The translations under genes and the position numbers were made by a program. Below are positions 1 through 64,000 of a stretch of 64,000 nucleotides of DNA, one piece after another; positions within the stretch are counted from its first letter, which is position 1; each line of letters opens with the position of its first letter. This DNA comes from an uncultured Gemmatimonadales bacterium (GTDB taxonomy: Bacteria > Gemmatimonadota > Gemmatimonadetes > Gemmatimonadales > Gemmatimonadaceae). The notes under the pieces were generated by a model that was not told the DNA's origin, did no database searches, and worked only from the letters and a program-made list of their open reading frames with translations. The stretch spans positions 224,001-288,000 of the forward strand of contig OY969695.1 of NCBI GenBank assembly GCA_963701965.1. Direction: 5' to 3'.

Positions 1-310
1 CCCAAGCACCCAAGTTACCCAGTGAGGTCAGCGTATCTGCCCGGCGCTCCGGCGCCAGCCAGTACTGCTTGTTCGGCAAATTGACGAATTGCACTGGCAG
101 GCGAGAAGCGAGCCGGCCCACGAAGAAGATGAGCGACGGCACGGTGAGCACGAGAACCAACATGAAGGTCACGTACTGACCGCGCGGCATGAAGCCATTG
201 GCAGCGCCGCCCACGGCGAAATGCGAAGCAACCAGCTCCGGCAAAGCGCTCGAACTCCACCCCACGAAGCCAGCGCCAAGCGCGAGGACGAGGAAGAAGG
301 GCTTGTGCAT
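1..310 (-). CDS. Membrane protein, DUF1648-like (partial, runs off window)
   Basis: Own translation: MHKPFFLVLALGAGFVGWSSSALPELVASHFAVGGAANGFMPR...VNLPNKQYWLAPERR. Confidence 0.65.
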   Translation of the reverse strand, partial: MHKPFFLVLALGAGFVGWSSSALPELVASHFAVGGAANGFMPRGQYVTFMLVLVLTVPSLIFFVGRLASRLPVQFVNLPNKQYWLAPERRADTLTSLGNLGAW

Positions 311-322
311 GCGATGGATGGG

Positions 323-861
323 TTAGGCGTGCTTGCGGACAAGGCGAGTGACCGTATTCCAGCTTCGCGTGGTAGCCGGTAGCCCCGGGAGCTCCTCCAA
401 GAGCATATTCGGACTGCCCGGAGTCTTACCGATCTTGCGGCTGAGACCGAAAGCCTCGCCTGCGGCGAATCGCAGAACGTCGACGGCTTGGCGCTTCGCA
501 TCCGCTGGCACCTCCGACGGAACAGTCGCGTTCGGATGCAAAAATGACGCGCAGCACTCGTGGATCAGACTCCTGTCGACGAGAGCAAACGGGTCGCCGG
601 CGACGACGCTGGCCAAGTAAGGAACCGAACGTACGAAAGCAGGTTCAGCAGGCCACACTGTGCCGTCAGGAGCGCGCGTGCTGTCAGCAAGACTTTGCGA
701 TGGCCCAATCTCGTGCCCGTGGAGAAGACGAGCGTTCCATTGGCAAGGAACGACGCAGCTTCGCGTGCGCCGCATCCAAGAACGCCCTTTCGGAGTTGAA
801 CCTTGCTCGGGCAGTTCTTGCGCCCGAGGTTCAGGTTTCGAAAGAAGGCTGCGTACTTCAC
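323..861 (-). CDS. DUF1697 family protein (frameshifted)
   Basis: N-term MKYAAFFRNLNLG, FLANGTLVF and C-term ATTRSWNTVTRL lie in different frames. Confidence 0.75.
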
Positions 862-887
862 TCTACGAATTCAAGCGCGCCTAACCT

Positions 888-1337
888 TCAAGGACTCTCG
901 AAGGAGCGTGCCGTGATCTCTTCCTCCGGAGTGAGCGGCATCGACCAGACGTCATTGGCATGCTGCGTGTCGAGATACTCCCTCACGGACGAGATCTGCC
1001 CGTTCCTGAAGGTCAGCAACACGTGGTACTGCTGCCGATAGAAGCGCCCGTTCTTGAGGTCGCCGCGGGATTCGACCTCGAGCGCTACGCGATCCGACTC
1101 GGCAATGCACGAAATGACGGTCATCGTCAGATTGCCCTTCAGCGCGCCGACCATCCGCCCGAATAGCCGACCGATCCTGTCTTTCGAATAGAGTCCCGCG
1201 GCCGGCGACCGCTCCTTCTCCCCCGGTATCCACCAGGTTGCATCCTCGGTCATAGTGTCCAGCGAGCCTGCAATATCGCCGGCGCTGAATCGCTCGAAGA
1301 ACGCGAAGGCAACCGCCTTGTTCTCTTCCGGGCTCAT
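888..1337 (-). CDS. SnoaL/NTF2-like (ketosteroid isomerase-like) protein
   Basis: MSPEENKAVAFAFF...DATWWIPG...GQISSVREYLDT. Confidence 0.85.
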   Translation of the reverse strand: MSPEENKAVAFAFFERFSAGDIAGSLDTMTEDATWWIPGEKERSPAAGLYSKDRIGRLFGRMVGALKGNLTMTVISCIAESDRVALEVESRGDLKNGRFYRQQYHVLLTFRNGQISSVREYLDTQHANDVWSMPLTPEEEITARSFESP

Positions 1338-1449
1338 GGCGTTCCTTTGTGTCCGAACTCGCATTGCACAGGTCCGCGGATGGAGCGGTTGGACAGCAGG
1401 CCGCGCGGCGCCAAATGGCGAGCCAGGTCACCGTCCGTTGCGATTCCGG

Positions 1450-1824
1450 TCACTCTCGATCCTCCTCGTACTGCTCGGCTTCCCCGACCGGTCGCAGCCA
1501 CGGCTCGCGGCGTTTGATCCAAAGCTCATAGCTCGGCACAAGAGGCGTGGGGGCCTTTGACAGGATCCCGAGCTTGATTTCCGCCTCTCGCTCATCGGCG
1601 GAGAACAATCGCGACCCACAGCGAGGACAGAAGTTTCGACCGTTGAATTCGGATGTTTCACCCACGCGCTCAAACTGGTGGGCGGGCCAGACACCATAGA
1701 AGGTAAAGGCCGAACCACTTTCTTGTCGGCAGTCGGTGCAGTGGCAGATGCCGACGCGAAGGGGTTCGCCGCGAACGGAAATCTGCACCCCGCCGCAAAG
1801 GCATTGACCCGAAAGCACCGTCAT
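1450..1824 (-). CDS. GFA (Mss4-like) family protein
   Basis: GQCLCGGV, CHCTDCR, FCPRCGS motifs. Confidence 0.9.
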   Translation of the reverse strand: MTVLSGQCLCGGVQISVRGEPLRVGICHCTDCRQESGSAFTFYGVWPAHQFERVGETSEFNGRNFCPRCGSRLFSADEREAEIKLGILSKAPTPLVPSYELWIKRREPWLRPVGEAEQYEEDRE

Positions 1825-1915
1825 GGCTGATCCCTGTCTTGTCTGGTGTTCCTTGCCAATATACGGCGCGGCCGCGCATCCGTTCCGCAATCGCTGCGCC
1901 TAGGCTGACCGAGCG

Positions 1916-2251
1916 CTACCGTTGTGCAAGCGGGCCGACGCCAAACAGGCGCAGAAAGCACGCCGCCGACCAGACCAGCCCGCCGAGCGCCACCTGGAGC
2001 TTCCTTGCAACGGATGCACGAAGCCCGCGAACGGGAGCCGCTTCGAAGAAGGCAGGGGTGTTTCGTTCGAAAGCGTAGTGACCCGCCCAGGAAATCAGAA
2101 AGCCACTCGCGATGAGCGCGAGGCCCAGGAGCGGACGCCAGAGCAGCAGGATGCCCGCCAGCGCAGTGGCGTGCGCCAAGTGATGCACGTATCGATTGGC
2201 GCGGTTCTGATGCGCCCGTTCGTAGTAGCTGAGAAATGCGGTGAGGCTCAC
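1916..2251 (-). CDS. Mpo1/DUF962-like membrane protein
   Basis: YYERAHQNRANRYVH...SWAGHYAFERNTPAFF. Confidence 0.75.
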   Translation of the reverse strand: MSLTAFLSYYERAHQNRANRYVHHLAHATALAGILLLWRPLLGLALIASGFLISWAGHYAFERNTPAFFEAAPVRGLRASVARKLQVALGGLVWSAACFLRLFGVGPLAQR

Positions 2252-2294
2252 TTTTGACTTGCGCCTTTGGGACTATGCCCGCTCGATGGAGCGG

Positions 2295-2696
2295 TCAGCA
2301 TTGACTTTGCCGGCGAGCTCGTTGCATTGCAACAGGCGAGGCACGGAAGCCAAGTTTGGCGAAGAACTCCGCGGTACCTTCGCGGCCGGCGCGCAGCACC
2401 CAGGTGACCTCGGGCGAGCCTGCGGTCACGTGCGCGACCAAGGCCGAGCCGACACCCTTGCGCCGATGCTGGGGAGCCACCGCAACCATGGAAAGATAGC
2501 CGTTGCTCAGGCCATCCGTGATGGCACGTGCGAAGCCGATGATCTCCGAGCCAGCGACGGCAACCGCCGTACGCTGCGAGTTGCGAATCAGCGTGGCAAA
2601 GCGCCGCGAATCTCCGACCCGATGCGACCAACCGTTGGCCACGAGGAAGCCACGAACCGCTTCGACCTGCGAAGGATCGAGATCGACTACGTGCAT
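2295..2696 (-). CDS. GNAT acetyltransferase
   Basis: VAVAPQHRRKGVGSAL; FFAKLGF. Confidence 0.9.
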   Translation of the reverse strand: MHVVDLDPSQVEAVRGFLVANGWSHRVGDSRRFATLIRNSQRTAVAVAGSEIIGFARAITDGLSNGYLSMVAVAPQHRRKGVGSALVAHVTAGSPEVTWVLRAGREGTAEFFAKLGFRASPVAMQRARRQSQC

Positions 2697-2699
2697 GGG

Positions 2700-2774
2700 A
2701 CCCAAGGTTTGACATGAGCGGCGGCCGGCAGCAAGCAACGCTTGCCGAACGTCCACTGGATGCAGGGGTCAGGC
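2700..2774 (-). other. attC site (degenerate cores)
   Basis: + strand CCCAAGGTTTGACATGAGCGG...GTCCACTGGATGCAGGGGTCAGGC, a variant of the array consensus. Confidence 0.8.
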
Positions 2775-3178
2775 ACCAGACCCACGGAGGCCGGCGCTGA
2801 TTGCGCCGTGCTCGTACGAGGTGATCTCGAAGGGATTTCCATCGGGGTCTTCGAAGTACAGCGACCAAGAGAACTCATGGTCGACCGGTTCGAGCTTGCG
2901 ACCGAGCGCCGACTCGAGATGCGTCAGCCACGAGAGGAACTCTACGCCGCTGGCCCCCAGGGCCACGACGGACCGGCAGCTCTGGCGCGGCCTCTCGAAG
3001 AGCGCCAGTTGGACTCGGTCCGATTTGTCGGCGACCGTCAGCGGTCCGCCGCCGGCGGCCCATGATTCGAGAGCAGAGGCGCGCACCAGCCCAAGGACCC
3101 GTGATACCAGGCTTCCGCGGCGAGGCGGTCAGGTACGAAGACGTGTACATGGTCGACGCCGGTGACCTTTGGAGTCAT
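2769..3178 (-). CDS. VOC/glyoxalase family protein (frameshifted)
   Basis: GVDHVHVFVPDRLAAEAWY and SLYFEDPDGNPFEI in different frames. Confidence 0.8.
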
Positions 3179-3225
3179 GGGGGGTCCTTGAATGGGTGCG
3201 GCCAACGCTCTCGCGCGAAACGAGA

Positions 3226-3816
3226 CTACCGAGCACGCGCATATCGACACACCTGCGCGCCTGTGCCGGCCTTGACGCTCGACTCCAGCGTGAACGGCAT
3301 CGCCTTTCCGTTTTCGGCGAAGATCGTTTTCCCTCCACCGAGAATGATCGGCTCAATCGTGAGCAGCAACTCGTCGACAAGGTCAGCGTCGAGCAATGAC
3401 CGAACCATCGCCGAGCTGCCGTAAACGTAGATGTAGCCGCCCGGCCGCGCGCGCAGATCGGACACCGCTTTTACGCGATCATCGCCGCGGATGATCGTCG
3501 TCGGGTTCCACGAAACGTCCTTCTCGGTGAGCGTATTGGACACCACGTACTTCTGCACGCGGTTGATCCAGTCCGAGAATGAGTCTCCCGAGCGACCGGG
3601 CCAAGCGGCGGCCGAGGCTTGATAAGTGCGGCGTCCTTGCAAAAGTACGTCGCTGTGCTTGGCGAGTTCGGAATACGCGCCACCCATGACGACCGGGTCG
3701 AAGTACCTCATCGACCATCCGCCGTGATTGAAACCGCCGTCGGTATCCTCGCTCGCTCCGCCGGGAGCCTGCACGACACCGTCGAGGCTGATGAACTCGG
3801 TGATGAGCGTCTTCAT
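3226..3816 (-). CDS. Dihydrofolate reductase-like (RibD C-terminal) protein
   Basis: FISLDGVVQAPG, LLQGRRTY, DLVDELLL...PIILGGGK. Confidence 0.9.
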   Translation of the reverse strand: MKTLITEFISLDGVVQAPGGASEDTDGGFNHGGWSMRYFDPVVMGGAYSELAKHSDVLLQGRRTYQASAAAWPGRSGDSFSDWINRVQKYVVSNTLTEKDVSWNPTTIIRGDDRVKAVSDLRARPGGYIYVYGSSAMVRSLLDADLVDELLLTIEPIILGGGKTIFAENGKAMPFTLESSVKAGTGAQVCRYARAR

Positions 3817-3870
3817 GGATTCTCCGATCGCGAGGCCAGCTTGCCGGAGGACGTCCGCTCGATGGAATGG

Positions 3871-4530
3871 TCAGGCGTCACTCGTCGCTCGCCTGAGCGC
3901 CTCGGCGGCCCATGCCTTCGTGGCCTGACAGGTCTCCGTGGCGCGCTTGTAGGCTTCTCGCCCGCTGGTGCGGGCCACATAGGCCTGCTCTACCTCGCCG
4001 AGGACGGCGGCGCCACTTCTTCGCGCCAACTCCAAGGCGTAAGTCACAGAGATATCGGCCGCCGTGAATGCATCACCCGCAAGACATGGCGAGCTCGCGA
4101 GCCGCCGGGTCACCAACCCCAGCCGGCTCTCAAAGACTTCCAGCGCCTTGGCGGCGCCCCAGTTCTGCCGTTCGGATTCAGGCGCGAGGTTGCGGCTGAC
4201 GACCACGAAGTAAATGGAGGCGGCGAGGCCGGCTTCTCCGAGGTGCAGGAACTGTTGATATGCGGGGAAGGTGGGATCGTGCGGGTCCGGCGCAAGCGGC
4301 GTCGGTCCGTAGCGAGCGATCAGGTACTCCATGATCGCAATCGATTCGACCATGGTGAGGTCGCCGTCCTGGATCGCCGGGATGAACCCGGCGGGGTTGA
4401 CCGCCAGGAGCTCCGTGTCGTCCTCGACGCCGGCTATCAGGTCCACCGGCCTCAGCCGGTACGCAAGCCCCGTCTCCTCCAGCAGCCATACGACCCGGAA
4501 CCCTCTCCCTTCGCCGAAAACGGTGATCAT
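3871..4530 (-). CDS. Glutathione S-transferase
   Basis: RVVWLLEE, NPAGFIPAI, ESIAIMEYL, FTAADI. Confidence 0.92.
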   Translation of the reverse strand: MITVFGEGRGFRVVWLLEETGLAYRLRPVDLIAGVEDDTELLAVNPAGFIPAIQDGDLTMVESIAIMEYLIARYGPTPLAPDPHDPTFPAYQQFLHLGEAGLAASIYFVVVSRNLAPESERQNWGAAKALEVFESRLGLVTRRLASSPCLAGDAFTAADISVTYALELARRSGAAVLGEVEQAYVARTSGREAYKRATETCQATKAWAAEALRRATSDA

Positions 4531-4572
4531 GTCCGCGGCTCCTTATGCGCCAGGGGTTAGACGTCGCCGCGT

Positions 4573-4962
4573 TCACTGACTGGATTTGAGCATTGCGGCC
4601 ATTCGTTCATGAATGGCATTGATCGCCTTGAGCGGCCTGAGCATGACCTTGAATTCGACGATTTGCCCAGCACCGTTCCACTTGATGAGGTCGACTCCAT
4701 TGACGAGCACTCCGTCGATCTCGGTTTCGAATTCCAGCATGGCATCCGAAGGACCGACGATCTCCCGTACATAGTGAAAGGTTGGGTTGAAGAACACTTG
4801 GAAGGCCGCACCCAGATACCAGGCTGCAAGCTTCCTCCCGCGCTGCGGTGTGTGGACGACGGGCGAATAGAAGATCGCGTCTTCCGCGAGTAGCGCGTTC
4901 AGCCCAGAGGGATCTTGGGTGCGCACCAGGCGATGCCAAGTGTCGAGAGCGTTATCGGTCAT
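4573..4962 (-). CDS. SnoaL/NTF2-like protein
   Basis: LLAEDAIFYSPVVHTPQRG...NGVDLI...EFKVMLRPLKA. Confidence 0.85.
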   Translation of the reverse strand: MTDNALDTWHRLVRTQDPSGLNALLAEDAIFYSPVVHTPQRGRKLAAWYLGAAFQVFFNPTFHYVREIVGPSDAMLEFETEIDGVLVNGVDLIKWNGAGQIVEFKVMLRPLKAINAIHERMAAMLKSSQ

Positions 4963-5159
4963 CGCGTACCTCTGCGATTCAAGTGTCGTCCGACGTTCTA
5001 CATCATCGGCGGCCCAGAAGGCGTGAGGCGGTCTTTGCGAGTGCCGTGAAAGCAGAACTTGGTAGCTCTAGGCGTGACGGCCAGGCCGCTGACACTTCGG
5101 CTTGGTTCATCGCGACTTGTGCGAGCCGGGACGCGCCTGCTCACCGCAGAAGAACGACT

Positions 5160-5675
5160 TCAACCCGAGAAGGTACGAAACAGAACATAGCCGATCATGC
5201 CGAGGTTCATGTACGCCGTGGCGGCCATGCCGGGAGCGCGATAGAGCGGGTTGAGCCTGTAACCGATCCAGAAGCCGGCACGGGCAAGGACAAAGACGAT
5301 TGCACAGGCCCAGACGACTTGCAGATGCTGCGACGGAACGACCGTGCTGAGCGCGAGCGACGCGATGGCGAACAAGAAGTTCTGCTGCAACGTGTTGTCG
5401 ACTACGCGGCCATCGACCTCCATCGATCGACTTTCTGCATGCCGGGTGGGGTCTATCGCCTCGCTCAAGAAGCGGGAATTGCCGACGGTGGCAATCATGA
5501 TGAAGAGGGGCAGCATGGCGAAGACATTGGCCCGCAGGGCATAGGCCAATCGTTCCGCAAGCATGTCTGCGACGCTTGGGGTCGGCAACGTCTTGGTGAG
5601 TATCCACACGCTCAACGCCATCAAGATGACCCCGCTCGCAGCACCGATCGCGACAACCCGTTGGTCGGATTTCAT
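5160..5675 (-). CDS. MAPEG family membrane protein
   Basis: NTLQQ...FVLARAGFWIGY. Confidence 0.75.
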   Translation of the reverse strand: MKSDQRVVAIGAASGVILMALSVWILTKTLPTPSVADMLAERLAYALRANVFAMLPLFIMIATVGNSRFLSEAIDPTRHAESRSMEVDGRVVDNTLQQNFLFAIASLALSTVVPSQHLQVVWACAIVFVLARAGFWIGYRLNPLYRAPGMAATAYMNLGMIGYVLFRTFSG

Positions 5676-5677
5676 GA

Positions 5678-6106
5678 CTAATCCGATCTCGCTTTGCACT
5701 TCGGGCTTCGAGCTGTCGGCCTCGGCGCACGGACTGGACTAGGCAGCAACGTCAATGCCGATGATCTCGTACACGTTCCCGTCAGGCGCGATGAAGTGCT
5801 GCCATACCTTGCCCGATGCGCGTTGTGGCTCCGGGTGACGAACTCGATGCTCGCGCCAAGCAATCGGGCGCGCGCAATTGCGAAGTCTTCGACTTCGAGG
5901 GCGACGACCGGACCGCCCCCAAAGAATTCATGATCTTGGTCAAGCGGACCATAGATGTGAACTTCGGTCCCATCGCCCAGCTTGAATCGGCCGGACTTGT
6001 CGTCCATCGACAGAGTGTCCAGATTCAACACGTCGCGGTAGAACGCGTTCATCTCGTCGAACTGTCGTGTCTTGACTCCCATCCAACCCAGCCGCGCTAC
6101 TTTCAT
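5678..6106 (-). CDS. VOC/glyoxalase family protein (C-terminal frameshift likely)
   Basis: AFYRDVLNL, VALEVED; APDGNVYEI in an alternate frame. Confidence 0.75.
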   Translation of the reverse strand: MKVARLGWMGVKTRQFDEMNAFYRDVLNLDTLSMDDKSGRFKLGDGTEVHIYGPLDQDHEFFGGGPVVALEVEDFAIARARLLGASIEFVTRSHNAHRARYGSTSSRLTGTCTRSSALTLLPSPVRAPRPTARSPKCKARSD

Positions 6107-6148
6107 TCGAAACCTCGGGAGGGCCTAACGTTTGGGCGAATGTCTTCA

Positions 6149-6349
6149 TTACTCGTCAAGGAGGCCTGCTTTGTAGAAGCTCCAAGCAGTTCCGTCGTGC
6201 AGGTAGAAGTGGCCGTCTGTGCAGAAGTCCTTGCCGGGGAAGAACTCGCGGTAGGCGCGGGGCACAAGACGCGCAAGCTGTTCGTCTGTGAGTTCGTCGA
6301 ATTGTTCGGGGGCGATCGGTTGCCCAACCCTGAGTCTTCGTGATTCCAT
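6149..6349 (-). CDS. Small hypothetical cassette protein (66 aa)
   Basis: ORF fills the space between an attC and a core-site remnant. Confidence 0.65.
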   Translation of the reverse strand: MESRRLRVGQPIAPEQFDELTDEQLARLVPRAYREFFPGKDFCTDGHFYLHDGTAWSFYKAGLLDE

Positions 6350-6368
6350 GGCTGATTCGGTGCTGAGG

Positions 6369-6446
6369 TTCTAACGTTCGGCATGCGAGGCGGCCGGGGG
6401 CCGGCGAAGCTGGCGGGAGGGCGTCCGCTCGATAGAGGGGCTAGGC
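6369..6446 (-). other. attC site
   Basis: TTCTAAC...CGTCCGCTCGATAGAGGG-GCTAGGC. Confidence 0.85.
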
Positions 6447-6893
6447 ATCGCGCCCGCTGGGCCCGCCAGAAGCTCTTCTTCGCGCGAACGCGGGCACCTC
6501 CGGATCTGGACGATCCCATGGTTGCGCACTTGCCAGCCAGACATTCGCGTTGGGCTTGTACCAGCTCGAATCGTCCAGGCTCGACGCCTTCACACCGATT
6601 CGCTCCACGCTGCCCGAGCTCACGGCGAACAGCGGTGTACCGCATACCGCCCAATAGCTCCGCCTGACAGTGTTGCCACTGTCGGCGAGCTTGTCGAAGA
6701 CCGCCGGTGTCCCCTCTGTGAGTCGGACTGCCTCACGCGACGTGACGACGGTCGCTGAGAAGGCGCTGCCGCTTGCCATCTGGCAATCCCGGCAGTGGCA
6801 ATTCACCATCCGAAGCGGCGTGGCGAGGCATTCGTAGCGCACCGCATCGCACGCACAGCCACCGGGAAATGGAACAGCGACGACTGCTGCCAC
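6441..6893 (-). CDS. GFA family protein
   Basis: GGCACDAVRY, CHCRDCQ, VCGTPL. Confidence 0.88.
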   Translation of the reverse strand: MAAVVAVPFPGGCACDAVRYECLATPLRMVNCHCRDCQMASGSAFSATVVTSREAVRLTEGTPAVFDKLADSGNTVRRSYWAVCGTPLFAVSSGSVERIGVKASSLDDSSWYKPNANVWLASAQPWDRPDPEVPAFARRRASGGPSGRDA

Positions 6894-6898
6894 GTGGC

Positions 6899-6976
6899 GC
6901 CTATCGTTCGACACGAGCGGCGGCCGGAAGCCAGCGTAGCTGGCCGGAGGACGTCCGCTCGACGGAGGCGTTAGGT
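6899..6976 (-). other. attC site
   Basis: GCCTATCGTTCGACACGAGCGG...CCGCTCGACGGAGGCGTTAGGT. Confidence 0.88.
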
Positions 6977-7460
6977 TTCGCCGCGCGATTCCGGCACACG
7001 CCTGACCGAGCAAGAAAAGCAGCCACGCTTTGCATTGTGGAGATGAATGTAGCGACGAGCGGATTGCCGAATTGACGCTCGATCTCTGCTCCGACTTCCG
7101 AGCCGGCGCACACCTCGGCGCCGACCATCATGTGCGACCTGTCGTAAGCACGCACCGCGATTTGCCGGAGACTGACGTACTCGGGAATCCTGCCAGCAGC
7201 GAGGGCTCGTTGTGGCGCGCCCGCCCTGACGTAGAGGAGACCGGATGCGCGGTACGGCGAGTTCTCTGTCTGGTGCTCGAACGAAAGCAGCAGCCGCTCC
7301 TCACCAGGCTCAGCGTCGGCGAGGCTGACTCGGCAAGGAACCCCGGCTTGGTAGTCGCTTTGACGCGCACAGCTCCTTGCCGATTGAGCTCCTCGGGCGA
7401 AAGCGCGAACAGCGAAGCGAAGCGAGTGGGCGAGAGACCGACGAGCTGAAACGAAGGCAT
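6971..7460 (-). CDS. DUF1203 family protein (frameshifted)
   Basis: PCRVSLADAEPGE, SPYRASG, VRAYD, IHLHNAKRGCF across frames. Confidence 0.8.
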
Positions 7461-7721
7461 GGCTGAGACCCCGTGGGCGTGGTTTGCGCAACACCACATC
7501 TGCTGCTCGCCGAAACCGGACACGTCTTCTCTTCGGCGGTGGCCTGGTGCCGCCGGTTCCTGTTGCGTGGCGTGATCCTTGGCACGAGAGCCGGGGAGCG
7601 CAACTGCCAGAGCGGCGATTGCGAGCAAGACCGTCGCTACCGGAAGCGTGGCCAGAGCAACCCACGTTTCGAACACCATCCCGAAGCTGCCCGACGACGG
7701 AAAGGAAGGCCGTCGCCGCTG

Positions 7722-8666
7722 CTATCCAGCCGCGAAGCCGATTGCTAGCAGCGCGGCGTACACGAACGTCAGCATCGCTGCTCTGGCGGTCATCGGCTCG
7801 AGGGTCGGCTCGTCCTCGTGAGTCAGGACGATTGGCAGGATCCGCAACGCGAGGGGCAATGTCACGAGGGGAAGCAGGACCCATGCACCGTATCCCCCGA
7901 GGCTCCAGAGCACGAGGGGCGCGAGATAGGCAAGCAACGAGAAGAGGCAGTAGGCCAGCCGGCTTCCCGTGGGACCGAAGCGGACCGCCAGCGTGCGCCA
8001 TCCCTTGCTCGCGTCGAACTGTCGGTCCTCGAGGTCGTCGATGAGGAGGATGTTGGTCACGAGCGCGCCTACCGGCAGCCCGGCGAAGAATGCCGCAGGA
8101 GGCAGCGCCGCCAGGCTGGGCACGGACTGCGAGGCCGCTGCCGCGAGCCACGCGATCTGCGCGTAGTAGGTTCCCGCGACGGCGACGATCCCGAACATCG
8201 CGAAGAATACTGGCTCGGCGATGCCGAGCTTTGTGTAGGGACGCGGGCCCGCCGAGTACCCGAAGCTTGCGACCACGCCAACGACGCCGAGCACGATCGC
8301 CGGCACTCCGCCCACGACCAGGAAGCACACCGCGATCGGGACCGTGAGCAGGAGGCACGCGGCGATCGCGACCTTCACCTGGCCGAGGGTGAGCGTGCCA
8401 TCCTGCAGGGCGTTCGTGAGATCGGGATGCTCGACCGCTTGCGGATACCGGCGCAGCAGCTCGTGGGTGTCGGTGAAGAGGCCGGCGAGATGGATGAGCC
8501 AGCTACCCAGGAAAGCGAGCACGACCGCCATTGGCGCAAACACGTGATCGCGCGCCGCCAGTGCGGCTCCGACCATCACCGGCGCCGCCGCGATCGGCAA
8601 CGTATGGGTCGGGTAGAGCAGCAGGTCGACCCAGATGTGCTTGCGCATCGGCGTCGCCCTGCTCAT
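7722..8666 (-). CDS. UbiA-family prenyltransferase (MenA-like)
   Basis: FGYSAGP..Y...G, NILLIDDLEDRQFDASKGWRTLAVRFG. Confidence 0.85.
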   Translation of the reverse strand: MSRATPMRKHIWVDLLLYPTHTLPIAAAPVMVGAALAARDHVFAPMAVVLAFLGSWLIHLAGLFTDTHELLRRYPQAVEHPDLTNALQDGTLTLGQVKVAIAACLLLTVPIAVCFLVVGGVPAIVLGVVGVVASFGYSAGPRPYTKLGIAEPVFFAMFGIVAVAGTYYAQIAWLAAAASQSVPSLAALPPAAFFAGLPVGALVTNILLIDDLEDRQFDASKGWRTLAVRFGPTGSRLAYCLFSLLAYLAPLVLWSLGGYGAWVLLPLVTLPLALRILPIVLTHEDEPTLEPMTARAAMLTFVYAALLAIGFAAG

Positions 8667-8779
8667 CGGATGCCTCATGCCCCGATTGGAGCAGTTGATG
8701 GAACATGCGGATTTGTCCTGAATCAACGCACCGCTTCGGCTTTGCATGTCCGATTGACGGAGGGGTTAGATACCTTTCG

Positions 8780-9571
8780 CTATCTCGCCGAGATCCAGGC
8801 GGCAATTTGCTGGACAACCTCGCGCTCTAAGCCGTTAAAGCCGTGGTACGCAAGGGCCTCGCAGGGATCGCCTCTGTTCTCGCCGCCCTTGAACGATAGC
8901 AACTGAGTCCTCGGTGCATTTCCTAGCTTCCCCATCAGGACAGGCACCTTCGAGAAAGAGCAATGCTCGCACTCGTCTTGTTCGTGGTGTACCACCAGTA
9001 CGGGGACGCGGATCTTGTCCAGCGGCATAGCCGGTACCGGGCGGTTGCCTTTGGAGTCTGTGAGTATGGTTGACGTGAGAACTAGCCCATCCGGCCCGTC
9101 ACGACCAGCAAGCTCAGTGGCGACGTAGGCCACCGACTGGGTGCCACGGCTGGTACCGACGAGCCACACAGGAGCCTTTGCGTTTTCTCGCAACCAACCG
9201 ATGGCCGCCTTGACGTCTGCGGCGTGTTCCGGCCTCTGGCGGAACCCTGAAAGGAAAGGCGGAGACTGACGATCGGATGGGGCATCAATGACAGCAACCG
9301 TCAAGCCCGCGTCAGCGAACAGTTGGCGTGTTCGAACAAGGAAGTTTCCCTCACCCCACTTCATCGAGCCGTTCGGGAAGATCTGCAGACCTCCATGACC
9401 ACCGGCGAAAAGGATGACCGCTGCTTTCGGCTCAGGAGACGAAAGCACGATCATGCGTTGCGTGACGCCGGGTCGAGTCGGAATATCTACCACCTTCTGC
9501 GTTGTCTGGGCTTGCCCGGAGGAAAGCAACGCGAACAGAGCCGCCGCGAAAAGGGGTTTGAGTTCGCGCAT
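8780..9571 (-). CDS. Secreted alpha/beta hydrolase
   Basis: Signal peptide; WLVGTSRGT; VVHHEQD; YHGFNG. Confidence 0.85.
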   Translation of the reverse strand: MRELKPLFAAALFALLSSGQAQTTQKVVDIPTRPGVTQRMIVLSSPEPKAAVILFAGGHGGLQIFPNGSMKWGEGNFLVRTRQLFADAGLTVAVIDAPSDRQSPPFLSGFRQRPEHAADVKAAIGWLRENAKAPVWLVGTSRGTQSVAYVATELAGRDGPDGLVLTSTILTDSKGNRPVPAMPLDKIRVPVLVVHHEQDECEHCSFSKVPVLMGKLGNAPRTQLLSFKGGENRGDPCEALAYHGFNGLEREVVQQIAAWISAR

Positions 9572-9588
9572 GAGTCTGGTACGCGGCG

Positions 9589-10068
9589 TCAGTACGGAGT
9601 GCCGTCCTTGTGGGCAAACTGAGCCTTGCCGTCAGCTCTGACGAATTGCAAATCGTCATCCGGGAATGTCACTTGCTCATCTGGTGTTCGATCCCCAATC
9701 TCCAGGTACAGCACTTCCTCTGTGGTCTCGTTGAGCAAGTGGTGGGAGTTCCCCGTTCCAGCTCTGAACCCGGCACACATCCCGGGGGCCAGTCGAACTC
9801 GACCTTGATCAGTGTGCAAAGTCGGGTGGCCAGAGACGACGTAGACGAGCTCGTCCTGCTTCGCGTGTGAATGGCGCAGCGAGGAAACGGCATTCGGAGC
9901 GAGGCGCGTCAGATTGACGCCGAAGTTCTTGAGGCCGAAGAACTCGCCGAGTTGACGCTTCTGTCTGCCATCCACGCGCGAGAGGAACGGTTCAGGATAG
10001 AACGAGACCGCCGCGCGGACAGGTATGTCAAGGGCACTGATCGCGATCGGCGGCAAGAAGGATGACAT
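9589..10068 (-). CDS. Cupin domain protein
   Basis: FGVNLTRLAP...HSHAKQDELVYV...HHLLN; GGAGG RBS. Confidence 0.9.
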   Translation of the reverse strand: MSSFLPPIAISALDIPVRAAVSFYPEPFLSRVDGRQKRQLGEFFGLKNFGVNLTRLAPNAVSSLRHSHAKQDELVYVVSGHPTLHTDQGRVRLAPGMCAGFRAGTGNSHHLLNETTEEVLYLEIGDRTPDEQVTFPDDDLQFVRADGKAQFAHKDGTPY

Positions 10069-10096
10069 GGATACCTCCGGACACTGCATTCGTTGG

Positions 10097-10154
10097 GGCT
10101 AACGTTTGAATTCAGCGGCAGCCGACGGCGGTCCGCTGGAATGATGGGTTGGGC
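10097..10154 (-). other. attC site (short, 58 bp)
   Basis: GGCTAACGTTTGAATTCAGCGG...CCGCTGGAATGATGGGTTGGGC. Confidence 0.88.
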
Positions 10155-10440
10155 GGCACCAGTTGCATGCCAACCCACCGGGGTCACGCCGAGCCTCACA
10201 GAAAGAATACCTACCGTTTCGGCCCATACCGCATGGCCACCGCGCCCGTGCGAACTCCAGGCTACTTACAAGCTTCAAGTCAACATACCTCGACAGTCCG
10301 GCGAATAGCGTCGGGCCATGCCCAGCGGGCCTTGCCTGCACTACGAACTCGTATTCATCGACCAATCCCAGCGAAGGCGGAGCCTGAGACCAAGCAAGCG
10401 TGCCTCCGAGAAGTAGCAGACAAAGGATGACCGATCGCAT
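10099..10440 (-). CDS. Hypothetical secreted protein (3' end uncertain)
   Basis: MRSVILCLLLLGGTLAWSQ signal peptide just after an attC core. Confidence 0.5.
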   Translation of the reverse strand: MRSVILCLLLLGGTLAWSQAPPSLGLVDEYEFVVQARPAGHGPTLFAGLSRYVDLKLVSSLEFARARWPCGMGRNGRYSFCEARRDPGGLACNWCRPTHHSSGPPSAAAEFKR

Positions 10441-10452
10441 GGTCTTCGTGGC

Positions 10453-10521
10453 ACCTAACGTTCGACATGAGCGGCGAGCCAAAGGGCGCGAAGCGGCCTT
10501 TGGAGCGTCCGCTCGATGGAG
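10453..10521 (-). other. attC site truncated by an IS110 remnant
   Basis: ACCTAACGTTCGACATGAGCGG...CCGCTCGATGGAG followed by IS sequence. Confidence 0.85.
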
Positions 10522-10593
10522 CAACTGTGTCTCAAGTCAAGTGCTCCTGGATGAAGTGAGAACCGCATCGATGCGCCAGGGTGCCTGATCGCG
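10522..10593 (-). mobile_element. 72-bp remnant of the right end of the IS110 at 16684-17848
   Basis: Near-identical to 16684-16755 (one substitution seen). Confidence 0.92.
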
Positions 10594-10602
10594 ACCGAAT
10601 GC

Positions 10603-11268
10603 TTAGTGGGCTCTTTGAACGCCAAGAAATAACTCAACGATACCGATGGTGTCGATGAAGCCGTGAATCAACATCACGAAAGGCAAGCTCTTCTGGCTGA
10701 AGATGTACGTCATGGCAAGCGTGAACCCTACGGCTCCGGTGAGAAGCACACCTGCCGCCCCTTGGTAAAGGTGCGCGAAGCCAAATGCCATGGAACTGAA
10801 GAGGGCCAGTGGCCATTTGAACCTTTCTCCGAAGACTATGGTTCCATACCCGATCATGAATCCTCGGAAGACCGTCTCTTCAACGAGGGCTCCGATCAGC
10901 CAAGAGGCCACGAGGAAGAATGCCAGCTTGGGCCAATTGCCGGGAATAGCTTGAAATTGCGACGTGTCGAGGGGTCGCCGCGTGAGCCACTTTGCAACGG
11001 GCTCGAACGCATAGTCGGAAAGAAGACTCACCAGTGCTGCGACGACAAGTGCGTACCCGATGATCTTTATCCAGTTGGCTGGGCGCGCTAGCCCCAACAA
11101 GGCAACGGGTTGTCGCCCGAAGCCCATTAACGCGACAACCCACGCAAATGCCAAGATCGCACCAGCGCCTGGAAGCAAGAAGCACAGCACTGGGGCAATT
11201 GCCCACAGGACCACACGTGGCCAACCGCCGCTGCTCAGGACTCTTTCCGTGTGGTCTCGCAGCGACAT
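10603..11268 (-). CDS. CPBP/Abi family intramembrane metalloprotease
   Basis: EETVFRG, FGFAHLYQG, IHGFID. Confidence 0.9.
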   Translation of the reverse strand: MSLRDHTERVLSSGGWPRVVLWAIAPVLCFLLPGAGAILAFAWVVALMGFGRQPVALLGLARPANWIKIIGYALVVAALVSLLSDYAFEPVAKWLTRRPLDTSQFQAIPGNWPKLAFFLVASWLIGALVEETVFRGFMIGYGTIVFGERFKWPLALFSSMAFGFAHLYQGAAGVLLTGAVGFTLAMTYIFSQKSLPFVMLIHGFIDTIGIVELFLGVQRAH

Positions 11269-11275
11269 GGATGCT

Positions 11276-11337
11276 TCCTAACGACATGAGGCAGGCGAAG
11301 TCTGCCGGAAACTGTCCGCTCGATGGAAGGGTTCGGC
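11276..11337 (-). other. attC site (internally shortened)
   Basis: TCCTAAC...GTCCGCTCGATGGAAGGGTTCGGC. Confidence 0.75.
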
Positions 11338-11356
11338 GGTACTGCGGTGGTGCCAC

Positions 11357-11731
11357 TCAGTCGATGAATGCCCAAGTGTCTGCACCATCGAAATGGCGAA
11401 CCTGAACAGACTCTTGAAGACGCGGATCAAAGTTGCTGAGGTTGATGCCATGCTTGCCACCTGGTTCCGGCGCGAGTGGCTCCCAATGCGTGACGCACCC
11501 GCAGGTCTTGCAACGCACATTACGCAGCGTCTTGTCGCCCCAGATGTACTCGGCGGTGTTCCCCGGATGTCCCTCTATCCGAACCGTCCCGAACTCGTAG
11601 TAAGCCCAGAGTCCGCCAAGGCGCCTGCAGAGGGAGCAGTTGCACTTGGTCGCCTTCTCGGGCGCTGACGGCAGCGTGAGGCGAACTGCACCGCAGTGAC
11701 ATGAACCTTGTAGCAGTTGATTCTCGCCCAT
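11357..11731 (-). CDS. GFA family protein
   Basis: GSCHCGAV, CNCSLC, CKTCGCVTHW. Confidence 0.9.
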   Translation of the reverse strand: MGENQLLQGSCHCGAVRLTLPSAPEKATKCNCSLCRRLGGLWAYYEFGTVRIEGHPGNTAEYIWGDKTLRNVRCKTCGCVTHWEPLAPEPGGKHGINLSNFDPRLQESVQVRHFDGADTWAFID

Positions 11732-11757
11732 GACGGACTCGCTTGGATTCGTGTGCC

Positions 11758-11835
11758 GCCCAACGTTCGACATGAGCGGCGGCCGGAAGCGGAGGGAGCC
11801 TGCTGAAGGGACGTCCGTTCGATGGAGGGTGGGGC
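11758..11835 (-). other. attC site
   Basis: GCCCAACGTTCGACATGAGCGG...CCGTTCGATGGAGGGTGGGGC. Confidence 0.85.
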
Positions 11836-11917
11836 GTCGCCCGCGCGAAATAAAAATAGACGTGCCGAGGAGGCCAGGCATAAGCTCTCCCCGCCTCATA
11901 CACCCTGGGAGATTCCG

Positions 11918-12325
11918 ATGACTAGGCATATTCGTTCGTTGTTTTGTGCTGGCTTCCTGCTCTTGCTCGGCGGGCAGATGCTCGCCCAAACGGCGCCGCC
12001 TGCCAAGAGGAACCTTGTGGAGTTGGCGCGTGCCGACCTCTCCGGCGCACCGAACATGGAGGTGATCACTTCTAGAGGCGAGTGGAAAACCGGCGAATCG
12101 ATTCCGAGGCACCTGCATCACGGCATTGAGACTGGCTTCGTACTTCAGGGGGCGATGGTCCAAGAACCCGGTAAGGAGCCAATGATGCTCGCTACTGGCA
12201 GCCCGCTGATGAACCTGCGCGATGTTCCACATGCTGGATTCAAAGTCGTGGGTGAGGCATCACTCATTCTGCTTACTGTTCATATCGTGGACAAAGGCAA
12301 ACCCGTCACTGAATTTCTGAACTGA
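11918..12325 (+). CDS. Secreted cupin protein (antisense to the array)
   Basis: Signal peptide; PRHLHHGIETGFVL...VPHAG; GGGAG RBS. Confidence 0.85.
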   Translation: MTRHIRSLFCAGFLLLLGGQMLAQTAPPAKRNLVELARADLSGAPNMEVITSRGEWKTGESIPRHLHHGIETGFVLQGAMVQEPGKEPMMLATGSPLMNLRDVPHAGFKVVGEASLILLTVHIVDKGKPVTEFLN

Positions 12326-12345
12326 GAAGTCGATCCCCGCACGGC

Positions 12346-12423
12346 GCCTGACGTTTGACATGAGCGGCGGCTGTACGCGAGCGAAGCTTGCCGGAGGACG
12401 TCCGCTCGACGGAGGGGTTCGGC
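12346..12423 (-). other. attC site
   Basis: GCCTGACGTTTGACATGAGCGG...CCGCTCGACGGAGGGGTTCGGC. Confidence 0.85.
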
Positions 12424-12669
12424 CGATCACTCATTGGGACCGCGAAGTGAGCGAACGCCGGCGCGAAAGCCCTGGTGCTTTGCAAGTGGCGCGCTTGCAG
12501 GAGGTGGCTTTGCGCTGGGTGCGGGTGCCGCGGTGCCGCGAGTCGGCTGTCTCACTCAAGAGTGGCGCATCGAGGGGGTTAGGCGACAGCGACCGAACGG
12601 CAAGACCAACGGGATTGCCGGCGCCGGACACGAAGGATCCGTTAGCGGGAGGTCTCGCGCGCCCCAAGG

Positions 12670-13182
12670 TTAGAAGAGATTCGGATCAGGCGGTTTGCTG
12701 ATTTCCGAGCGATTGGCCTCTATGAACTCGCGGAACGCTCCGGAATAAAGACGTTGCCCTTCCCGGTCGAACACCTCCTTCATCAACGGGTGCCGCAGTT
12801 TCTCAAAGATGTATTGATCCCAGCCTTCGCTTTCGAACTGCTTCGCAACCCAACTAGACCTTCGCGTTGTCTGGTACATCTCTTCAAAGACGCTCAGATG
12901 GAAATACACGAAGGTCTTTAGCTGGTAGTAGTCGTCGCATCTCGGCACTTCTGCCGATGGGGCATAGAAGTACGACGTCTTCCGTTCGACCTGCTCCATG
13001 AGCAAGCGGAGCATCTTCGGGTTAGAAATCGCGAGTTTGTCGATCTCATACATCCGATCCCAAAGTTTCGCCGTTGGCGTGAGCGGCAATAGCGCCCGAG
13101 ATAAGACATAGGTAAGGAGGCCCAGCGCCGCAGCAAGCGCGGCCACCGCAACACCGAGCAAAGTGGCTTGAATCTGGGTCAT
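12670..13182 (-). CDS. Hypothetical protein with N-terminal TM helix
   Basis: ORF fills the cassette downstream of attC 13213. Confidence 0.7.
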   Translation of the reverse strand: MTQIQATLLGVAVAALAAALGLLTYVLSRALLPLTPTAKLWDRMYEIDKLAISNPKMLRLLMEQVERKTSYFYAPSAEVPRCDDYYQLKTFVYFHLSVFEEMYQTTRRSSWVAKQFESEGWDQYIFEKLRHPLMKEVFDREGQRLYSGAFREFIEANRSEISKPPDPNLF

Positions 13183-13212
13183 GTAACGGTGTGCTGAGAG
13201 GCGTTCTATTCG

Positions 13213-13290
13213 GCCTAACGTTCGGCACGAGCGGCGGCGCAAAGGGCGCGAAGCGGGCTTTGCAACGTCCGCTCGACGGAGGGGTTAGAG
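13213..13290 (-). other. attC site
   Basis: GCCTAAC...CCGCTCGACGGAGGGGTTAGAG. Confidence 0.92.
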
Positions 13291-13725
13291 GCCACGATTG
13301 GGAGCGGTGAGTAGCTTCTTCATAAAGAACTTGGAAAAGCCCACTGGATTGTTCGGAAGCTCCCCGAAACAGATGTAGCCGATACGCTCGTAGAACCCGC
13401 GCGCCTGAAATTCAATTGTGTCGAGCCACACCCCATGGCAGTTTCTCTGCCTGGCCTCCGCCTCGGCAAGCTCCATGATCTGGGCGCCGATGCCGCGACC
13501 CCGAAGATGCGTTGGCACTGCTAGGAGATGCACCATGAGCCAGTCGTAGGACGTGTTCCCCCACAGACCTCCGATCACGGAGCCCGAGCTGTCTCTGAGC
13601 AGCACGGCCAAGTGGCGATACTGGCTAGGCCCGGCCTGACTCGTGTTGTATTGGCCGAGCACGCCACCGATGGCCTGTCGGTTGTCAGCGTCCTCGACGT
13701 CGGTGAGAGAAAGCGTGTAGTCCAT
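13285..13725 (-). CDS. GNAT acetyltransferase
   Basis: LRGRGIGAQIM, LDTIEFQARGFYERIGY. Confidence 0.92.
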   Translation of the reverse strand: MDYTLSLTDVEDADNRQAIGGVLGQYNTSQAGPSQYRHLAVLLRDSSGSVIGGLWGNTSYDWLMVHLLAVPTHLRGRGIGAQIMELAEAEARQRNCHGVWLDTIEFQARGFYERIGYICFGELPNNPVGFSKFFMKKLLTAPNRGL

Positions 13726-13752
13726 GCTAAAGCGAGACGGCGTGCGGGTGGG

Positions 13753-13829
13753 ACCTAACGTTCGACATGAGCGGCAGCTGGAGGCAGGCAAACCCTGGCG
13801 GAAGCGGTCCCGCTCGATGGAGGGATTAG
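13753..13829 (-). other. attC site interrupted in its R'' box by IS110
   Basis: ACCTAAC...CTCGATGGAGGGATTAG, resumes ACGCC at 15501. Confidence 0.88.
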
Positions 13830-14094
13830 CGAAGTAATCGGCCTGCTGCCGCAAATCGCGCCGAAGAAACTCTGCGCGGCTTTGTTGTGGCAAGGTGGAA
13901 TGCGGCGCTGCGGAAGACCGATGTGGCAGTGGTGCGTACTGCCCGCGGATTAGCGTGGTCCTGGGTGACGTCATCGACATTGGTGAACCGGCTCGACGGT
14001 TTGCAGCCGCCGGGTCGGTATCCCGTTTGAGAGAATGAGCAAGACGACGTACCCGATGCGGCGCCACATTCCACAACGGATGATGGAGCAAGCC
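13830..14094 (+). ncRNA. Putative bridge RNA region of IS110-A
   Basis: GGATTAG (13947-53) equals the target left flank plus core; TTGAGAG (14027-33) equals the donor end plus core; RNA ends unknown. Confidence 0.6.
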
Positions 14095-15456
14095 ATGGCC
14101 GGACGCAACGCAAGAGTCAGCCCCAAGCCGGATAAGTCCCGAGCAGCCCTGACGATCACCCACCCCAATGCCGCCGGAATCGACATCGACAGCGCGTCCC
14201 ACTTCGTGGCCGTACCGCCGGACCGGGACGACGAACCCGTGCGCGAGTTCCCAAGCTTCACGGTCGATCTCAACGCCCTGGCCGATTGGCTCGACGCCTG
14301 CGGCGTCGATACCGTTGCGATGGAATCGACCGACGTGTACTGGATCCCTCTGTTCGAGCTGCTGGAGTCGCGCGGCTTCACCGTGCTGCTGGTCAACGCT
14401 CGCCACGTCAAGAACGTCTCCGGGCGCAAGTCCGACGTGCTGGACTGCCAGTGGCTGCAGCAGCTCATGACCTACGGCCTGCTCAGTGGGGCGTTTCGTC
14501 CGGCCGAGCAGATCTGCGTCCTGCGCTGCCTGTACCGCCAACGCGAGATGCTGCTAAAGAGCCAGGCCCGTCATGTCCAGCACATGCAAAAGGCGCTCAC
14601 GCAGATGAACACCCAGCTGACCAATGTCCTGGCCGACATCGTCGGCGCCACGGGGCAGAAGATCTTGCGCGCCATCGTCGCCGGCGAGCGCGACGGCGCT
14701 ACGCTGGGCGCGCTCAAGAATGTGCGCGTTCATGCCAGCGCCGACGAGATCGCCAAGAGCTTGCAGGGCAACTGGCGCGCAGAGCACCTGTTTGCACTCA
14801 AGCAGGCGCTGGCACTGTTCGACTTCATCGGCACGCAGCTCAGCGAGTGCGACGGCGAGATCGAAGCCCAACTGCAGAGCCTGCGCACTCACGATGGCGA
14901 TCCCGCCAAAGGCAAGAAGCGCAGCCGCTCGCGTAACGCCCCGAAGTTCGATCTGCGCGTGCAGCTGTTCCAGATGTGCGGTGTCGACCTCACCCGTATC
15001 GACGGCGTCGACGTCACCACGGCGCTGGCGGTGGTCTCGGAGATCGGCGTGGACATGGCACGCTTCCCCACCGTCAAGCACTTCACCTCCTGGCTGGGCC
15101 TGTGCCCGGGTACCAAGATCACCGGCGGCAAGGTGATGAGCGGCAAGACCAAGCGAGTCGTCAATCGCGCTGCGCAGGCCCTGCGCCTGGCCGCCGCCGC
15201 GCTGCGCAGCAGCAAGTCAGCGCTCGGCGCGTATTTCAGAAGGCTCTGCTCGCGCATGGACAAGCCCAAGGCCGTCACCGCCGCCGCACACAAAATCGCT
15301 CGGCTCATCTACTTGATGCTGACCAAAGGCCAGGAGTACACCGATCAAGGCCAGGACTACTACGAGCAACGCTACCGCGAGCGCGTCCTGCGCGCCCTAT
15401 CTCAGCGCGCCGCCAAGCTCGGTATGAAGATGGTCGCCATCGAGCAACCCGCCTGA
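14095..15456 (+). CDS. IS110 DEDD recombinase/transposase
   Basis: GIDID, MEST, KSDVLD, SWLGLCPGTKITGGK; GGAG RBS. Confidence 0.95.
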   Translation: MAGRNARVSPKPDKSRAALTITHPNAAGIDIDSASHFVAVPPDRDDEPVREFPSFTVDLNALADWLDACGVDTVAMESTDVYWIPLFELLESRGFTVLLVNARHVKNVSGRKSDVLDCQWLQQLMTYGLLSGAFRPAEQICVLRCLYRQREMLLKSQARHVQHMQKALTQMNTQLTNVLADIVGATGQKILRAIVAGERDGATLGALKNVRVHASADEIAKSLQGNWRAEHLFALKQALALFDFIGTQLSECDGEIEAQLQSLRTHDGDPAKGKKRSRSRNAPKFDLRVQLFQMCGVDLTRIDGVDVTTALAVVSEIGVDMARFPTVKHFTSWLGLCPGTKITGGKVMSGKTKRVVNRAAQALRLAAAALRSSKSALGAYFRRLCSRMDKPKAVTAAAHKIARLIYLMLTKGQEYTDQGQDYYEQRYRERVLRALSQRAAKLGMKMVAIEQPA

Positions 15457-15475
15457 AATCCACCCTCCAAATCAA

Positions 15476-15925
15476 TCACTTGGAACGAGTTTCTTGAGAG
15501 ACGCCAGCATGCCAGAGCCTGATACGAGCCTGCCGCAAAGCGAACCAGCCCGTAGAGACTGCAAGCGTGACGCCTGCGGCGGCCTCGAACCAGATGGTGA
15601 AGTTCATCGCAAGCGTGTGCTCAGAGCAGAGAGCCAGCGTGTAGTGCGCAAGCCCGTCGAGTCCAAACGCTCCATAAGCGGCGAAGAAGAGTGCGGCCGT
15701 TGTGCGCCAACCTGCCGCAACAAGAACGGCGCCGATGATGCCGACGCCGGTGATCATCAGCCAGGCGAGATAGACCTTTTCCCTTGTGAGCCAGGTTGGC
15801 ATGTTCGGATAGAAAGCGATGTATTCCGCGTTGTGGCTGAAGTGAGCGAGGCTCGCGACGCCATACAGCGCGAGCACCGGCCACACGTGGCTTGGCAAAT
15901 GCAACGAGCCGGGAAGCTCCTTCAC
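15476..15925 (-). CDS. Hypothetical membrane protein (C-terminus extended into IS)
   Basis: Several hydrophobic segments; starts just after an attC core. Confidence 0.75.
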   Translation of the reverse strand: MKELPGSLHLPSHVWPVLALYGVASLAHFSHNAEYIAFYPNMPTWLTREKVYLAWLMITGVGIIGAVLVAAGWRTTAALFFAAYGAFGLDGLAHYTLALCSEHTLAMNFTIWFEAAAGVTLAVSTGWFALRQARIRLWHAGVSQETRSK

Positions 15926-15932
15926 TGCTGAG

Positions 15933-16010
15933 GCCTAACGTTCGACATGAGCAGCGGCGCAAAGGGCGCGAAGCGGCCTTTGGGACGTTCGCTCGATGGA
16001 GGGGCTAGAG
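15933..16010 (-). other. attC site
   Basis: GCCTAACGTTCGACATGAGC...GCTCGATGGAGGGGCTAGAG. Confidence 0.9.
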
Positions 16011-16011
16011 C

Positions 16012-16608
16012 TCACTGGGCAGGCGACGGCTGATCCCTTTGCACGAGCGACAGATATTGCTCGAGAGTTCCGCACGAAAGCGGCTTGAACATGACGCGCA
16101 AGGTATTTGTGAGCTTCCCCATTTCGACGCCATGGCGCGTTCTGACTTCAATGTACCCGAGCGCTTCCCAAAACCGCTCGGCTCGACTGTTGCCCTGTAC
16201 GACGCCGAGCCGAAGCCACTTGGCACCGTTGGAGGCGGCCCACGCTTCGAGTTCGCCATACAGCGCCTGGGCAAGCCCCGTCCCGTGATGCGAAGTGGCT
16301 ATCACAAATAAACCAATGTGCCAGACGCTCGGGGCAAGAAGATCGGAGACGATGTTCGCCATCGCAACCATTCCTCCATCGGCGTTCAAGTAGCCCACCA
16401 ACCACTTTCTCGTGAAGCTCCACCCTACCGGCAATTCGCCATGGATTTCTTGGTGCGCCTCGTTCGGTCCCGCGGGCACACCGTTAACCGCAAGAAAGTA
16501 TTGCGGATTGGCTACGAAGAAGGCCTGCAGCAGCTGCTCATCTTCACCCGTGATCTCTATCGCACGCAAGCCCGGAACGAAGGAGACCGGGAGTGCGGCG
16601 ACCGTCAT
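16012..16608 (-). CDS. GNAT acetyltransferase
   Basis: HGTGLAQALY, NSRAERFWEALGY. Confidence 0.9.
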   Translation of the reverse strand: MTVAALPVSFVPGLRAIEITGEDEQLLQAFFVANPQYFLAVNGVPAGPNEAHQEIHGELPVGWSFTRKWLVGYLNADGGMVAMANIVSDLLAPSVWHIGLFVIATSHHGTGLAQALYGELEAWAASNGAKWLRLGVVQGNSRAERFWEALGYIEVRTRHGVEMGKLTNTLRVMFKPLSCGTLEQYLSLVQRDQPSPAQ

Positions 16609-16614
16609 CGTGGG

Positions 16615-16683
16615 CTCTAGCGTTCGACATGAGCGGCGGCCGCAGTCAAGTGCAGCTTGCCGAAGGACGTCCGCTCGATGGAG
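16615..16683 (-). other. attC site interrupted by IS110-B (rest at 17851-17859)
   Basis: ...CCGCTCGATGG AG [IS] AG GAGTTAGGT. Confidence 0.88.
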
Positions 16684-16698
16684 CAACTGTGTCTCAAG

Positions 16699-17669
<971 letters not shown>

Positions 17670-17698
<29 letters not shown>

Positions 17699-17840
17699 CA
17701 TCGACAACTGTTCGGGCTACACGGTTGGATAAGAACGGGCCAATGCGTTGACCTAATGCTCCATCACGAGCTAGAACTCAGAGGGGTAACTGGTTTGGCG
17801 CATCGACCACGAAACTACGGCACTGCTGTGCCTACTTCGG
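17670..17840 (-). ncRNA. Putative bridge RNA of IS110-B
   Basis: Four guide-like segments in the expected order: TTACCCCT, GATGGAG, ACAGTTG, GCAAG; ends approximate. Confidence 0.75.
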
Positions 17841-17900
17841 AAGATACAAGGAGTTAGGTCGCACCTCGGCTGCCGCGATACGCTCTTGCCCGTGTGGCTA

Positions 17901-18197
17901 CTACACGCCCTCAAGGGTAATGAGCATGTCCATTTCACTAGTGCATTGCTTCCGAAGAGCAATCAGCGGCGCATATTCGGGCGCGGTGTACCAGGCGTTA
18001 AGCGCTGTCATATCCGGGAACTCGATGATCACGACGCGCTCTGGGGTCCAGTGGCCTCCTTCGGGCATCCTATGGGCTCCTCCCTTGTTGAGATAGCGGC
18101 CTCCGTACTTGGCGATGAGTGGGCCAACCTTGACGCGGTAGTCCTCGAACTTGGACGCATCCGTGATGATGTGCTCAACGATCAAGTAAGCGGACAT
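17901..18197 (-). CDS. DUF1330 family protein
   Basis: KYGGRYL..GG, RVVIIEFPD...WYTAPEY. Confidence 0.9.
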   Translation of the reverse strand: MSAYLIVEHIITDASKFEDYRVKVGPLIAKYGGRYLNKGGAHRMPEGGHWTPERVVIIEFPDMTALNAWYTAPEYAPLIALRKQCTSEMDMLITLEGV

Positions 18198-18239
18198 GGG
18201 TTGCCTCCGAATGCGAGCAGTCTCAGTGTTTGCGGCGCG

Positions 18240-18307
18240 ACCTAACGTTTGAGATGAGAGGCGTGACCCGGCTCGCGGGGCAAGTCCTCTCGATTAAAGG
18301 GTTAGGC
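18240..18307 (-). other. attC site of the dfrB cassette
   Basis: ACCTAACGTTTGAGATGAGAGG...CCTCTCGATTAAAGGGTTAGGC. Confidence 0.9.
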
Positions 18308-18538
18308 CACGCGTTCAAGTGCAGCGACAGGATAAATTTGTACTGAGCCTGGGTGAGATTCAGACTCGACGGCGTAGCCCTCAGGGGTCAGTTTTGTGCA
18401 ATACCAGCCGACAACTTGACCCTGCCAAGCGGCGCCAGACTTCTTGCGTACACGATCTCCCAGGCCAAACGTGGCGCGCAGTCGCAATGCAAACGGACCA
18501 GCAACTGGAGTACTGATGTCGTTGCTACTTTGATCCAT
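18302..18538 (-). CDS. dfrB: Type II (R67-like) trimethoprim-resistant dihydrofolate reductase
   Basis: 78 aa; [50 protein letters not shown]. Confidence 0.97.
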
Positions 18539-18646
18539 ACCTAACCCTTTTCGTCAATGTTTTGAGATGCTCGGCTGATCCAGGTCTACTTTTTGATTGG
18601 GCGATGACCTTGAAATCCTTCGCCCATGACGAGCCTGCTGGAGGAC

Positions 18647-19899
18647 GGGATCTTGCTCCGCTTTAGTTGACACATTGTTGTTAGGTCGTGCGTCGTTCGA
18701 AGGTAGCTGGCGGCGTGTGATCGAGAGACGAGTGCAGCCGCGTGTGGTTGTAGTACCGCAGGTAGGTGTGCAGAGTCTGCCTGAGCTCCTGGTCGCTGTC
18801 GAACCGCTTGCCCCAGAGGAACTCGCTCTTGAGTGAGTGGAAGAACGATTCCATGTGGGCGTTGTCGTTCATCTGACCGGGACGGTTCATGCTCTGCACG
18901 ATGCCGTGGCGGCGCAACGCCGCCTGGTAATCGAAGGCGCCGTACTCGATGCCGCGGTCGGTGTGGAAGATCAGGCCCGGCTCGGGTCGCCGCTTACGCA
19001 CAGCGTGCTGCAACGCTGTTCGGGTTAACTCGGCATCGCGTCTCTTGCTCAGGCTCCAGCCCACAAGCCTGCGTGAGTACTTGTCCATGACGACGGCCAT
19101 GTAGCGCCATTGCTGCCTGACGCGCAGGTAAGTGACGTCACCCACCCAGACTTGGTTGGTGTCTTGAAGCTGCAGGTGGCGCTGCCGGTTGGGGATGCGC
19201 TTGTAGAAGGCCTTCTGGCCCACCCTTCGGCGGCGATAGAGCCGCGCGCTGCGGCCCTGGATGTGTGCGCCGCGCATGAGCCTGGCGACCCGCCGGCGGC
19301 CGATTGATAAGCCCGCCTGCCGCATGGCTTGAGTCACCCGCGGACTGCCGTAGGTGTTCAAGCTGCTCGCGTGGACGCTGCGGATCTGCTCGGTGATGGC
19401 AGCGTCATCGACCTGGTGTTGGCTGGCTCCGCGTGCCTGCCAGGCGTAGAAGCCGGCCCGCGTTACGCCCAGCTGCCTGCACATCATCGCGAGGGGCCAC
19501 GCTTGCCGGTTTGTCCCGATGAAGGCGAAGACTTCGCCTTTCGTTCTGAGACAAACCGGATAGCTTTTTTTAGCAGGTCGTGCTCCATCTGCAGCTGCCG
19601 GTACTTGCCCTCGACTTCGCGCAGCCGCTGTAGCTCCGCTACAGCGGCTGCATCGAGCACCGGTGACTTGCCACTGAGCACGCCGTCTCTGACCTGCTTC
19701 CTCCACTTGGAGAGCATGAAGGGGTGGATGCACAGCGACTCGGCCACATCCTTGACGAGTACGCCGGGCTGCTCGCTCATGCGAACCGCGCGTAGCTTGA
19801 ACTCAAGCCCGTAGCGGTTGATCTTCTTCGGGCCAGGCATGCCCATTTGAGAACTCCTTCCGTTAGGTCAGAGTGTCAATCAAACCGGTGCAAGCTCCA
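18647..19899 (-). mobile_element. IS3-family element inserted in an attC
   Basis: Imperfect IRs GGGATCTTGCTCCGCTTTAGTTGACAC / TGGAGCTTGCACCGGTTTGATTGACAC; flanks GGAGGAC and CGTCCGCTCGATGG are attC sequence. Confidence 0.9.
18681..19846 (-). CDS. IS3 transposase OrfA/OrfB with programmed -1 frameshift
   Basis: OrfA HTH (YGLEFKLRAV), A7G run near 19564-71, OrfB WVGDVTY / HTDRG / NAHMESFFHSLK. Confidence 0.93.
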
Positions 19900-19918
19900 C
19901 GTCCGCTCGATGGAGCGG

Positions 19919-20413
19919 TTAGGCCACATGTTGCGCTTGCTCGAGGACACTACCTGGTAACCAGCAAGCCATCCGAGTGGCGATCGCGCCTTTGCGCCGA
20001 AATGGCTTCGAGATGGGAAAGAAACCCAACGCTTGGTATGCGGCAATAGCGTACGGCGACGAGTTGAGTTCGACGGTTTTGACTTCCGGATAACTCTCTT
20101 CAAGGTGGGCGCGTGCGGCATTCCACAACGCCCGCCCGATGCCCTTGCGCAACTGACTGGGAGCGACAAAGAACAGTTGCACAAGCGTCAAGCGAGGCAA
20201 GAGGATGACTCCGACTACCTGAGCGTCGTGCTCGCACACCAAGCAAAGGGCTGCCTCGGAAAGCTTTAATGCGAGCTTGTCGGCCTGGGTTTCGGCGATG
20301 AACTCGTGCTGAGCCGACAACTCCCAATCTGGGGCAATGTGCGCGGCGAAGCCGGCTTGAACCAGCTGCGAAATGGCCACCGCATCATCAGCGTTCGGTT
20401 GGCGCAGATGCAT
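19919..20413 (-). CDS. GNAT acetyltransferase
   Basis: FVAPSQLRKGIGRAL, NSSPYAIAAYQALGF. Confidence 0.9.
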   Translation of the reverse strand: MHLRQPNADDAVAISQLVQAGFAAHIAPDWELSAQHEFIAETQADKLALKLSEAALCLVCEHDAQVVGVILLPRLTLVQLFFVAPSQLRKGIGRALWNAARAHLEESYPEVKTVELNSSPYAIAAYQALGFFPISKPFRRKGAIATRMACWLPGSVLEQAQHVA

Positions 20414-20421
20414 GCTCGTGG

Positions 20422-20499
20422 GTCTAACGTTTGAGATGAGCGGCGGCCGCAGGCAAGCGCAGCTTGCCGGAGGACGTCCACTCGATGGAAGGGCTAGGC
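20422..20499 (-). other. attC site (first cassette)
   Basis: GTCTAACGTTTGAGATGAGCGG...CCACTCGATGGAAGGGCTAGGC. Confidence 0.88.
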
Positions 20500-20525
20500 C
20501 TCAGTGGACAACACATGGCATTCGT

Positions 20526-21068
20526 CTACGCACTCGCCTTGGGCCACCCGACGTTTGCAGCACGACGAAGACTGGCTTTCACAACCTGGCGATGAAAGGG
20601 AGCAATGACCGATAGGTAGGCTCGGCCCAAGCGGTTGTGGCAGTAAACGACGGTTGATAGGGTCAGTTGGCTACCGGTAGTTGGCGGCGAGCCTGGCGTA
20701 CAAAGAATTGACACTCTGAAGTCAAGATGCTTGTCGTTCTCGCCTAAGACGACCTCAGTTTCGCTGGTGCTGAAGACCCTGAAGATGCTGATGCGGGGGG
20801 CTGTGGCATCACTAGAGAGCGTTGCAAGGTGCTTGGCGGTCTTCAGACCAAATCCCGCAACGATTGCATCTCGGACTTGGATGAGCGCTCCGATCCAAGA
20901 TGGCTGCTCCGCGAAGATGAATCGGGCCAAGACATCTGGATTTATAGAGGCGTCAGAAGGAAGTCGAATCGAAAACGCGTCTGCGAGGTTCACCGACTTG
21001 AATGCAGTAGCGACGGCAGACTGCGAGGGCAGGGCAACCTGCTCTACTAGCGTGAGTTTGCCTGGCAT
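20526..21068 (-). CDS. DUF2867 family protein
   Basis: EVVLGENDKHLDFRVS, HNRLGRAYLSVIAPFHR. Confidence 0.9.
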   Translation of the reverse strand: MPGKLTLVEQVALPSQSAVATAFKSVNLADAFSIRLPSDASINPDVLARFIFAEQPSWIGALIQVRDAIVAGFGLKTAKHLATLSSDATAPRISIFRVFSTSETEVVLGENDKHLDFRVSILCTPGSPPTTGSQLTLSTVVYCHNRLGRAYLSVIAPFHRQVVKASLRRAANVGWPKASA

Positions 21069-21084
21069 GGATGGACCTTCTGAG

Positions 21085-21170
21085 GCCTAACGAACAGCGT
21101 TTGTCTGACGCCGAGCCGATGTCTGTCGAAGGGCGTGACGGGACATGGCGTCAGATAAACCCCGTTGGAC
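21085..21170 (-). other. Putative attI region
   Basis: GTTAGGC core before the first cassette with a non-consensus flank and a 14-bp inverted repeat. Confidence 0.6.
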
Positions 21171-21529
21171 TGAACCGCCGATATGGCGGTGCGCTATGGG
21201 CAGTGTAAGTTTCGGCGCTGAGCTAAGGCAACGCCGTCGTGCTGCGGACGAACCCGATAGCGGTGATGGTTGCTCGAAGTTGTCTTCGAATGGCGCTCGG
21301 AGTCGAGTTTGCCGCCACGGCCCGTGGCTCGATGCCTGGTAGTAGCGAAGCAGACGCGATACGTTCCCGGCCTGCGTCGACGAGGCCTTGCAGGAGACAG
21401 CCGCGCGCCCGAGCCCATCAGGGCGGCCTCCGACATGCGGTCGACGCGGCGATCGAGGTCAGCGCCGGCCGATCAGCCGCCACGTGCTGCAGCACTCGCC
21501 AGCGTCCGATACTGCAATCAGGGGCCATC

Positions 21530-21972
21530 CCGGTCGGTGATGGCGAGGTAGGTCTCGTCGAGCTCGACCATCCCCCAGACGATCGCGATCGGGCCGCACC
21601 ATCGCCCGGCGAAACCGGTACAGCATCGCCCAGGCGGTCTGGTAACTGCCCAGCCCGAGCACCCGCTGCAGCCCCAAGGCGCTCAGGCCCTGCTTCTGGT
21701 TGGTCAGGTACAAGGCCGCAGCCGGCCAGACCCGCGGCGGGGTGCGGGTCTTGTCGAAGATCGTTCCCGCCGTCACGGTGCTCTGGTGGCGCGCAGTCCT
21801 TGCACATCATGCGGATGCGGCTGGCACGGTAGGACACGCTCGCCACGCCGCAGCTCGGGCAGATGAAGCCGTTCGGCCAGCGCAATCCCTCCAGGTAGGC
21901 AAGGCACGCGTCCTCGGTCGAGAACTGATCGAGGAACTCGGTCCAGGTGCGTGGATAAGGTTGACTGGACAT
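21530..21972 (-). pseudogene. Truncated IS1595-family transposase
   Basis: YPRT..EF...LRWPNGFICPSC zinc ribbon, TAGTIFDKTRTP, SALGLQRVLGLGSYQTAW; stops after LDETY. Confidence 0.85.
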
Positions 21973-21982
21973 GAGCGATAAG

Positions 21983-21998
21983 CTGTATATTTATCCAG
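21983..21998. promoter_or_regulatory. LexA (SOS) box
   Basis: CTGTATATTTATCCAG fits CTG-N10-CAG; 19 nt from the intI start once the intron is removed. Confidence 0.85.
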
Positions 21999-22000
21999 TA

Positions 22001-23930
22001 GTGCGCCGGGAGGCCGGCAAGGAGTAGAGGGGTGAGAGTCCCCGACGACCAAGACGTAGCGAGTCATGTTGTCCCCGAGTCATGCGCAGCGCATCGCGAG
22101 GTGTGCGGCGAAGCGTTGACAGGGGTGCGTGTAGGCCAGCCATTGAGCCACGAAATGTTTATTCAGACCCGGGTGCCGACGCCGTTACTGTGGCGGAAGG
22201 CAACACGCGCGGGCGCGCCATCGCAAGTGCCCGTGCGACCCGGCGGGGTCAGAGACCCTGGCATGCACGTACGCTCCTTGCACGGGAACCGGGAGATCTG
22301 CGAACCGACCAAGCGCTGGAGCGATCCGGTGGAGGTCCGCGTCGGGAAGGCGAGGAGCCGAAGCCGATGATGAACGGGACGCAGAAGTCAGACTCGCCCA
22401 TAGTAGCGATGAAGCCGGCGAACAAACCCGAACGCCTGATGGCAGGGGCGGGTGCGGAGTCGGTGGAGCCAAGGGGCGGGGCCAAGGGGAACGCGGACCA
22501 GTCACGCACGTGCCGGACGCAGGGCCGGGAAAGCGTGTTCCAGAGGCTGGATCGCGTGCGCCAAGCCGCAAGGCAGAGGAAGAAGGAGAAGTTCACCGCG
22601 CTGATGCACCTTGTCGATGTCGAACTGCTCAGAGAGTCGTACTTCTGGCTACAGCGGAAGGCGGCCGCCGGGGTGGATGGCGTCACATGGCAACAGTACG
22701 GCGAAGGCCTCGAAGAACGGCTCGAGCAACTGCACGGGCGCATCCACCGCAACGCCTACCTGGCGACGCCGTCCCGGCGCCAGTACATCCCCAAAGCAGA
22801 CGGTCGCATGCGGCCGCTGGGGATCGCGGCGCTCGAAGACAAGATCGTCCAGCGGGCGCTGGTGGAAGTGCTCAACGCGGTCTATGAGCAAGACTTCTTG
22901 GGCTTCTCGTACGGGTTCAGGCCGCAACGCAGCCAGCATCAAGCGCTGGACGCGTTGGCGGTTGGCATCACGCGTACCAATGTGAGCTGGATCGTGGACG
23001 CCGACATCAAGAGCTTCTTCGACGCGGTCAGCCACGCGTGGTTGATCAAGTTCCTGGAGCACCGAATCGGCGACCCACGCATCATTCGCCTCATAGGCAA
23101 ATGGCTGAAGGCCGGCACGCTGGAAGAAGGCAAGCTGGTGGCAAGCGAGGAGGGCACGCCGCAAGGCGCGGTCATCTCGCCGCTGCTGGCCAACATCTAC
23201 CTGCACTACGTCTTCGATCTCTGGGCACATCAATGGCGCCAGCGCCATGCTCGGGGCAACGTGGTGATCGTGCGCTACGCCGACGATATCGTGGTCGGCG
23301 TGGACAAGGAGTCGGATGCCACGCGCTTCGTGCAGGCGATGCGATCGAGACTGGAGCAGTTCAAGCTAACGCTGCATCCCGAAAAGACCCAGGTGATCCG
23401 GTTCGGCCGCTTCGCGGCGGCCAACCGGGCCAAGCGAGGTCTGGGCAAACCGCAGACGTTCGACTTCCTCGGGTTCACGCACATCAGCGGGCACGACCGA
23501 CGCGGCAAGTTCTTGCTGCAGCGGATCACCCGGCGCGACCGGATGGTTGCTACGCTGAAGCGGATCAAGGAAGAGTTGCGGCGGCGTTGGCACATCTCGG
23601 TCCACGAGCAAGGGAAGTGGCTGCGCAAGGTGGTGCAGGGTTACTTCGGCTACCACGCCGTGCCCGGCAACTACCCGCGCATGAAGGCGTTCCGAAACCA
23701 CGTCACCGACCTCTGGCGAAAGGCGCTGCGGCGCCGGGGCCAGCGGGATCGGACGACGTGGAAGAAGGCGTTCCGGTTGGCCGCGGAGTGGTTGCCCCGA
23801 GCTCGTGTCCTTCACCCCTGGCCGAACCAGCGCTTCGACGCCACCCACCCAAGGCAGGAGCCCGGTGCGCGAATCGTGCACGCCGGGATCTGTGCGGGGG
23901 GCGCCCGGTAACGGGTGGCCCTATCGCGAT
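22001..23930 (+). mobile_element. Group II intron (probably bacterial class E-like)
   Basis: 5' GTGCG; domain V GAGCCCGGTGCGCGAATCGTGCACGCCGGGATCTG; 3' CCCTATCGCGAT. Confidence 0.92.
22367..23911 (+). CDS. ltrA: Group II intron reverse transcriptase/maturase
   Basis: IPKADG..RPLGI, SYGFRP, GTPQGAVISPLLANIYL, RYADD, FDFLGF; open frame, no HNH domain seen. Confidence 0.95.
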   Translation: MMNGTQKSDSPIVAMKPANKPERLMAGAGAESVEPRGGAKGNADQSRTCRTQGRESVFQRLDRVRQAARQRKKEKFTALMHLVDVELLRESYFWLQRKAAAGVDGVTWQQYGEGLEERLEQLHGRIHRNAYLATPSRRQYIPKADGRMRPLGIAALEDKIVQRALVEVLNAVYEQDFLGFSYGFRPQRSQHQALDALAVGITRTNVSWIVDADIKSFFDAVSHAWLIKFLEHRIGDPRIIRLIGKWLKAGTLEEGKLVASEEGTPQGAVISPLLANIYLHYVFDLWAHQWRQRHARGNVVIVRYADDIVVGVDKESDATRFVQAMRSRLEQFKLTLHPEKTQVIRFGRFAAANRAKRGLGKPQTFDFLGFTHISGHDRRGKFLLQRITRRDRMVATLKRIKEELRRRWHISVHEQGKWLRKVVQGYFGYHAVPGNYPRMKAFRNHVTDLWRKALRRRGQRDRTTWKKAFRLAAEWLPRARVLHPWPNQRFDATHPRQEPGARIVHAGICAGGAR

Positions 23931-23947
23931 TCAATTCGGGAGTGCAA

Positions 23948-24229
23948 GTGGACAACGCCAGCGGCCGCGTCGAGGCTGAATGTGGACGATCGGCGCCGTT
24001 TCGGTTGCTCGATGCCTTGCGCGAGCGCCTGCGGTACATGCACTACAGCTTACGGACCGAGGAAGCCTATGTCCATTGGGTGCGCGGCTTCGTACGGTGG
24101 TCGGGTCGACGCCATCCGCGCGACATGGGTGCGGCGGAGGTGCGCGATTTCCTGACCATGCTGGCGAGCGAGCGGCGCGTCGCCGCGGCCGCGCACCGGC
24201 AAGCCCTCAGCGCGCTGCTGTTCCTCTAG
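23948..24229 (+). pseudogene. intI: Integron integrase, N-terminal domain only
   Basis: [27 protein letters not shown]...HPRDMG..EV..FL..LA.ER.V....[11 protein letters not shown] then TAG. Confidence 0.9.
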
Positions 24230-27200
24230 TGCTACCGCGCTACGCCGAGCTTCACTGTCGCAGCAACTTCAGCTTCCTGACGGGCGCGTCGCATCCCGAG
24301 GAGCTGGTCGAGCGCGCCGCCGCGCTCGGCTACGGCGCGATCGCGATCACCGACGAGTGCTCGCTCGCCGGCGTCGTGCGCGCGCACGTCGAGGCGCAGG
24401 CGCAAAAGCTGCCGCTCGTCATCGGCAGCGAGATCCGCCTCACCGATGCCGAGACCGGCGCGCCGCATGCGCGTCTGGTGCTGCTGGCGCAGTCGCGGCG
24501 CGGCTATGGCAACCTCGCCCACTGGATCACAGTCGCGCGTCGTCGAGTCGAGAAGGGCCACTACCGCGCCCATCCGGGCGACGTCGAAGGCAAGGTGCCC
24601 AATGCGCCGATGCTCGCCGGCCTCGGCGGCTGCTTCGCCTTGCTCGTGCCCGCGGCTTCGCAGGATCCTGCCGAGATCCTGGCCCACGCGACTTGGCTCA
24701 AGAGCTGGTTCCAGGAGCGTGCGGCGATCGCCATCGAGCTGCTCCATCGCGCCGCCGACGACGATCTCGTCGACCACGTCACCGAGGTCGCGGCGCGCAC
24801 CGGCCTGCCGATCGTCGCCGCCGGCGACGTGCTGATGCACGTGCGCTCGCGAAAGCCCCTGCAGGACACGCTGACGGCGACGCGCCTCGCCAAGTCGGTG
24901 GCCGAGTGCGGCCTCGCGCTCGAGCCCAACGCCGAGCAGCACCTGCGCTCGAAGAGCCGCCTGGCCGCGCTCTACGAGCCGGCGTGGCTCGAGCAGACGA
25001 TGGCGATCGTCGCGGACTGCAAGTTCTCGCTCAGCGAGCTGAAGTACGAGTACCCGCAGGAGATCGTGCCGCCGGGCGAGACGCCGGCGTCGCAGCTGCG
25101 AAAGCTCACCTACGCGGGCGCGCTGAAGCGCTTCCCGCAGGGCCTGCCCGACGAGCACCGCGCGACGATCGAGCACGAACTCGGAGTCATCGCCGAGCTG
25201 CAGTACGAGTCGTACTTCCTCACCGTCGCCGACATCGTCGACTGGGCGCGCGAGAAGAATATCCTGTGCCAGGGCCGCGGCAGCGCCGCCAACTCGCTGG
25301 TTTGCTACTGCCTGCACGTCACCGAGGTCGACCCGCGCCGCGCCAGCCTGCTGTTCGGCCGCTTCATCAGCGTCGAGCGCAAGGAGCCGCCCGACATCGA
25401 CATCGACTTCGAGCACCAGCGGCGCGAGGAGGTGATCCAGTACATCTACGGCAAGTACGGCCGGCACCGCGCCGCGCTCGCCGCGGTGGTAATCAGCTAC
25501 CGGCCGCGCTCGGCGCTGCGCGACGTCGGCCGCGCCCTCGGCATCGACCTGCAGCGGATCGAGGCGGTGTCGAAGAGCCAGCACTGGTTCGACGGCCGCG
25601 GCATCGCGCCCGAGCGGCTGCGCGAGAACGGCTTCGATCCGGAATCTCCGGTGGTCCAGCTCTGGATGGAGCTCACCGGCCAGCTGATCGGCTTCCCGCG
25701 CCACCTCTCGCAGCATCCGGGCGGCTTCGTCATCGGCAAGAACCAGATCGAGGAGCTGGTGCCGATCGAGAACGCGGCGATGGAAGACCGGAGCGTCATC
25801 CAGTGGGACAAGGACGACCTCGAATCGCTTGGGTTGCTGAAGGTCGACATCCTCGCCATCGGCATGCTGAGCGCGATCCGCCGCTCGCTCGAGTACATCG
25901 GCACCAAGCTCGGCCGCACGCCGCTCATGATGCAGGAGATCGGCGAGGGCGACGTGCCGACCTACGACATGATCTGCAAGGCCGACACCGTCGGCGTGTT
26001 CCAGATCGAGAGCCGGGCGCAGATGAGCATGCTGCCGCGCCTGAAGCCGCGCTGCTACTACGACCTAGTGGTCGAGGTGGCGATCGTCCGGCCGGGGCCG
26101 ATCCAGGGCGGCATGGTTCATCCGTACCTGAAGAACCGCACGCTCGCCGACCGCGAGATCGACTGTCCCGAGGAGCTCAAGCCGGCGCTGCTGCGAACCA
26201 AGGGCGTGCCGATCTTCCAGGAGCAGGTGATGCAGATCGCCATGCTCGCCGCCGACTTCACCGCCGGCGAGGCCGATGCGCTGCGCCGCGCGATGGCGGC
26301 GTGGAAGCGGCGCGGCGGCCTGTCGCCGTTCCACAAGCGGCTGGTGGGCCGGATGGTCGAGAAGGGCTACACGCGCGAATACGCCGAGCGCATCTTCAAG
26401 CAGATCCAGGGCTTCGGCGAATACGGCTTTCCGGAAAGCCACGCCGCCGGCTTCGCGCTGCTCGCCTACGTCAGCAGCTGGATCAAGTGCCACCATCCCG
26501 ACGCCTTCCTCTGCGGCCTGCTCAACGCCCAGCCGATGGGCTTCTACGCGCCGGCGCAGCTGGTGCGCGATGCGCGCGAGCACGGCGTCGAGGTGCTGCC
26601 GGTCGACGTCGCGGTGAGCGACTGGGAAAGCACGATGGCGGGCGAGGGCAGCGCGAGCGCCGGGGCCGGCCCGCTCGGCCAGGGTGGCGCCGCAGCAGCC
26701 GGTCCGGCTCGGCCTCAACCGCGTCAAGGGGCTCGCCGAAGAGGCCGGCCGGCGCGTCGTCGCTGCGCGCGCCGAGGCGGCCTTCGTCAGCGTCGAAGAC
26801 CTGGCGCGGCGCGCCCTCCTCGACGCCCATGCCCTGGCGGTGCTCGCCGAATCGGGGGCACTGCAGGCGCTCACCGGCCATCGCTACCAGGCGGCGTGGG
26901 CGGTGGCGGGAATCGACACCCGGCCGACCGAGATGCTGCGCGCGACGCGTAGCCACGAAACCGGCGTGGCGCTGGCCGCGCCGAGCGAGGGCGAGGAAAC
27001 GCTCGCCGACTACCGCGCCCTCGGACTGACGCTGCAACGCCATCCGCTCGCCCTGCTGCGGCCGCAGCTCGCCGCCTTCCGCATCGAGCCGGCGGCGCGC
27101 TTGCGCACTTTTCCGAACGGCCGGCTGGCGCGTGCGAGCGGCCTGGTGACGCACCGGCAGCGGCCCGAGACGGCCAAGGGAACGGTCTTCGTCACGCTCG

Positions 27201-27415
27201 AGGACGAGACCGGCGCGGTCAACGTCATCGTCTGGCCGCGCGTCGCCGAGGCGCAGAGGAAGCCGCTGCTCGGCGCGACCCTTCTTACCGTCTACGGCCA
27301 ATGGCAGCGCCAGGGCGAGGGCGACGAGGCGGTGATGCACCTCGTCGCCGCGAAGATGATCGACCACACGTCGCTGCTCAAGGGCCTGGTCACGCGCAGC
27401 CGCGACTTCCGCTAG
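24229..27415 (+). CDS. dnaE2: Error-prone DNA polymerase DnaE2/ImuC (frameshift near 26680)
   Basis: YAELHCRSNFSFL, GRGSAANS, EPPDIDIDFE, C-terminal SRDFR. Confidence 0.95.
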
Positions 27416-27468
27416 CGCCGTGCCGCAGCCGTGCCGACCGGCGTCGCGCCTCCGGCAAAATCGTCGCC

Positions 27469-28326
27469 ATGACTGCGCAGCTGATCACTCCGGAGCTGAA
27501 GAGCTGGATCGTCGCCCAGGCGACGGCCGGCCATCCGCCTGACATCGTTCTCGACGCGATGAAGGCGAGCGGCTGGAACGAAGACATCGCCATCGACGCG
27601 CTCGAGACGACGATGCGCGAGCACCTCGCCGGCGTGGCCGTCGCGAACGTCGCCGCGATCGAGCCGGCGCGGCCCGTTCCGGGGCGTCAGATCGTCGCCG
27701 GCACGCCCTTCGTTCACGCCGCCGACCGCGAGGTCAAGGTCGTGATGGCGCTGACGCTGCCGCGGGTCGTCGTCTTCGCCGACCTGATCAGCGACGAAGA
27801 GTGTGCCGAGCTGATCGCGCTCGCGCGCACGCGCCTGGCGCGCTCCGAGACGGTCGAGACCGCGACCGGAAGCAACGCCGTCAACCCGGCGCGCACCAGC
27901 GACGGCATGTTCTTCCAGCCGGCCGAGTTCCCGGTCTGCGGACGGATCGAGCAGCGCATCGCGGCGCTCCTCGATTGGCCGCTCGAGAATGGCGAGGGCC
28001 TGCAGATCCTGCGCTATGGCCCGGGAACGCAGTATCAGCCGCACTACGACTACTTCGACCCCGCGGAGGCGGGAACGCCGACCATCCTCAAGCGCGGCGG
28101 CCAGCGCGTCGCCTCGATCGTCTGCTACCTGAACACGCCCGAGGCCGGCGGCGCGACCGTCTTTCCCGACGCCGGTCTCGAGGTCGCGCCGGTGCGCGGC
28201 AACGCCGTCTTCTTCAGCTACGACCGGCCGCATCCGGCGACGCGCACCCTGCACGGCGGCGCCGAGGTCAGCGCCGGCGAGAAGTGGGTGGCGACGAAAT
28301 GGATGCGCGAGGGCCGATTCGAGTGA
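27469..28326 (+). CDS. 2OG-Fe(II) oxygenase (prolyl 4-hydroxylase-like)
   Basis: PHYDYF, GGATVFP, TLHGG..V..GEKWVATKW. Confidence 0.92.
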   Translation: MTAQLITPELKSWIVAQATAGHPPDIVLDAMKASGWNEDIAIDALETTMREHLAGVAVANVAAIEPARPVPGRQIVAGTPFVHAADREVKVVMALTLPRVVVFADLISDEECAELIALARTRLARSETVETATGSNAVNPARTSDGMFFQPAEFPVCGRIEQRIAALLDWPLENGEGLQILRYGPGTQYQPHYDYFDPAEAGTPTILKRGGQRVASIVCYLNTPEAGGATVFPDAGLEVAPVRGNAVFFSYDRPHPATRTLHGGAEVSAGEKWVATKWMREGRFE

Positions 28327-28414
28327 TCTTGTGCGAGGAGCTGTCAACCGCGCGCTGCGGGGCGGCGTTGTCAGCGCGAGCAATCGGCTCTCATCCCACC
28401 CAAGGAAAATTCCA

Positions 28415-28628
28415 ATGAAGACCCTCATCGCCGCCGTCATCGCCTCGGCAGTCAGCTTCGGCGCCTTTGCCCAGACCACCCCGGCCGCCTCGGCGCCGAT
28501 GGCCAAGCCGACGGCGTCGGACAGCGGCCGCCAAGAAGAGCAGCACGAGCACCCACAAGTCGAGCTCGACGTCGAGCAAGAAGCACCACAGCAGCAGCAG
28601 CAAGAAGGCGTCGGCGCCAGCCGCCTGA
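28415..28628 (+). CDS. Small secreted Ser/Lys/Ala-rich protein (frameshifted)
   Basis: MKTLIAAVIASAVSFGAFAQ signal peptide, AAGGA RBS, terminator follows. Confidence 0.65.
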
Positions 28629-28645
28629 GCGCTCCCGCGCGAACG

Positions 28646-28673
28646 AAAGCCCGGTCTCGACCGGGCTTTTTTT
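28646..28673 (+). terminator. Rho-independent terminator
   Basis: AAAGCCCGG-TCTCGA-CCGGGCTTT-TTTT. Confidence 0.92.
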
Positions 28674-28677
28674 CGTG

Positions 28678-30556
28678 GTGCGCCCGGCACGGGCGCACTC
28701 TTGCGGGTGCAAGTCCCGCCGTAAGTTGATCACAGCGAACGAAGTGAAACGCAACTGCATGAGGGTGACCGAGTGTGGGGAGGAAGCGTGGATCGAAGCT
28801 GCGAGCCGATGAACAAGAACCGGATAGAAGGCGCTGCCAAGCAGGGCGAGCGGGCCATGAACCGCGAAGCTCTCGTGATCAAGGCGAGGTGGCGTAGATC
28901 CGGCGGTTGTGCAGCGAAGGAGTGCGTTCTTACCCGGGGAGATCTCGCCTTGCGCCTGAAAGGGCGACGGCCTATGCCGGAGCGAGAAGTCAGCAGAGGT
29001 CGTAGTAGTGCCGGTAGCCTGCCGCTGAGGCGAGAGTGAAAGCGCGAAGGGCCGAACGAGAGTAAGTGACCGAAGACATGGGGATGTCAGAAGGCCATGC
29101 GTCAGATGCCGGAGCAATCCGGGCGGGTGGGCGTAGCGCGCGGTGAAGCCGGGCGTGAAGCTGCCAGTGACGAAGCCTGCGGCCCGCCCAATGAGCACCC
29201 GGGCACGGGTCGGCAAGGCCGAAGGCGGGGGCTGGCACCCTGCTGGAGGCGGCGCTGACGAGAGAACCTGCAGGTGGCGTGGAAGCGGGTCAAGGCCAAC
29301 AAGGGCGCAGCAGGGGTGGACGGGCTCGACATCGAGCAGACGGCTCAAACGCTGGCGCACGAGGTGGCCGCAGATACGCGAAGCGTTGCTGGCGGGCAAG
29401 TACCGGCCTGAGCCGGTGCGAAGGGTGATGCTCCAAGCCGGACGGGAGCGAGCGCGAGCTGGGCATCCCCACGGTGCTGGATCGGCTGATCCAGCAGGCA
29501 CTGCTGCAAGTGCTGCAACCCTGATCGACCCCACCTTCAGCGAACACAGCCAGGGGTTTCGTCCGGGGCGGCGGGCGCACGACGCGGTCACGGCTGCGCG
29601 GGCGTACGTGCAAACGGGCAAGCGCGTGGTGGTGGACGTGGACCTGGCGAAGTTCTTCGACCGGGTCAACCACGACATCCTGATAGACCGGCTGCGCAAG
29701 CGCATCGACGATGCTGGAGTGATCCGGCTGGTGCGGGCGTACCTGAGCGCCGGGATCATGGATGGCGGGGTGGTGGTCGAGCGCCACATGGGCACGCCGC
29801 AAGGCGGGCCGCTGTCACCGTTGCTGGCCAACGTGTTGCTGGACGAAGTGGATAAGGTCTTGGAGGCGCGGGGCTACAGCTTCGCCCGCTATGCCGATGA
29901 CTGCAACGTCTATGTGGGCAGCATGAAGGCTGGGCAGCGGGTGATGGCGCTGCTGGGAGGGCTGTACGCCGGGCTCAAGCTTCAGATCAACGCAGTCAAG
30001 AGCGCGGTGGGCAGTGCATTGGGGCGCAAGTTCCTGGGCTACGCGCTGTGGGGGGCCGAGGGCCGGGAGGTCAAATGCGCCGTGGCCGCCAAGCCACTGC
30101 GGGACTTCAAGGCCCGTATCCGGCAGCTCACACGCCGCTCGGGCGGGCGCAGCATGGAGCAAGTGGTGCAGGGATTGCGGCCGTACCTGCTGGGCTGGAA
30201 GGCGTACTTCGGGCTGGCGCAAACACCCGAAGGTCTGGCGCGGGCTGGACGAGTGGCTGCGTCACCGATTGCGAGCGATCCAGCTCAGACACTGGAAGCG
30301 GCCGGCGACGATGTACCGCGAGCTCAAGGCACTTGGCGCGGGGGAAACGGTTGCGCAGGCGAGTGGCGGTCAACAGTCGCCGCTGGTGGCGTAACAGTGA
30401 TGGCCTGCTCAAGACCGTGCTGACCATTGCCTACTTCGACAGACTGGGCGTACCCAGGCTCTCATGACCTCAAGCTCTCGAACCGCCCGGTGCGGACCCG
30501 CATGCCGGGTGGTGTGGCAGGGGTGCCTCCTCTAATGGAGCGCCCCCTATGCCGAT
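28678..30556 (+). mobile_element. Group IIC intron
   Basis: 5' GTGCGCCCGGCACGGGCG after a terminator; domain V GAACCGCCCGGTGCGGACCCGCATGCCGGGTGGTG; 3' CTATGCCGAT. Confidence 0.93.
29078..30467 (+). CDS. ltrA: Group IIC intron RT/maturase (several frameshifts)
   Basis: [40 protein letters not shown]. Confidence 0.85.
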
Positions 30557-30585
30557 CCGATGAACCCGGCGCGACGTCGATCGGC

Positions 30586-31073
30586 TCAGGCGTGGGCGCC
30601 GTGGGCGTAGCCGAACGGCCGACTGCGTCGATACGTCGGTTCTTGCGCTCGGCCCAGGTCTGCGGCCCTTCGAGCTGCCAGCGCTCGACGCTCGCGACCA
30701 GCTCGTCCTTGGCCAGGCGTCGAAACGCCCGGCCCGCCGAGTCGCCGCGCCAGGCGGCAAAGCGCAGCCGCCAGGGCAGGGCGGCGACCGGCGCCGCGAC
30801 CCAGTAGACGCAGCGGCGCTCGTTCCAGAACGACATGCGCTCGAAGTTGACCCGCCCGGCGAAGCCGGTGTTGGGCTCGAACAGCGCGTAGCCCGCGTCG
30901 TCTGCGAGCTCGACCACGCTATGGGCGATGTCGCCAGGCGTATTGCCGAGGCCGCGGTAGACGAAGTAGACGCGGCGGATGCTCTCGGCCGGCAAACGGT
31001 CGACCTCGACCTCGTCGCGGTAGACGACGATGTCGTTGTGCTGCCAGAGGGTTCGCCAGGTCGTCGTCTTCAT
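30586..31073 (-). CDS. Hypothetical protein (3' end uncertain)
   Basis: [20 protein letters not shown]...; high-GC codon pattern. Confidence 0.6.
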
Positions 31074-31171
31074 GCCGCTCTCGCCGATCGTCTGTCGCAG
31101 GGGCCCGTCGCCGGGTCTGGCCGAGGATAGTCGCGGCGCCGGCTTTGATCTGTGACGATCGGCAAGCGTCG

Positions 31172-33142
31172 TTACGCGGGGCGCGGCGCGGCGTCGGCGG
31201 CGAGGTTGTCGATCGCCACCGGCTCGATCGCGCCGGCCGGCGTGAAGCCGAAGACGCGGCCGTAGAAGTAGAGCTCGGCCTCGAACGCGCGCCGGATCGT
31301 CGCCGCGCGGCGAAAGCCGTGCTGCTCGCCTTCGAACAGCAGGTACGCGACCGGCAGGCCCTTGGCGCGGACGGCGCGGTACATCGTCTCGGCCTGGCTC
31401 GGCGGCACCGCCTTGTCCTCGGCGCCCTGGAGGAGGATCAGCGCGCTCGTCATGCGCTCGGGGAAATGGATCGGCGAGCGCGCCCGGTAGACGTCGGCGC
31501 GCTGCCGGCCAGGGGCCGATCAGCGAGTCGAGATAGCGCGACTCGAACTTGTGCGTCTCGCGCGCCAGCGCCTCGAGGTCGCTGACGCCGAAGTGGCTCG
31601 CGCCGGCATGGAAGACGTCGCGGAAGGTCAGCGCCGCGAGCGTCGTGTAGCCGCCCGCGCTGCCGCCGCGGATCGCCAGGCGCGTGCCGTCGACATCGCC
31701 GCGCGCGACCAGGAAGCGCGCCGCGGCGACGACGTCGTCGACGTCGACGATGCCCCACTGGCCGGCGAGGCGTTCGCGGTAGGCGCGGCCGTAGCCGGTC
31801 GAGCCGCCGTAGTTGACGTCGACGACGGCAAAGCCGCGGCTGGTCCAGTACTGGCGCGCCAGCGCGAGCGCCGGGGTGGTCGCGCCGGTCGGTCCGCCGT
31901 GGCTCACGACCAGCAGCGGCGGCCGCGCCCCGGCCGGCCCGGTGAACGAGCGGTTGCGCGGCGGATAGTAGAAAGCGTGCGTGAGCGCGCCGCCGCTGCC
32001 GGGAACGCGATTGCCTCGGCGACCGAGACGTCGCCCGGGTCGAGCGCGATGTCGCTGGCGCGGCGCAGGACGCGCCAGGCGCCGCTCGCGAGGTCGAGGC
32101 GGACGATGGCTTCGACCTCGGTCTCGGCAGCGGCGATGCCGGCGACGAAGCCGTCGCCGACGCGCAGGTTCCTGATCGTGCAGAACGACGTCGCAAGCTC
32201 GCTGAAGACGTCGCCGTGCGCGGCGATCCGTGCCAGGTGCGAGCGGCCGTCCCGGTCGAAGACGCAGACGATGCTGGCGTCGGCGTCGAAGCCGTACATC
32301 GCCTGGCCGAAGACCCAATGCGGCTCGCCGAACTCGGCGTCTTCGGGATGGATCGCGTCGATCCGCCCGAGCGTTCGCGGTACAGGTTCCACCAGCCACT
32401 GCGGTCGGAGACGAAGTGCAGCTCGCCCGCGGGCGACCAGCGCGGCTCGCCGACCGACTCGTCGGCACCGCCCGCGACCCGGCGCGCGTCGCCTGGCACG
32501 CCGGCGGCGTCGAGCGCGGCGACCCAGAGCTCGCTTCCTTGCCACGGCATGCGCGGATGGTCCCAGCTGAGCCAGGCAAGGCGCGTCCCGTCGTCCGAGA
32601 GGCGCGGGCTCGAGAAGAAGTCGTGGCCGGACGCGAGCACCGTCTCGGCGCCGCTCGCCAGATCGATGGCGACGATCGCGTTCACCGCCTCGCTCGCGAC
32701 ACCGTGCTCTTCGCGGACGGCGATCAGGCGGCCGCGCGCGGCATCGACGACGAGGTCGGCGAAGCGCCGCTTCCCGGGCGCGGTGACCGGCTGCGGCAGC
32801 GTCGCTGCGGACGCGATAGACGCGTTGGTCGGCGTCATGGCAGAAGAAGAGCTCGCCGTCGGCCGCGACCGCGAAGGCGCCGCCGCCGTATTCGTGGACC
32901 CGCGTTCGTGCGTCGTAGGGCGCGGGATTGCGGTCGACGGCGCGGCCCGCACGGTCGCATTCGACGACGACGCTGCGGCCGCCTTCACCAGGGCGGCTTT
33001 CGCTCCAGTAGACGTTCTCGCCGACGACCGCGACCTGGCCGAAGCGGATCGTCGCCGCCGCGAGCAGCTCGGCGCCGAGCGGCGACGGCCAGCTGCCGAA
33101 CGATGCCTGCTGCTTGCCTTCGCCGCGTGCCGCTTCGGTCAC
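31172..33142 (-). CDS. S9 prolyl oligopeptidase family (frameshifted)
   Basis: [38 protein letters not shown]. Confidence 0.9.
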
Positions 33143-33149
33143 GGCACGC

Positions 33150-34870
33150 TCAGCACAGCGATCGCCGGGAACAGGGAGCGCCTGCTTTCCAGGCGACGGC
33201 GGCACGGGTCTTCATCTGGGTGTCCTCGAGGCGGTGGAAGTCGGGAACGGTCATCGTCGTCGGCTCGTCCGCCCGCGTCGACGCCTTGATCATCGCCGCC
33301 GCCTTCTCGGCGATCATGATCGTCGCCGCGTTGGTGTTGCCGCTGACGATCGTCGGCATGATCGACGCGTCGACGACGCGCAGGCCGTCGCTGCCGCGCA
33401 CGCGCAGCTCGTCGTCGACGACGTCGAGCGGGCCCTTGCCCATGCGACAGGTGCCGACCGGGTGATAGATCGTGTCGGCGTGGCCGCGGATGAAGCGCTC
33501 GATCTCGACGTCGCTTTGCGCCGTTGCCGAAGCCGCAAGCTCGCGCGCGCCGTGCCCGGCGAGCGCCGGCTGCGCGAGGATGTGGCGCATCGCCTTGAAG
33601 CCGCGCACCAGACGGTCGACGTCGTCGCGCTCGGCGAGGAAGGCCGGATCGATCCGCGGCGCCGCGAACGGATCGGCGCTCGCCAGCTCGACCTGGCCGC
33701 GGCTCTTCGGCCGCATCAGGCAGACGTGGCATGAGTAGCCGTGGCCGAAGACGGTCTTGCGGCCATGGTCGAGCAGCTTGGCGACGATGAAGTGCAGTTG
33801 CAGGTCGGGCCGCGTCTCTTCCGGCCGGCTGCGCAGGAACGCTCCGCCTTCGGCGTAGTTGGTGGTGAGCGGGCCGCGCCGATGGCGGCGCCATTCGAGC
33901 ACCGCCTTCAGCAGCGAGACCGCGCCGGACAGCGACAGGCCGAACAGATCCTTGAGGTGCGGCGCATCGAGCACGGCGACGACGTCGATGTGATCGTGCA
34001 GATGGCGGCCGACGCCGGGCAGATCGATCCGGGTCGTGATGCCGTGTCGGCGCAGGTGCTCGCCCGGGCCGATGCCCGACAGCATCAGCACCTGCGGCGA
34101 CTGCAACGCGCCCGCGCAGACGACGACCTCGCGGCGGGCACGAAACGCCTGCAGCTCGCCGCCGACGCTGCGCTTCGACCGCGACCGCGCGCCGGCCTTC
34201 GAGCAGCACGCGGGTCGTGTGCGCGCCGGTGACGATGACGAGGTTGGGCCGATCGAGGTTCGGCGCGAGATAGGCCTTGGCGGCGCTGCAGCGCTCGCCG
34301 TTCTTCTGCGTCACCTGGATACAGGCCGGCGCCTTCCTGATGCGCGCCGTTGAAGTCGCGATTGGCGGCGAGGCCGGCCTGCACCGCGGCTTCGACGAAC
34401 AGCCGGCCGAAGCGATGCGGGCTCGCCAGGTCCATCACGTTGAGCGGGCCGGCGCCGCCATGAAACGCGTCGGCGCCGCGCTCGTTGTGCTCGGCGTGCT
34501 TGAAGTAGGGCAGCACGTCGGCCCAGCCCCAGCCGCTGTTGCCTTCGGCCGCCCAGCCGTCGTAGTCCTCGCGCTGGCCGCGGACATAGATCATGGCGTT
34601 GATCGAGCTCGAGCCGCCGAGCACCTTGCCGCGCGGCTGGTAGCCGCGGCGGCCGTTCAGGCCGGCCTGCGGAACGGTCTCGAAGTCCCAGTTGGCGCCG
34701 CCGGTCCGGCCGAGCAGCGGAAAGCCCGCCGGGCAATGGATCAGCACGCTCTTGTCGACCGGCCCGGCCTCGAGCAGGCAGACGCGAACGAACGGGTTCT
34801 CGCTCAGCCGCGCCGCGAGCACGCAGCCGGCGGATCCGCCGCCGACCACGACGTAGTCGAAGTCGCCCAT
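33150..34870 (-). CDS. GMC oxidoreductase (frameshifted; true stop uncertain)
   Basis: DYVVVGGGSAG, RGKVLGGSSSINAMIY, YHPVGTCRMG, GNTNA. Confidence 0.92.
33174..33215 (-). pseudogene. 14-codon remnant of S-(hydroxymethyl)glutathione dehydrogenase
   Basis: GAGG RBS then MKTRAAVAWKAGAP. Confidence 0.65.
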
Positions 34871-34944
34871 GCGGCTGGTCGTCGACAGTGCCATCGCGGC
34901 GATTGTGCCGTCGCTGAGGCAGGCGCTCGGTCTTGCGAACCGAA

Positions 34945-36514
34945 CTACAGCAGCTGCTCGGGAACGAACCAGCCGAGCAGCATGTTGTGCACGCGCAGCC
35001 AGAGACTCGACTCGGGCTCGACCCCGAGGATGACTTCCTTGTCGTCGTCGAGCGTGAGCCACTCGAGCTGGTTCGTCTTCGGATCGAGGCGCAGCCGGTA
35101 GGCGCCCTCGAGCTTGCTGATGTTGATGACGCGCAGCAGCTCCTTGGCCAGCGCCGGGCTCTCGATGAACATGCCGAACTCGGTGTTGGTGCTGGCCGAG
35201 CGCGGGTCGAGGTTCATCGAGCCGATGAAGATTGTCTTCTTGTCGATCACCGCCGTCTTCGCGTGGAGCCGCCCGAGCGAGGCGCCGAACATGCCGAGCC
35301 GCTTGGTCTGCTGGGTGCGCGTCGGGCTCAGCTCGTAGAGGTCGACGCCGGCCTGGAGCATGGCCGTGCGATAGTGCGAATAGCCGTTGTGGACGAGCGG
35401 CTCGTCGGTCGCGGCGAGCGAGTTCGTGATCACCGTGACCTTGACCTTCTCCTTCTCGAGGTTGCGAAACGACTCCATCCCCTTTTCGCCCGGAATCATG
35501 TACGGCGAGGTCAGGACCAGGTCGCTCCTGGCCTGCCAGACCTGCATCATCACGTCGTTGGTGACGCTCATCTCGAACGCGACCTTGGGCGACATCGCGA
35601 GCAGCTTTTCGGGCGGGTCGGAGAAGGCGCGGGCGATGCCCCACTCGAGGCCGATCTGGCCGGCATCGAGCTCTTCGACGAGCGGGCCGTAGCCGAGCAG
35701 GTCGGTCGCGGGCGGATTGGTCGGCGGCGATGGCGGCAGGCTCGCGATCAGCGCGTCGAACGCCTTGGCGCGCGCCGGCCGGTCGCCGAGCGGCTCGCCG
35801 ACCGCTTCGATCGGGTAGACGACCTCGCTGTTCCAGTAGCGGTCGAAGATGGCCGACATCGAACTTCACCACCGCGCCCATGACGAACGCGTCCATGTCG
35901 ACGAAGTTGGCGTTCATCGCGCGCAGGAAGTACTCGTCGGCGATGTTGCGCCCGCCGGCCACCGCCATCACGCCGTCGGCGATGAAGAGCTTGTTGTGCA
36001 TGCGGTGGTTGAGCCGGCCGAAGTCGAAGATCGACGCGGTGTAGCGGGCGCCGACGCCGCTGCCGCGGGCACAGCAGAACGGATTGAAGAGGCGCACCTC
36101 GATGTTCGGGAACGACGCCAGGCCGCGCAGCAGCGGGTCGGAGTGGGTCGTGTAGAGGTCGTCGACCAGCAGGCGGACGCGAACGCCGCGCACGCTCGCA
36201 TCGCGCAGCGCCGTCATCAGGAGCCGGCCGGTCGGGTCGTCCTCGAGCACGTAGTACTGGACGTCGAGCGAGCTCGTCGCGCGCTGGGCCAGCTGGATCC
36301 GGGTGTCGAGCGAGTAGGCGCCGAGCGGCAACAGGCGCACGCCGGTCTGCTCGGGCGAGGGGATCGAGCTCGCCGCGATCTTGACCAGCGGGCTTTCGGG
36401 ATTGGGCGGCAGCGCGCTCGAGTCGGTCTTGCCGACGTTGGTCGGCAGCGAGCCGCAGCCGGCGAGAAGCGCGCCGGCGAGGCCGAGCAACGAGCGCCGC
36501 CGCACGGCCGGCAA
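34945..36514 (-). CDS. Phospholipase D family lipoprotein (frameshifted)
   Basis: HNKLFIAD and HAKTAVID HKD motifs; LAGC lipobox. Confidence 0.9.
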
Positions 36515-36624
36515 GGCTCCTCTTGCCGCGCCGCCGATCCGCTGCAGCCGGCTCGTCGTACGCCGCGAGGCGAGTGCCTTTCTCGTAAGATGAAGAGCGC
36601 GGCAGCGACCGACCGGAGCCCGTC

Positions 36625-37164
36625 ATGAAGAAACTTCTCGCGTTCATGGTGCTGATGCTCACGTTGGCGACATCGTCATACGCAGCACTCGACGTCGGAG
36701 ATGCGGCGCCAAACTTTACAGCGACGGCCGCGCTCGACGGCAAGCAGTTCAAGTTCACGCTCGCCGATTCGCTGGCCAAGGGACCGGTGGTCCTGTACTT
36801 TTTTCCGGCGGCGTTCTCGGTCGGCTGCTCGATCGAGGCGCACGAGTTCGCCGAGGCGATGTCGAAGTACGAGGCGCTCGGCGCGACCGTGATCGGCGTC
36901 TCGTCGGACGACATCGACACGCTCGGCAAGTTCTCGGTCCAGGCCTGCCAGGGCAAGTTCCCGGTCGCCTCCGACAACAGCCAGGTCGTGATGAAGTCGT
37001 ACGACGCGGTGATGACGACGCGCCCCGACTACGCCAACCGCGTCTCGTACGTCATCGCCCCCAACGGCAAGGTGGTCTACAACTACCAGAGCCTGAATCC
37101 GAGCCGGCACGTCGAGAAGACGCTGGCCGCGCTCAAGGACTGGGTGCAGACCAAGGCGAAGTAG
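36625..37164 (+). CDS. Peroxiredoxin (BCP-like)
   Basis: VVLYFFPAAFSVGCSIEA. Confidence 0.9.
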   Translation: MKKLLAFMVLMLTLATSSYAALDVGDAAPNFTATAALDGKQFKFTLADSLAKGPVVLYFFPAAFSVGCSIEAHEFAEAMSKYEALGATVIGVSSDDIDTLGKFSVQACQGKFPVASDNSQVVMKSYDAVMTTRPDYANRVSYVIAPNGKVVYNYQSLNPSRHVEKTLAALKDWVQTKAK

Positions 37165-37190
37165 CGGCTGAGCGGTGCGCGCGTGTCGCG

Positions 37191-38504
37191 TCAGCGCCCG
37201 GTCGCGGTGACGCGCCAGACGACGTTGCCGACATCGTCGGCGACCAGCAGCGCGCCGCTCTTGTCGATCGCCACGCCCACCGGCCGGCCCTTGGCGTCGC
37301 CGTTGGCGTCGAGGAAGCCGGTGAGCACGTCGATCGGCATGCCCGACGGCTTGCCGTCGGCGAACGGCACGAACACGACCTTGTAGCCGCTCGGCGGGTT
37401 GCGGTTCCACGAGCCGTGCTGGCCGACGAACATGCCGTTCGTGAACGGCGCCGGCAAGGTGGCGCCGGTCGATGCGACGAGGCCGAGCGAGGCCGTGTGC
37501 GGGCCGAGCGCGTAGTCGGGCGCGACCGCCTTGGCGACGAGGTCGGGACGCTGCGGCTGCGCCCGATCGTCGACGTGCTGGCCGTAGTAGCTGTAGGGCC
37601 AGCCGTAGAAGGCGCCGTCGTGGACGGAGGTGAGGTAGTCGGGGACGAGGTCGCTGCCGAGCTCGTCGCGCTCGTTGGCGACCGTCCAGAGCGTGCCGTC
37701 GCTGCCCCAGGCCATGCCGTTCGGGTTGCGCAGGCCGGTGGCGAAGAGATGGCTCGCGCCGCTCTTGCGGTCGATCTCCCAGATCGCGGCGCGGCCCTCC
37801 TCGGCGGCCATGCCGTTCTCGGCGACGTTGCTGTTCGAGCCGACCGTCGCGTAGAGCTTGGCGCCGTCGGCGCTGGCGATCACGTTCTTGGTCCAGTGGT
37901 GGTTGATGGGTCCCGCGGGCAGGGGAGCGACGGTCGTCGGCGCCGCGTCGATATGGGTCGCGCCCTCGCTGTAGGGGTAGCGCACCACGCCGTCCGAGTT
38001 GGCGACGTAGAAGTCGTTGCCGACCAGCGTCATGCCGAACGGCGAGTGCAGGTGCTCGACGAAGACGCTGCGCGACTCGGCCGTGCCGTCGCCCTTGACG
38101 CCGCGCAGCAGCGTGATCCGGTCGGCGCTCGGCGTGCCGGCGCCGGCGCGCTTCATCAGCTGCTTCATCAACCAGCCCTTGACGCCCTTGTCGTCTTCCG
38201 GCTTGGGCGGTGCGTTGGTCTCGGCGACGAGCACGTCGCCGTTGGGCAGCACCGTGAGCCAGCGCGGATGATCGAGGCCGGTCGCGTAGGCGGTGACCGT
38301 GAGGCCGGTCGCGGCCACGGGCTTGTCGCCGTCGGGCCAGCCCTTGGCCAGGGCGACGTGGACGGTCGGGATCAAGGTCTTGTGCGGCTCGGGCAGCGCC
38401 GGATGCGGTCCCATGCCGGCGCTGTCGGGCAGGGTGGCGACGTCGCCGCAGGCGGCGACCGCGGCCACCGCGACGGCAAGCGGAACGAAGCGAAAGGAGC
38501 GCAT
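37191..38504 (-). CDS. Sorbosone dehydrogenase family protein
   Basis: [34 protein letters not shown]. Confidence 0.92.
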
Positions 38505-38724
38505 GGCAAGGTCGGCGGAGAAGCAACCCGACGAATGTGGACGACGCTGCTGCGCCGACCTGTAGGTTGCTACCGCATCCCGCTGTCAGGCACGCACGAT
38601 GCTTCGGGCGCACGCGGGATGTCGTGCCTCGCCAACAGTGCACGGTTTCGCGGCCTCGGGCAGGCGGGCGGCGCGCACCGGTTGCGTAGCTGCTGTCACA
38701 CTGGGCCGATTCAGGGAGGTCGCC

Positions 38725-38922
38725 ATGCCCAGGAAACTACCCGCCCGCCTCGCGCGGCCGCTCAAGCTCTACGCCACCGGCCACGCCACGCTCCTGGTCG
38801 GCGCCTGGGCGATGAGCGCCACCGGATCGATGCTGCCGATGGCGCTCGCCGCCTCGGCGTGCCTGATGCTCACCGTTCCGCTGGTGCGCCATTTCCTCAC
38901 GCCGGCAGACGCCCGGCGCTGA
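38725..38922 (+). CDS. Small membrane protein
   Basis: GGAGGT RBS; two hydrophobic segments. Confidence 0.5.
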   Translation: MPRKLPARLARPLKLYATGHATLLVGAWAMSATGSMLPMALAASACLMLTVPLVRHFLTPADARR

Positions 38923-39070
38923 TCGGCTCGCTCCGAGCGCGGCGCTGTAGGAGCGCGCCGACGGTCGACTCGCCGCCCAGACGACTCGCGCGGGCGGTCG
39001 CTTCCGCTTCGCTGCGATCCCGCGCCGCTTCATCCTTCACCGTGGTTCAACCCAACCAGGAGTGACGCAG

Positions 39071-39607
39071 ATGAACAGCAACGGACCCGTGCTCACCGGT
39101 CTCTTCCGCGATCGCGACAGCGCCGAGCGCGCCTATCAGTCGATCTCGGACCGCGGCTACCACCGTGACGACGTCAATGTCGTCATGTCCGACGACACCC
39201 GCAAGCGCCACTTCTCGGGCACCACCAGCGGTCGCGAGACCGAGCTCGGCTCCAAGGCGGCCGAGGGCGCGGGAATCGGCGGCGCGATCGGCGGCAGCCT
39301 GGGTGCGATCGCCGCGGCGATCGCTGCGGTCGGAACGACCATCGCCCTGCCGGGCCTCGGTCTGGTCATCGCCGGTCCGCTGGCCGCGGCGATTGCCGGT
39401 GCCGGCGCCGGCGCCGCGACCGGCGGCATCGTCGGCGCGCTGATCGGCTGGGGCATTCCGGAAGAGCGCGTCAAGGAATACGACAAGGGGATCCGCGAAG
39501 GCGGCATCCTGATGGCCGTCCGCCCGCGCAACGACGAGGACGCGAGCTTACTTCGAGAACTCATGGAAGTCGAACCGCGGCGAGCACGTCTACCGCTGAC
39601 CCGCTGA
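39071..39607 (+). CDS. General-stress-like glycine-zipper protein
   Basis: GLFRDRDSAERA, GPLAAA, GALIGWGIPEE. Confidence 0.75.
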   Translation: MNSNGPVLTGLFRDRDSAERAYQSISDRGYHRDDVNVVMSDDTRKRHFSGTTSGRETELGSKAAEGAGIGGAIGGSLGAIAAAIAAVGTTIALPGLGLVIAGPLAAAIAGAGAGAATGGIVGALIGWGIPEERVKEYDKGIREGGILMAVRPRNDEDASLLRELMEVEPRRARLPLTR

Positions 39608-39655
39608 ACGCCCGACGCCGCCGCCTGCGCAAGCATCGCGGCGGCGTTGTCGCGC

Positions 39656-40093
39656 TCAGGGCGGATTGATTCCGAGCAGCTCGATCTCGAAGCGCAGCGT
39701 CGCGTTTGGCGGTATCACCCCGCCCGGCGCCGCGCGTGCCATAGGCCAGGTCGGGCGGGCAGACGAGCTCGGCCTTGCCGCCGACCTTCATCCGCTGCAC
39801 GCCCTCGGTCCAGCACTTGATGACCCGGTTGAGCGGGAAGACCGCCGGGGCGTTGCGTGAATACGAGCTGTCGAACTCGCTGCCGTCGAGCAGCGTGCCG
39901 CGATAGTGGACCTTGACGGTGTCGGCTCGCGGTCGGGCTCGGGCCGGCGCCTTCGCGCAGCGACTTGTAGACCAGGCCGGATGACGCCGTGATCGCGGCG
40001 CTGGCTGGTTGCGCGACGACGTCGGCCGTGCCAGGCGAGCGCGACGAGCACGAATGGAAGAGCGGCGAGCGTTCGGGACAGGGTCGGCGTCAT
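39656..40093 (-). CDS. FKBP-type peptidyl-prolyl isomerase (frameshifted)
   Basis: VKVHYRGTL.DG.EFDSSY, MKVGGKA.L..PP.LAYG, IPPNATLRFEIELL. Confidence 0.88.
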
Positions 40094-40167
40094 GGCCTCA
40101 TTCTGGCCCATGCGCACGCCGTCTTCGGCTGCGGTACAACAGCCGCTTGCAACCACGGAGACGGCCC

Positions 40168-40765
40168 ATGAGAAGAAGCCTGCTGGTCATGCTGGCCTTT
40201 TGCTCGGCGGCAGCGCTCGCCCAGCCGGCGGCGCCGACGATGCGCGTGCGCGGCGACAGTCCTGAAGGTCGACGCCGCCTCGCTCGTCGTCAGGGATCGC
40301 ATCGGCGAGACCACGACCTTCGCGCTGGCCGACAACTTCTCGGTCAGCGAGGTGCTGCCGATCGACCCGACCGCGATCCAGCAAGGCAGCTTCGTCGGCA
40401 TCGCATCGCTTCCCGAACCCGACGGCAAGCTCGCCGCGCTCGAGGTGCTGGTGTTCGCCGAGAGCATGCGCGGCACCGGCGAAGGCCATTCGCCATGGGA
40501 TCTGCAGCCTGGCTCGCAGATGACCAACGCGACCGTCGCGGCGGTCGCCCCCGGCACCAAGGGACGGACGATGACGCTGCGCTACAAGGACGGCGAGAAG
40601 TCGATCTTCGTTCCCGACGGCGTTCCGGTCGTGACGCTGAAGCCGGGCGACCGATCGCTGCTCGTGCCCGGCGCCAAGGTGATCGTCACGGCCCAGGTCA
40701 GGAACGGCCAACCCACGGCGCTGCGCGTCACCGCCGGCCGCAACGGCTTCGAGCCGCCGATGTAA
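40168..40765 (+). CDS. Conserved secreted hypothetical protein (frameshifted)
   Basis: Signal peptide; RGTGEGHSPWDLQPGSQMTNATV. Confidence 0.75.
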
Positions 40766-40892
40766 GGCGATTCGTCAGAACGTGACCGCCACCCTCGGCG
40801 TGAGCATGACGTCGGGGGAGGTCGAAACTTCGAAGCGTCGATGGGCGGCGCGCTGACCGATGCACTGCGCCGGAAGACAGGCCTGACCCGTC

Positions 40893-42698
<1,806 letters not shown>

Positions 42699-42735
42699 GG
42701 GATCCTGATGGCGAGCGGCAGATTCTAGGAGGCCG

Positions 42736-43575
42736 CTACATCGCCTTGAAGCGCGCCGCGTGCAGGCGGCTGACGACGAGTTTTTCGGGCCGGCCGCGCA
42801 GGCGCAGCGTGACGCGGCCGCTCTCCTCGCGCTCGGCCGCGGCGACCGCATCGGCGCGAACGACGGTGCCGCGATGGATCTGCCAGAAGCGGCCCGGATC
42901 GAGGCGCGGCAGCAGCTCGCGCAGCGCGACCCGGATCAGGTACTCGCGCGTTGCCGTCATGACGCGGATGTACTTGTCGGCCGCCTCGAAGTAGACGACC
43001 TCGTCGATCGGCACCATGTGGATCGCGTTGCCGATCCCGGCCTGGATGACTCGCAGCGGCTCGACCGGTGCCGGCGCCACGCCGGACGTTGCCAGGAGCG
43101 TGCGCAGTTGCTCGACCGCTGCGGCGAGCCCCGACGAGCCGGTGCTGGTCGCCGGCTCGCCGCTGGCCGCGACGCTCGTGGCAGCGCGTGCCGCGAGCGC
43201 GTTGCGCAAGCGCGCGCAGGTTTGCGCCAGCCGCGCCGCCTCGACCGGCTTCAGCACGTAGTCGAACGCGGCGCGCTCGAACGCCTGCAGCGCGTATTGG
43301 TCGTAGGCGGTGACGAAGACGATCAGCGGGAAAGGCGTGCCGTCGTCGGGCCAGTCCTCGGCGAGCGCCTGCGCCGCCTCGAGCCCGCTCATCTCGGGCA
43401 TGCGGATGTCGAGGAAGCAGACGTCGGGCCGGAGCGCCAGCGTCTCGTCGACCGCGCTCTGGCCGTCGGCGACGACCGCCGCCAGCGCGAGCTCGGGCCA
43501 GAGGGCCGCGAGCTCGGCCTGCAGCGTCGCGGCGAGGAGCGGCTCGTCTTCGGCGATCAGGGCGCGTGGCGTCAT
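42736..43575 (-). CDS. LytTR response regulator
   Basis: IAEDE, FLDIRMP, FVTAYD, FWQIHRG. Confidence 0.93.
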   Translation of the reverse strand: MTPRALIAEDEPLLAATLQAELAALWPELALAAVVADGQSAVDETLALRPDVCFLDIRMPEMSGLEAAQALAEDWPDDGTPFPLIVFVTAYDQYALQAFERAAFDYVLKPVEAARLAQTCARLRNALAARAATSVAASGEPATSTGSSGLAAAVEQLRTLLATSGVAPAPVEPLRVIQAGIGNAIHMVPIDEVVYFEAADKYIRVMTATREYLIRVALRELLPRLDPGRFWQIHRGTVVRADAVAAAEREESGRVTLRLRGRPEKLVVSRLHAARFKAM

Positions 43576-43585
43576 CGGTCGGCGC

Positions 43586-44719
43586 TCAAGGTGTCAGCGT
43601 CGCGGCCGCCGTTGCCGCCGGCTCGATCGTGAAAGGCAGGCGCACCGTCGCGAGCATCCCGCCGTCGCCATCGTCGACCGGAACGAGCTCGAACGACGCC
43701 GCGCGCGCGCCGTACAAGGTCGCGAGCCGCTCGCGCACGTGGCCGAGGCCGAAGCCGCCGTTCCCCGGCGCGAGCGCAGTGGCAGCGCCGACGCCGCTGT
43801 CGCGGATGCGGATCACGAGCGCGTCGCCTTCGCGACCGGCGCTGACCTCGATTCGGCCGCCTTCGCGCTTCGGCTCGAGGCCGTGCTTGATGCTGTTCTC
43901 GACGATCGGCTGCAGCAGCAGCGGCGGCACCAGCGCCGCTGCCGCGTCGCCGGCAAGCGCGATGCGCGTCGTCAGGCGCGGGCCCATGCGCACTTCCATC
44001 AGCGCGAGGTAGTCGCGCAGGCGGTCGAGCTCGACGGCGAGCGTCTGCGCGCCGGCGCGCGAGCCGGCGAGCGACGCGCGCAGGAACGCGATCAGGCGAT
44101 CGAGCATCGCCTGCGCCCGCACCGGGTCGACCGAAATCAGCGCGCGCAGGTTGGCGAGCGTGTTGAACAGCATGTGCGGCTCGAGCTGTGATTCGAGCAG
44201 CTTCAACTGCTGCTCGGCGGCCTGGCGCTCGGCGCGCTCGACCGCCGCGCGCTGCGCCGAGATCAGCTCGCGAGATTGGAAGAAATAGGTGATCGCGACC
44301 GCTGGAACGAGCGCCATCACGAGCAACGACAGGGTCTGGCGCGGGCCCGCATTGAACGGACCCGGCGCCTGCAGACCGGTCAGCCGGTTGGCGATCTCGT
44401 TGCCCGCCGCATAGCCGAGGATCGCGCCGACGGCGACGATGCCGAGCATCCAGATCCAGCCCGGCCACTGGCCGCCGCCGCCGCCGACCCACGACGGCCG
44501 ATGTGCCGCGACGACGGCGCGGCCGATGTCGATCAGCAGCCAGCACATGGTCGAGATGCAGATCGAGTAGACCAGCGAGATGCCGAGGTCCTGGTGGAAA
44601 GTCGCCCACAGGCAGACGGCGATGACCAGCGCCAAGGCTTCGACCCGAACGCCGCGCAGCACGAAGCGCCGCCACAGCTCGCGCTTCGGCAGGCGGGGCG
44701 GTGCGGCCGCGATGTCCAT
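43586..44719 (-). CDS. LytS-type sensor histidine kinase
   Basis: QLEPHMLFNTL, LQPIVENSIKHG, GFGL. Confidence 0.92.
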   Translation of the reverse strand: MDIAAAPPRLPKRELWRRFVLRGVRVEALALVIAVCLWATFHQDLGISLVYSICISTMCWLLIDIGRAVVAAHRPSWVGGGGGQWPGWIWMLGIVAVGAILGYAAGNEIANRLTGLQAPGPFNAGPRQTLSLLVMALVPAVAITYFFQSRELISAQRAAVERAERQAAEQQLKLLESQLEPHMLFNTLANLRALISVDPVRAQAMLDRLIAFLRASLAGSRAGAQTLAVELDRLRDYLALMEVRMGPRLTTRIALAGDAAAALVPPLLLQPIVENSIKHGLEPKREGGRIEVSAGREGDALVIRIRDSGVGAATALAPGNGGFGLGHVRERLATLYGARAASFELVPVDDGDGGMLATVRLPFTIEPAATAAATLTP

Positions 44720-44870
44720 GGCGCGATTCTGGGCGAGGCGCCGCGCCTGCCCGGGCGCGCTGCGACGGAATGCGCGCCGGCGGCGCCAAGCGACGCCCCT
44801 GCGGCGCAGGCTCACAGGCGCGCAGCTATATTGGCCACAGTGCGCCATCCGGTGCAAAGGAGGCTGACCG

Positions 44871-46670
44871 ATGGCCGCGTGGGGTGGCTCGCTTGTTCGA
44901 CGGCGCTTGGCGATCGCTTCGACAGGCTTGCTGCTGCTGGCCTGCAGCACGCCGTTCAAGCTGCCGCCACTGCCCGCAACGGCTCCGCCCGTCGCCGCGG
45001 CGCGGCCGGCGCCGAGCGCGCCGACGCGCGGCGCTGCCGAGTCCGCTTCGGGCGCGACCGCGGTCGCGGTGCCGGTGCCGACGCAGCCGCTGCCGCCGAT
45101 CGTCGCCGCCGCGCCGCTGCCGCAAGCGAACGCCGTTCCGGCGGCCGTCGCCGCGCACTTTCCCGGAACCGGCGTTGACGTTCGCAACGCCGGCCTTCGA
45201 GCCGGGCCGCCAGGCGATGACGCGCGACGACGAGCTGCGCTCGATCCTGTTCGGCCTCGAGCGCGGAAGCGAGATCAAGGTGCTGAGCCTCGGCAGTCTC
45301 GCAGGCGGGCCGGCCGATCGAGGCGCTTGCCTTCACCCGGCCGGCGCCGGCCGCCGGCGGTCGCCGCATCGGGCGTCGCCGCGACGGCAACGCGCCGGCC
45401 GACGGTCGTCGTCATCGCCGGCCAGCACGGCGACGAGCCGGCCGGCAGCGAGGCGCTGATCGTGATCGCCCAGGAGCTCGCCGACGGCCGGCTCGCCAGC
45501 GTGCTCGACCGGGTCGACGTCGTTCTCGTGCCGCGCGCCAATCCCGACGGCGCCAGCGCGTTCACGCGCGCCGCCGCCGACGGCACCGACATCAACCGCG
45601 ACCACCTGCTGCTGCGCACGCCCGAAGCGCGCGCGCTGACGCGCCTGGTCGGCGAGCTCGCGCCGGTCGTCGTCCTCGACCTGCACGAGTACCCGGTCGA
45701 CGCCGGTTTCGAGGCCAAGTTCGGCGGCGTGCAGCGCTTCGATGCGCTGCTGCAGTACGCGACCGTCGCCAACCTGCCGCCGTTCGTCACGCGCGCGGCC
45801 GAGGAATGGTTTCGCCAGCCGCTGGTCGCGAGCCTGAAGAGGCGCCGGGCCTCAGCAGCGACTGGTACGCGACGACCTCGGACGATCCGGCCGATCGCCG
45901 GCTCGCGATGGGCGGCGTCGGGCCGCAGATCAGCCGCAACGCCAACGGCTTGCGCAACGCCGTCAGCCTGCTGGTCGAGACGCGCGGCGGCGGCCTCGGC
46001 CGAACCGATCTGAAGCGGCGCGTCCAGGCACAGGTGGTGGCGACGACGAGCGTGCTGGCGAGCGCCGCGAATCACGCCGCCGACCTCGTCAAGCTGCGCC
46101 AGTTCGTCGACCGCGAGACCGCGTCGCTGGCGTGCAAGGGCGAGGTCGTCCTCGACGCGGCGCCGACGCCGGGCGAATACGCGTATTCGATGATCGATCG
46201 CGACAGCGGCGAGATCCGGCGCCTGACCGTCGCCTGGGAATCGGCGCTGAAGCTGCGCACCGCTTAAGTCGCGGCCGCGGCCGTGCGGCTACTGGCTCGC
46301 TGCGGCCGAGAGCGACGCCGTGCAGCGCCTGCGCCTGCTCGGGATCGAGGTGCAGCAGCTGGCCGAGATCGCCGAGGTGCGCGGCGAGACCTATCGCGAG
46401 ATCGGGCGCGAGACGCTCACCGCGCCGGCCAGCGTCGCCGCCAACGCCGGCGCGGCGACCCGCCTGCGCGTGCAGACGACGCCGGCGCTGCTCGACCTCG
46501 CCGCCGGCGGCTACTACGTCTCGCTCGAGCAGCCGCTCGCCAACCTGGCGGTCGCCGTGCTCGAGCCCGAGGCGCCATCGAGCTTCGCCGCCAACGGCGT
46601 CATCGCCAGCGTCGGCGGCGAAGCGCGTATTCTTCTGCGGCCCGAGATCCGGATGACCGCCGTGCCCTAG
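44871..46670 (+). CDS. M14 zinc carboxypeptidase (frameshifted)
   Basis: QHGDEPAG, NPDG, DINRDH, DLHEY. Confidence 0.85.
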
Positions 46671-46748
46671 GCACGGTTGCCGGCCAGGCGTGTAAGGATC
46701 GCCTGCGGCCGCGCGACATCGAGCCAGGCCTTCAGGGAGAACGAGTCC

Positions 46749-47624
46749 ATGGACATCGAAGCCGACGCGATCGTGCCCGCGTCCACGCCGGCGGCCGCCG
46801 CCGGCGCCGCACAGAGCATCTACCGCCATCGCCTGCCGGTGCGCGTGATGCACTGGATCAACGTCGTCTGCATGACGATCCTGCTCGGCAGCGGCCTCAA
46901 CATCTTCAACGCCCACCCGACGCTCTACTGGGGCCACGACTCGGTCACCGGAACGCCCTGGCTCTCGATCCGCGGCGAGAACACGCCGCAGGGCCCGGTC
47001 GGCAAGACCCGGATCGGCAGCACCGACTTCCAGACCACCGGCGTGCTCGGCGTCTCGAAGGTCAACGGCGAGACGACGGCCCGCGGCTTTCCGAGCTGGG
47101 CGACGATCCCCGGGCCGCAGTGGCTGGCGATGGCGCGCCACTGGCACCTGTTCTTCGCCTGGCTGTTCGTCGTCAACGGCGTCGCCTACGTGCTCTACAC
47201 GATCTTCAGCCGCCATCTGGTGAAGGACCTGGTGCCGACCCGCGATGAGCTGCGCAACATCGGCCGCTCGGTCGTCGACCACATCAAGTTCAAGCACCCG
47301 ACCGGCGCCGCGGCGACGCGCTACAACGTGCTGCAGAGCCTGACCTACCTGATCGTCATCTTCGTCCTGCTGCCGTTGATCGTCTTCGCCGGGATGGCGC
47401 TCTCGCCGCGCATCGACACCGTCTTCACCGGCTGGGTCGACCTGCTCGGCGGGCGCCAGTCGGCGCGCTCGCTGCATTTCCTCGCCGCGGCGGGGCTGCT
47501 GCTGTTCGTCTTCATCCACGTCTTCGAGGTCATCGTCGCCGGCGTCTGGAACGAGATGCGCTCGATGATCACCGGCTGGTACCAGGTGCCGCCCGACCCG
47601 GCATCGAACGAGGTGCGCCCATGA
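46749..47624 (+). CDS. Cytochrome b/b6-domain membrane protein
   Basis: VRVMHW, ARHWH, YNVLQ, ARSLHF, SMITGW. Confidence 0.88.
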   Translation: MDIEADAIVPASTPAAAAGAAQSIYRHRLPVRVMHWINVVCMTILLGSGLNIFNAHPTLYWGHDSVTGTPWLSIRGENTPQGPVGKTRIGSTDFQTTGVLGVSKVNGETTARGFPSWATIPGPQWLAMARHWHLFFAWLFVVNGVAYVLYTIFSRHLVKDLVPTRDELRNIGRSVVDHIKFKHPTGAAATRYNVLQSLTYLIVIFVLLPLIVFAGMALSPRIDTVFTGWVDLLGGRQSARSLHFLAAAGLLLFVFIHVFEVIVAGVWNEMRSMITGWYQVPPDPASNEVRP

Positions 47625-48431
47625 GCAAGACCTTCACCCTGATGCGCGCGCGCCAGCGCGATCGCCGCCATCTGCTGCGCGGCGCGGTCGCCGCAGCCGG
47701 CGCGGCGGTGCTGAGCGGCTGCGACAAGCTTTCCAACAACCCGGCCTTCGTCGACACGCTGAAGGGCGCGCAGCGGCTCAGCCACGCCGCCGGCCGGCGT
47801 CGTCGCGCCGCGCCGGGCGATGGCGCAGGAGTTCGAGCCGTCGCAGGTGGCGCCGGTCTTTCGCGGCAACGGCACGCTCAGCCCCGGCGACGCCGACTAC
47901 GTCGCGCTGCGCAACGAGCGGCTTCGCCGGCTACAGGCTCGACGGTCGGCGGCCTGGTCGCGAAGCCCGCCGAGTTCAGCCTCGACGAGCTGCGCGCGAT
48001 GCCGGCGCGAACCCAGATCACGCGCCACGACTGCGTCGAGGGCTGGAGCTGCATCGGCAAGTGGAAGGGCGTGCAGCTCGGTCACATCCTGGCGCAGGTC
48101 GAGCCCGCGGCCGGAGGCGAAGTTCGTCCTCTTCCGCTGCTACGACTCGATGGACGGGCCGTCGCTCGACGGCCGCGACTCGCGCTACTACGAGAGCATC
48201 GACCTGGACGATGCGCATCACGCGCAGACGATCCTCGCCTACGAGCTCAACGACAAGCCGCTGCCGGTGACCAACGGCGCGCCGCTGCGCTGCCGGGTCG
48301 AGCGCCAGCTCGGCTACAAGCAGGCCAAGTACGTGCGCGCGATCGAGCTCGTCGCCGACTTCTCGAAGATCCGCGGCGGCAAGGGCGGCTACTGGGAAGA
48401 CGAAGGCTACGAGTGGTACGGCGGGATCTGA
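47621..48431 (+). CDS. Molybdopterin-dependent oxidoreductase (frameshifted)
   Basis: TRHDCVEGWSCIGKW, NGAPLR...LGYKQAKY. Confidence 0.88.
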
Positions 48432-48445
48432 GCCGGCACGACCGG

Positions 48446-50011
48446 CTAGCGTCGCTTCGGCGCCGCCGAGGATCGAGCCGAGCACGCCGCGAATGATCTC
48501 GCGGCCGACGCCCGAGCCGATCGAGCGCACGGCCGAACGCGCCGCCACTTCGGCCAGGCCCTCGTGCTTGCCGCCGCGCGGGCCGGTCGAGCCGAAGATC
48601 GCGTCCTTGAGGCCGTCGAGCATGCCGCCGGCGGGCGTCGCGCCGGTGCCGCAGATGCCGCGCCGCCCGGGCACCGCCGGCGCCGTCGTCGGCGCGGCGC
48701 CGGGGCTCGCCGCGACCCGGCTGGTCAGCTTCTCGTACGCCGACTCGCGGTCGACCGCCTTCTCGTAGACGCCGGCGACGAGCGAGCCCGCGATCAGGGC
48801 TTTGCCTTTCGTCGTCCGTGATCGGGGCCGATCCGGCTCGCCGGTGGCAGCACGAACGCGCGCTCGGTGACCGACGGGCGGCCCTTGTCGTCGAGCAGGC
48901 TGACCAGCGCCTCGCCGGTGGCGAGCTCGGTGATCGCGGTCTCGATGTCGAGCTTCGGGTTGGCGCGCATCGTCGTCGCCGCCGCCTTCACCGCCTTCTG
49001 GTCGCGCGGCGTGAACGCGCGCAGCGCATGCTGGACGCGGTTGCCGAGCTGGGCCAGGATCGGCGTCGGGAACGTCGAGCGGGTTCTGGGTCACGAAGAA
49101 GACGCCGACGCCCTTGCTGCGCACCAGCCGCACGACCAGCTCGATGCGATCGAGCAGCACCTTCGGCGCCTCGTCGAAGAGCAGGTGCGCCTCGTCGAAG
49201 AAGAAGACCAGCTTGGGCTTGTCGAGGTCGCCGACCTCGGGCAGGCGCTCGTACAGCTCGGAGAGCATCCAGAGCAGGAAGGTCGCGTACAGGCGCGGGC
49301 TGGTCATCAGCTTGTCGGCGGCGAGGATGTTGATCACGCCTTGCTGATGGCCGTTGATCGAGCGGTCTGCATGAAGTCGGCGATGTCGAGCATCGGCTCG
49401 CCGAAGAACTTGTCGCCGCCCTGGGCGTCGATCTGCAGCAGGCCGCGCTGGATCGCGCCGACGCTGGCGGCGCTGACGTTGCCGTAGTCGGTCTGGAACT
49501 GCGCGGCGTTGTCGGCGACGTACTGCAGCATCGCCCGCAGGTCCTTCAGGTCGAGCAGCAGCAGGCCGTTGTCGTCGGCGATCTTGAAGACGAGCTGGAG
49601 CACGCCCTGCTGGGTCTCGTTGAGGTCGAGCATGCGCGCGAGCAGGAGCGGGCCCATGTCGCTCACCGTCGCGCGCACCGGATGGCCGGCGGCCGACTTG
49701 GCGTCGGCGAACACGTCCCAGAGCGTCGCCGGGCAGGCGGCAGGCGGCGGCGGCTCGATGCCGCGCTCCTTCAGCAGCGCCGCCATCTTCGGGCTGACGC
49801 TGCCGGGCTGGGTGATGCCGGTGAGGTCGCCCTTGACGTCGGCCATGAACACCGGCACGCCCTGGCGGCTGAAGTTCTCGGCCAGCGTCTGCAGGGTCAC
49901 GGTCTTGCCGGTGCCGGTGGCGCCGGTGACCAGGCCGTGCCGGTTCGCCATGCCGGGCAGGAGGAAGCACTCGATGTCGCCGTGCCGGGCCAGGAGGATC
50001 GGTTCGGCCAT
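48446..50011 (-). CDS. DUF853 HerA-like ATPase (frameshifted)
   Basis: [22 protein letters not shown]. Confidence 0.9.
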
Positions 50012-50170
50012 GGTGTCGCGCCCGAAGCAAGGTGGGAGTGTCAGTTTAGGGCCGCTTCCCGCGTCGCGCGCCGGCGACCACGGGGTTCCGGCGAGCGGCG
50101 TCTGCCGAGGCGCGACCTAAAATCGCGCTCTCTTGCAACGTCACAGCCGCCGCGGGCGCGCTCCGAGCAC

Positions 50171-50892
50171 ATGGCCGGTCATTCGAAGTGGGCCAACATC
50201 CAGCACCGGAAGGGCCGCCAGGACGAGAAGCGCGGCAAGGTCTGGACGCGCCTGATCCGCGAGATCGTCGTCGCCGCGCGCCAGGGCGGCGGCGACCTGT
50301 CGATGAACCCGCGCCTGCGCCTGGCGGTCGAGAAGGCCAAGGGCGCCAACATGCCGGCCGACACGATCAAGAAGAACATCGACAAGGCCACCGGCAACCT
50401 CGAGGGCATGCACTACGAGGAGATCCGCTACGAGGGCTACGGCATCGGCGGCGCGGCGATGATCGTCGACTGCATGACCGACAACCGCGTCCGCACCGTC
50501 GCCGAGGTGCGCCACGCCTTCAGCAAGTACGGCGGCAACCTCGGCGCCGAAGGCTCGGTCGCGTTCCAGTTCAAGCACGTCGGCCAGTTCGTGTTCGCGC
50601 CGGGAACGAGCGAGGACGCGGTGATGGCCGCGGCGCTCGACGCCGGCGCCGACGACGTGATCAGCGACGACGACGGCGCGATCGAGGTGCTGTCGTCGCC
50701 GCCCGAGTTCGAGGCGGTAAAGTCCGCGCTCGAGAAGGCGGGCCTGCACGCCGACGTCGCCGAGGTGACGATGCGCCCCGAGAACTCGGTCGCGCTCGCC
50801 GGCGACGACGCGCAGCGGATGCAGAAGCTGATCGACGTCATCGAGGACCTCGACGACGTCCAGGCGCTCTATCACAACGCCGAGATGGCCGA

Positions 50893-50896
<4 letters not shown>
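50171..50896 (+). CDS. yebC: YebC/PmpR family protein
   Basis: [19 protein letters not shown]. Confidence 0.95.
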
Positions 50897-52185
<1,289 letters not shown>

Positions 52186-52200
52186 CCTCTCGACACCGTC

Positions 52201-53154
52201 ATGAACCCTGCCGCCGTTCGCGATTACCTGCTCGACCTGCAAGCACGCATCGTCGCCGCGCTCGAAGCCGAAGGCGGCGACGCCTTCGTCAGCGACGCCT
52301 GGCAGCGCGAGCCCGGCGGCAAGCTCGAGGGCGACGGCATCTCGCGCCTGGTCGAAGGCGGCGCGCTGCTCGAGCGCGGCGGCTGCGGCTTCTCGCACGT
52401 CAGGGGGCGCGCGCTGCCGGCGGCGGCGACGCAGCATCGTGTCGCCGACCTCGTCGACGCGCCGTTCGAGGCGATGGGCGTCTCGCTCGTGTTGCACCCG
52501 CGCAATCCCTACGTGCCGACGGTGCACATGAACGTGCGCATGCTCGCGGCGCTGCCGGCCGGGCGCGATCCGGTGGTCTGGTTCGGCGGCGGCATGGACC
52601 TGACGCCGTACTACGGCTTCGAGGAAGACGCGGTCCATTTCCACGTCGCCGCGCGCGACGCGCTGGCGCCGTTCGGCGCCGACAAGTACCCGCGCTTCAA
52701 GCGCTGGTGCGACGAGTACTTCTTCCTCAAGCACCGCAACGAGCCGCGCGGCATCGGCGGCATCTTCTTCGACGATTTCTCCGAAGGCGGGTTCGCCAAC
52801 GGCTTCGCGCTGATGCGCGCCGTCGGCGACGCCTTCCTCGGTGCCTACCTGCCGATCGTGCAGCGGCGCCGGGCGCTGCCCTACGGCGAGCGCGAGCGCG
52901 AGTTCCAGCTCTACCGGCGCGGCCGCTACGTCGAGTTCAACCTCGTCTTCGACCGCGGCACGCTGTTCGGCCTGCAGTCGGGCGGCCGCACCGAGAGCAT
53001 CCTGATGTCGATGCCGCCGCTCGTGACCTGGCGCTACGACTGGCAGCCCGCGCCGGGGACGGCCGAGGCGCGCCTCTACGACGAATTCCTGCGCCCACGC
53101 GACTGGGCCGATGAGGCCAGTGCCGCGTCGTCGCCGCTGGGGACGACGCCATGA
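52201..53154 (+). CDS. hemF: Oxygen-dependent coproporphyrinogen III oxidase
   Basis: [30 protein letters not shown]. Confidence 0.96.
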
Positions 53155-53731
53155 AGCGCGTCGGCCTGTTCGGCGGCAGCTTCGACCCGGTGCACAACGC
53201 CCACGTCGCGCTCGCCCGGCTCGCGCTCGAGCAGCTGCAGCTCGACGAGGTGCGCTGGATCCCGGCCGGCCAGCCGTGGCAAAAGACGCGCGTTCTCACC
53301 AGCGGCGCCGACCGCGAGGCGATGGTGCGCCTGGCGATCGCCGGCGAGCCGCGCTTCACGCTCGACCGGATCGAGCTGCGCCGGCACGGCGTCACCTTCA
53401 CCCTCGACACGGTTCGCTTGCTCGGCCGCCGCCGAGCCGGCAAGCGAGTGGTTCCTGATCCTCGGCCAGGACCAGTACGCGACGCTGCACACCTGGCGCG
53501 ACTGGCGCGACCTGGTCGCGCTCGTGACGCTGGCGATCGCCAACCGCCCCGACGCCGAGCCGACGGTCAATGCCCACATCGCCAAGCGTGCCGCACCAGA
53601 TCGTGACGCTGCCGATGATGGATGTCTCGTCGACCGAGGTGCGGCGCCGGGTCGCCGCGGGCGAGCCGATTGCCGGTCTCGTTCCCGACGCGGTCGCGCG
53701 CTATATTGAGCGCCGTCAGCTGTATCGCTGA
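53151..53731 (+). CDS. nadD: Nicotinate-nucleotide adenylyltransferase (frameshifted)
   Basis: [17 protein letters not shown]. Confidence 0.92.
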
Positions 53732-53749
53732 CTTCTCAACAGGAGCTGA

Positions 53750-54385
53750 ATGGACATTCGCAAGCTGCAGCGCGTCATCGTCGATGGTCTGGAGGACGTC
53801 AAGGCCCAGAACATCGTTGTCTTCAATACCGAGCATCTGTCGCCGCTCTTCGAACGCGTGATCGTCGCGTCGGGAACGAGCAACCGGCAGACGAGGTCGC
53901 TGGCAGCCAGCGTTCGCGATGCGGTGAAATCGGCCGGCGAGCCGTCGCCGCGCACCGAAGGCGAAGACAACGGCGAATGGATCATCGTCGACTGCGGCGC
54001 TGCCGTCGTCCATGTCATGCAGCCTGCGATCCGCGAGTACTACCACCTCGAGGAGCTGTGGGGCGACAAGCCGGTGCGGATGAAGATCGGCGCCGCGGCG
54101 CCGACTCGGCTGGTCAAGGCCGCGCCGGCACCGAGCGAGCCCAAGCGCGCGCCGCTCCGGCGCGCGCCGAGCGCGCCGGCTCCGGCGAAGACGGCGAAGA
54201 CAGCCAAGCGCCCGGTCGCCGCGCAAGACGGCGCCGAGCCGTCGCGTCGTGCGCACCGTCGGCGTCAAGAGCGCGGGCGCGTCGGCGCGGCCCGCTGCCG
54301 GTGCGCGGCGCGCGCCGGCCAAGAAGACGAGCGCCAAACGCTGAGCGGCAACGGCGTTGCGCTCGCGCCCGGGAGCGGGCGATGA
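53750..54385 (+). CDS. rsfS: Ribosome silencing factor
   Basis: [21 protein letters not shown]...[10 protein letters not shown]. Confidence 0.93.
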
Positions 54386-54849
54386 AGCTCGTGCTGGTCG
54401 CGGTCGGCACGCGAATACCGGCGTGGGCCGACGCCGCGTTCGCCGAGTACGCGAAGCGATTCCCGGCCGAGATGCGGCTCGAGCTCAAGGCGGTCAAGGC
54501 GGAGCCGCGCGCCGGCCGCAGCGCGGCACAGCTGATGGCTGGCGAGGCGATGCGGATCGAGGCCGCGTTGCCGCGCGGCGCGCGCCGGATCGCGCTCGAC
54601 GAGCACGGCGAGCGCGTCACCTCGGCGCAGCTCGCGGCGCGCCTCGTCGCCTGGCAGAACGACGGCCGTGACGCGGCGCTGATCGCCGGCGGACCGGACG
54701 GCCTCGATCGAGCGCTGAAGGCGAGCTGCGACGAGACGCTGCGCCTGTCGGATCTGACGCTGCCGCACGCGTTCGTCCGCGTCCTCGTCGCCGAGGCGCT
54801 GTATCGCGCCTGGTCGATCACCGTCAATCATCCCTATCACCGCGAATGA
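54382..54849 (+). CDS. rlmH: 23S rRNA pseudouridine-1915 methyltransferase
   Basis: GGPDGL, LTLPH, HPYHRE. Confidence 0.95.
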
Positions 54850-54862
54850 GCCCTGCGCCACG

Positions 54863-55477
54863 ATGAAGCGCGTGTCGTTCGTCTATCTCGCTTCGCAGAG
54901 CCCGCGCCGGCGCCAGCTGCTCGAGCAGATCGGCGTGCGTTACGAGCTGCTGCTCGCCGGCGTCGACGAAGACGTCGAGGCACTCGAGACGGAGCAGCCG
55001 GGCGAGCTTCCCGCGGCCTACGTCGAGCGCGTGACCCGGGCCAAGCTGAAAGCGGCGATCGCTCGGCGAGCGGCGCGTCGCCTGCCCCCGCGCCGATCGT
55101 CTGCGCCGACACGACGGTCGCGCTCGGCCGGCGCATCCTCGGCAAGCCCGCCAACGCCGCGGACGCGAAGCGCATCCTGACGCTGCTCTCGGGTCGCACG
55201 CATCGCGTCATCAGCGCCGTCGCCGTTGCCGCCAACGGTCGGACCCGTCTCGTCGCCAGCATCTCGCGGGTTCACTTCGCGCCCTTGCCGCGACGTCCGC
55301 ATCGAGCGCTATATCGCCAGCGGCGAGCCATTCGGCAAGGCGGGCGCGTACGCGATCCAGAGCGCGGCCGCGGCCTGGATCGAGCGGATCGAGGGCAGCT
55401 ACACCGGTATCATGGGTTTGCCGCTGCACGAGACGGCCGCGCTGCTCGAGTGGGCGGGGGTCGACGTCCGGCCTTAG
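54863..55477 (+). CDS. maf: Maf family nucleotide pyrophosphatase (frameshifted)
   Basis: [25 protein letters not shown]. Confidence 0.92.
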
Positions 55478-55501
55478 TCGACCGGAACTGCCAGATCCTC
55501 G

Positions 55502-57013
55502 ATGCAAGACATCCTCATCAACTGGGCGCCGCAGGAAACGCGCGTCGCCGTGGTCGAGAACGGCGCGGTGCAGGAGCTGCACATCGAACGCGAGCTCGAG
55601 CGCGGCCGGGTCGGCAACATCTACATCGGCAAGGTCGCGCGCGTGCTGCCCGGGATGCAGTCTGCGTTCGTCGAGATCGGCCTCGAGCGCGCCGCGTTCC
55701 TGCACATCGCCGACGTCCACGTCAACGGCGGCACCTCGCGCGGCGACCATTCGCCCGGCGCGGTGCCACCGCCGCCGATCGAGCGGATCGTCTTCGAGGG
55801 CCAGACGCTCACGGTGCAGGTGATCAAGGACCCGATCGGCAGCAAGGGCGCGCGGCTGTCGACGCAGATCTCGATCGCCGGGCGCCTGCTGGTGTTCCTG
55901 CCGCAGGACGACCACATCGGCATCTCGCAGAAGATCGGCTCGCACGAGCTGCGCGACCAGCTGCGCGCGCGCATGGCGGCGCTGGTCGAGGCCGATGCCG
56001 CGGCGCGTGCCCGCGACGGCAGCGACAACGGCGCGAACGGCGGCTTCATCCTGCGCACCAACGCCGCCGAGGCGAGCGACGCCGAGCTCGCCGACGACAT
56101 CGCCTATCTGCGAACCACCTGGGCCCGGGTCAAGGAGCGCGCCTTCAAGTCGCCGCCCGGAACGCTGCTGCACCAGGACCTGAGCCTGGCCGAGCGGGTG
56201 TTGCGCGACCTGGTCGACGAGCGCACGCAGACGATCCGGATCGATTCGCGGATGCAGTTCGACGAGCTGACGAAGTTCGGCCGCGAGTACACGCCCGGCG
56301 CCGTCGACAAGCTCCAGCACTACGCCGGCGAGCGGCCGATCTTCGACCTGTTCTCGATCGACGAGGAGATCGAGAAGGCGCTCCTCAAGCGCGTCGAGCT
56401 GAAGTCGGGCGGCTACCTGATCATCGACCAGACCGAGGCGCTGACGACGGTCGACGTCAACACCGGCGGCTTCGTCGGCGCGCGCAACTTCGACGACACG
56501 ATCTTCAAGACCAACCTCGAGGCCGGCCACGCGATCGCGCGCCAGCTGCGGCTGCGCAACCTCGGCGGCATCATCATCATCGACTTCATCGACATGGCGC
56601 GCGAGGAGCACCAGGCGGCGGTGCTCGCCGAGCTGAAGAAGCAGCTGGCGCGCGACCGCACGCGCATCACGGTGAGCGGCTTCACCCAGCTCGGCCTGGT
56701 CGAGATGACGAGGAAGCGCACGCGCGAATCGCTCGCCCACATGCTGTGCGAGCCGTGCCCGACGTGCCAGGGGCGGGGCGAGGTGAAGACAGCGCGCAGC
56801 GTCTGCCACGACATCCTGCGCGAGATCCTGCGCGAGGCACGCCAGTTCAATCCGAAGGAGTTCCGGATCGTCGCCAGCGCGGCGGTCGTCGAGATGCTGC
56901 TCGACGAGGAGAGCCAGCACCTCGCCGGCCTCTCGGACTTCATCGGCAAGCCGATCTCGCTCCGCGCCGAGCCGTTCCCGTCGCCCGAGCAGTACGACAT
57001 CGTCCTGCTCTAG
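55502..57013 (+). CDS. rng: Ribonuclease G
   Basis: [30 protein letters not shown]. Confidence 0.96.
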
Positions 57014-57025
57014 AGGCCGCGCGCC

Positions 57026-58129
57026 GTGGCGAGCCCGCTCCGTGCCGACGACCGCTTCGCACGCATCATCGTCATCTGCACGCGCCAGATCGGCGACGTG
57101 CTCCTCACCACGCCGCTGATCGCGGCGGCCAAGGCGCGCTGGCCCGAGGCGACGATCGACGTCCTCGGCTTCGGCGGAACGCTCGGCATGCTGCGCGGCA
57201 ATCCCGACGTCGCCGAGCTGATCGAGGTGCCCGCCGGCAGCGGCTGGGTCGCGTCGCGTCGGCTGATCCGCCGCTTGTGGCGGCGCTACGACCTGGCGCT
57301 GATCGCACAGTACTCGGACCGCGCGCACCTGTACGGCTTCGCCGCGGCGAAGCGGCGCGCTGGCCAGGTCACCGACGAGGCGAAGTCGTGGTGGAAACGG
57401 GCGCTGCTCGAGCACCGGGTGCGCATGAACAACGACCAGTCGCACTCGGTGGTCGAAAAGCTGCGCCTGCTCGCGCCGTGGGTCGAGCCGGGCGGCGCGC
57501 GCCTGGTCGCGCCAGCGGCGACGGCGCTGCCGTCCGAGGTCGCCGCGGCGCTTCGGCCGCCGTACGCGGTGCTGCAGGCGCCGGCGGCCGTCGCCTACAA
57601 GCTCTGGCCACTGGCGCACTGGCGCGAGCTCGTCGCGGCGCTGCTCGAGCGCGGTCTGCAGGTGGTGCTGACGGGCGCGTCGTCGGCCGGCGACAAGGCG
57701 CTGGTCGAATCGGTGCGCAGGGGCTTCGCCGCCGATCGCGTCCTCGACGGCGCCGGCCGCCTCGACTTGAACCAGGTCGCGACGCTTCTGCGCGGCGCCG
57801 CGCTCTACCTCGGCGGCGACACCTCGATCACCCACCTGGCGGCGGCGTGCGAGATCCCGGTCGTTGCGCTCTACGGGCCGATCAATCCGCGCTACTTCGG
57901 GCCGTGGCCGGCGAGTCCGACACTCGACGTTCCGTACGTCGCGCATGCGCTCGTGCAGCGCGTCGGCAGCGTCAGCGTCCTCCAGGGAACGCCTGCCTGC
58001 GTGCCGTGCGACCGGGCCGGCTGCGAGGACCGCAACGAAAGCGCCAGCGTCTGCCTGCAGACGCTGATGCCGGCGCGGGTCATCGCCGAGGTCGATCGGA
58101 TTCTCGGCCGCGCCGCTGAAGGACAATGA
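57026..58129 (+). CDS. Glycosyltransferase family 9 (heptosyltransferase-like)
   Basis: [19 protein letters not shown]...VALYGP. Confidence 0.92.
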
Positions 58130-58133
58130 GGCG

Positions 58134-58959
58134 ATGAGCGCAGGCGATCGCGATCGCAACCGGCAAGCCTCGACCGGGCGGCCCGGTCAAGGCCGTCATT
58201 CTCGCGGGCGGCTTCGGCAGTCGCATCGCCGAGGAGACCAGCCTCAAGCCCAAGCCGATGATCGAGATCGGCGGCCGGCCGATCCTCTGGCACATCCTGA
58301 AGATCTACTCGGCCGGCGGCGTCAACGACTTCGTGATCTGCTGCGGCTACAAGGGCTACGTGATCAAGGAGTACTTCGCCAACTACTTCCTGCACATGTC
58401 GGACGTCACCTTCGACATGGCCAAGAACACGATGGAAGTGCATCAGAAGAACGCCGAGCCGTGGCGCGTGACGCTCGTCGACACCGGCGAGGACTCGATG
58501 ACCGGCGGGCGGCTGCGCCGCGTCGCCGACTATCTTCGCGACGAGGACTGCTTCTGCTTCACCTACGGCGACGGCGTCGCCGACATCGACATCGCCGCCG
58601 AGATCGCCTTCCACCGTTCGCACGGCAAGCAGGCGACGGTGACCGCGGTGCAGCCGCCCGGACGCTACGGCGCGCTTCGTCTCGACGGCCACGCGCGTCG
58701 ACGGCTTCATCGAGAAGCCGCGCGGCGACGGCGGCCTCATCAACGGCGGCTTCTTCGTTCTCTCGCCGCGCGTTCTCGATCGGATCGACGGGCGATGCGA
58801 CCAGCTGGGAGCACGAGCCGCTCGACCGGCCTGGCGAAGGACGGCGAGCTGATGGCCTACGTCCACAGCGGCTTCTGGCAGCCGATGGACACGCTGCGCG
58901 AAAGGAACCTGCTCGAGGAGCTGTGGCAGTCGGGGCGGGCGCCGTGGAAGCGCTGGTGA
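58134..58959 (+). CDS. rfbF: Glucose-1-phosphate cytidylyltransferase (frameshifted)
   Basis: KAVILAGG, PKPMIEIGGRPILWHI, GFWQPMDTLR. Confidence 0.93.
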
Positions 58960-60071
58960 GCGGCGCGAGCGGCGCTGCCTTCTGGCGCGGCAAGCGCGTC
59001 CTGGTCACGGGCCATACCGGCTTCAAGGGCGCGTGGCTGGCGCTCTGGCTGCATCGGCTCGGCGCCGAGGTCACCGGGCTCGCGCTCGCGGCCGCGAGAC
59101 AAAAGCCTGTACCGGCTCGCCGCCCTCGACGGCGCGGTCGCGAGCCGGATCGTCGACCTGCGCGACGCCGCCGCGACCGCCGCCGCGGTGCGCGCGGCCC
59201 GGCCGCAGATCGTGCTCCATCTCGCGGCGCAGGCGTTGGTGCGGGCGAGCTATCGCGATCCGCTCGCGACCTTCGCGACCAACACGATGGGCACGGCGCA
59301 TCTGCTCGACGCCCTGCGCGATCTCGACGACGTCTGCGTCGCTGTCGTCGTCACCACCGACAAGGTCTATCGCAACAACGAGTGGCCGTATCCGTACCGC
59401 GAGGACGACGCCCTCGGCGGCCACGATCCCTACAGCGCCAGCAAGGCGGCGGCCGAGCTGGTCGCGGCGAGCTATCGCAGCGCGTTCCTGGAAGCGCAGC
59501 AGGTGGCCGTGGCGACGGCGCGTGCCGGCAACGTCATCGGCGGCGGCGACTGGAGCGAGGACCGGCTGATTCCCGACGCCGTGCGTGCCTGGCAAAGCGG
59601 CTCGGTGCTTGACGATCCGGCGGCCGCAGGCGATTCGCCCCTGGCAGCACGTGCTCGACCCGCTCGCCGGCTACCTGCGCCTGGCCGAGCGGCTCTGGCA
59701 CGCGCCGAACCTCGCCGGCGCGTACAACTTCGGGCCGCGCACCGACGAGGCGGCGACCGTCGGCACGGTCGTCGCCCTGGCGCGCGCTGCGTATGGCTCG
59801 GGCGAGTGGCGCGCCGAGCTGGACGAAGCGGGCCCGCACGAGGCGGGACGGCTCGCGCTCGAAGTCGCGCGGGCACGCGCGGTGCTCGGCGTGGCGCCGC
59901 GCTGGGCGCTGCCGGAGGCTGTGCAGCGAACGATGCTCTGGTACCGGCGTCTCGCCGACGGCGCTTCGGCGCGGACGCTGTGCGAAGCCGACATCGCCGA
60001 TCACGAAGCGGCCGGCGCTGGCCGCTCTTGCCGCCGATCACGCCGCCACGCTCGCAGGACGCGCGCCGTGA
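58956..60071 (+). CDS. rfbG: CDP-glucose 4,6-dehydratase (frameshifted)
   Basis: VTGHTGFKGAWL, HLAAQALV, DPYSASK, RAGNVIGGGDW. Confidence 0.93.
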
Positions 60072-60629
60072 ACCGATTCGAGGTCGAAGACACGAAGCTC
60101 GCCGGCCTGAAGCGCGTGCGCCGGTCGCGTCTCGGCGATGACCGCGGCTTCCTGGCGCGTCTCTTCTGCGCCGACGAGTTGCGCGATGCCGGCTGGAACG
60201 CGCCGGTCGCGCAGGTCAACCACACCCGCACGGCGCAGCGCGGCAGCGTCCGCGGCCTGCACTTCCAGCATCCGCCGCGGGCCGAGAAAAAGCTCGTCCA
60301 TTGCCTGCGCGGCGAGGTCTTCGACGTCGCCGTCGACCTGCGTCGCGGCTCGCCGACCTTCCTGCAGTGGCACGGCGAACGGTTGAGCGGCGACAACGGC
60401 GTCGCCCTGCTGATCCCGGAAGGCTTCGCCCACGGCCTGCAGACGCTTGCCGACGACGTCGACATGCTCTATTGCCACTCGGTCGCCTACGCCGCCGATA
60501 GCGAAGGCGGCGTCCATCCGCGCGAGCCGCGCGTGGCGATCGACTGGCCGCTGCCGATCGCGCTGCTCTCGCCGCGCGACGAAGCGCGAGCGCTGGCTCT
60601 CGGCCGGGTTCGAAGGAATCGCGCTTTGA
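60068..60629 (+). CDS. rfbC: dTDP-4-dehydrorhamnose 3,5-epimerase family
   Basis: DDRGF, RGLHFQ, DVAVDLR.GSPTF, IPEGFAHG. Confidence 0.9.
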
Positions 60630-61860
60630 AGTGCCGCCACTGCGCCGCCGACGCTCGAGCGCGTCTGCCTCGATCTGGGCAGCGCGCCGCCGTCGAACGC
60701 CTACCTGAGCGAGGCGGCGCTGCGCGCGCCCGAGGTCTGGTATCCGCTGCGCCTGCTCGTCTGCGAGCGCTGCTGGCTCGTGCAGACCGAGGACCACGCC
60801 GGCCGCGAGGCCTTGTTCGGCGACGACTACGCCTACTTCAGCTCGTTCTCGTCGTCGTGGCTGGCGCACGCCGAAGCCTACGTGCAGGCGATGCGCAAGC
60901 GCTTCGCGCTGACGCGCGAGAGCCTTGTCAGCGAGGTCGCGGCCAACGACGGCTACCTCCTGCGCTACGTCCGCGACGCCGGCATCCCGTGCTACGGCAT
61001 CGAGCCGACGGCGAGCACCGCGAAGGCGGCGCGCGCGCTCGGCCTCGACATCGTCGAGCGCTTCTTCGGCGTCGAGCTCGCGCGCGAGCTGGCGGCGGCA
61101 GGTCGGCAGGTCGACCTCGTCGCCGCCAACAACGTCCTCGCCCACGTTCCCGACATCAACGACTTCGTTCGCGGCTTCGCGACTGCTGCTCAAGCCCGAC
61201 GGCGTGGCGACGTTCGAGTTCCCGCACCTGCTGCGCCTGTTGCGCGAGAACCAGTTCGACACCGTCTATCACGAGCACTATTCGTATCTCTCGCTGACGA
61301 CGGTGCGGCGCATCTTCGACGACCCACGGCCTGGCCGTGTTCGACGTCGAAGAGCTTCCGACCCACGGCGGCAGCCTGCGCGTGTTCGCGCAGCGCAGCG
61401 ACACGGGGCGGCGTGCCGCCGGCGACGCCGTCGCGCGCGTGCTGCGCGACGAAGCCGCCGCCGGCTTGGCGACGGCGGCCGGCTACGACGGCTTCCAGGC
61501 AACGCATCGACAAGGTCAAGGACGACTTCATGGCGTTCCTGATCGAGGCCCGGCGCGCCGGCCGAAACGTGGCCGCGTACGGCGCCGCGGCCAAGGGCAA
61601 CACGCTGATGAACTACGCGGGCGTGCGCCCGGACCTGATCGCCTTCGTCGTCGACCGCAATCCGGCCAAGCAGGGCAAGTACATGCCCGGCAGCCGCATC
61701 CCGATCGTCGCCGAGGAGCGGCTGCGCGAGGCGCGGCCCGACGACATCGTCATCCTGCCCTGGAACCTGCGCGACGAGGTGATGCGCGCAGCTCGACTAC
61801 GTGCGCGCCTGGGGCGGGCGCTTCGTCACGGCGGTGCCCGAGCTGAGGTGCGTGCCGTGA
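60626..61860 (+). CDS. NDP-sugar C-methyltransferase-like protein (frameshifted)
   Basis: KCRHC, EVAANDGYLL, YHEHYSY, YGAAAKGNT, LPWNL. Confidence 0.88.
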
Positions 61861-62700
61861 AGGTGGCGGTGAGCGGCGCGACGGGCTTCGTCGGCCGTCA
61901 TGTCGTCGCCGCGCTCGAGCGCGCCGGCCACGAGCCGACGCTATGGGTGCGACCGTCTTCGTCGCCGTCGACGCTCGATTCCGCCATCGGATCGTGCGCA
62001 TCGACATCGAGAATCCGCCGGATCGGCCCTTCGAGCAACTCGGCCGGCCCGATGCGCTGATCCATCTCGCGTGGGGCGGGCTGCCGAACTACGCATCGCT
62101 GCATCACTTCGAGCGCGAGCTGCCGGCGCACTATGCAATCTTGAAGCGCCTGGTGCGAGGAGGGCCTGTCGACCCTCGTCGCCGCCGGCACCTGCTTCGA
62201 GTACGGCATGCAATCAGGTCCGCTCGACGAGACGCGGCGCCGCTGCGCCGGCAAATCCGTACGCGCTCGCCAAGGACGCGCTGCGCCAGCAGCTGCAGCA
62301 ACTGCAACGCCACCTGCCGTTCTCGCTCACGTGGGCGCGCCTTTTCTATCTCCACGGCGAAGGCCAGGCGACGAGCGCGCTCCTGCCGCAACTGCGCCAG
62401 GCGGTCGCCGCCGGCGTTGCCGTCGTTCGCGATGTCGGGAGGGGAGCAGCTGCGCGACTATCTTGCCGTCGAGCAGGCTGCCGACCATCTCGTCGCCCTC
62501 GCCGGCAAACGGCGCGAGCACGGCATCGTCAACGTCTGCTCGGGCCAGCCGGTGTCGATACGCGCCCTCGTCGAAGGCTGGATCGCCGCCAACGACTGGT
62601 CGATCAGGCTCGACCTCGGCCGCTATCCCTATCCGGAACACGAGCCGATGGCGTTCTGGGGCGATGCGAGGAAGCTGAAGCAATGTCTGCGAAGCGTCCT
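61857..62700 (+). CDS. NAD-dependent epimerase/dehydratase (frameshifted, end uncertain)
   Basis: SGATGFVG, HLAW, NPYALAK, GEQLRDYL. Confidence 0.85.
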
Positions 62701-63794
62701 GAGCCTCACCGACAAGGGCGGGCGCGAGATCTACCGCGCCGAGCAGCTGCCGGTGCTGCAGAACCGAATGTTCGCGAGCACGCAGGCCGCGCGCGCGTGC
62801 CCCCGCGGCGACGTCGTCCTGGTTCAGTCGCGCGCCACCGGGCTCGTGTTCAATGCCGCCTTCCAGCCGGAGCTCGTCCAGTACGGCGCCGACTACCAGA
62901 ACGAGCAGGGCTTGAGCGCCGCGTTCGCGCGCCACCTCGACGCCGTCGTCGACGGTGATGCGGCGGCACTTCGCGGGCCAGACCCTGATCGAGGTCGGCT
63001 GCGGCAAGGGCCTCTTCCTCGAGCGATTGCTCGCCGCGGCTTCGACGTCACCGGGCTCGACCCGACCTACGAGGGCGCGCAACCCGCGCGTGATCCGCAA
63101 GTTCTTCACGCCCGAGATCGGCCTCCTCGCCGACGGCATCGTCCTGCGCCACGTGCTCGAGCACGTCGTCGACCCGGTCGCGTTTCTTGCCGGGCTGCTC
63201 GAGTCGAACGGTGGCGAGGGCAAGATCTACATCGAGGTGCCATGCCTCGACTGGATCGTCCGCCACGACGCCTGGTTCGACATCTTCTACGAGCACGTCA
63301 ACTACTTCCGCCTGGCCGACTTCGAGCGGATGTTCGGCACGCTGCACGAGGTCGGTCACGCGTTCGGCGGGCAGTACCTCTATGCCGTCGCCGACCTGGC
63401 AACGCTGCGCACGCCGCGAAGGCGGGCGGGCGACGACTTCGCATTCCCGCCCGGCTTCTTGTCGTCGCTCGATGCCTGCGAGGCGCGTCTCGCGGCGCAG
63501 CCGCCAGGCGCGCCGCGGGCGATCTGGGGCGGCGCATCGAAGGGCGTGATCTTCGCGCTCTTCATGGAGCGCGCGGGAACGCCGATCGATACCGTGATCG
63601 ACATCAATCCCGCCAAGCAGGGCCGCTATCTCGCCGCCACCGGGCTGCGCGTTCAGTCGCCCGACGAGGCGATGGCGCACCTGCCGGCGGGCACCGACGT
63701 GTTCGTCATGAACAGCAACTATCTGGATGAGATCGAGGCGGCCACGGCGCATCGATACCACTGTCTGCTGATCGACCAGGGGAGCGAAACATGA
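62700..63794 (+). CDS. Class I SAM-dependent methyltransferase (frameshifted, start uncertain)
   Basis: EVGCGKG, RHVLEH, FYEHVNYF, WGGASKG. Confidence 0.85.
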
Positions 63795-64000
63795 ACGAGT
63801 TCGAGCGCGAGGTCGCCGAGCGCATCGCGGCCAACGGTAGCGACGCGCCGCAACAGGCGGCGGCGGGCCAGTTCATGGCGACCTCGATCGCCGCAAAGTA
63901 CTCGTACAACTTCTCGTGGCTCGGCCGGCCGATCATCCAGTACCCGCAGGACATCGTCGCGATGCAGGAGCTGATCTGGTCGCTGCAGCCCGAGCTGATC
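63791..64000 (+). CDS. Cephalosporin hydroxylase/CmcI family protein (partial)
   Basis: YSYNFSWLGRPIIQYPQDIVAMQELIW. Confidence 0.88.
   Translation, partial: MNEFEREVAERIAANGSDAPQQAAAGQFMATSIAAKYSYNFSWLGRPIIQYPQDIVAMQELIWSLQPELI

Follow-up and report, generated by a model that had tools for sequence, protein, structure and literature searches.

The group II intron that begins at position 22001 of the window (the 64,000-nucleotide stretch of DNA analyzed here, from an uncultured Gemmatimonadales bacterium) sits directly beside a sequence resembling a LexA operator. We conclude with good confidence that this is an intron without an endonuclease domain whose guide sequences, EBS1 (UACUGU) and EBS2 (AUGUUUAU), are complementary to the E. 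coli-type LexA operator, and that the box at this particular locus is that of an insertion sequence (IS) remnant. From a comparison of the insertion sites of related introns, it is likely that the intron family lands on SOS operators by means of these RNA guide loops, EBS1 being complementary to the right half of the operator and EBS2 to its AT-rich spacer.

Judged from its sequence, the element has the hallmarks of a group II intron, namely the ribozyme domains, GUGYG/AY ends, domains V and VI, a reverse transcriptase (RT) in domain IV and EBS-IBS pairing (Table 1). The initial annotation had placed its start at 22001, and GTGCG is found there, directly 3′ of CTGTATATTTATCCAGTA (21983-22000). 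The 3′ end falls at 23930, where homology to a near-identical copy (L002) breaks off exactly, and all relatives share the terminus ...CCYTAYCGCGAY. The Rfam model RF02005 (group-II-D1D4-6) matched 22035-22258 over its full length (1-225) and scored 186.4 bits (gathering score, 49). A match to RF00029 (domains V/VI) was absent among the Rfam matches listed for the intron; in the fold, domain VI has an unpaired UA and a bulged A at 23923, 8 nt before the 3′ end. The maturase reading frame scored 361.6 bits against TIGR04416 (cut-off 300) and E = 8e-43 against RVT_1, and contains a YADD motif. The domain search of the encoded protein gave RVT_1 only, with no endonuclease domain detected.

The intron is single-copy in the host genome. 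A scan of 21700-22100 and 23700-24300 found no consensus promoter or terminator. By eye, TTGACT (21961-66) is followed after 19 nt by TATATT, a spacing beyond the range of the promoter tool. Of 24 rows listed for sequencing runs, 20 contain part of the stretch, none of them reaching half of the sampled words. The contigs listed from four DNA runs were short and came from intron relatives only, two of them starting at 22002, and none joined 22000 to 23931 as at an empty site.

Table 1 Features of the intron and its surroundings, in coordinates of the window.
Feature	Position	Strand	Basis or remark
Truncated, frameshifted IS1595-family element (ISRama1-like)	21520..22000	-	Transposase ATG 21972; zinc ribbon PF12760
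CTG-N10-CAG box CTGTATATTTATCCAG	21983..21998	.	E. coli-type LexA operator sequence; subterminal box of IS1595-like element
IBS2 ATATTTAT, exon positions -14 to -7	21987..21994	+	Family register; 6/8 pairs with EBS2
IBS1 CCAGTA	21995..22000	+	5/6 pairs with EBS1
Complete group II intron, 1930 nt	22001..23930	+	GUGCG...CGCGAU ends; Rfam match; near-identical copy
EBS2 AUGUUUAU	22155..22162	+	Unpaired internal loop 3′ of conserved CGAAA
EBS1 hairpin, stem CGCC (22180-83)/GGCG (22192-95), loop GUUACUGU; EBS1 UACUGU 22186-91	22180..22195	+	Rfam structure, fold, co-variation
Intron-encoded reverse transcriptase/maturase, 514 aa	22367..23911	+	RVT_1, TIGR04416
Domain V hairpin (about 23858-23891) and domain VI	23858..23930	+	Fold
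Left end of IS including terminal inverted repeat (reverse complement of GGAGTGCAAGTGGACAACGCC)	23931..23959	-	Aligned to left ends of ISRama1, ISCsp2 and a third copy
N-terminal integron integrase remnant	23960..24229	+	Phage_int_SAM_4; NF011946, positions 15-89 of 337

We next consider the guide loops. As the initial annotation had stated, TACTGT (22186-91) pairs at 5/6 positions with CCAGTA and at 6/6 with ACAGTA, and the domain I loop that it had named as EBS1 co-varies with the last six exon bases in 73 distinct relatives. The best pairing of EBS1 with the last six bases of its own exon averaged 5.74/6 over 73 distinct intron/exon combinations, with 77% at 6/6, compared with a mean of 3.87 and a maximum of 4.11 when the exons were shuffled (200 shuffles). 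EBS2 gave 5.51/6 with its own exons, compared with a mean of 4.83 and a maximum of 5.0 in the shuffles. For EBS2 the internal loop had been correctly located but its register had not. AAATGT is present at 22153-58, and the family register, which was set from relatives in Ralstonia (8/8) and B. anthina (8/8), instead gives the overlapping but not identical segment listed in Table 1. The EBS2 loop is unpaired in both the Rfam structure and the minimum-energy fold, and it co-varies in the relatives. Directly after it lies UCAG (22163-66), a possible pairing partner for the CTG of the left half-site. The pairing in the window is imperfect, with a C-U mismatch at -6 in IBS1 and two central U-U mismatches in IBS2 by hand count; two relatives (L002 and L118) reach just 5/8 in their EBS2 pairing, also counted by hand.

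Most insertion sites of the intron's close relatives also carry a LexA-type box. Where EBS1 is of the ACUG type and EBS2 reads AUGU[A/G/U]UAU, the introns occupy 18 distinct sites, 16 of which have a perfect CTG-N10-CAG in exact register, compared with 0/55 LexA boxes at the sites of other clade members; this grouping by EBS type was defined after the data had been seen, and the introns are related and not independent, though the sites are distinct. The remaining two sites have one mismatch, in the left half. The comparison set of 55 is made up of 52 other clade members together with three introns that have ACUG in the hairpin but no AU-rich EBS2, or ACUG in the stem. The perfect boxes end 2 nt (where the exon ends in ACAGTA or CCAGTA) or 1 nt (where it ends in ACAGT) before the insertion point, and the 16-bp operator core stays intact after insertion. 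Since EBS2 leaves the CTG of the left half uncovered in most lineages, we read these sites as whole operators. LexA boxes are thus massively enriched at the sites of homologous introns with such a loop, and neither of the two outcomes set in advance as counting against the proposal, a location of EBS1 in another loop and homologues without LexA-box enrichment, was obtained.

Three sister lineages insert 1 or 2 nt 3′ of the CAG of a LexA box: the window/Ralstonia/Pelomonas lineage, a Burkholderia lineage and the enterobacterial Kl.pn.I5. The LexA-box lineages form one clade of eight rows in the tree (support 87/93), one member of which, L022, has an unrelated target. Among the genes at the sites are imuA/imuB, with imuA, a Y-family polymerase and an error-prone polymerase in Burkholderia, and in Ralstonia a hypothetical protein followed by an IMS-family protein. 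L002 precedes a PA0069-family radical SAM gene, and on the K. pneumoniae plasmid p2 the intron lies before a cloacin gene that has TTGACA-N17-TAAGGT and a LexA box in front of it. The L002 copy is 99.85% identical to the window intron over 1945 nt and occupies another LexA box, in a separate MAG, and this near identity between genomes points to recent mobility. In R. solanacearum, the flanks of an intron copy (295 + 300 nt) are 100% identical to a locus in another strain, where the exons join as ...ACAGTA/TTCGGCT (the slash marks the junction). A Ralstonia megaplasmid has four intron copies, every one at such a box.

We compared the window intron to known mobile elements. Kl.pn.I5 (= Se.ma.I1), a catalogued enterobacterial intron, falls in the same clade and shares the ribozyme type, the EBS hairpin architecture and a protein without an endonuclease domain. 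It also follows LexA boxes, perfectly at 7/8 distinct sites. One of these is the box in the cloacin promoter on plasmid p2 of K. pneumoniae JM45, a plasmid that has been named as a carrier of Kl.pn.I5 (PMC6764390). The two introns are 71.6% identical in nucleotides (for the copy on plasmid CP006658) and about 69% in the maturase, and are thus sister lineages, not the same intron; Kl.pn.I5 inserts one base earlier (after ACAGT), with ACUGUU as its EBS1 and AUGUAUAU as its EBS2. It is very abundant on Klebsiella plasmids (3744/4423 matching plasmid records). In the main text of its homing-site analysis (Leclercq and Cordaux 2012, PMC3522654), the words LexA and SOS are absent. A literature search that lay outside subscription journals and the Zimmerly database returned no statement of a group II intron targeting LexA boxes, and nothing relevant was found on IS1595, ISRama1 or ISCsp2 with LexA.

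Class C (IIC-attC) introns, for example S.ma.I2, are likewise mobile, occur within integrons and target a recurrent DNA motif, either regulatory or recombinational, rather than a gene. They recognize attC or a terminator stem-loop with EBS1/EBS3 only, whereas the window intron has a co-varying EBS2 and matches a different Rfam model, RF02005. Class C identity was ruled out, as there is no terminator-like site at 21700-22100, the site is not attC and EBS2 is present. EcKTE56.groEL, a IIB1 intron at the groEL stop codon, resembles the window intron in using one conserved stress-regulon site and is an efficient site-specific retrotransposon (Gomes et al. 2025, PMC12584367); it targets one coding-gene site and not a multi-copy operator, and its lineage is different.

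At this locus the box lies in the left end of a probable IS1595-family element, and not in the promoter of a damage-inducible host gene. It fits CTG-N10-CAG (the CTGT-N8-ACAG class) with an AT-rich spacer, one half being a good match (CTGT...CCAG), and ISRama1/ISCsp2 relatives have CTGGATGGATATACAG at the equivalent place. The transposase remnant shares 60-67% amino acid identity with the ISRama1/ISCsp2 transposases, and the IS 76% nucleotide identity over 440 nt. It ends near 21520, without the DDE part and the right end, where the norm for the group is about 1.08 kb. The box sits 10 nt before the ATG of the transposase gene, the sole gene that it precedes, and the intron is antisense to this gene. 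ISRama1 and ISCsp2 have the same left-end layout as the remnant and also use LexA boxes as targets. The target of these DNA transposons is the N8 spacer, which is duplicated over 8 bp, so that the operator is split, whereas the intron inserts just outside and leaves it whole.

The box might also be a working LexA operator in the host, for instance for one of its two LexA paralogues, which would place the intron or the transposase gene under damage regulation. The presence of two lexA genes and the good CTGT-N8-ACAG match on one half of the box are consistent with this, but we consider it unlikely, since CTG-N10-CAG is absent within 330 nt upstream of recA and of both lexA genes, and the 5.1-Mb genome has only 13 such boxes with at least 7 A/T in the spacer. 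The second LexA-like box looked at (348492) is within a coding frame. Furthermore, the recognition helices of the two LexA proteins read ATVHEHL and KTVSDLL, compared with NAAEEHL in the aligned E. coli/Pseudomonas-type chains. A GTTC-N7-GTTC repeat is found at the host recA, and a genome-wide search with this repeat revealed no clear SOS regulon. The host very probably does not use the CTG-N10-CAG type of operator, and the box is probably not a working SOS switch here. The initial annotation had linked expression at this locus to the SOS response; with the motif missing from the recA and lexA upstream regions, LexA helices unlike the E. coli type and the intron antisense to the transposase gene, such a link is unlikely.

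Alternatively, the intron may home specifically to the ends of IS1595-family elements, the likeness to LexA operators being incidental. The window copy does lie inside such an IS, a CTG-N10-CAG is conserved near both ends of these elements, at a distance of about 34 nt, and a precedent exists in the enterobacterial introns, among which homing into IS elements is common (Leclercq and Cordaux 2012, PMC3522654). However, only the window's site among the 18 LexA-type sites was found in such an IS, and the other sites examined precede imuA, the cloacin gene, the radical-SAM gene or other chromosomal boxes. The ISRama1 box, moreover, is followed by TG and not TA, which is a poorer match as IBS1. We therefore regard IS-specific homing as quite improbable.

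The model in which the box serves as SOS operator in the promoter of intI, with the intron in the intI leader, induced by damage and spliced for integrase expression, is largely refuted, and we give it very little weight. In many Gammaproteobacteria LexA controls the integron integrase, the intron and the intI remnant have the same orientation, and removal of the intron would leave the box about 20 nt upstream of an in-frame GTG. The word LexA occurs 47 times in one review (PMC8876359). Against this, an ISRama1/ISCsp2-type left end aligns with the box, with the 10 nt between it and the transposase ATG, and with 23931-23959, so that what had been taken for an intI promoter element is instead the conserved subterminal CTG-N10-CAG of the IS. 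Similarly, TCAATTC-GGGAG-N5-GTG does follow 23930, but it is the terminal inverted repeat of the IS and not an intI ribosome site. Among 29 intI loci of the same order, searched from -250 to +60, none has an AT-rich CTG-N10-CAG. The intI gene is also truncated, and the host recA and lexA are without the motif. The integrase remnant stops at an ALLFL motif, around residue 104 of the listed reading frame, and adjoins the start of dnaE2 (GTG at 24229; PRK05672, 1199 bits). No empty, uninterrupted allele of the locus was found, the nearest intI genes being 70% identical in the same order and 74% on plasmids.

Chance adjacency of the intron to a palindromic AT-rich sequence has nothing but the imperfect pairing in the window to recommend it and is negligible, given the exact register at 16/18 related sites against 0/55 and the 13 AT-rich boxes in 5.1 Mb, from which a chance adjacency of order 1e-6 to 1e-5 follows.

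Thus, we favor an intron that is guided to LexA operators by its EBS loops. We predict that its ribonucleoprotein enters DNA by reverse splicing immediately 3′ of the operators and that, because the intron protein has no endonuclease domain, cDNA synthesis would be primed at replication forks. Sense copies behind SOS promoters (those of cloacin, imuA-like/imuB and the radical-SAM gene) would be transcribed upon LexA cleavage and then spliced out. In the window, the target was a subterminal, LexA-like box within an IS1595-family element, which had itself inserted at the 5′ end of the gene for an integron integrase. Since this target is not an SOS gene, the intron is antisense to the transposase and the host is very probably without this operator type, the copy here is likely to be silent, a passenger that arrived by or together with horizontally transferred DNA. 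It has no further targets in this genome.

Terminators, attC sites, IS elements and single conserved genes are the known specializations of group II introns. A lineage specialized in reading the operator of a global repressor would occupy a new kind of niche, with a target that is multi-copy, conserved across genera, palindromic, such that either strand can be hit, and tied to the response to DNA damage. It would also offer programmable intron tools a natural case of EBS loops tuned to a protein-binding site. Waldern et al. (2020) reported a bias of some intron classes towards replication and repair neighbors, with SOS and LexA unmentioned, and LexA-box targeting could help to explain this bias. 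As the operator core stays intact, induction of the SOS genes would also induce sense copies, which splicing would then remove. Antisense copies would come between genes such as imuA-imuB-dnaE2 and their promoters. Matches to Kl.pn.I5 are found in thousands of Klebsiella plasmid records, so any effect on SOS-controlled plasmid genes would be widespread. More tentatively, LexA operators may be a landing pad common to at least two unrelated families of mobile elements, introns outside the operator and ISRama1-type elements in its spacer, which would compete in SOS-proficient Beta- and Gammaproteobacteria and rewire mutagenesis cassettes, bacteriocins and repair genes, with the expression and spread of the intron gated by LexA and triggered by damage.

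The window contains a complete group II intron (see table). Its 5' part matched RF02005 (group-II-D1D4-6, Rfam) over the full model length with 186.4 bits (gathering score, 49). The intron begins with GUGCG and ends in ...CCCUAUCGCGAU, and folding of its 3' part gives a domain V hairpin followed by a domain VI in which an A located 8 nt from the end bulges out. Domain IV carries a 514-aa reverse transcriptase/maturase ORF with a YADD motif (361.6 bits to TIGR04416, cut-off 300), and a domain search of this intron-encoded protein (IEP) detected no endonuclease domain. A copy in another MAG, L002, is 99.85% identical; the shared homology starts at window position 21986 and stops precisely at 23930, which fixes the 3' boundary. 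The host genome holds one copy of the intron. Directly 5' lies CTGTATATTTATCCAGTA, which places the insertion beside a LexA box (CTG-N10-CAG), and TCAATTC-GGGAG-N5-GTG follows directly 3'; these letters, as well as the hairpin displaying TACTGT and the upstream AAATGT, are all where the initial annotation had placed them. AT-rich CTG-N10-CAG boxes number 13 in the 5.1 Mb of this 67% G+C genome, therefore the adjacency of intron and box is not due to chance.

Features of the window around the intron
Feature	Position	Strand	Remarks
IS3-family element	18681-19846		
GNAT acetyltransferase ORF and DUF2867 ORF	19900-21200	-	attC-like repeats between, GTTAGAC / GTTAGGC cores (by eye)
IS1595-type ORF	start 21972	-	10 nt from box
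LexA box	21983-21998		
Group II intron	22001-23930	+	RF02005 at 22035-22258
AAATGT	22153-22158		EBS2 in the initial annotation
EBS2 by homology	22155-22162		AUGUUUAU
UCAG	22163-22166		next loop bases after EBS2
EBS1 hairpin	22180-22183 / 22192-22195		CGCC / GGCG; TACTGT at 22186-22191
IS terminal repeat	about 23939-23959		reverse complement
intI remnant	stop 24229		
Error-prone DNA polymerase (dnaE2-type) gene	24229-27415	+	GTG start 24229 at stop of truncated intI
HHH/OB part of dnaE2	26618-27415		C-terminal, different frame
Second, unrelated group II intron	28759-30423	+	RF02001 28759-28929, RF01998 28947-29052, RT/maturase ORF 29137-30423

We mapped the guide loops EBS1 and EBS2 by their co-variation with the 5' exon partners, IBS1 and IBS2. 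Relatives were drawn from the best 80 of 271 genome loci (271 of 312 candidate stretches were confirmed to encode a relative), from at least 122 metagenome stretches found with a degenerate pattern of the first 25 bases of the intron, and from plasmid copies. Copies were kept if they started with GTGCG and had a recognisable hairpin and a 5' exon of 25 nt or more; those lying at a contig end or beginning differently were left out, giving 73 distinct combinations among the matches listed. The hairpin loop paired with the last six bases of its own exon at a mean of 5.74/6, with 77% at 6/6, against a mean of 3.87 and a maximum of 4.11 in 200 shuffles of exons among introns. Pairs such as UGUCA/TGACA, CUGUUG/CAACAG, UCAGGU/ACCTGA and UACCAA/TTGGTA illustrate this co-variation, which identifies the loop singled out by the initial annotation as EBS1. 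EBS2 is an unpaired internal loop 3' of a conserved CGAAA and co-varies with exon positions of about -14 to -7 (5.51/6 for own exons; shuffles, mean 4.83, maximum 5.0). Its register is clear in the nearest lineages, with 8/8 pairs by hand count in both Ralstonia (AUGUGUAU with ATATGCAT) and B. anthina (AUGUUUAU with ATAAATAT). By homology, the window EBS2 is AUGUUUAU, which overlaps the AAAUGU first proposed, in a different register. At its own insertion site, the window intron reaches only 6/8 for EBS2/IBS2 and 5/6 for IBS1. The UCAG after EBS2 appears to line up with the CTG in the left half of the box, a feature absent from the Kl.pn.I5 and Burkholderia lineages.

Relatives with these loops are found at LexA boxes. 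Among the matches listed, 18 distinct sites are occupied by introns that combine an ACUG-type EBS1 with an AUGU[A/G/U]UAU EBS2, and 16 of these sites hold a perfect CTG-N10-CAG in exact register. The box ends 2 nt before the insertion in the window, L002, the relative L118 and four Ralstonia sites, and 1 nt before it in two Burkholderia sites and seven of the eight enterobacterial sites; the remaining two sites have one mismatch in the left half. By comparison, none of 52 other clade members among the matches listed has a LexA box anywhere in the last 25 nt of the 5' exon, nor do three further introns with a GC-type EBS2 and ACUG in the hairpin (L104) or with ACUG in the stem. EBS1 dictates the right half of the box while the left half is covered by no EBS in most lineages, thus the sites are whole operators. 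Operators at the occupied sites belong to known SOS genes: imuA / Y-family polymerase / error-prone polymerase on two Burkholderia plasmids (intron antisense to imuA), a hypothetical protein gene upstream of an IMS-family gene in Ralstonia (intron in sense), a PA0069-family radical-SAM gene in L002, and a cloacin gene on K. pneumoniae plasmid p2, where the box lies 3' of TTGACA-N17-TAAGGT. The IEP tree groups the LexA-box lineages into a single clade (8 rows, support 87/93), within which L022 is one retargeted member. R. solanacearum provides a natural check of the intron boundaries: the flanks of one copy (295 + 300 nt) match, at 100% identity, a locus at which another strain carries an IS instead, and the exons read ...CTGTATATCCATACAGTA|TTCGGCT.

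Other observations concern the distribution of these introns. On R. solanacearum megaplasmids, two LexA boxes are intron-filled in one strain and filled by an IS1595-family element in another, with flanks 100% identical (L249 vs L278, L255 vs L274). A 1936 nt contig of Pelomonas candidula (L003) contains nothing but the intron, has ACAGTA at the 5' edge and gives ~140x coverage in its title; that genome probably carries the intron as a multi-copy repeat. Kl.pn.I5-type introns also occur on short contigs with AT-rich, enterobacterial-looking flanks in assemblies labelled Streptomyces, Actinomadura, Microbacterium, Kitasatospora, Pedobacter and Arthrobacter (L011, L012, L016, L017, L018, L036). 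The L011 IEP is identical to a Kluyvera copy, and these contigs are probably contamination.

The window's box had been read as part of an intI promoter, with GGGAG-N5-GTG as ribosome-binding site and start. The comparison with IS1595-family elements overturns this reading. The minus-strand ORF beside the box encodes an IS1595 zinc ribbon, with the ISRama1 and ISCsp2 transposases as nearest plasmid relatives (60–67% identity over about 60 residues). When the intron was removed in silico, the region aligned to ISRama1 with 76% identity over 440 nt, the left end showing, in order, terminal repeat, short spacer, CTGGAT..ATACAG box and transposase start. ISRama1, ISCsp2 and a third copy have CTGGATGGA[T/A]A[T/C][A/C]CAG at the matching place, and the window on that strand has CTGGATAAATATACAG. 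The box is therefore a left-end feature of an IS, here truncated near 21520 and frameshifted, and the supposed intI start is its terminal repeat. Furthermore, a search from -250 to +60 at 29 intI loci from the same order found no AT-rich CTG-N10-CAG. Since box and transposase start belong to the IS, the intron runs antisense to its transposase gene, and the intron's co-orientation with the intI remnant is only accidental. That remnant lies past the IS end; its listed ORF matches integron integrases from residue ~30 onwards, and it directly adjoins the GTG start of the polymerase gene. No imuA/imuB precedes this gene, whose change of frame may reflect either a frameshift or a misassembly. The GNAT/DUF2867 region looks like an integron cassette array directed away from the intI remnant, and is interrupted by the IS3-family element.

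At each end of the ISRama1/ISCsp2-type elements, a CTG-N10-CAG box lies some 34 nt inside the tip. Complete copies are themselves flanked by a split LexA box at 5/5 resolved distinct sites (plasmid records L262, L263, L269, L274, L278), their 8-bp target duplication being the operator spacer (..ACTGT-N8 |IS| same N8-ACAG...). We found no published account of such insertion into LexA boxes.

In this host, the window's box probably does not serve as an SOS operator. The host genome contains two lexA genes and a single recA gene (G000:C1, 4876423-4877022 (-), 864087-864686 (+) and 4598991 (+)), and none has CTG-N10-CAG within 330 nt upstream. GTTCGTAGTTTGTTC lies over the likely -10 region of recA. 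A GTTC-N7-GTTC direct repeat precedes recA, and the lexA1 promoter has TTCGG repeats 11 nt apart. The helix of LexA that sets operator specificity reads ATVHEHL / KTVSDLL in the host proteins, versus NAAEEHL in aligned E. coli/Pseudomonas-type chains. Together with the IS110, IS3 and IS1595 genes, gene cassettes and second intron around it, this points to the intron region being acquired DNA. The host genome offers no further targets for this copy.

Judged from sequence, ribozyme and reverse transcriptase are intact, with EBS loops complementary to the operator right half and spacer. Insertion is 1–2 nt outside the 16-bp operator core, and the intron has recently spread between different operators. 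We propose that it reverse splices into the DNA strand reading ...CAGTA and, because the IEP has no endonuclease domain, would be primed by replication intermediates. Either strand of the near-palindrome may serve as target, as copies occur both in sense and antisense to SOS genes. Sense copies behind promoters with a transcribed operator, such as cloacin, would be co-transcribed under LexA control and then spliced.

The closest catalogued element is Kl.pn.I5 (Se.ma.I1), with 71.6% nucleotide identity to the window intron. The main text of its 2012 homing-site analysis (PMC3522654) does not contain the words LexA or SOS, and Waldern et al. 2020 describe repair-gene neighbourhoods of introns and do not use these terms; in the literature searched we found no published statement of a group II intron targeting LexA boxes. 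What the window contributes is a sister lineage of betaproteobacterial type whose register is shifted, proof of EBS1 and EBS2 by co-variation and, in a host with another operator type, a copy stranded in the LexA-like box of an IS.
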